Virus record (IMG/VR): IMGVR_UViG_3300017911_001987
Location: 1-32,296 of that record
Source: a virus
Taxonomy: Duplodnaviria > Caudoviricetes
Strand: one strand, 5' to 3'
Length of the DNA stretch: 32,296 nt
Shown here: positions 1-32,296 of the stretch, piece after piece
How positions within the stretch are numbered: position 1 is the stretch's first letter
Layout of the letters: the number at the start of each line of letters is the position of its first letter
Notes under the pieces: model-generated
Told to the model about the DNA's origin: nothing
What the model saw: only the letters and a program-made list of their open reading frames with translations
Databases searched by the model: none
Position numbers and translations under genes: made by a program

Positions 1-3000
1 ACCAATACTGGAACCCAGTCTTTGGTGTATGTAAGTACTTAATTCTGTGAAATAAAATGTTTCTCCAAACTCCCAATTTGTAATTTCAAAATAATTATTG
101 ATAGTTGAAATAATTTGTGTTTTAAGTTCATTGTCACTCAGTTGGTCACTTAGTTTTACCACACGGAATTTTGCCTTGTATTGATCTGGTGCGTACTCTC
201 CAAACAACAATTTAAATTTAGCACTACGGAATACCAATGTATCGCTGGCACTCTTGTAACTATTTAGCCCTGTAAATTCTGCAGCCAACTCATTGCTGGT
301 AGGCTCTAGTGGGAAGTCCACAGTGGGCTGAGCTTTCCATTTTTGTACTTCTGAATTGTAACTGGATGTCAACACCAACATTTCAACTATGTTACTGATA
401 CTAGGATCAATTCTGACGTCATTGGGTGCAACATGCTGCCATCTGATAAAACAATCATTGATCAGTTTAGCCTGAGTATTTTGTGTTTTTCCTCTGCCAT
501 GTTTTACAAAGTATTCGTCTGATTCCACCAATAATATTTGCGAGTTAATAGCAGTGCTGTTTGGCTTCAAGCAGTAAATTTTTTCGCTTTCTGCGACATA
601 CACAACTATGCCACTGGCAAACGTTTTATTTTCTAATTCTTTTGCGATATCCAGTGTGTCTACCAATACCCAGTCCACCTGGCTAAGTTGCACAGTGTTT
701 TCTTTGTCTGAACCTCGTGCAATGGTATTTCTGGAGTTATCTACTGCAAGTGCAGTTTCTCCACGATAGTCTAGAACTACGCCCTGTACAGGTTTATCAT
801 ATGAGTATCCCTGATAGTCTTTGTAATATTCAAATAAGACCAAATCCTGTGACCCTACAAATTTTGCAAACTGTCTGGGATCATCAGGAACCAAATCGCC
901 ATCAGTATCAAAAGGTGCTACCTTTACTTTGCGTGGATCAGTGTAACCATCTGTTTCTCTGTACACATCGTCCACATGCCATTTTACTGGCATTTCTAAA
1001 TTGCTTTTATTAGAGATATAAATTATATCCAGTTTGTCCTGACTGATATTGTTAGTTCTGTCTTTGCTCCAGTGCATGTCATTTTCCTGGATATTGCTGT
1101 ACAACAAATTTCCTGCTTGTTTAGTTGCATCATAATCCAGCAAAGTCAATCTGCCTGTAACACTGGTGTTTTCTGTACTGCCATCAGCACCCCAACTGTA
1201 TGCTTCAGTTGCTCCCACTTTAGCCATAAAAATTTCTTCTGAACCATAAGTGCTGTTGGAGGGGATTTGTCTGTAAGTAACAAATATATTGGCGCCTGAT
1301 GTTCTCACGATGTTTTCACCAAACGTCTTATTATTAAATCTGATTCTGATTTTGCTGGGTAAACTGGTAACCACGCCCAGGTTCGAACCTATCACCACAT
1401 TGCTATCCTGGGTGATTGCACCCACCTGTTTATATGTGTTGAGCTTAACTGTGGCATCTTTCACATAGGAATTGTTTTCTGCAATTTCAAAAGTGGTATC
1501 ATCAGAAGGACTTAAAATACCAAAATTACTGACCCAGTTTGCATTAACATCTTGCCAGGTAACGTCACGAGATCGCAATGGCAAGTTCACTCTGTTTGCT
1601 AATGGTCTGTGCGGTGTGTTTGTGCTGGTGTTTAACCAGGTCTGTGTTTCACCGTCCCAGGAATAAGTTTCCTTGTCTGCCGGCTTTGCATTAGCAGTGG
1701 TAAATGTAATGGTGTCCTGTGAGCTGTTGTTTGTGCGGTCAACCACTTTGACATTTTTAACATTATAAAATTTTAAATCATTTGCACTTTGTACCACATA
1801 ATCCTGACTTCTGGATGTTAGGGTATAGCGATAGTTGTTTTGGTCAATGGGTGAATATTCCATCAACAATAACCAACTGTTAGGACCTCTGTTCACTGTG
1901 TTTAAAGAATATTTGCCTTGTTTAACCAGTGTGGTTATATCTGACCCTGGAATCATATACCAGGCATCTGCAATAAAGTCATAGCCTAAACCAAATGTTT
2001 CTCTGGTTTTCATAGCCTGCTCAAATTGTTGCGTTTCTGTTTTAGTAAACAGTGTTCTTAAACTCACTATGGTTTCTGACAAACGCCAACCACCAGGTAT
2101 TTCTTCGCTCAGTGTCCAGGGGCCTGCACTAGTGGAAATACCAGCACTTAATTGTCCGCTGTTTTCCACACTTAAAATTCTGACCCATTTATATTCTGTT
2201 AAATCTTCTGGGTCATACCACTTCATGAATGTGTTTGGCTTAAACTGTCTGCTTCTGGTGTTGTTTGTGACCAACACATTTCTTGCACCAGTGCTAAATT
2301 CTTCTGACATATAACCAGTATTACTGGAAGGTTTGATAGGCAATGGATTCCAGGTAACCTTATCAGTATCAGTAAATTTATAATTGTTTACACTACCACC
2401 TGATTCAGGATCGGTCCAGACATTTCTGGCTCCATAGTATGCAAAATTACTCATGCCCAAAGTTTTTAACTTAGCAGGAATCACACTGGCTAAAACATCC
2501 AGTGCAGTGGTGTTGCTGTTAATGATAATATTTTCTGTTAATAATTTATTTTCCACATATAAAAATGCATCGTCAGCAAAAGTATCCACATTCTGATAAG
2601 TTCCTGTGGGGTCATTTAAATCTATATAACGACTATGCCCTGCATGTGTTTTATTGATTGCTTTTAATTTTGTGATGTTACTGCTTTGACTTTGTGGAAA
2701 TACATTATAATCCTGTGCACTCACCATTCTGTTTTGAGTGTAATATGTTTGTGGTGCACGTTCTTTGATAGCCGCAGCACTTTCTGCTGGTAAACTGTTA
2801 CCCACAGCATAGTTTAAATTAAATCTTACAGTAAGTGTGTGCGATCTACCGTCAGCATTTTCATAAGGGATTTGCACACTTAAATTTCTGGCATCTTCTG
2901 GTTGTATAGTATATCTGGTGGGATCACTTATGCGATGCCATAAACGGAAAATACCCACTGGCACATTACCAAAATTACCATCTGTAAATCTCAGTCTGAT

Positions 3001-4011
3001 ACCTTGTGTGCCAATATTTTCTATAGCATACAGGTTTCTGGTGTTTAAATTTGTGCTGTTATAATTAATTGTTTGCCCCACAGTGTTAGGCACACGGCTC
3101 CATTTGTTTAATGGTAAACCACCACTGTTAATTTCTTGCAAGTACACATCATTTTCTGCAATGTTAGCCTTGTTGATTTCTTCCAGTCTGTTTTCCAATG
3201 GAGTTGTATAATTGAAGTCTGCAAACTCCATGGTGCCCTGACGGAAGAACACAAAAAATCCAGTGTTGTCACTGCTGATACCTGCACCGTCGTTTCTGTA
3301 AATCATGTGAAACAGGTTACTGGGGTCAGGATGTCTTTCATAAAAATGACTGTTATCGTCAAAGTCTGGATTAACCACATTAAATGGCTTCTCTTTGCCA
3401 TTTACTCTGATGTTAAATGGATAAACAATGGGTGAACCCTGCGGTGAATTTATCTGATACAATTCTGTTTTAATACTTCCCACAGTGCCCTGTTTTAGCG
3501 GAGAGGTAAATCTGTTAGTTTTACTCATTGCTGCATTCAGGATTGTGATGAATTGTTCGTAGCTCTGATTATTATTTACATCGTCCCAGTAAATAGTTCT
3601 GTTAGCCAAATCAGTACCCAAACTGTCTGTTAGTGGTTCAGATGTTTTAACACTTGTGAGTTTCATTAATCCACTTGCTGGAATATTTCTTTTGGGATTG
3701 TAGCCCAACATACGTGCCAGTTTAAAAACACTGTCACGACTTTCTGCAGTTTCTAAAAAGTTTTCTCTGGTGTTTAAGTCGACTCTGAATGCAATACTCT
3801 GACTTAAATATGCCAGCATTTCTATAATTGCTATAAATTCAGAACTTTCAATATAATCATTAAAATTTTCTGGAAAATTGGTTTTTACATACTCTACTAG
3901 AGCACCACGAATTGTATCAAAATCATACGCCTGAAAGTTAATCTCACTATATGCCTTGTAAGCGATTTTCCAATCTTCCGCCGCAAATAAATTTTGCTGT
4001 CTGTTAGCCAT
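1..4011 (-). CDS. gp6: Baseplate wedge protein, T4 gp6-like (3' end runs off the window; at least 1337 codons)
   Basis: Not in the ORF track because there is no stop in the window. Hand translation from the ATG at 4011 gives MANRQQNLFAAEDWKIAYKAYSEINFQAYDFDTIRGALVEYVKTNFPENFNDYIESSEFIAIIEMLAYLSQSIAFRVDLNTRENFLETAESRDSVFKLARMLGYNPKR, a typical gp6 N-terminus. The same frame reads NWEFGETFYFTELSTYIH at the window edge. It lies directly downstream of gp25. Confidence 0.88.
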   Translation of the reverse strand, partial: MANRQQNLFAAEDWKIAYKAYSEINFQAYDFDTIRGALVEYVKTNFPENFNDYIESSEFIAIIEMLAYLSQSIAFRVDLNTRENFLETAESRDSVFKLARMLGYNPKRNIPASGLMKLTSVKTSEPLTDSLGTDLANRTIYWDDVNNNQSYEQFITILNAAMSKTNRFTSPLKQGTVGSIKTELYQINSPQGSPIVYPFNIRVNGKEKPFNVVNPDFDDNSHFYERHPDPSNLFHMIYRNDGAGISSDNTGFFVFFRQGTMEFADFNYTTPLENRLEEINKANIAENDVYLQEINSGGLPLNKWSRVPNTVGQTINYNSTNLNTRNLYAIENIGTQGIRLRFTDGNFGNVPVGIFRLWHRISDPTRYTIQPEDARNLSVQIPYENADGRSHTLTVRFNLNYAVGNSLPAESAAAIKERAPQTYYTQNRMVSAQDYNVFPQSQSSNITKLKAINKTHAGHSRYIDLNDPTGTYQNVDTFADDAFLYVENKLLTENIIINSNTTALDVLASVIPAKLKTLGMSNFAYYGARNVWTDPESGGSVNNYKFTDTDKVTWNPLPIKPSSNTGYMSEEFSTGARNVLVTNNTRSRQFKPNTFMKWYDPEDLTEYKWVRILSVENSGQLSAGISTSAGPWTLSEEIPGGWRLSETIVSLRTLFTKTETQQFEQAMKTRETFGLGYDFIADAWYMIPGSDITTLVKQGKYSLNTVNRGPNSWLLLMEYSPIDQNNYRYTLTSRSQDYVVQSANDLKFYNVKNVKVVDRTNNSSQDTITFTTANAKPADKETYSWDGETQTWLNTSTNTPHRPLANRVNLPLRSRDVTWQDVNANWVSNFGILSPSDDTTFEIAENNSYVKDATVKLNTYKQVGAITQDSNVVIGSNLGVVTSLPSKIRIRFNNKTFGENIVRTSGANIFVTYRQIPSNSTYGSEEIFMAKVGATEAYSWGADGSTENTSVTGRLTLLDYDATKQAGNLLYSNIQENDMHWSKDRTNNISQDKLDIIYISNKSNLEMPVKWHVDDVYRETDGYTDPRKVKVAPFDTDGDLVPDDPRQFAKFVGSQDLVLFEYYKDYQGYSYDKPVQGVVLDYRGETALAVDNSRNTIARGSDKENTVQLSQVDWVLVDTLDIAKELENKTFASGIVVYVAESEKIYCLKPNSTAINSQILLVESDEYFVKHGRGKTQNTQAKLINDCFIRWQHVAPNDVRIDPSISNIVEMLVLTSSYNSEVQKWKAQPTVDFPLEPTSNELAAEFTGLNSYKSASDTLVFRSAKFKLLFGEYAPDQYKAKFRVVKLSDQLSDNELKTQIISTINNYFEITNWEFGETFYFTELSTYIHQRLGSSIG

Positions 4012-4013
4012 TA

Positions 4014-4385
4014 TTAAACACCTTCAGTTATTTCTCTTGTATATTCTAAATATAATTGTTCTGTATCACCAAATGGTAAAATTTCTATCACAATCTCCAC
4101 TCTGATAGCATGGTCTAAAACCAACACTTTGGTATTCTTGTGTGATACCCTGGGGTCGCGAGAAAGTATTTTGGTGACGTCGTCTCGGATTTGGCCATCA
4201 AGTTTGCTGGTGCTGGGTTCCATCACAAGATCCCAGATAATACTACCAAATTCAGGACGCATCACACGCTCTCCACGTCTGGTATAAAACTCGTTCAGCA
4301 GGTCACGTTTCACTAACTCATTGTCCACTAAAGTGTAAGGTGCCCTTACTTTATTTACTGTGCTGAATCCTTTGAACTTTGCCAT
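4014..4385 (-). CDS. gp25: Baseplate wedge / sheath-initiator protein, gp25 (GPW/gp25 family)
   Basis: Motifs TRRGERVMRPEFGSIIWDLVME and DPRV. The likely start is MAKFKGF at 4385, 5 nt after a late promoter, rather than the ORF-track start at 4412. Confidence 0.9.
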   Translation of the reverse strand: MAKFKGFSTVNKVRAPYTLVDNELVKRDLLNEFYTRRGERVMRPEFGSIIWDLVMEPSTSKLDGQIRDDVTKILSRDPRVSHKNTKVLVLDHAIRVEIVIEILPFGDTEQLYLEYTREITEGV

Positions 4386-4390
4386 ACTGT

Positions 4391-4398
4391 TATTTATC
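4391..4398 (-). promoter_or_regulatory. Late promoter GATAAATA (gp55-type)
   Basis: The same octamer recurs upstream of at least seven virion gene blocks; it is a 1-nt variant of the T4 late promoter TATAAATA. Confidence 0.8.
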
Positions 4399-4404
4399 GC
4401 TATC

Positions 4405-4422
4405 ATTAACAATAGTTTTAAT
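4405..4422. promoter_or_regulatory. 18-bp imperfect palindrome ATTAACAATAGTTTTAAT (candidate operator)
   Basis: 2 mismatches to the palindrome ATTAAAACTAGTTTTAAT; lies 6 bp upstream of GATAAATA; related copies at 11153, 17686 and 17755. Confidence 0.55.
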
Positions 4423-4549
4423 TTATACCAAAATAGTTGACTTTCTGCTTATATTGTGTTTAAATAACACTAAGCATTTAAAAATAAATGTGACACCGAA
4501 TTTCAGTTTGCCATGAAATTCTAAATTCACCTTGAGAAAGGTATGACAA

Positions 4550-4792
4550 ATGCGTAAGATTGCTAAAAGGTTCGAGGAAATCTGGGCCAAAGCAGAAGAA
4601 CGTAACGGTCAATACGGACATCGCTACCATAAGTGTTACGACCATAACAAACGTTATGTGACCATGGGCATCTATGACTCAGTAACAAAAAAGTATGTGA
4701 TTTTCGATACCATTAATCTTGCTGGCAATTTCAGGTATAATTCCAAAGGAATGCCTGCAGAGCTAGCAGAAATGGAAAAATTGATCGATTAA
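4550..4792 (+). CDS. Small hypothetical protein (80 aa), opposite strand to the baseplate genes
   Basis: ORF with SD-like GAAAGGT upstream and its own terminator downstream; fills the gap between gp25 and the gp5-like gene. Confidence 0.75.
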   Translation: MRKIAKRFEEIWAKAEERNGQYGHRYHKCYDHNKRYVTMGIYDSVTKKYVIFDTINLAGNFRYNSKGMPAELAEMEKLID

Positions 4793-4795
4793 ACT

Positions 4796-4821
4796 AAGTC
4801 CCGGTTCGCCGGGACTTTTTT
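4796..4821 (+). terminator. Rho-independent terminator
   Basis: AAGTCCCGG-TTCG-CCGGGACTT stem-loop followed by a T-run, between convergent genes. Confidence 0.9.
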
Positions 4822-7522
4822 ATACACCCAGATGTTTATCTAGCTCGTCCTGTAGTTGAACTGCAAGTTCATCAAAATTTGCACCACCAGGTAAGTACCC
4901 TGCTTGGCTGATGTATTTGCTGGTGTCCATACTGTCTGGACACTGGAACAACACAGCTTCAAATTTTCTCATGCCGGCAAGTCCAGGCTGTACCACAGGT
5001 GACTCGCCAGGGGCATTGGGTGCTGTCTGCCAGGATTGCATTTCACGTAACACATTTCCTTTGGCTACAGCATATCCCACAGTGTTGCTAACAGGATCTA
5101 TTTTGTTCAGATTGTTCAATCCTGTTAGTACGTCACTCTTGAGGAAGTTTTCTGTGCCTATCTGTCTGGCAAAATTACTGATTGCCAGTGTTTCGTTTCC
5201 ACTAAGTGGTGCTTCGATAGCACCTTTGATGCCGCTAAAGCTCTGATTCAGATCTCCCACCAACCCTAAAGTTGAACCTGCAGGACCTATACCAGCAGAA
5301 AAATCTACCAGTTTATTACCTGTGGCATCCTGAAAAATTGTGCCAGCACCATCTTTGAACATGGTTATTCCTTGTTCGCTTAGTAGGTTACCCAGGTCGC
5401 CACCATTTTGTGCCATGGCAACAGCCTGTGATATTTTACTTTTCATGTTGGCAATTTCTGGTAAATCCAAACTCATGGGCAAATTCAAAGCATCAATAGC
5501 AAACTGACTTAGTTGTGATTCCATTTCGCTTAACTGTTTGCCAATGCCTATAACTTTTTGTGCCAGGGCGTTTGATGTAGGGAATCTGATGGGAGGCAAT
5601 GCCACTTGTAAACCAGCAACCAATCCTGATAAACCTTGTATAGATGTTAAGTCCAGCTCTGCAACAGACTGCAAATTGCCGGCAATATCGCCCAGTCCTT
5701 CAAAAGATGGTATAGCACCAGTTAAATCAGCACCTGCTCCTTGTAGTGCACTAGTTGCAGAGTCTATGGCTCCGGATACTGCGCCTTGTGCTGAATCATA
5801 CAGTCCCTGAACCTGATCTACTGCTTGCTGAGCACCGCCTGTGATGGGATTACCATTCTGATCTGTATAGCCTGTACCTGCCAGATAACCGTTTGGTGTG
5901 TTTACGTTTACTGGCTTGCCGCTCAGGTCAACTGCAGCCGCTGGTAGTTTTGCTATTAAGCCAGGATCAGGTGCTGGAGCCTTGCCTGCTTCTGCAACAG
6001 GATCGTAACTGGCATGTCCTTTGAAAGGTTCTGTTGTGACCAGTTTGCTCACAATGGTTTTAATTTTGTCTTCGGTACCGGTTCTTGCACCTGCTGTGGG
6101 TGCCGCTGTTTTGCCCTGTAATGCTGCTTCACGATCGAACTCAGGAGGGTCTTTGGGATTATCGCGATGAGTGTTAGTTCCTATCTGTGGTGCCGGCACT
6201 GCTGGTAATGCTGGTACAGCAGGAGGCCCGCCACTGTTTAATAAAATCAAGGGTGATGTTATACTGGTTGGTGCACCACTGGTAACATTAAAGCCTGCTG
6301 CACTTAGCACACTGGTTGGCAGTGTACTTTGCATTTTGATTGGTCCGGTTGCGGCAAATAATTCCATGCCCAGTGGACCACTTGCTGTGGCTGCAATTCT
6401 GCTACCTGCACTGATATCAACATCACCACCATTAGCAGTGAGTTGTGTGTTTAAACCGGCGTAGAGACCCAGGTCTGCGGTTGCTTCAAATCTGATATTA
6501 CCACCATTACCCAGTGGAGGTATACCCAGGGCACCCAGTTCTGGTATACCCACATATTTGTCACCAATGTTATCACCTGCCGCTTTGATGTTTACATTTT
6601 GACCTGCTTCAATATTGATGTTTTTATCTGCACGAAGGTCAAAATTTCCTTTGGCTCTCATTGCTATGGTGCCTTCACTGTGTAGATAAACATCTCCGTC
6701 TGTGTTCATTTCAAACCAGGCTGTACCTTTACGGTTTATGATGTAAACAACACCACTTGTGTCGTCCATTAATAATTGATTGCCGCCCGCTGTTCTTAAT
6801 CTGATTAATCTGCTGTCCAATTTATCATCCATAACAAACTGGTGTCCGCCTAAACGATGACCTTTGTCTTTGTTATTGGGGTCTTTTGGACCAGGTGTTA
6901 ATATACCATACACATCATTTATGTCAGCTCTTCGGGCACCACTAGTTCCTGCACCTCGTAATGGATCATTAATCAAACCCTGTTTTACAATGCCTTCTGC
7001 AATGTCAACATGTAATGGGCGTATGGCATCATTGTGTGTTACACGTTCATCATATTTGTTTTTTTCTGCCACTGGCATCAGCATGCTGGGGTCGCTGTAA
7101 CTTTTACCAGCAGGCATGCCTGGGACCATGTGTGTGAGTCTGTCTGGGAATAAACAACTGATTATAAAGCCCAGTTTTTGACTGCCATCACCAAATGCCA
7201 CCAACACCATGTTGCCTTCATCTGGTGGTGGCATCCACAAGCCATAACTTTTTAATGTGTCTAAATAACTTTCTTGATCTTTTCCTACCTTGTCTGGATT
7301 AGTACTGCCTGCAAATGGTGAAGTCCAGAAACAAGGATATGTTGTGCTTTTTTCACCACCTTTGTTTAGTGCAGGAATTTCCACTTCATATCTGCCTGAA
7401 CGATGTTTGTCCAGTGGAGACCTAATGATACCCACATATATGCCCATGAGCGGTTGAGAAGCACTAGTCCTCTGAATAGCCCTGTTGGTATAGTATCTGT
7501 TGTTTATATCATTATTACTCAT
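4820..7522 (-). CDS. gp5: Baseplate central spike, gp5/VgrG-like, with C-terminal degenerate GH24 lysozyme-like domain
   Basis: N-terminal OB-fold-type motifs (SGRYEVEIP, SYGLWMPPPDEGNMVLVAF), GHQFVMDD...IRLRTAGGNQLLMDD, beta-repeat region; the C-terminus ending VVQPGLAGMRKFEAVLF resembles GH24 lysozyme. Confidence 0.8.
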   Translation of the reverse strand: MSNNDINNRYYTNRAIQRTSASQPLMGIYVGIIRSPLDKHRSGRYEVEIPALNKGGEKSTTYPCFWTSPFAGSTNPDKVGKDQESYLDTLKSYGLWMPPPDEGNMVLVAFGDGSQKLGFIISCLFPDRLTHMVPGMPAGKSYSDPSMLMPVAEKNKYDERVTHNDAIRPLHVDIAEGIVKQGLINDPLRGAGTSGARRADINDVYGILTPGPKDPNNKDKGHRLGGHQFVMDDKLDSRLIRLRTAGGNQLLMDDTSGVVYIINRKGTAWFEMNTDGDVYLHSEGTIAMRAKGNFDLRADKNINIEAGQNVNIKAAGDNIGDKYVGIPELGALGIPPLGNGGNIRFEATADLGLYAGLNTQLTANGGDVDISAGSRIAATASGPLGMELFAATGPIKMQSTLPTSVLSAAGFNVTSGAPTSITSPLILLNSGGPPAVPALPAVPAPQIGTNTHRDNPKDPPEFDREAALQGKTAAPTAGARTGTEDKIKTIVSKLVTTEPFKGHASYDPVAEAGKAPAPDPGLIAKLPAAAVDLSGKPVNVNTPNGYLAGTGYTDQNGNPITGGAQQAVDQVQGLYDSAQGAVSGAIDSATSALQGAGADLTGAIPSFEGLGDIAGNLQSVAELDLTSIQGLSGLVAGLQVALPPIRFPTSNALAQKVIGIGKQLSEMESQLSQFAIDALNLPMSLDLPEIANMKSKISQAVAMAQNGGDLGNLLSEQGITMFKDGAGTIFQDATGNKLVDFSAGIGPAGSTLGLVGDLNQSFSGIKGAIEAPLSGNETLAISNFARQIGTENFLKSDVLTGLNNLNKIDPVSNTVGYAVAKGNVLREMQSWQTAPNAPGESPVVQPGLAGMRKFEAVLFQCPDSMDTSKYISQAGYLPGGANFDELAVQLQDELDKHLGV

Positions 7523-7526
7523 ATGT

Positions 7527-9875
7527 TTATTCCGAATCTTCCGGTGTTGGACTTAGCACAGTGGCATCCAAATTGGTTCGCTGTCCATGAACTTGTACTG
7601 TAAACTCACCTTTTGCAAAACTAACTTTAGATTTTATAATGTTGTATACTGCACTAAATGTTCTGCTGATTCCTTTGTATTCCCAATAACCAGAGTTCAG
7701 GGGACTATCCTCATCACTCCAGTCTGGATCATAGGTTACAGGTGCTCTGATCTCTAACCAAAATGTGTTTATGTCTCTAAAGTAATTTATTTGTTCTTCT
7801 GTGCTGGGCTCTGTGCTTATTGGGCCGCTCAGATACCATGGATCTCCACGCAATGTCATATCCACAGTTTGTAAGAACTGATTAGCATTATGTTGCTCCA
7901 CTAAAAAACCAAACAGTTTGTTCCTGGGACTGCCTGATTTATATGATGCAGCACTTGTTTTGTTTGTGACGTCCTGTGTTGAGTCCACTTGTTGCTCTAT
8001 GCGTTTTACATCTCCCACTGTTAGATATCCAAGTCGGTCTACTAAGTCACTGGAAAATGTTTCTGAATCGTTGGGATTCAGGATGTCTTTACTGTAAGCA
8101 AAGCCACTGAATTCAGGCACATATGTTTCACGATCTGTGGTGAGTGTTGTGCTGGGATCTTCAGTGGGAGGTGCTGTGGTTGTTTGCCCTGTGTCACCTG
8201 CAGTTAGTGCGTCTATCTGATCTGGAGTCAGTGCCTCCAGCAATTGTTCAGCCTGTCGTCCTGTGGTGTCATTCAAAACACCCTGTATATCTGAAGATGA
8301 TAATCCTGTGACATCTGACAGTCCACCTATCACACTGTCAGTGAGATTGTCTCCAAAAAATTGCAAGCGGTCAAAAAAGTCTCCCACTTTGCTTTTCTTC
8401 AAAATATCTCCAGGCTCTTTTATAAAATTTACTAATGCTTCCAGGCCCAGTTCAGTTTCTTCGCTAACCTGGCTGGATAACTGATTACTTGCGATCAGTG
8501 AAATATCTCCTACGGTACCGCCTGCAGGTGGTAACAACAACGCCGCACCTGGATTATAAGAAATATCCAGTTGTAATATCTGATCGTTCAATCCTGTGAA
8601 CAAATAATTGTATGCTTTTAACAGTGACTTATTTGCAACCAGTTGTTGTACTCTGGTCCTGGCATCATTAGGTTCTATTGCCAACTCTTTGCTGTCCAGT
8701 GCTATAGAAGGATTTGCAGTTTTATACAACACAGGTCTGTACGTGTACCTTCTGGCATTTATTCCTCGTTTTTTGTCGTAACCCAACAGTTCCACATCTG
8801 CAAGTATTCTGAACCAGCTCACAAATGCCTGATCTGTTTTTACGGGAGATTCTGGATCCAGGGGATCTTCTCTGCGACTAACTTTACTGTAAAATTCTGG
8901 GCACATGCTTAACAGTGTGGCTAGCACACGATCAAAAGTGGTGCCTTCACGATGTTTAATGGCGTCTTGTTCATATACTGGTTCTGCACCTGTGCCTGTG
9001 TACACTGGTGCATCTTCCAGTTGTTGTTGACGGTCAATGATTGTGCCTGCTTTCCATAACTCACTTTGCAATCTGTTTAGATCTTCTATTTCCACACTTT
9101 CACTGGTGAGCATGGAGTCATCTGTTAAAACATTTAAACTGTTAGTGCCGCCACTCTGGGTATCTGTGGACACCAGTTCTGACAGATCAATAACATATTC
9201 ATCAGGAGTTTCTGCACCTGCTTCGTTGCTGTGCCAGTCGTTTAATTTTTGTTCCAGGTCTTCTAGGTGTTCAGTAAGTGTTTTACCCACAGTGGCCAAA
9301 CTTCTGGGCAAGGCGTAGGAGGTGTCTCTATATGCTGTTGAGCTTAGTATTGCGCCAGTCATGTTGTAAGTGCTGCCAGTTTCATCCACTGTGACATTTA
9401 AGCCAGTCAGTTGAAACATGTATCTAAATGGTCCAGAAATAATTGCTACTTCTCCGCCTTCATCTTCATCATCTGCATATGCAGTATATCCCTGAAATCT
9501 GATTTCCAAATACAGAATAGTTTGTGAATTGGATTCGTGTTCCAGATAACCTTTTGCTAATTGTATTTGATCCAGAAAATCTGCAGCACCTGGTTGGTGA
9601 ATATCAAATGTGATTGTTTGTGTGTGGGTACTAGCAGTATCATACTGAACGTCCATTTCCACATTATCTATGCTAGCACCAGTTACACCAGTTTGTGCTA
9701 GCACCACAGTGTCACCAGGATCAGCAAACAGGATATCCTTCTGTCCAGGATTTCTGATAGTGTATAATTTCAGATTGTACGACGGGTTTGCATACCTGTC
9801 CAGTATGTTACCATATGTGGGTGCACCCACAAAATCGTTATATTCTACTGGTACGTTCTGTGCGCCTTGTGCCAT
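7527..9875 (-). CDS. Probable baseplate hub protein (gp27 / late-control-D-like)
   Basis: 782 aa, between gp53 and the spike; C-terminal motifs VDMTLRGDPWYL and YNIIKSKVSFAKGEFTVQV are typical of hub proteins. Confidence 0.6.
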   Translation of the reverse strand: MAQGAQNVPVEYNDFVGAPTYGNILDRYANPSYNLKLYTIRNPGQKDILFADPGDTVVLAQTGVTGASIDNVEMDVQYDTASTHTQTITFDIHQPGAADFLDQIQLAKGYLEHESNSQTILYLEIRFQGYTAYADDEDEGGEVAIISGPFRYMFQLTGLNVTVDETGSTYNMTGAILSSTAYRDTSYALPRSLATVGKTLTEHLEDLEQKLNDWHSNEAGAETPDEYVIDLSELVSTDTQSGGTNSLNVLTDDSMLTSESVEIEDLNRLQSELWKAGTIIDRQQQLEDAPVYTGTGAEPVYEQDAIKHREGTTFDRVLATLLSMCPEFYSKVSRREDPLDPESPVKTDQAFVSWFRILADVELLGYDKKRGINARRYTYRPVLYKTANPSIALDSKELAIEPNDARTRVQQLVANKSLLKAYNYLFTGLNDQILQLDISYNPGAALLLPPAGGTVGDISLIASNQLSSQVSEETELGLEALVNFIKEPGDILKKSKVGDFFDRLQFFGDNLTDSVIGGLSDVTGLSSSDIQGVLNDTTGRQAEQLLEALTPDQIDALTAGDTGQTTTAPPTEDPSTTLTTDRETYVPEFSGFAYSKDILNPNDSETFSSDLVDRLGYLTVGDVKRIEQQVDSTQDVTNKTSAASYKSGSPRNKLFGFLVEQHNANQFLQTVDMTLRGDPWYLSGPISTEPSTEEQINYFRDINTFWLEIRAPVTYDPDWSDEDSPLNSGYWEYKGISRTFSAVYNIIKSKVSFAKGEFTVQVHGQRTNLDATVLSPTPEDSE

Positions 9876-9885
9876 AATTTTTACT

Positions 9886-10194
9886 TTACTGTTGTGTTAA
9901 CCTAGCCAATGCACGTTGGGGAGGTACAATGATCTGTTTGCCTGCTGTGAAATCTGCAATCGGGTCTTTCAGTATTTCTGGATTTCTCAAACTGAAAACC
10001 CACCATAATCTGCTGTTGCCATATAATTCGTATGCTAATAAATCAGGTCGTTCCTCATAGGCATGACCAATTTCATATAATTCGTCGTCTGTGGTTTTGG
10101 GTATTTTGGGCAGTGTGTTAACTCCCAGAAATAAACCATCTTCTGTTACTGGTGCATTTTTTAAAAAACTATCAGTTCTGTGTATTTTAGCCAT
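9886..10194 (-). CDS. gp53: Baseplate wedge protein gp53-like (LysM-like)
   Basis: YEERPDLLAYELYGNSRLWWVF...RNP motif. Confidence 0.88.
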   Translation of the reverse strand: MAKIHRTDSFLKNAPVTEDGLFLGVNTLPKIPKTTDDELYEIGHAYEERPDLLAYELYGNSRLWWVFSLRNPEILKDPIADFTAGKQIIVPPQRALARLTQQ

Positions 10195-11120
10195 TATACA
10201 AATCCGCCATTTCCATCATTATACAATTTGCCGTTTGTGAGTTCTTCCAGGTTAAATCTCCTGCGTAATTTATGCGGAGTATATGTTGGAGTTAAGGTAA
10301 CTGTTAAGTTAGTGACGGTGGGCACATATGTTACTTCATTACCTGAGTTACCGTCAGTACCATCAGAATCTGAATTTATACCAGTCACCACGGGCACATA
10401 GTCACAATCATCTGGTAATTGCATAGTATAATTAGTGATCACAACAGGCACTTTGTTAAATCCGTGGTCTCCCATGTATTCAAATAGTAATACTGGGGGT
10501 GGTGTTCCATATCGTCCACTTGCCACTGCACTGTCACCATAATATGCTTTTGTTGCTACTCGTAGGAAAACTAACACTGCTAGCAGATATCTGGCCTCGT
10601 AAGCATCATTGGCTGTGAAGTCTGCTGTTAATGAAAGATCTGGTGCTCTGCCATTCACAAATGTGTTGATAGGGTAATTTGAACCCTGTGGGTCAGCCTG
10701 ACTATAGTTTGCAGAACCACTTAAATAGATTGTGGGTGTGTATTGCCAAACCAGGCCGCCTGTTTCTTCTATAGGTTTAAGCAGATAATCGTTACTGCCC
10801 AGTCTGCTGTAAAATTGTGCTGCACCACCTTTTTTAGGTCGCAATCTGGCTCTCCAGTCTCTGGAGTTTTTCAGTGCACCACTGCTGGGTACAGGGTTAC
10901 CACGCAGGGCAAGTTCCTCATTTTCAGATTGAGCGTATTTTACTCTGATTAAGTTTGCATACGTGTTATCACTATAATCAGGTGGTCCTCCGCCTAATCC
11001 AGGCAGAAAAGCGTCTAACCCCCCACCGACAAGTCGAGGCAATTCGCCTGGCAGTTTGCCTATATCTTCTCGGATCTCTTCTAATACCCTATTTTGAAAT
11101 GCACCTAAAAATCTCGCCAT
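10194..11120 (-). CDS. Baseplate tail-tube initiator (gp48/gp54-like)
   Basis: PPPVLLFEYMG...VPVVITNYTMQLPDD motif; GGAG SD; first gene of the baseplate operon. Confidence 0.65.
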   Translation of the reverse strand: MARFLGAFQNRVLEEIREDIGKLPGELPRLVGGGLDAFLPGLGGGPPDYSDNTYANLIRVKYAQSENEELALRGNPVPSSGALKNSRDWRARLRPKKGGAAQFYSRLGSNDYLLKPIEETGGLVWQYTPTIYLSGSANYSQADPQGSNYPINTFVNGRAPDLSLTADFTANDAYEARYLLAVLVFLRVATKAYYGDSAVASGRYGTPPPVLLFEYMGDHGFNKVPVVITNYTMQLPDDCDYVPVVTGINSDSDGTDGNSGNEVTYVPTVTNLTVTLTPTYTPHKLRRRFNLEELTNGKLYNDGNGGFV

Positions 11121-11138
11121 GTTTATCTCCTATGTCAA

Positions 11139-11146
11139 TATTTATC
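11139..11146 (-). promoter_or_regulatory. Late promoter GATAAATA for the baseplate operon
   Basis: Exact octamer 18 nt upstream of the ATG at 11120. Confidence 0.8.
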
Positions 11147-11152
11147 CATATC

Positions 11153-11170
11153 ATTAAAACTAGTTTTTAT
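11153..11170. promoter_or_regulatory. 18-bp near-perfect palindrome ATTAAAACTAGTTTTTAT (candidate operator)
   Basis: 1 mismatch from a perfect palindrome; 6 bp upstream of GATAAATA; sits between the divergent late and sigma70 promoters. Confidence 0.6.
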
Positions 11171-11196
11171 TGTGGTCAGATTCTGGACGAAAAATC

Positions 11197-11224
11197 TTGA
11201 CATCCTGATAGATATATGTATAAT
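11197..11224 (+). promoter_or_regulatory. Host sigma70-type early/middle promoter
   Basis: TTGACA (11197-11202), 16-bp spacer, TATAAT (11219-11224); AGGAG SD follows; upstream of gp55-gp47-gp46. Confidence 0.88.
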
Positions 11225-11258
11225 AGTAGTATAAATCTATAGGAGCAACTGACATATT

Positions 11259-12134
11259 ATGGCAGCAAAGAAACAAAACTATTTGAATAACAAAGACATT
11301 TTAAAGGAAATACACAAAAGCAAGATGTCACACTGTTATGTTGAAGACGAAAAATATTACTATTATGATATTATCCTGGATGATATTAATGAAATCACAC
11401 CAGAAAACATCAAACAAGCAAAACTAAATCAGGCAAGTCGTAGACAGAGTGAAGCATATGCAGAAGCCATGAGCACACACGATGTCAAGGATTACCGTAA
11501 CAAGCCCAAGCAAAAAGACTTTGCAGTGGACATAGACACTATTGCTGATGACGAAGTGGTTTTTCGTGTGATGACTTATAGTCATGTGCCTGAAGACCCT
11601 GAAAGAAAGAAAACTGTGAAAACTGTTGCTGATGCACACAGTAAGGTTAACTTTCCTCCCTACAAGCATTTTGCATTCCAGAATGGTGAATTAAAAGAAG
11701 TAGCCAGAAGTCACTGGTTGGGTAGCCTGAGCAATGGACACTTTAGTACTACGCACGGCAAGCTCACAAACAAACTGGGCACAATGTTTTTAAAACTGGT
11801 GGAAAGATATTCACACAGATCCAATTGGCGTGGTTACACTTATGTGGACGAAATGCGTGGACAAGCATTACTGCAATTGAGTGAGGTGGGATTAAAGTTT
11901 AATGAAGCAAAATCGGATAATCCATTTGCTTACTACACTGCCGCTATCACAAACAGTTTTACCAGAGTGTTAAACCTGGAAAAACGCAATCAAAACATTC
12001 GTGATGACATTTTGATTGACACTGGGCACTTACCCAGCTTTAGCAGACAAATTGAGCACGAAGATGAAATGCGTAGACTCAGAGAAAATGTTGAAAATAA
12101 CACAGAAGCAGTAGATTCATACGAGGACATTTAA
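11259..12134 (+). CDS. gp55: Late-transcription sigma factor, T4 gp55-like, with a long internal insertion
   Basis: N-terminal NYLNNKDIL and core SNWRGYTYVDEM...KFNEAKSDNPFAYYTAAITNSFTRVLNLEK; conserved gp55-gp47-gp46 order. Confidence 0.88.
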   Translation: MAAKKQNYLNNKDILKEIHKSKMSHCYVEDEKYYYYDIILDDINEITPENIKQAKLNQASRRQSEAYAEAMSTHDVKDYRNKPKQKDFAVDIDTIADDEVVFRVMTYSHVPEDPERKKTVKTVADAHSKVNFPPYKHFAFQNGELKEVARSHWLGSLSNGHFSTTHGKLTNKLGTMFLKLVERYSHRSNWRGYTYVDEMRGQALLQLSEVGLKFNEAKSDNPFAYYTAAITNSFTRVLNLEKRNQNIRDDILIDTGHLPSFSRQIEHEDEMRRLRENVENNTEAVDSYEDI

Positions 12135-13150
12135 TGTCACAATTATTCAAGAAAGCGGCCTGCTTTACTGATATTCATTATGGGTTAAAGCAGAACAGCC
12201 GTGTGCACTTGCAGGATTGTCACAGGTTTGTGGATTGGTTTATTGCAGAAGCAAAAGCCAGAGACTGTGAAACATGTATCTTTTTGGGCGACTGGAGTCA
12301 TCACAGAGCCAGTGTAAACATTGCTACCATGAATGCCAGTATTCAGGATTTTAAAAAACTGAATGATGCATTTGAAAAGGTGTATTTTATTACTGGTAAC
12401 CATGACTTATACTACAGAGACAAACGTGAATTAAATAGTGTGGAATATGCCAGAGACCTGCCAAACTTTGTGATGGTGGACGACTGGTTTGTTCAGGACG
12501 ATGTGGCCATTATTCCATGGCTTGTGGGCGATGAGCACAAAAAACTAAAAAAGATCAAAGCCAAATATATGTTTGGACACTTTGAACTGCCTTACTTTAA
12601 AATGAATGCAATGGTGGAAATGCCAGACCATGGTGGTATTAAAGCAGAAGATCTCAGTGCTCCTGATTATGTGTTTAGTGGACATTTCCACAAACGCCAG
12701 TATAAAAATAACATACATTACATGGGTAATGCTTTCCCTCATAATTATGCCGACGCTGGCGATAATGAAAGAGGGGCAATGTTCCTGGAATGGGGTGGAG
12801 AGCCACAATATGTTAACTGGCCTGATTGTCCTAAGTATTTGGTGTTAACACTGAGTCAAATGTTGGACAAGCATCAAGAACTACTTGACAAATATACCCA
12901 TGCTCGTGTAAAATTAGATATTGCTATCAGTTATGAAGAAGCGAACTTTATTCGTGAAAAAATGGCTGAACAGTATAATGTGCGTGAACTACAACTCATG
13001 CCCATTAAAGAAGAAGACACAGAGTATGAAGGTGGCGATATAAGTTTTGAGAGTGTGGATCAGATTGTGGTTGCACAATTGGATCAGTTGGAAAGCGACA
13101 CTGTGGACAAAAATAAACTTATTGAGATTTATAACGGATTAGAAATTTAA
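12134..13150 (+). CDS. gp47: Recombination nuclease, Mre11/SbcD-like
   Basis: Metallophosphoesterase motifs DIH, GD, GNHD, GHF and SGHFH. Confidence 0.93.
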   Translation: MSQLFKKAACFTDIHYGLKQNSRVHLQDCHRFVDWFIAEAKARDCETCIFLGDWSHHRASVNIATMNASIQDFKKLNDAFEKVYFITGNHDLYYRDKRELNSVEYARDLPNFVMVDDWFVQDDVAIIPWLVGDEHKKLKKIKAKYMFGHFELPYFKMNAMVEMPDHGGIKAEDLSAPDYVFSGHFHKRQYKNNIHYMGNAFPHNYADAGDNERGAMFLEWGGEPQYVNWPDCPKYLVLTLSQMLDKHQELLDKYTHARVKLDIAISYEEANFIREKMAEQYNVRELQLMPIKEEDTEYEGGDISFESVDQIVVAQLDQLESDTVDKNKLIEIYNGLEI

Positions 13151-13153
13151 CAT

Positions 13154-14917
13154 ATGTTAAACATTAAAAATGTAAGTGCACGAAACTTTATGAGTATTGG
13201 TGCACAGACACAGGCTGTAAATTTTGACGGTAATCAGCTCACATTAGTGTTAGGACACAACCTGGATATGGGTGGTGATGGTAGCAGAAATGGTACTGGT
13301 AAAACCACTATCATTAATGCTCTCAGTTACGGCTTATACGGCGAGGCATTAACCAATATCAAACGTGACAATCTTATCAACAAAACAAATGGTAAGGGCA
13401 TGATGGTCACAGTGGAGTTTGAAATTGCTGGCGTACAATATCGCATAGAGCGTGGCAGACGACCTAATGTGTTGCGTTTACTTGTGGATGGTGTGGAGAG
13501 AGTGGATGACGATGCTCAAGGCGATAGTCGCGAAACACAAAAAGCAATCGAAAAGATTGTGGGTTTCCCACATGAAATGTTCAAACACATTGTTGCACTA
13601 AACACATATACTGAACCGTTTTTAAGTATGCGTAACAATGATCAACGTGCCATGATAGAGCAGTTGTTGGGTATAACTGATCTAAGTACCAAGGCTGACA
13701 TTCTTAAAGATCTGCTAAAAGACACCAGGGACAGAATTAAAGAAGAAGAAATACGTATCAATACTGTACAAGCAAGTAATGAGCGTATTGGAAAAAACAT
13801 CAAAGAGATTGAAAGTCGTAGCAAAGCCTGGACTGTGACATACAATGATAAACTGTCTGGCATGGAGCAAGCATTAACATCGCTAGCAGAGCTGGATGTG
13901 GATGCAGAAATTTCTGCACACAAACAGAATGCTGATGCTAAAGAACAACAAGAAATACTGAACACTATCAAGAAAGAGCTAACAAATGCTGAGACCAGTT
14001 TTGAACGCAGTAAAGAAAAACTGGATGGGTTGCACTCAGATTTAAAAAGTGCAAAAGAGGGTGTATGTCCTGCATGTGAACAACCTACTGCACATCTGGA
14101 CACACATGAACAATACACAAAAGATCTGGAAGACAAGATTGCAGAAGAAACTGTGTACAACAATCAGAAATCTGAAGAAATTTCAGAGCTGGGTGAGGCA
14201 GTTGAGTTTATTCAGGTACCTGATGTACAATCAACGTTTTATGAAAATATAGAACAGGCATATGAGCACAAACACAATTTGGAAAGTTTGGCTGAACAAA
14301 TTGTTGAGAAACAATCAGAAGAAAATCCATACATAGAACAAATACAAACTCTAAAAGAAACTGGGTTGGAAGAAATAAGTTGGGATTATATCAATGAACT
14401 AACTGAGCTCAGAGAGCATCAGGACTTTTTATATAAACTGCTCACAAACAAAGACAGTTTTATACGTAAACGCATCATTGATCAGAACATTGCATATCTA
14501 AATCACAGACTGAGTTACTATCTGGATAAAATTGGTTTGCCACATGAGGTTAAGTTTGCCAGTGATTTAAATGTGGAGATTACAGAATATGGCAGAGACT
14601 TAGACTTTGATAACTTGAGCAGAGGCGAACGTAACAGACTTATACTGAGTTTGAGTTGGGCGTTCAGAGACATTTACGAAAGTTTAAATCATCCAATGAA
14701 CTTGTTATGTGTGGACGAACTTATTGATTCAGGTATGGACAGCATGGGTGTTGAAAACAGTCTTGCTATACTCAAGAAAATGAACAGAGAACAAAAGAAA
14801 AATATTTTGTTGGTGTCGCACAAAGAAGAGTTAGTAGGACGTGTGAACAATGTGCTCACAGTGATCAAGGAAGGCGGATTTACCAGTTACAACACTGACA
14901 CAGACTTCGTTTCTTAA
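13154..14917 (+). CDS. gp46: Recombination ATPase, Rad50/SbcC-like
   Basis: Walker A NGTGKTT, coiled coil with CPAC zinc hook, signature LSRGE, Walker B LLCVDE, H-loop VSH. Confidence 0.95.
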   Translation: MLNIKNVSARNFMSIGAQTQAVNFDGNQLTLVLGHNLDMGGDGSRNGTGKTTIINALSYGLYGEALTNIKRDNLINKTNGKGMMVTVEFEIAGVQYRIERGRRPNVLRLLVDGVERVDDDAQGDSRETQKAIEKIVGFPHEMFKHIVALNTYTEPFLSMRNNDQRAMIEQLLGITDLSTKADILKDLLKDTRDRIKEEEIRINTVQASNERIGKNIKEIESRSKAWTVTYNDKLSGMEQALTSLAELDVDAEISAHKQNADAKEQQEILNTIKKELTNAETSFERSKEKLDGLHSDLKSAKEGVCPACEQPTAHLDTHEQYTKDLEDKIAEETVYNNQKSEEISELGEAVEFIQVPDVQSTFYENIEQAYEHKHNLESLAEQIVEKQSEENPYIEQIQTLKETGLEEISWDYINELTELREHQDFLYKLLTNKDSFIRKRIIDQNIAYLNHRLSYYLDKIGLPHEVKFASDLNVEITEYGRDLDFDNLSRGERNRLILSLSWAFRDIYESLNHPMNLLCVDELIDSGMDSMGVENSLAILKKMNREQKKNILLVSHKEELVGRVNNVLTVIKEGGFTSYNTDTDFVS

Positions 14918-14937
14918 CACAATCAGTTTCACAGACT

Positions 14938-14945
14938 CGTAAATA
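14938..14945 (+). promoter_or_regulatory. Late-promoter variant CGTAAATA
   Basis: TAAATA core 5 nt before the ATG at 14951, the same geometry as gp25; no SD sequence. Confidence 0.55.
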
Positions 14946-14950
14946 GAATT

Positions 14951-15376
14951 ATGAGTCCATGGCTACATCAGGGTACCGTAATAGATAACTTACCAGAAAA
15001 TTGCGAAGCATTCGTTTATCTGATCACGAACAAAATAAATGATAAAAAGTACGTGGGCAAAAAACTTGCAAGGTTTAAAACAACTAAACCTCCACTAAAA
15101 GGCAGAAAGAACAAACGTCGTGGTTACAAGGAAAGTGACTGGCGAGATTACTGGGGCAGTTCAGATCATCTAAAGGCAGATGTCGCTGAGCTGGGAGAAG
15201 AAAATTTTACCAGAGAAATATTACACTTTTGCCCTAGCAGAGGAGTTGCTAGTTATTTAGAAGCAAAAGAACAATTTGATAGGCAAGTATTGTTGACAGA
15301 CGAGTATTATAATGGTATAATAAACGTCAGAGTGGGCGGATCAGAAATTTTACGTGAAGCTCTCAACAAGGACTAA
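14951..15376 (+). CDS. Small stand-alone GIY-YIG nuclease-family protein (Seg/EndoII-like catalytic domain only)
   Basis: FVYLITNKINDKKYVGKK (GIY-YIG variant), YWGSS, FTREIL, LEAKEQ, YYN; 141 aa with no C-terminal DNA-binding domain. Confidence 0.85.
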   Translation: MSPWLHQGTVIDNLPENCEAFVYLITNKINDKKYVGKKLARFKTTKPPLKGRKNKRRGYKESDWRDYWGSSDHLKADVAELGEENFTREILHFCPSRGVASYLEAKEQFDRQVLLTDEYYNGIINVRVGGSEILREALNKD

Positions 15377-15444
15377 CTATAAATTGACCAACATGGCTCA
15401 CATGGCTTACACAGACACCCAGTCACACTCACAAGGCATATCAT

Positions 15445-15800
15445 AAACAGCACACAAGGTTGGCGGGCCGGATAGGATTACCGCTGTGGAAAAACTGGCG
15501 AAAACGTAACCAGACACGTACACATTGAGACACACCCACTGGTGTTAAGTATTAATGTAGATTGAATGCTGTCAATCAAAACACTGCAATGCACATAAAA
15601 ACTGTTTCTGTTGAAGCGAGAGAACAGGTAATACATTATGTATGATGTCGACGTAGGTTGGGAAAGGTCGGAGCCCATTGTGTAGCAGATAAACACCTAC
15701 CTTCAGTTGTGGTCGAAAACACTCGTCAGAAGAGCGTTAGCGATTTTTTTATATGAAGCCTAAATCAGGCTTCGTATGGCCTCAACATCTGTCAGAAGTA
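15445..15800 (+). ncRNA. Candidate large structured non-coding RNA (boundaries approximate)
   Basis: About 520-bp gap with no credible CDS in an otherwise dense genome; roughly ten nested helices found by eye, several with G-U pairs on the + strand. Confidence 0.6.
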
Positions 15801-15840
15801 CTTTTAATAATATGATTCACTTGATCGAATATAAAAAATA

Positions 15841-15891
15841 TTCCAACAAATGAATGAACGAGCAAAGCGAAGTGAATGAATGCAGTTGGAA
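15841..15891 (+). other. Tandem G-A zipper hairpin closed by TTCCAAC/GTTGGAA
   Basis: TGAATGAACGAGC-AAA-GCGAAGTGAATGAA pairs as Watson-Crick steps alternating with three GA/GA tandem mismatches. Confidence 0.55.
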
Positions 15892-15897
15892 AGGCCT

Positions 15898-16614
15898 TTA
15901 GGCCTCGACATTTGACATATTAAGATAGTTATAAGTGGCATGCCAATCCGCCACAGGGTAAACACGACCACTACGATCAAGAACTTTCAGAGATAATGTA
16001 TAATCATTTCCGTTTTGATCACATCTATCTCCAAAAAAGTGTAAGTTATCATCAGTATCAAAATCAGTAATAATCTGAGCTTTATCACAGCCTGTAGGGA
16101 AAATGTCTAACCCAGTTTCTCCACCCACTTTGGCAATCACAGTGTCACCAAACATCTGGTTAAACTGTTCTGATATATGTTCACGTTCTTTGTTAATACA
16201 GTCCCAGGTGTAGTATTGTTTGCGTTGTTGTGAGTCAGCATTTCTGCCCACTACACTGAAGTTAACCATGCCGCACCTGTGTTCAAAATGCAAGCCTGTG
16301 CGTAATTCAAACTCACTGTCTGTGAGCTGTTGATTCAGCCAGGACTCCATGTGCTCTGGCAATGTCCAATCAGATCCTCTGATCAGTGTGTCTTGTTCCC
16401 ACACTTCATTACCACTACAGTTGTACACTCTGGCACACAAATCATATATCTGTTTGCCCACTTGTTCCAGCGTTTTTGGTCTGTCGCTGCCAGTGACCAG
16501 ATAAACATCGTTGTCAGTTGCAAACTGAATAAAAAATTTTTCAAATTCAGGATCTATAGTTTGACGGCTGGGAGTTAAGGTACCGTCTACATCAAATAAC
16601 CATTTGTGCGTCAT
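15898..16614 (-). CDS. pmm: Phosphomannomutase, eukaryote-type HAD-IIB family
   Basis: FDVDGTLT, TGSD, EHRCGMVNFSVVGRNA, GGETGLDIFP-GCDK and FFGDRCDQNGNDY match PMM2/Sec53-type motifs. Confidence 0.88.
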   Translation of the reverse strand: MTHKWLFDVDGTLTPSRQTIDPEFEKFFIQFATDNDVYLVTGSDRPKTLEQVGKQIYDLCARVYNCSGNEVWEQDTLIRGSDWTLPEHMESWLNQQLTDSEFELRTGLHFEHRCGMVNFSVVGRNADSQQRKQYYTWDCINKEREHISEQFNQMFGDTVIAKVGGETGLDIFPTGCDKAQIITDFDTDDNLHFFGDRCDQNGNDYTLSLKVLDRSGRVYPVADWHATYNYLNMSNVEA

Positions 16615-16844
16615 AATTCGTCCGATACAGGTTTTCCTGCTTTTAGTTTGTTGTAGTTGTTGATCACTTTCACAGCCATGGTTCTCTCTTTAGAACTCAT
16701 GAGCATCGCGTCCTGCCAACTGATGCTTCCTCCGCTGTACACTGCAATTTCGATCAGGCTTTTTTCCAGTGTCTCAGATTCTGTCCTGAGTTTGTTGATT
16801 AACTTAATAATCTCTTCAGGTTCTGCTTTTGCTAGGAAGCCGTG
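16611..16844 (-). CDS. gp51: gp51-like hub/tail assembly chaperone extension (77 aa), probably expressed by -1 frameshift from gp26
   Basis: Hand translation: HGFLAKAEPEEIIKLINKLRTESETLEKSLIEIAVYSGGSISWQDAMLMSSKERTMAVKVINNYNKLKAGKPVSDEL*. No start codon near its 5' end; its TGA overlaps the PMM ATG (ATGA). Confidence 0.75.
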   Translation of the reverse strand, partial: HGFLAKAEPEEIIKLINKLRTESETLEKSLIEIAVYSGGSISWQDAMLMSSKERTMAVKVINNYNKLKAGKPVSDEL

Positions 16845-17686
16845 AAAAAATTTACAGGGTCAAAACCAATCTCCTGTTCAAATGTTTCTGAACATTCTTC
16901 ACATTCCAACTGAATGGTTTTTATCACGCCAATTTTGTTCACTTCTGCAATACTGTTTTCTATGCTGTGCCCTATACTGCTCTCACAATTTTCCAAAAAT
17001 TCGCGAATTTGATCTCTGTTTGTTACCACAAACTCTTCGCCTTCTGGATCATTGCCACGTATACTGGCCACGCTGTCCACAATTAAATCAAAGTTAAGTG
17101 CCGCAATTTGCATAAAGTTACTGTTAAATGCTTTTAATTGCTCCATCTCATCTTCAATTTGTGCTAAACTCTGTAAACTGCGGGTGCTCTGGAAATTAGC
17201 AACTCCTGCCTTCACTGTGCTTTCGTATGTATACGGTCTGATCTCAATAACCAGTCCGTGATCAGTATTAAACTTATACGAATCTTTCAGTCTGGTCATG
17301 CTGTCCAGTGCACCTTCAATGCTGATAACACTGGTGATGGTCTCATCACATTTTGGACACTTGCCGTTGACTTCTACTTCGTCTCCACCAGTTGCACTCT
17401 GAATAGCAATCAGCAGTGTGTCTACATCGTTACTGATTAATAATCGAGGTTTTTTAACTGCTGGTACACAACTGGCAATCACTTGAGCAACTGCTTCACC
17501 GTTCAGCAATGCATCAGGATTCTTCATGATCATCTCATCTTTGGCAGTCATGGGGAAAATAGCGAGCTCGTTGGTTTCAGGCCACTCTATAACACCTTCG
17601 TCATAAAACTTGCCTCCGGTAGGTAAACCAGTGTACAACTTGGGTGCACGGTAAAAACCTGATAATGGATTTTGTGTGTTTGCCAT
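16832..17686 (-). CDS. gp26: Baseplate hub assembly chaperone, gp26-like
   Basis: LPTGGKFY, PMTAKDE, DVDTLLIAI, two CxxC motifs (CPKC, CEEC), C-terminal NFF; AGGAG SD. Confidence 0.8.
   Translation of the reverse strand: MANTQNPLSGFYRAPKLYTGLPTGGKFYDEGVIEWPETNELAIFPMTAKDEMIMKNPDALLNGEAVAQVIASCVPAVKKPRLLISNDVDTLLIAIQSATGGDEVEVNGKCPKCDETITSVISIEGALDSMTRLKDSYKFNTDHGLVIEIRPYTYESTVKAGVANFQSTRSLQSLAQIEDEMEQLKAFNSNFMQIAALNFDLIVDSVASIRGNDPEGEEFVVTNRDQIREFLENCESSIGHSIENSIAEVNKIGVIKTIQLECEECSETFEQEIGFDPVNFFTAS
16844..16853 (-). other. -1 ribosomal slippery site A AAU UUU UUC
   Basis: Two overlapping in-frame X XXY YYZ heptamers (A_AAU_UUU and U_UUU_UUC) in the Asn-Phe-Phe codons three codons before the gp26 stop. 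Confidence 0.72.
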
Positions 17687-17709
17687 TTAAAACTCCTGTT
17701 AATAAAATG

Positions 17710-17717
17710 GATAAATA
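17710..17717 (+). promoter_or_regulatory. Late promoter GATAAATA for the tape-measure-like gene
   Basis: Exact octamer; preceded at 6 bp by the palindrome-like TTTAAAACTCCTGTTAAT (17686-17703). Confidence 0.75.
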
Positions 17718-17743
17718 TTGTAAAGTGTGATTTATCCACAAGG

Positions 17744-17751
17744 TATTTATC
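17744..17751 (-). promoter_or_regulatory. Late promoter GATAAATA for gp26/gp51/PMM
   Basis: Exact octamer on the minus strand, facing the promoter at 17710. Confidence 0.75.
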
Positions 17752-17782
17752 ACCATAAAAACAGCATTTAATAGAGAACTGA

Positions 17783-20700
17783 ATGGCAAACATTACATTA
17801 CCAGACGGCACAGTGATACCAGAATACGCTCTGGAAACCACTCAAGCCAGCATGGAAAAACTACTCACTGCACTTGTGGGCTCTGACGAAAAGGCCATGA
17901 AGCATTATGAAGCTCTGGTTAAAAACGCCAAACAACAAACTACAGACGGCAAGGCAGCCAATCAGACTGCTGAAGAAAGTTTAAATGCACTGAAAGAAAT
18001 TCAGAAAGACACCAAAGCAGGAAAAAGCATGCTGGGATCATCACTAAGTGTGATGGGCAATGTGGCAGATGGAACCAGTAATCTACTGATAAAATTGGGT
18101 GTTGCTGCAAGTGGAGCAGCACTTAGTGGTATCAGTTTATTAGCAAAAAATGCGTACAACCTGGGCACCTCATTAGCAGACCTAGGACAAGTAGGTATAG
18201 GCTTGGAAGGCATAAATGACACCACTCCCAGCACCATAGCCAGTTTAAACCGTTTGGGTTTAACTAGTACAGAGGCCGCAGATCAATTGTTCAATTCAGC
18301 TAGCACTATTGCAGCCATAGGACAAAAGCAGTTTGTTCAGGTTAACGCTGTGTTAGCAGATATGACAAACAGTGGTGCCAGATTTGGTTTAACCATGAGC
18401 GGTCTTGCCAACATAGCAGCAGAAGATCTGGAAACCAGACAAAAATTAGGTATCCTGGACAATCTGAATGCAAGTCAGGCCGCACAAAGAAGTCAAGAGC
18501 TATACCAAAGCCAGATGGATGCTACCAAATTGCTGGGCAAAACCATAAACGATATAAGACTAGCCAGCCGTAATACCCTGCAAGGAAATGCAGAGTTTGC
18601 ACTCAGAGTGCTGGATATAAGCAGCAGACTGGATGCCGAATCTGCACGTGGTTTTGTACAAGGCATGGAAATGGGCCTGGGTGCACTAGCCGGAAGTGGA
18701 CTTGGCGATAGCCTAATTGATCAGATCGGTAACGAAATAGGTGCTGCTGTGGCATTTGCCAGTGACGGTGGACAGGAACTGTTTAGAACATTAAACTTTA
18801 TAAACCCTGCTCTCACCGAGTCTGTGAGAAACATGAACCAGATTGCTAAATCTGACTCTCCTCAAAAGATTGCTGGCGCCATGGATAAGTTTAATGAGCA
18901 ACTGCTGAACACTGCCGCTGATATGGGCAGTGAAGAATTTAATGCACTGAGTGCTCAATTGTTGGCAGGAAACTTTGGACAATTTGGTAGAGATCTAGCA
19001 ATCAGTTTAGGTGAAATCAGAATAGCTGCAGGAAATTTGGGTAAAGACACAGCCGCAGAATTTTCTCAACTGGCCCAGGGTGCCAAAACATTCGATAATG
19101 CCATGGCCAAGTTTAGTGGCGGTATTACCGGCATGTTTAACGAAATGAGCGGTGCACTGGGTCCTGCTGTTGGCGGACTTGCAGGAGCATTTACTGACAC
19201 CATGAACGAATTACCTGCAGGTGCTACAAATCTCAAAACTTACATGGACGAATCAGGAAAGATATTAAGAACCTATACAGATAAGTCCGGTAATGAAATC
19301 ACTGAAAACATCACAGATCAGATAGGCATAGCCACACAGTTCAAATTCACCATGCGTGATATTTCTCAAGCATTAGCTGAAGCATTTGGCGGTGCTGAGG
19401 GAGACTTTAAAAATCTGGGAGACATGCTCAGAGCAAACGTGGTGCCTGCAATCAGAAATTTTGGTGATTGGTTCCAGAGCGGCGGTTTTGAAAAAATTAA
19501 AAGTGCATTTTCATTTGTGGGCGGTGTGCTGTCAGGCTTTGGTGAAGCAATAAAATTTGTAGCAGACATTGTCACTACTACACTGATGCCAATGTTTGGT
19601 TCCGGAGATGGCGACAAACTTTCAATAGATTTTGCAGAGTTGGGCAAAACTATTGGACTGTCCATTGCAGGGTTTATAGCACTCACAAAAACAGTTAAAC
19701 TGTTAAACGCTGGCATGGGAGTAGCCAAAACAGTTGGTGGGTTGTTCAAGGGTGGTGCTGGTGCAGCATCGTCAGCCGCAAGCAGTGTTGGTGGCGCAGC
19801 AGGCGGAGCCGCCGCTAAAACAGGTGCCGGCATTGCTAAATTAGGAAGAGGTATTGGCAGTGGTGTGGGTGCTATTTTTTCAGGATTAGGTAAAGGACTA
19901 GCCGCAGTACCAGTCGCGGCACTCAAAGGTGCCGGAATTATTGCTGGTGCAATTACTATACTAGCAGGTGGTGTTAAAGCCGCGGCGTTTATTCTCAACA
20001 TGGGCGGCGAAGATGGTCTCAAACAATTAAGCAGTGGCTTTGCCAGCTTTAATGATATAGACGGCAGGAACCTGGTATCTGTGGGTGCAGGACTAACTGC
20101 ACTGGGTTTGGGATTAGCAGCTTTTGGAGCAGGCAGTGTGGTAGGTGCACTGGGCAACTTAACTGCAGGACTGATGGACAGCATGAATAAATTCTTTGGC
20201 GGCTCCACCATATTTGAAAAAGTTGAAGAATTTGCAAAATACAATTTCCCTGTAGACCGAATTAAAAACAATGCTGAGGCAATTGTGGCATATGCCAAGG
20301 CCATGGCATCTGCTGGTGGTGGCACTGTGGCTTCCAGCATGGGTAACTTTATAGCGTCCATTACAGACGGTTTAGTTAAATTGTTTGGCGGAGACACACC
20401 ACTGGAAAAAGTACAAAAATTTGGTGATATGCAAATTAATTCAGAAGGCATATTGCAAAACGCCGATGCACTCAGAACTTACGGGATTGCCATGTCAGAG
20501 CTAAGTGATATAGATTATCCTGGAAACACAATAGGCAGTTTCTTGTCTGATATAGGGTCTGGCTTACTAAGTTTACTGGGTGGCGACAGTCCTCTGGAAA
20601 AACTTCAAGATTTTGGTGACATGAATATTAATGCACAAGGTATAAACACTAATGCCACAGCCATTGCTACCTATGCAAATGCCATGCAAAGTCTAAGCAG

Positions 20701-21085
20701 TTTGGGCGATATTGCTGATCCAAACACTGCAGCACTGGATGCGTACACGTCATCGTTAAAATCTCTTACAGAGCTGGATGCAGACAGTCTGGTGTCCATT
20801 AGCCAAGCCATGGAAAGAATTAATCGCAACCTGATTGGATCAAATGCCAACACTGTGAGTGTAACAAATGATGTGCTAAACACAACTGATACCCAAGCAG
20901 TGGTGCCTCCTACGCCAGCGATACAGGAACTTGTGGGGCCACCAACACCTGAGTCAGCAGGCACCAGCTCAGTTATGCCGCCCGCCGTAGAGAAATCAGA
21001 TTCTGGACGTGATTTGTTGAGTGCTGTTAGAAGAACAAACCAAAAACTGGACACACTGATCTCTGCCACACAAAAAGCATCTTGA
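17783..21085 (+). CDS. Tape-measure-like tail protein (1100 aa)
   Basis: Long Ala/Gly-rich, probably helical protein with hydrophobic stretches and internal repeats; late promoter; adjacent to the gp26/gp51 chaperones. Confidence 0.7.
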   Translation: MANITLPDGTVIPEYALETTQASMEKLLTALVGSDEKAMKHYEALVKNAKQQTTDGKAANQTAEESLNALKEIQKDTKAGKSMLGSSLSVMGNVADGTSNLLIKLGVAASGAALSGISLLAKNAYNLGTSLADLGQVGIGLEGINDTTPSTIASLNRLGLTSTEAADQLFNSASTIAAIGQKQFVQVNAVLADMTNSGARFGLTMSGLANIAAEDLETRQKLGILDNLNASQAAQRSQELYQSQMDATKLLGKTINDIRLASRNTLQGNAEFALRVLDISSRLDAESARGFVQGMEMGLGALAGSGLGDSLIDQIGNEIGAAVAFASDGGQELFRTLNFINPALTESVRNMNQIAKSDSPQKIAGAMDKFNEQLLNTAADMGSEEFNALSAQLLAGNFGQFGRDLAISLGEIRIAAGNLGKDTAAEFSQLAQGAKTFDNAMAKFSGGITGMFNEMSGALGPAVGGLAGAFTDTMNELPAGATNLKTYMDESGKILRTYTDKSGNEITENITDQIGIATQFKFTMRDISQALAEAFGGAEGDFKNLGDMLRANVVPAIRNFGDWFQSGGFEKIKSAFSFVGGVLSGFGEAIKFVADIVTTTLMPMFGSGDGDKLSIDFAELGKTIGLSIAGFIALTKTVKLLNAGMGVAKTVGGLFKGGAGAASSAASSVGGAAGGAAAKTGAGIAKLGRGIGSGVGAIFSGLGKGLAAVPVAALKGAGIIAGAITILAGGVKAAAFILNMGGEDGLKQLSSGFASFNDIDGRNLVSVGAGLTALGLGLAAFGAGSVVGALGNLTAGLMDSMNKFFGGSTIFEKVEEFAKYNFPVDRIKNNAEAIVAYAKAMASAGGGTVASSMGNFIASITDGLVKLFGGDTPLEKVQKFGDMQINSEGILQNADALRTYGIAMSELSDIDYPGNTIGSFLSDIGSGLLSLLGGDSPLEKLQDFGDMNINAQGINTNATAIATYANAMQSLSSLGDIADPNTAALDAYTSSLKSLTELDADSLVSISQAMERINRNLIGSNANTVSVTNDVLNTTDTQAVVPPTPAIQELVGPPTPESAGTSSVMPPAVEKSDSGRDLLSAVRRTNQKLDTLISATQKAS
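20130..20700 (+). repeat. Three ~63-64 aa repeats in the tape-measure-like protein
   Basis: GGSTIFEKVEEF (20198), GGDTPLEKVQKFGDM (20387) and GGDSPLEKLQDFGDM (20579), each followed by I..NA.A...Y..AM. Confidence 0.8.
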
Positions 21086-21762
21086 TGTCAAACTTACTGA
21101 TATATCAATATTTTCGTGACCCAGTGCTGGATGATCAGCCTCATGAAAAACCTTGGCGCCAAATCATGGGCACTGGTTACCACAAACTCAGCAAGCAATC
21201 CATCAGCAAGTATGCAGAAAAATGCAATGTGGAATACAAATTTCTGGACCACTATATAGGATACTCCACATTTTACGGCATATTCCTGCCTTTTTTAGAA
21301 TACTGGGCACACGATTATGATGCTGTTTGTTTTGTGGACAGTGATGTACTAGCCACTGTGAATTTTGAAAACGTATTCACACACATGCAACCTGACTGTG
21401 TAAACATATCCTTAACTGGCACCAAGAGCAATAACGAATGGTTAGATCAACAGGGCGGTATTGCTAATTCAGGAGTTGTGATATTTCCAAAAAACATATA
21501 TGGCGACATCACAGACTTTGTGCTGAACAACATCAATAAAAACTCTGGCCGTGGCAAATGGGGTAATTGGGATCAGCTGATAATTAACCGGTTTCTGGTA
21601 CACTCAAAAAAAGTAAACAATTTGCCTAAACAATTCAACTGGCATATGGGCAAGTATTCAAACGACAAAAACAGCAGATGCTCACAGACTCTGATACATT
21701 ATCATGGAAAATTCAAAGTATTAATAGAAACTGAATTTCATGATGAATGCATACTGAAATAG
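21085..21762 (+). CDS. GT-A fold glycosyltransferase (GT8/GT34-like)
   Basis: FVDSD (DxD), ANSGV, WDQ, FNW, IHYHG motifs; the ATG overlaps the upstream TGA. Confidence 0.8.
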   Translation: MSNLLIYQYFRDPVLDDQPHEKPWRQIMGTGYHKLSKQSISKYAEKCNVEYKFLDHYIGYSTFYGIFLPFLEYWAHDYDAVCFVDSDVLATVNFENVFTHMQPDCVNISLTGTKSNNEWLDQQGGIANSGVVIFPKNIYGDITDFVLNNINKNSGRGKWGNWDQLIINRFLVHSKKVNNLPKQFNWHMGKYSNDKNSRCSQTLIHYHGKFKVLIETEFHDECILK

Positions 21763-21799
21763 TACTTGCCGATATATTTTTCAGGTTCTTGTTTTTTGG

Positions 21800-21807
21800 G
21801 ATAAATA
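21800..21807 (+). promoter_or_regulatory. Late promoter GATAAATA for the portal gene
   Basis: Exact octamer 29 nt upstream of the portal ATG. Confidence 0.8.
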
Positions 21808-21836
21808 GTTGCATATAACTTTAAAAGAGACATTAT

Positions 21837-23546
21837 ATGAGTTGGAGAAAACACTTTACACCTGTAGACAACAGTGGCATGCCTTTAAATGTTCAGGGCA
21901 CACCTTCCACTGGCATGCCGGGTGCTGCAAGTAGCCGTTTCGAAAGCTGGTTACCTGAAGTTTATGCTGGCTCTCCTAATCGTCTGCTCAGATATATGCA
22001 GTACGATAACATGGACGGTGATTCAGAGATTAATACTGCTTTAGATACTATAGCAGAATTTGGCACACAAGAAGATGATTACAATGGTTTACCATTTAGT
22101 GTTAATTATCATGAAGATCCGTCTGATACAGAAAGTAAAATTATCACCAAAACACTAACGCAATGGTGTAACCTAAACGACTTATATAAAAGAGCATTCA
22201 AAATTTTCCGTAACACCATCAAGTACGGAGATCAGATTTTTATTCGTGACCCAGAAACATATGAGTTGATGTGGGTAGATCCTGCTAACGTTGAGAAAGT
22301 TATCGTTAACGAAAGCGAAGGCAAAAAAATCGAAACATACTTTATTAAAAACATTGATCCCATCACAGCAGAACGTGTAGCAACTGATGTTGCACCAATG
22401 CATGCCAGACCTTTTGGAAGTGGTCAAGGTATTACAGGCATCATGAGCCCCACAAACATCAGTGCAACAGGTTATGCACCAGGTTCAGTGGAAGGACAGG
22501 ATCAAGGTATTCCAGTAGATGCGGCACACGTTGTGCACATCAGTTTAACTGAAGGCATGGACGGTGCATGGCCATTTGGTATCAGTATCCTGGAACCTAT
22601 TTTTAAAACATTCAAACAAAAAGAGCTGTTGGAAGACAGTATTATTATATACAGAGTGCACAGAGCACCAGAAAGACGTGTGTTTTTTATTGATGTGGGT
22701 AACATGCCCCCTCACAAAGCAAGTCAGTATCTGGAGCAAGTTAAGTATGCAGTACAACAAAAACGTATTCCAGGCAAAAACAAAGACGGTGGCAGTGTAG
22801 CAGACAGTGCATATAACCCAATGAGCATGCTGGAAGATTACTTCTTTGCACAAACAGCAGAAGGCAGAGGCAGTAAAGTAGACACATTACCAGGCGGTGA
22901 AAACCTGGGACAGATAGATGATTTAAGGTACTTCAATAACAAACTTCTACGTGGATTAAGGGTACCCAGTAGTTACCTACCAACCGGGCCAGAAGATGGA
23001 TCCTCAGTATATAATGACGGAAAAGTGGGCGTTGCATACATTCAAGAGTATAGATTTGCCAAGTATGTGGAGCGTTTACAGAAACAAATTCAAGAAGATC
23101 TTGACAGAGAATTCAAGATGTTTGTAAAACATCGTGGTGTTGAAATCGATAGCGGTAACTACTATTTGGAATTCAACAAACCAATGAACTTTAGTTCATA
23201 CAGAGAAATACAACTGGAAGCAGAAAAAGCACAACTGTTTGCACAAATACAGGCTATACCTTACATGGCCAATCAGTTTAAACTTAAAAAATATCTGGGC
23301 TTAACTGATGATGAAATCCGTGAAAACGAAGAGCTGTGGAGACAGGAAAACGGTGCAGATAAAGTAGAACTAGCGGCAAATCAGGAAGGTATTCCTGGAT
23401 TAGGAGCAATGGGACTGAGACCAGAACCCAACATGAATGTAGATCCAGAAGCTGATGTAGACTTGACAGATATCGAAATGCCTGCAGATGCTGACATGGG
23501 AGGTGAAGTTCCGCCCCCACAACCTGGAGGAGAACCAGTACAATGA
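21837..23546 (+). CDS. gp20: Portal protein
   Basis: LLEDSIIIYRVHRAPERRVFFIDVGNMP, MLEDYFF, GRGSKVDTLPGGENLGQIDDLRYF: diagnostic gp20 motifs. Confidence 0.97.
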   Translation: MSWRKHFTPVDNSGMPLNVQGTPSTGMPGAASSRFESWLPEVYAGSPNRLLRYMQYDNMDGDSEINTALDTIAEFGTQEDDYNGLPFSVNYHEDPSDTESKIITKTLTQWCNLNDLYKRAFKIFRNTIKYGDQIFIRDPETYELMWVDPANVEKVIVNESEGKKIETYFIKNIDPITAERVATDVAPMHARPFGSGQGITGIMSPTNISATGYAPGSVEGQDQGIPVDAAHVVHISLTEGMDGAWPFGISILEPIFKTFKQKELLEDSIIIYRVHRAPERRVFFIDVGNMPPHKASQYLEQVKYAVQQKRIPGKNKDGGSVADSAYNPMSMLEDYFFAQTAEGRGSKVDTLPGGENLGQIDDLRYFNNKLLRGLRVPSSYLPTGPEDGSSVYNDGKVGVAYIQEYRFAKYVERLQKQIQEDLDREFKMFVKHRGVEIDSGNYYLEFNKPMNFSSYREIQLEAEKAQLFAQIQAIPYMANQFKLKKYLGLTDDEIRENEELWRQENGADKVELAANQEGIPGLGAMGLRPEPNMNVDPEADVDLTDIEMPADADMGGEVPPPQPGGEPVQ

Positions 23547-23746
23547 GATTAAATGAATTTTATGATCCTGCTCGTGATGAATTTACCAAAAGAGATCAGG
23601 ACGATACTAGAAAAAGCAAGCTCACTCTAGAAGAGCTAAATAAACTACGTAAGTACAGAGAAATAAAGAAACTGGAAAAAATAGAGCATGACAAGTTCGC
23701 CAGAACTATGTATGCAGCACCCAGCACAGATAATAACACCATATAA
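23543..23746 (+). CDS. Small head-module protein (67 aa)
   Basis: ATGA overlap with the portal stop; N-terminal MRLNE resembles (I/L)xE prohead-protease sites. Confidence 0.75.
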   Translation: MRLNEFYDPARDEFTKRDQDDTRKSKLTLEELNKLRKYREIKKLEKIEHDKFARTMYAAPSTDNNTI

Positions 23747-23796
23747 ATTATCTGGTTTCTTTGTTAAATAAATTGTAGAACAGCATCAAACACACA

Positions 23797-23820
23797 AAAT
23801 GGCTCAGATCTGAGCTATTT
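23797..23820 (+). terminator. 24-nt near-palindrome; possible terminator or processing hairpin
   Basis: AAATGGCTCA-GATC-TGAGCTATTT followed by CTGTT. Confidence 0.45.
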
Positions 23821-23842
23821 CTGTTACATTTCTGTGAATCCC

Positions 23843-23850
23843 TATAAGTA
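23843..23850 (+). promoter_or_regulatory. Late-promoter variant TATAAGTA for the core/protease/scaffold/capsid operon
   Basis: 1 mismatch from T4 TATAAATA; followed by the leader hairpin TAGACAG-TAA-TTGTCTA (23863-23879) and a GGAGG SD. Confidence 0.5.
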
Positions 23851-23904
23851 ATAATAAGAAGTTAGACAGTAATTGTCTATCTACTAAACTTATTGGAGGC
23901 CACA

Positions 23905-24705
23905 ATGTCAAGAGAAAATTTAGAACAAATTCTTGAACTCCTTTTATCTGAAGAGAACGAAAAAGCTGAAGAAATGCTACATGAGTATGTAGTTGCTAAA
24001 GCTCGTGCAGAGTACGAAAAAGTTCTTGATGAGAGCGAAGAAGAAGTTGAAGAAGAAGTTGAAGAATCAACAGATTCAGAAGACACAGAAGCCGTAGAAG
24101 AAGCAGAAGAAGTTGAAGTGGAAGTTGAAGAGTCAGAAGTTATTGAAGATGACTTTGCAGATGACCAAGACGAAGCAGAAGCTGAGATTGACGCTGATGA
24201 AACAGGCTTAGAAGAAGAAGAGCATGACGAAGAAGAGATGGAAGACGAAGGCGAAGGCGATGACGATCTTGAAGACAAGGTTGACGAGCTTGAAGCAGAG
24301 TTAGAAGATCTACGCTCTGAATTTGAAAAGTTAATGTCAGACGACGAAGACAAGCCAGAAGACGACATGGACATGGATATGGATTTAGACATGGATATGG
24401 ACGACAAAGGCGAAGAAGAAATGGAATCAGTCGAATATGATTTAGATGAAGCAGAAGCTGCAGATTCTGAAGAAATTGATGAAGCCACAAAATTAAGCGA
24501 CAACGTTGATCGTCAACCACTTGATGGTAAAGAAGTTGAAGCTGACAGCAATGAATCACCATACACAAAAGCACCAGCAAAGTCAAAAGTTGAAGGCGCA
24601 GGCGAGCCTGTAAAATCAAAAGATGGCGGCGAAGGTAACAAAGGTGAAGCAGCTAAGGACCACACACCTACAGACAATATTAAAGTTGAGCCTAAAAAGG
24701 CGTAG
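23905..24705 (+). CDS. Highly acidic prohead core protein (gp67/gp68-position analogue)
   Basis: Glu/Asp-rich low-complexity protein between portal and protease; the GGAGG SD favours ATG 23905 over TTG 23893. Confidence 0.7.
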   Translation: MSRENLEQILELLLSEENEKAEEMLHEYVVAKARAEYEKVLDESEEEVEEEVEESTDSEDTEAVEEAEEVEVEVEESEVIEDDFADDQDEAEAEIDADETGLEEEEHDEEEMEDEGEGDDDLEDKVDELEAELEDLRSEFEKLMSDDEDKPEDDMDMDMDLDMDMDDKGEEEMESVEYDLDEAEAADSEEIDEATKLSDNVDRQPLDGKEVEADSNESPYTKAPAKSKVEGAGEPVKSKDGGEGNKGEAAKDHTPTDNIKVEPKKA

Positions 24706-24721
24706 TAGGGAGTAGATTTTA

Positions 24722-25348
24722 ATGGCAACACGTAAACTATACGAATATATGAGCTCAGATCATGCGGGTCTGAAGCTTTTGGAATCAGAGGATGGTAAAG
24801 ACCTCATGATGAGCGGCTTGTTCATACAAGGAGAAGTTGAGAATCAGAATGGTCGTGTTTATCCAAAGTCTGAAATCCAACGTGCAGTTGAAAGTGTTAG
24901 AACTAGATTAAGCAAGGGCGAAACTGTTCTTGGTGAACTAGATCATCCAGAGGAACTACAAATTAACTTAGATCGTGTGAGTCATATTATTGTTGACATG
25001 CATTGTGAAGACAATAATGGAATGGGTAAACTTAAAATCATAGACACACCTATGGGTAACATTGCTCGTAGCCTGTTAAAGGCTGGAGCAAAACTGGGCG
25101 TAAGTAGTCGAGGTAGCGGTAATGTAAGTGAGAGCGGTAAAGTTTCTGACTTTGATATAGTTACAGTCGACATTGTGGCCCAGCCCAGTGCACCAGATGC
25201 ATATCCAAAGACAATTTATGAAAGTTTATTTAACATGAGAGGTGGTGCTGTAATTTACAACACTGCTTCTGCAGTAACACACGATACAACCGCAGAAAAA
25301 CACCTGATGAAGCAAATAACTGCTTTCATCAATGAACTTAAGAAGTAG
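24722..25348 (+). CDS. gp21: Prohead protease
   Basis: NQNGRVYP, LGELDHP, VSH, TPMGNI, LGVSSRGSG, DIVAQPSAPDA. Confidence 0.96.
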   Translation: MATRKLYEYMSSDHAGLKLLESEDGKDLMMSGLFIQGEVENQNGRVYPKSEIQRAVESVRTRLSKGETVLGELDHPEELQINLDRVSHIIVDMHCEDNNGMGKLKIIDTPMGNIARSLLKAGAKLGVSSRGSGNVSESGKVSDFDIVTVDIVAQPSAPDAYPKTIYESLFNMRGGAVIYNTASAVTHDTTAEKHLMKQITAFINELKK

Positions 25349-25357
25349 GAGACTACT

Positions 25358-26473
25358 ATGGCAGGTACATTTAACGAACTACTTGAAGGCACAGAGCTTA
25401 CAGAAGAAGTAAGAACTGCAATTCAAGAAGCTTGGGAAGGTAAACTTGCTGAGGCACGTGAAGAAGTAACAGCAGAACTCCGTGAGGAGTTTGCTCAGCG
25501 TTATGAGCATGATAAAGGTCTTATTGTGGAAGCAATGGACAATTTTATCAGCACAAAAGTTGAAGCTGAAATTTCAGAACTAGCTGAAGACAGAAAATCT
25601 TTATCCGAGCAACAAGTTAAGTATCGCAAAGCCATTAGTGAGCATGCAAAACTACTTGACAAATTTGTAACTGAAATGGTTGCAAAAGAAATCAAGGAAT
25701 TACGTGCAGACCGTAATCGTGTATCAGAGCACGTGAGCAAACTCGATGAGTTTGTAAGCGAGCAGTTAGCTGAAGAGCTAAAAGAGTTCCACGAGGACAA
25801 GAAAGCATTAGTTGAGCAAAAAGTCAAAATGATTAGACAAGGCAAAAAAGAACTTGCTGAATCTAAGAAAGACTTTATTAAGAAAGCAGCTGACAAAGTT
25901 GAAAACGTTGTCAACAAAGTTATTACTAATGAAGTTAGATCATTCAAAGACGATATCACTAAGGCTCGCGAAAATGACTTTGGCCGTAGAATTTTTGAAG
26001 CATTCGCAACTGAGTATAATACATCATACTTAAACGAAGCCAAAGAAATCAAATCGGTACAGAAACAATTAGCCGAAATGGGTAAGCAATTAGCAGAAGC
26101 ACAGGAAGCCGTTGTATCTCAACAGGAAGCAACAAAGTTAACTGAGTCAAAACTAAGAGTTGCAGAAGACCGTTATGCTCGTAATGAGACACTTAACAGT
26201 TTACTAGCACCACTAGGCAAAGAGAAGAAAGAGATAATGTCAGACTTACTTGAAAGTGTTAAGACAGAAAACTTACAGAAGCAATTCGACAAGTATCTAC
26301 CATCTGTTTTAGATGGCGAGACACCAAGAGTGAAAAAGACAATCACAGAATCAGTAGTTACAAAGGAACACACTGGTAATAAAAAGGCACCTGTGAAAGC
26401 AGAGGCCGATGACAACACGGATAGTGTTGTTGAGATTGACACAATCCGTAAATTAGCCGGACTTTCAAAATAA
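25358..26473 (+). CDS. gp22: Prohead scaffolding protein
   Basis: Coiled-coil, Glu/Lys-rich protein between protease and capsid gene, with many (I/L)xE sites. Confidence 0.85.
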   Translation: MAGTFNELLEGTELTEEVRTAIQEAWEGKLAEAREEVTAELREEFAQRYEHDKGLIVEAMDNFISTKVEAEISELAEDRKSLSEQQVKYRKAISEHAKLLDKFVTEMVAKEIKELRADRNRVSEHVSKLDEFVSEQLAEELKEFHEDKKALVEQKVKMIRQGKKELAESKKDFIKKAADKVENVVNKVITNEVRSFKDDITKARENDFGRRIFEAFATEYNTSYLNEAKEIKSVQKQLAEMGKQLAEAQEAVVSQQEATKLTESKLRVAEDRYARNETLNSLLAPLGKEKKEIMSDLLESVKTENLQKQFDKYLPSVLDGETPRVKKTITESVVTKEHTGNKKAPVKAEADDNTDSVVEIDTIRKLAGLSK

Positions 26474-26487
26474 TAGGAGTTTAGATC

Positions 26488-27639
26488 ATGGCAAACTTAT
26501 TTGAAAGCAACTGGTCAGCAACCAAAGATGCGTTGATGGAAGGCCTAACAGGTCAACGTCAAAAAACTATGGATGTTGTCCTTGAGAATGCGAAAAAGCA
26601 ATTGTCAGAGGCAGCAAGCACAGGCGCAACAGGTGCTGGTTCAGTAGCGACATTAAACAAGGTTATGTTACCATTAATTAGAAGGGTTATGCCTTCAGTT
26701 ATTGCTAACGAACTAGTAGGCGTTCAGCCTATGACTGGTCCAGTAGGACAAATTCACACATTGCGTGTACGTTATGCAGAAACAGCTGCTGGCGTAAATG
26801 CAGGTACAGAAGCTCTATCACCATTTGCATTAGCAAATGCATATTCAGGTTCACCAGACGCTACAGCAAGTGCTGAAGGTACACCAGGACGTAAGATGAG
26901 CATTCAAATCTTGAAAGAAACAGTAGAAGCAAAGACAAGACGTCTATCAGCTCGCTGGACTTTCGAAGCAGCACAAGACGCAGAAGCAATGCATGGTGTT
27001 GACGTTGAGTCAGAAATCATGGCTGCTTTAGCACAGGAAATCGTAGTTGAAATCGACCAAGAAATTATCGGTTCACTACGCTCACTAGCAGGCGCAGGTA
27101 CAACTTTAGACTTCGGTTCATTAAGTGGTCAAAGCGTATACGTTGGTGACCGTCATGCTGCATTAGCAATTGAGATCAACAGAGCAGCTAACAGAATCGC
27201 AGCTAGAACAAGACGCGGTGCTGGTAACTACGTTGTTGTTTCTCCAGAAGCACTAACAATCCTTCAGTCAGCAAGCACATCAACATTTGCTCGCACAACA
27301 GAAGGTTCATTTGAAGCACCTACAAACACTAAGTTTGTTGGTACATTAAATGGTACTGTTAAAGTATTCGTGGACAACTACGCAGCTGATCAAGCTGACG
27401 GCGGTCCAGTAGTACTAGTAGGTTACAAAGGTTCATCAGAAACTGATGCTCCAGCGTTCTACTGCCCATACGTTCCTCTAATGAGCACAGGTCCAGTAAT
27501 GGATCCTGCAACATTTGAGCCAGTAGTGAGCTTTATGACACGTTATGGTTATAAAGAGCTTACAAACACTGCAAGTTCATTAGGTAACGCAGGTGACTAC
27601 GTTGATGCTATCACATTAGCAAACGTATCATTCCAGTAA
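26488..27639 (+). CDS. gp23: Major capsid protein
   Basis: PLIRRVMPSVIANELVGVQPMTGPVGQI, VEAKTRRLSARWTFEAAQD, AFYCPYVPL, FMTRYG. Confidence 0.97.
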   Translation: MANLFESNWSATKDALMEGLTGQRQKTMDVVLENAKKQLSEAASTGATGAGSVATLNKVMLPLIRRVMPSVIANELVGVQPMTGPVGQIHTLRVRYAETAAGVNAGTEALSPFALANAYSGSPDATASAEGTPGRKMSIQILKETVEAKTRRLSARWTFEAAQDAEAMHGVDVESEIMAALAQEIVVEIDQEIIGSLRSLAGAGTTLDFGSLSGQSVYVGDRHAALAIEINRAANRIAARTRRGAGNYVVVSPEALTILQSASTSTFARTTEGSFEAPTNTKFVGTLNGTVKVFVDNYAADQADGGPVVLVGYKGSSETDAPAFYCPYVPLMSTGPVMDPATFEPVVSFMTRYGYKELTNTASSLGNAGDYVDAITLANVSFQ

Positions 27640-27659
27640 GATTTAGTTTACTGAAAGTT

Positions 27660-27686
27660 AAAGCCCACTTAGGTGGGCTTTTTCTT
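27660..27686 (+). terminator. Rho-independent terminator after the capsid gene
   Basis: AAAGCCCAC-TTAG-GTGGGCTTT followed by TTCTT. Confidence 0.9.
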
Positions 27687-27711
27687 GACTGAATAAAGTT
27701 GCCCAAAAAGT

Positions 27712-27719
27712 GATAAATA
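27712..27719 (+). promoter_or_regulatory. Late promoter GATAAATA
   Basis: Exact octamer upstream of the 1247-aa gene. Confidence 0.8.
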
Positions 27720-27755
27720 GTTCTATATAATCCGTAAAATGGGAACGAAATCAGA

Positions 27756-30700
27756 ATGGCAAATAAACGCACCTATATCAACGCAGACGAAGAGTTAATA
27801 ATTCAGGGAAAGCTCACCATTGAGGGCGAGTTCGAACAACGTGATTTAATTAAAAACACTGTGGTACAGGTTGTAGAGTACGACGGTGAACAACTGATAG
27901 TTAACAGCGATGGTGTAGCCAAAACTGCTGCAAATGGACAAATAATTTCTGATCAGGTAACAGCGGCATCAGTGGTTTTACATTCAGGCACAAGTAATGT
28001 GTTCTTGACTTATAACGAGTCCAATGCTACACTAGCAGTATCTGGTGCAAATGCAGTATTCTCTAATAATATCACAGCAAATAATTACAGCGGTAATATT
28101 GTTTTATCAGTACCCAGAAATTTTACAATAAGCGGAGATGGTGTTGCGCCTGCACAAGCATTTGATGGTTCAGGTGACATAGATTTACCACTTACCCTTA
28201 ACACAGTAAATTCCAATGTCGGTACATTTGGAAATGCCAGCACAGCATTAACCTTTACAGTAAACAATAAAGGCTTGCTCACATCAGTAAGCGAAGCCGC
28301 AATAGATATCACAGCTTCACAAGTTAATGACTTTGAAACTGCTGCAGAAGCACTGTTTAGTGTAACCGATGCAGGCGGAGACGGATCATTAAGTTATAGT
28401 AATGGCGTATTTACTTACACAGGTCCAAACCAAGCAGAAGCGAATGCCCGTGTAGATGCCAGACTAAGTGGTGGCACAGGCATTGCATACAACAGTGGAG
28501 TAATTTCCACAGTGGATGCTGAAATAGTTCACGATGATTTAAGTGGATTTGTTACTAACGAACATATTGACCACAGTGACGTTGATTTAACAGCAGGTGA
28601 CGGTTTAAGTGGTGGTGGTGATATCACCACGTCAAGAAGTTTTTCAGTTGACAGCACCGTTGTTAGAACTACAGGCGCACAAAGCATTGCAGGCGAAAAA
28701 ACATTTACAGATCAAATCACACTGAGTGCTGATATTATACCGAGTACATCTAATACTTATAACATAGGTAGCACAACTCATCATGTCAATGATGTATTTG
28801 CTAATGTAGTACATGCTGAAAGACTGGATTTAGGTGATGCAGACTTATCAGATATTCATGCAACTTTCTATGCAGGCACACCAACAGGCACACTGGTATC
28901 AGCAGACGAAAGTATTGCTGGCGGTTTAATTTACCAACACAAAGCACCAGGGCAAACAGGTGCTGGTGGTTATTTCCGTGTCAATCCAGGAGATGGCCTA
29001 CAGATTTCAGGCAACGCAGTAGCAGTGGATAGCACTGTGATTAGAACAACAGGCAATCAAAGTTTAGCAGGTACAAAAACATTCACAGGCACAGTGGATT
29101 TAAGTGGTGCCACTGTACCCAGTTTTACAGTTGCAGGTAACCTGGATGTTACAGGCAATGTAAACTCTCTTAACTATGTGGATTTACAAGTACAAAATTC
29201 AGAAATTATATTAAACAGTAACGTTACTGTAGGACAAGATGCATTAATTAAAAATGAGCGAGGCTCATCAGGCAATGATACATATTTAAAATGGAATGAA
29301 GGAACTGACAGATGGCAGTTTAGTAATGATGGCAGTACAGATAATGACATGTTATTGTTGTCAGATTTCAGTGCTGTGGATTCAGGTGGTGATGGTTCAT
29401 TCAGTTATAACAGCTCAACAGGTGCATTTACCTACACAGGTCCAAGTGCTAGTGAAGTAAGAGCACACTTTAGTGCAGGCACGGGCATAAACATCAGTGC
29501 AGGCTCAATCAGCACAAACGATAATGCTATTGTGCATGATGATTTAAGTGGCTTTGTAGCAAACGAACACATAGATCACAGTGGCGTTAGTGTGCTTGCA
29601 GGCCAAGGTTTGACAGGTGGTGGTGATATCACTGCCAGTAGAACACTGGATGTTGTAGGCGGAGATGGTATTACTGTAAATGCAAACGACATAGAAGTTG
29701 ACGCCACAGTAGTAAGAACAACAGGCAATCAAAGTTTAGCAGGTACTAAAACATTCACTGGTGAGTTAATTATCCCAGCATCAGCAGCCACAGCAAACGG
29801 TGCAATTTATTATGATAATGCCCAAAGCAAAGCATTTATTTATGTGGGCGGTACAATACAGGAAATTACTCCAGCAGTTTCAGCAGGAACCGTGGAAGAT
29901 GTAGGTACAACTGGTATAAACATATTTGCAGGCAGCAGAACAGTAGGCAACGTAACATATCAAGGCATCAAGAGCATAGATGCTGGAACATATTTAGATA
30001 TTTCAGAAGCCAGCAACGTTATCAGCATTGCAGGTAATGTTACACAAATTCGTGGTGCTTTCACATCAAGCAGTGGCATAGATTATGACAGCAGCACTGG
30101 TGCATTCACCGCAGATTCTGCCGAGATTAGAAGTTTATTCTCAGCAATAGATTCAGGTGGTGATGGTTCATTTGGCTATAACAGTTCAACAGGTGCATTT
30201 ACCTACACAGGTCCCAGTGCAACAGAAGTAAGAGCACACTTTAGTGCTGGCACAGGCATCAACATTGTGGGCGGTGTGATCAGCACAACAGCAGACGATT
30301 ACGACAGTTGGACATTACAAACTGACTCAGGTGGCGGCAGTGCAGAAACCATAACCAGTAGCGAAACAGTAACATTCCAGGGCGGCACAAACATCACTGT
30401 TACCAATGTGGGCAATGTGGTCACAATCAGAAATGATAATGCAGCAGATATAGAAAGTGTTACTGCCGGCACAGGCTTAACAGGTGGTGGTAGTGCAGGT
30501 GCAATAACATTGTCACTAGACGAATCGCATGCTAGGGGATTAATAAGTGCATCAGGCAATCTAAGTTATAACAGCACCACAGGTGTAATGAGCTTCACAG
30601 AAAGAACTGACTCAGAGGTCAGAGGTTTAATAAGTGCAAGTGGCGATATATCATACAATGACTCAACTGGTGTAGTCAGCTTCACAGAAAGAACAGACGC

Positions 30701-31499
30701 AGAAGTGCGTGGTTTAATAAGTGCAAGTGGAGATTTAAGTTATAACAGCACCACAGGTGTAGTTAGTTATACAGAACCCACAATGTATGCAGACAGCGAT
30801 GCAAGAAGTGCTATTAGTGCAAGTGGTGATTTAAGTTATAACAGTGGCACTGGTGTAATGAGCTTCACAGAAAGAACAGATGCAGAAGTCAGAGGTTTAA
30901 TTTCAGCAGGCGGTGACTTATCATACAACAGTACTACTGGTGTTATGAGTTATACCAGAGGTCCTGGGGATATCGAAAGTGTTACAGCAGGCACCAACCT
31001 AAATGGTGGCGGCACATCAGGTGCAGTTACACTCAACCTGGACACCACACTAACAGGCATGACAGCGGCCACATTCAGTGGTACAGTAACAGCAAACCTG
31101 TTCAGCGGCACAGCAACAAGTGCAAGATATGCTGACTTAGCTGAGAAATATGAATCAGATCAAAATTATGTTGCAGGCACCGTGGTTGTATTTGGTGGTG
31201 AAAAAGAAATCACAGTAACCAATCAACACAATGACCACAGAGTTGCAGGTATCATATCCACAGATCCTGCATACATGATGAACTCAGAAGCAGATGGACA
31301 ATATGTAGCACTTCGTGGAAGAGTACCATGTAAAGTTATTGGTCCTGTACGTAAAGGTGATGTATTAATCACATCCAGCAGACCAGGTTTTGCTCAAGCA
31401 TGTGCTAATCCAATGAGCGTAAGTGCATGTTGCATAGTGGGTAAAGCACTGCAAGATCTAGAAACTCCGTCAGAAAGCGTCATAGAAGTAGTTGTTTAA
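27756..31499 (+). CDS. Repeat-rich virion fibre/structural protein with C-terminal chaperone-like domain (peptidase G2/IMC-like)
   Basis: Gly/Ser/Thr-rich repeats; C-terminal YADLAEKY...GTVVVFGG...VALRGRVPCKV.G.V.KGD domain common in phage fibres. Confidence 0.75.
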   Translation: MANKRTYINADEELIIQGKLTIEGEFEQRDLIKNTVVQVVEYDGEQLIVNSDGVAKTAANGQIISDQVTAASVVLHSGTSNVFLTYNESNATLAVSGANAVFSNNITANNYSGNIVLSVPRNFTISGDGVAPAQAFDGSGDIDLPLTLNTVNSNVGTFGNASTALTFTVNNKGLLTSVSEAAIDITASQVNDFETAAEALFSVTDAGGDGSLSYSNGVFTYTGPNQAEANARVDARLSGGTGIAYNSGVISTVDAEIVHDDLSGFVTNEHIDHSDVDLTAGDGLSGGGDITTSRSFSVDSTVVRTTGAQSIAGEKTFTDQITLSADIIPSTSNTYNIGSTTHHVNDVFANVVHAERLDLGDADLSDIHATFYAGTPTGTLVSADESIAGGLIYQHKAPGQTGAGGYFRVNPGDGLQISGNAVAVDSTVIRTTGNQSLAGTKTFTGTVDLSGATVPSFTVAGNLDVTGNVNSLNYVDLQVQNSEIILNSNVTVGQDALIKNERGSSGNDTYLKWNEGTDRWQFSNDGSTDNDMLLLSDFSAVDSGGDGSFSYNSSTGAFTYTGPSASEVRAHFSAGTGINISAGSISTNDNAIVHDDLSGFVANEHIDHSGVSVLAGQGLTGGGDITASRTLDVVGGDGITVNANDIEVDATVVRTTGNQSLAGTKTFTGELIIPASAATANGAIYYDNAQSKAFIYVGGTIQEITPAVSAGTVEDVGTTGINIFAGSRTVGNVTYQGIKSIDAGTYLDISEASNVISIAGNVTQIRGAFTSSSGIDYDSSTGAFTADSAEIRSLFSAIDSGGDGSFGYNSSTGAFTYTGPSATEVRAHFSAGTGINIVGGVISTTADDYDSWTLQTDSGGGSAETITSSETVTFQGGTNITVTNVGNVVTIRNDNAADIESVTAGTGLTGGGSAGAITLSLDESHARGLISASGNLSYNSTTGVMSFTERTDSEVRGLISASGDISYNDSTGVVSFTERTDAEVRGLISASGDLSYNSTTGVVSYTEPTMYADSDARSAISASGDLSYNSGTGVMSFTERTDAEVRGLISAGGDLSYNSTTGVMSYTRGPGDIESVTAGTNLNGGGTSGAVTLNLDTTLTGMTAATFSGTVTANLFSGTATSARYADLAEKYESDQNYVAGTVVVFGGEKEITVTNQHNDHRVAGIISTDPAYMMNSEADGQYVALRGRVPCKVIGPVRKGDVLITSSRPGFAQACANPMSVSACCIVGKALQDLETPSESVIEVVV
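30534..30957 (+). repeat. Five tandem ~29-aa (87-nt) repeats
   Basis: RGLISASGDLSYNSTTGVMSFTERTDAEV-type units. Confidence 0.9.
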
Positions 31500-31507
31500 C
31501 ACAAAAC

Positions 31508-31515
31508 GATAAATA
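31508..31515 (+). promoter_or_regulatory. Late promoter GATAAATA
   Basis: Exact octamer upstream of a structured leader and the ORF at 31592. Confidence 0.8.
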
Positions 31516-31522
31516 CTTATAA

Positions 31523-31579
31523 CGGCGTAGACAGTGTGGCTTCACACTGACAATGTTTTTACAAACATTGAACTGACCG
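31523..31579 (+). promoter_or_regulatory. Structured 5' leader (three-way junction)
   Basis: Two perfect hairpins, CAGTGTG-GCTT-CACACTG and CAATGTTT-TTAC-AAACATTG, enclosed by CGG..TAG/CTG..CCG. Confidence 0.6.
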
Positions 31580-31591
31580 GGGAAAAAGTTA

Positions 31592-32296
31592 ATGGCGATT
31601 TTTGGAAATTTCAAAGGTACAACTAAATCTGAGTTTCAGATTGGCAAATCATCTGGAACTAAAATATCTTCAGGCACACTGCCTGATTCAGATTTAACCG
31701 CAGGCGACATATATTTAGACGCCTCAAACACCAGTTTACAAGTCTACACAGGCAGTGCATGGCAAAACATTGGTAGTGCATTACCAGAACTAAATGTGGA
31801 TTCAGGTACACTGTTTGTGGATAGTGCAAATGATACAGTCAGTATTGGTTCTGTCAGCTCAAACGAAAAATTATTTGTAAACGGCAGTTTGAGATTAGGT
31901 ACCAACCCAAGCCTACAACACTCCGGTGCATATTTAGATCTAAGACATTCAAATGGTTCTGCTACACAGGTTCGTGTCAGAGATAACAGCAGTGGCAGTG
32001 ACCCCATATTCAAAGTTTATAATGCCAACAACAGCTCAGAAGTATTTAAGGTACAAGGTGCAAATGTAAGAATACATGATGCATACAACATGCCCACAGC
32101 AGATGGTACTGCTAATCAAATACTACAAACAGATGGCTCCGGCACACTGAGTTTTGTGGATAACAGTGCCACACCAGGCGGTGCTAATACGCAAATACAG
32201 TTTAATGATGACGGTGCGTTTGGTGGACATGCCAATTTATACTTTGACAAAAGTGGAGAGGTTTTTCAGTGTCCAAGTACTAAAAGTACAACAATC
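31592..32296 (+). CDS. Virion fibre/structural protein, 5' part (runs off the window)
   Basis: Hand translation MAIFGNFKGTTKSEFQIGK...GDIYLDASNTSLQVYTGSAW...MPTADGTANQILQTDGSGTLSF...PGGANTQIQFND; these are common fibre modules. Confidence 0.8.
   Translation, partial: MAIFGNFKGTTKSEFQIGKSSGTKISSGTLPDSDLTAGDIYLDASNTSLQVYTGSAWQNIGSALPELNVDSGTLFVDSANDTVSIGSVSSNEKLFVNGSLRLGTNPSLQHSGAYLDLRHSNGSATQVRVRDNSSGSDPIFKVYNANNSSEVFKVQGANVRIHDAYNMPTADGTANQILQTDGSGTLSFVDNSATPGGANTQIQFNDDGAFGGHANLYFDKSGEVFQCPSTKSTTI

Follow-up and report, generated by a model that had tools for sequence, protein, structure and literature searches.

What occupies the longest gap among the apparent genes of a jumbo phage contig (15377–15897), directly downstream of a gene for a small GIY-YIG nuclease? 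The contig (IMG/VR record IMGVR_UViG_3300017911_001987) was analyzed over its full length of 32,296 nt, hereafter the window. An earlier note, made from the letters of the window alone, had singled out this gap, had drawn a densely folded + strand RNA in it, and had suggested that RNA and protein form an RNA-scaffolded or RNA-guided nuclease or that the RNA is an independent ribozyme or primer.

The window covers the stretch from gp47–gp46 to the capsid genes in a jumbo phage whose relatives include PA5oct, GAP32, and RaK2, an affiliation marked by its major capsid protein (68.5% to PA5oct) and by a late sigma factor as a second marker. The assembly behind it is a single 32-kb contig. Features of the locus are listed in Table 1. 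A phosphomannomutase/HAD-family gene (PF03332, E = 5e-23; 15898–16614, − strand) separates the element from the hub gene, in a slot that holds varied genes in relatives.

Table 1. Features of the locus, in window coordinates.
Feature	Position	Strand	Remarks
gp46/SbcC	13154–14917	+	Left marker of the locus
SegE-family GIY-YIG nuclease, 141 aa	14951–15376	+	Likely Holliday-junction/branch resolvase, judged by gene slot; not part of the RNA
Sigma70-type promoter match, TTGACA-17-TATAAT, perfect	15293–15321	+	Inside the 3' end of the gene; candidate RNA start near 15328
A/C-rich linker	15377–15458	+	57/82 nt A or C; similar linkers in relatives
5' RNA domain	15459–15590	+	Hairpins 15461–86 and 15486–15517; covarying stem 15523–27/15553–57
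Pseudoknot 5' strand	15591–15595	+	Pairs with 15679–15683; five covarying pairs
Two covarying hairpins	15602–15643	+	15602–27 and 15631–43
Most conserved core	15644–15705	+	Stem 15653–58/15695–700 around hairpin 15659–77 and pseudoknot 3' strand 15679–83
3' domain	15706–15786	+	Closing helix 15706–15/15777–86 around R1 and hairpin 15751–77
Direct repeat R1 (GTCAGAAG)	15725–15732	+	Predicted pairing partner: R2 on the DNA template strand
Direct repeat R2 (GTCAGAAG)	15791–15798	+	Likely RNA 3' end and priming site
Hairpin with three tandem G·A pairs alternating with two Watson–Crick pairs	15841–15891	+	Not captured by the energy model
C(TTTA)G hairpin	15892–15905		"Far" hairpin of the family; may also terminate the convergent gene
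Baseplate hub	16832–17686	−	Right marker of the locus

Folding and conservation of the RNA

Compared with shuffled sequences, the folding energy of the gap was at chance level on both strands (z of −0.45 for the + strand and −1.21 for the − strand), so the case for an RNA rests on comparison with relatives. Helices were scored by the percentage of sequences paired in an alignment of 101 type-A sequences (element types are lettered A to G). A tree-based co-change test on the same sequences ranked Watson–Crick pairs at the top. The hairpins CUGUU/AACAG and AUACA/UGUAU were each paired in 92% of sequences with two-sided covariation, CUGG/CCAG (15486–15517) was paired in 77% with covariation, and GUAGGU/ACCUAC and UGGG/CCCA were paired in 100% and 99%, respectively, and were nearly invariant, all as originally drawn. 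Within the long 3' stem (15751–77), the hairpin at 15755–73 was paired in 100%; the A/C-rich linker noticed after the gene stood, and UGGCGG/CCGCUG (15461–86) looked conserved in relatives by eye. Other helices fared less well. CAUUG/CAAUG (15523–27/15587–91) was paired in only 62% of sequences, and 15523–27 pairs instead with 15553–57 (91%). ACACC/GGUGU and GAUUGA/UCAAUC were paired in 51% and 21%, which is poor for the type-A alignment and may reflect misalignment. The pairing GGUCG/UGGCC is ambiguous, since it was found in 79% of sequences as drawn and the alternative 15666–70/15777–81 in 100%. Comparison also revealed a pseudoknot (15591–95/15679–83) paired in 96%, with two to three Watson–Crick types per pair; the first description likewise contained neither the pair of direct repeats nor the hairpins beyond them (15841–15905). 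In seven supported helices, G–U combinations outnumbered A–C combinations by 325 to 17, which favors the + strand as the folded one, in agreement with what had been read from the G–U pairs of the single sequence.

ARAGORN found no tRNA or tmRNA in the window, and the Rfam scan that had been called for returned no match there, hence no assignment to tRNA, tmRNA, RNase P, or group I/II introns. Readings as box C/D, K-turn, RNase P, or group I structures were dropped by eye (no Rfam match, no suitable stems).

The element was present at 65 of 81 loci of close GIY-YIG relatives; 50 were found downstream of the gene by iterative nhmmer, two further ones were added, and five of type F and eight of type G were recognized by eye. 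It was not nearby at 13 loci, which were checked within about 3 kb of the gene, and the remaining three were too short. A 23-nt core pattern recovered at least 120 viral loci. Among the core-pattern loci listed, 80 had flanks; wherever the upstream flank reached 450 nt (76 loci), the nuclease gene lay 127–543 nt before the core. Of 39 loci recovered by a type-B pattern, 35 had a GIY-YIG gene, one was too short, and three, from one lineage, had a GMP-reductase-like gene instead. With its covarying helices, a 5-bp pseudoknot, and recurrence at 65/81 loci, the + strand RNA is, on comparative grounds, real, folded, and conserved in many marine jumbo phages. The eight type G elements lie upstream of the GIY-YIG gene on the same strand, each with its own TTGACA promoter (8/8; L019, L026, L028, L034, L035, L062, L070, and L079), an order in which the 3' hairpins abut the start codon.

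Sequencing runs were searched with a homologous locus, L135, as the query, and the resulting contigs show neither ends, strand, nor level. L135 was found in 13 runs recorded as RNA. In all four RNA runs examined, contigs covered both gene and element, which as contigs cannot prove transcription, strand, or ends; one RNA-library contig (X8, 816–1429) spans gene and element and is no proof of a single transcript. Metatranscriptome contigs from three studies end at or before position 1600 of L135, short of the 3' hairpins.

The sigma70-type promoter match inside the nuclease gene was considered as a selected feature and rejected. Such promoters occurred at 14/114 loci with the RNA and at 2/10 loci without it, so the lack of enrichment suggests that the match may be a codon by-product.

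Direct repeats and 3' hairpins

R1 and R2 lie 54–68 nt apart and were identical at positions 1–6 in all 92 distinct elements. All 25 variant letters of the repeat occur in both copies, and changes on tree branches were shared by R1 and R2 in 4/4, 4/4, 3/3, and 2/2 cases. The same identity was seen in type B (26/29, the other three being wrong picks) and in types D, E, F, and G, as well as in enterobacterial copies. An 8-mer repeat at such spacing appeared in 93 of 300 shuffles. The tree-based test of the 101 type-A sequences detected no third, complementary strand co-varying with the repeats. A segment that must equal its twin yet varies freely is most simply explained if the RNA copy of one repeat pairs with the DNA complement of the other. 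Mismatches between R1 and R2 comprised 19 forward wobbles (RNA R1 on template R2) vs. one reverse, in related patterns and mostly at one position.

In DRT2 systems, a reverse transcriptase jumps between repeats of a template RNA, and the element could in principle be such a template, since matched direct repeats flank a segment of 50–85 nt. We consider this reading barely credible, however, as RVT_1 was detected in none of five records searched, two of them incomplete contigs (the control was positive in 3/14 genomes), and the direction of the wobbles disfavors annealing of an R1 cDNA to R2.

A census of loops was carried out over 157 related elements. Upstream of R2 there were 39 GNRA loops, and GNA loops made up 9/335. 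Minus-strand GNA loops predominated just after R2 (66 vs. 3) and plus-strand GNA loops further on (102 vs. 3). In each of two marine contigs, the resulting mirror pair of GNA hairpins has a single occurrence, which is at the element. No near C(TTC)G hairpin is seen in the window, and GAP32 is without the mirror pair. Loops of the GNA-triloop and G·A-zipper type are especially stable in DNA, and the G·A-zipper hairpin at 15841–15891 is one that we take to be a DNA-type structure. A descriptor combining repeats and hairpins was abandoned as unspecific, since it also responded to other gaps and failed to pick up some true copies.

Element types and copies in cultured phages

With the window element as query, types A and C match directly (E = 1e-67 and 2e-19, respectively). 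By profiles, types B, D, and E are connected (E = 1e-8 to 1e-18), type F is tied to E (1e-8), and type D is tied to C (6e-5). The type-A profile had no match to the other types, and the enterobacterial profile had none to the marine types. Marine and enterobacterial elements found no mutual match by nhmmer or by covariance model. A covariance model of types B, D, E, and F placed its four best matches at the homologous position in C, A, G, and A loci, at only E = 0.2–2.4, and had no match at the window element or at the enterobacterial copies. Searches of cultured phages by blastn with the window element and with a type D element returned nothing meaningful.

One Rfam family does coincide with part of the element. 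RF01718 (Polynucleobacter-1) covers the 5' 141 nt of type D at all three loci (63–108 bits, cut-off 37), a position that corresponds to the 5' domain 15459–15590 of the window; it omits the core, the pseudoknot, the repeats, and the hairpins. It did not match the window at E ≤ 10 or any of 18 loci of other types. In the available text of its description, this motif is a probable cis-regulatory one with 16 representatives (Weinberg 2010, PMC2864571).

In cultured relatives, the corresponding gaps share one order, namely a promoter, about 500 nt, a repeat, a strong hairpin, a second repeat, and zipper hairpins. As no sequence-level match to the marine types exists, homology with the cultured elements rests on synteny and anatomy, by which we judge the two groups probably homologous. 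The evidence from multiple copies and from ncRNA004 that follows applies to the marine elements only if that homology holds.

The GAP32 element was found at 278 places in 71 records. GAP32 itself has five copies, at 35, 99, 177, 261, and 341 kb, all on one strand; BF, Munch, EJP2, and Kae01 have five each and PBECO4 has four. These copies are co-oriented and evenly spaced (P for the minimum gap 0.003–0.047 in five related genomes). PA5oct has three copies, at 12.9, 76.0, and 246.1 kb (spacing P 0.19), Phosso and two marine contigs have a single copy, and Vibrio phage 2.275.O has no element. In all five GAP32 copies, 491–550 nt separate an extended −10 motif from R2. In one of them both repeats have changed together, giving two repeat variants within one genome, which fits pairing in cis better than the site of one protein.

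PA5oct offers a transcript. Its ncRNA004 was defined by RNA-seq as a 619-nt RNA with a promoter, low in abundance and peaking early (0.08, 0.03, and 0.02% of phage reads), and the available text of that study gives no structure, family, or function for it (Lood 2020, PMC7318152). We found ncRNA004 to be a paralog of the syntenic element of PA5oct (82.5% over 126 nt). Like the marine elements, it combines a promoter and a strong hairpin with a repeat pair, here CATAAG, and a zipper hairpin; at the sequence level it has no match to the marine types. Its annotated last base is the last base of R2. The syntenic copy of PA5oct has no clear repeat pair.

These copies bear on another reading, that of an RNA with a catalytic or structural role of its own; R1 and R2 would then be twin sites for processing, ligation, or protein binding, and the 3' hairpins would be terminators. 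The elaborate pseudoknotted fold with its near-invariant core favors such a reading, as does the presence of the element in RNA-library contigs (4/4 runs examined for the homolog L135), and the end at R2 could be a cut site. A diffusible RNA, however, needs no evenly spaced, co-oriented copies, and the copies within a genome can carry different repeats, ncRNA004 is scarce, the 3' loops are GNA triloops on both strands, and no guide strand complementary to the repeat was found. On balance, we regard this explanation as rather unlikely.

Several observations were made around these cultured copies. In Vibrio phage 2.275.O, a helicase-like ResIII/DEAD gene stands at the element's place (L258, 5499–7199), perhaps as an alternative route of initiation, and in Sinorhizobium phage Phosso an RNase HI gene directly follows the element (L259, 9274–9660). 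A very AT-rich stretch after ncRNA004 (L272, 6840–7200; about 246.8–247.2 kb of PA5oct), where genes diverge from minus to plus, resembles an unwinding element. Four tiny annotated ORFs of PA5oct overlap its syntenic element (L256, 5705–6517) and may be spurious.

The GIY-YIG nuclease and its linkage to the RNA

The 141-aa product had been called a GIY-YIG protein from its sequence, and this call proved sound by family model and fold (Pfam SegE_GIY-YIG, PF19835, E = 2e-32), which place it in the GIY-YIG superfamily. A structure model (pLDDT 91) had the catalytic domain of I-TevI as its best structural match (Z 8.3, rmsd 2.7, 82 aligned) and located the previously noted basic insert on a β-hairpin at residues 41–61. 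Residues Y23, Y34, G36, E104, and N121 were invariant across 47 sequences. A sequence search of the PDB gave no relative of the nuclease, and Foldseek with the model gave no match under E = 0.001. The SegE-like family is very large, with 7998 of 8000 candidates scored. Its PHROG (447) is called "NAD synthetase" in PHROGs and in many GenBank records, apparently a propagated misannotation. A TAAATA motif resembling a late promoter lies 5 nt upstream of the start codon (14940–14945, + strand); its use would produce a nearly leaderless mRNA.

An RNA-scaffolded or RNA-guided nuclease draws its appeal from the tight adjacency of RNA and gene (76/76 type-A and 35/38 type-B loci), which is kept through inversion and order swap; from the basic β-hairpin insert; and from contig X8, with the limit given above. 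Linkage in this sense stood, and linkage in the sense of co-evolution did not. On the GIY-YIG tree, the RNA subtypes alternate across well-supported nodes, scattered over the tree rather than following it. Nested within it is a clade (support 96/88) of RNA-less GIY-YIGs, 71–77% identical and with the same basic insert, which come from the setting of small phages such as Melnitz. In one marine lineage the RNA sits beside the GMP-reductase-like gene without a GIY-YIG gene, elements of similar architecture in cultured relatives sit beside unrelated nucleases or none, and SegE_GIY-YIG profiles found nothing in PA5oct, GAP32, or Phosso. The variable guide-like segment that the earlier note had advised looking for was not found within the 32-kb window, where the element matches sequence elsewhere over 12 nt at most, short of guide length. 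IscB/IsrB–ωRNA (HEARO) systems also place a small nuclease gene beside a large structured RNA, but the present locus differs from them in having no Rfam match, no variable guide, no protein–RNA co-evolution, and an interchangeable nuclease family. The RNA is thus likely neither guide nor scaffold of the nuclease, and a joint ribonucleoprotein of the two seems highly improbable. Additional ORFs (225 aa; 318 aa) lie between nuclease and element at L010, L368 (554–1510), and L371 (554–1510).

What the nuclease does is suggested by its gene slot. In the gp46–hub interval of cultured relatives there is a different small nuclease, transcribed away from the long gap; it is a PDDEXK_15 nuclease in PA5oct and Phosso and an annotated EndoVII in GAP32, BF, and PBECO4, the GAP32 protein itself being without a Pfam model match. 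PDDEXK_15 was not detected in G002, G003, or Melnitz, and an EndoVII profile had no match anywhere, control included, so that its silence carries no information. In its available text, a survey describes EndoVII-like resolvases in this subgroup and several phages without a recognized resolvase (Iyer 2021, PMC7824862). Because the slot holds EndoVII or PDDEXK_15 in cultured relatives, and SegE is absent from the three genomes named above, the GIY-YIG protein is likely the junction resolvase of the marine lineages, a neighbor of the RNA and not its subunit. If so, SegE-like GIY-YIG proteins, common in marine T4-like phages, would be a junction resolvase that has gone unrecognized, and a widespread phage protein mislabeled as NAD synthetase would gain a candidate function.

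The syntenic copy has gp46 as a neighbor, together with a small nuclease that belongs to one of three unrelated families. This could also mean that the element acts in cis as DNA without being an origin, for instance as a hot spot for recombination, branch resolution, or packaging, opened by transcription and cut by the phage's own resolvase. The DNA-type hairpins agree with this. The G–U-rich covarying helices and the promoters, however, indicate a working RNA, and four of the five GAP32 copies have no evident adjacent nuclease gene in ORF lists, and we consider such a site improbable.

A proposed primer RNA at a replication origin

Of the two alternatives to a nuclease complex that had been offered, the ribozyme is the lower-rated rival discussed above, and the primer is the reading we favor. 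We give a probability of about 0.5 to the element being a primer RNA at a replication origin that works like ColE1 RNA II. An RNA of about 470–550 nt would fold during its own synthesis, seize the DNA it is transcribed from, and provide a 3' terminus at which DNA synthesis could start. An early host-type promoter would drive it (the transcript is known for ncRNA004 of PA5oct, and elsewhere there is the motif), and the RNA would take up the pseudoknotted structure seen by covariation. The closing helix would hold R1 next to R2, and R1 of the RNA would pair with the template at R2, nucleating a persistent R-loop; an R-loop at this place is suggested by the covariation in identity, the lack of a third complementary strand, and the direction of the wobbles. 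The RNA would then end or be cut at R2, as the one annotated end suggests, and prime. The opened DNA may expose the mirror-image GNA-loop and G·A-zipper hairpins, which could load helicase or primase. The RNase HI gene next to the element in Phosso speaks for this primer model. Several points speak against it, among them the single copies in Phosso and two marine contigs, the lack of an element in Vibrio phage 2.275.O, the syntenic PA5oct copy without a clear repeat pair, the nonsignificant spacing in PA5oct, and the hairpins missing from the window and from GAP32. In addition, the fold exceeds in complexity what priming would obviously require, and the tight GIY-YIG adjacency through rearrangements is left unexplained.

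ColE1 RNA II has its promoter about 500 nt upstream and hairpins downstream. According to the available text of a review, it is likewise a folded RNA with an upstream segment that pairs with template DNA near the origin, a stretch of rG on dC; it is processed by RNase H, and the displaced strand exposes loading sites (PMC4412123). The phage element differs in belonging to a phage and not a plasmid, in its mixed-sequence, variable repeat of 6–8 nt in place of G/C runs, in its pseudoknotted fold, and in its several copies per genome in some lineages; no antisense RNA I was seen. There is no sequence similarity, Rfam giving no RNA I/RNA II match in the window, and the likeness is one of working only. 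We know of no use of a conserved folded RNA or of matched repeats at T4 origins. The T4 R-loop origins oriF and oriG are similar in other ways, with a promoter and a downstream unwinding element, several origins per genome, and a T4-related phage as the setting, as far as the available text describes them (PMC4412123).

GC-skew minima lay within 1–5 kb of the element in three of four genomes and track gene orientation, and four-fold sites showed no clear skew switch. Skew was therefore rejected as proof of an origin, being confounded by gene orientation.

A wider proposal, to which we give somewhat less than even odds, is that the origins of GAP32/PA5oct-like jumbo phages are set by primer RNAs of a new class, pseudoknotted and self-targeting, with a freely variable segment of 6–8 nt determining the priming site, larger cultured genomes spacing four to five origins evenly, and the SegE-like GIY-YIG serving as an unrecognized resolvase. 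If true, such genomes would resemble a multi-origin chromosome, and a primer RNA whose DNA-pairing segment changes freely would be a natural programmable device for R-loop formation and priming. The architecture also ties together two orphans, a motif in Rfam and an ncRNA from RNA-seq. Some of these phages can be grown on laboratory E. coli and P. aeruginosa, and the element offers precise positions to mutate in them, so the question of an origin is directly testable. In the literature searched, which leaves out most subscription journals, neither the element as a whole nor replication origins of this jumbo clade were found described, and the available text of PMC13070987, PMC11895373, and an expression-atlas preprint does not mention the element.

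Other features of the window

Two ORFs elsewhere in the window stood out. One of 226 aa (21082–21762, + strand), with a DxD-like motif and no Pfam or PHROG match, lies between a tape-measure-like gene and the portal gene, and one of 80 aa (4550–4792, + strand), without a family match, runs on the strand opposite to the surrounding tail genes. A terminator-like hairpin follows the major capsid gene (27615–27683, + strand) and has a weak, sub-threshold match to isrB in Rfam.
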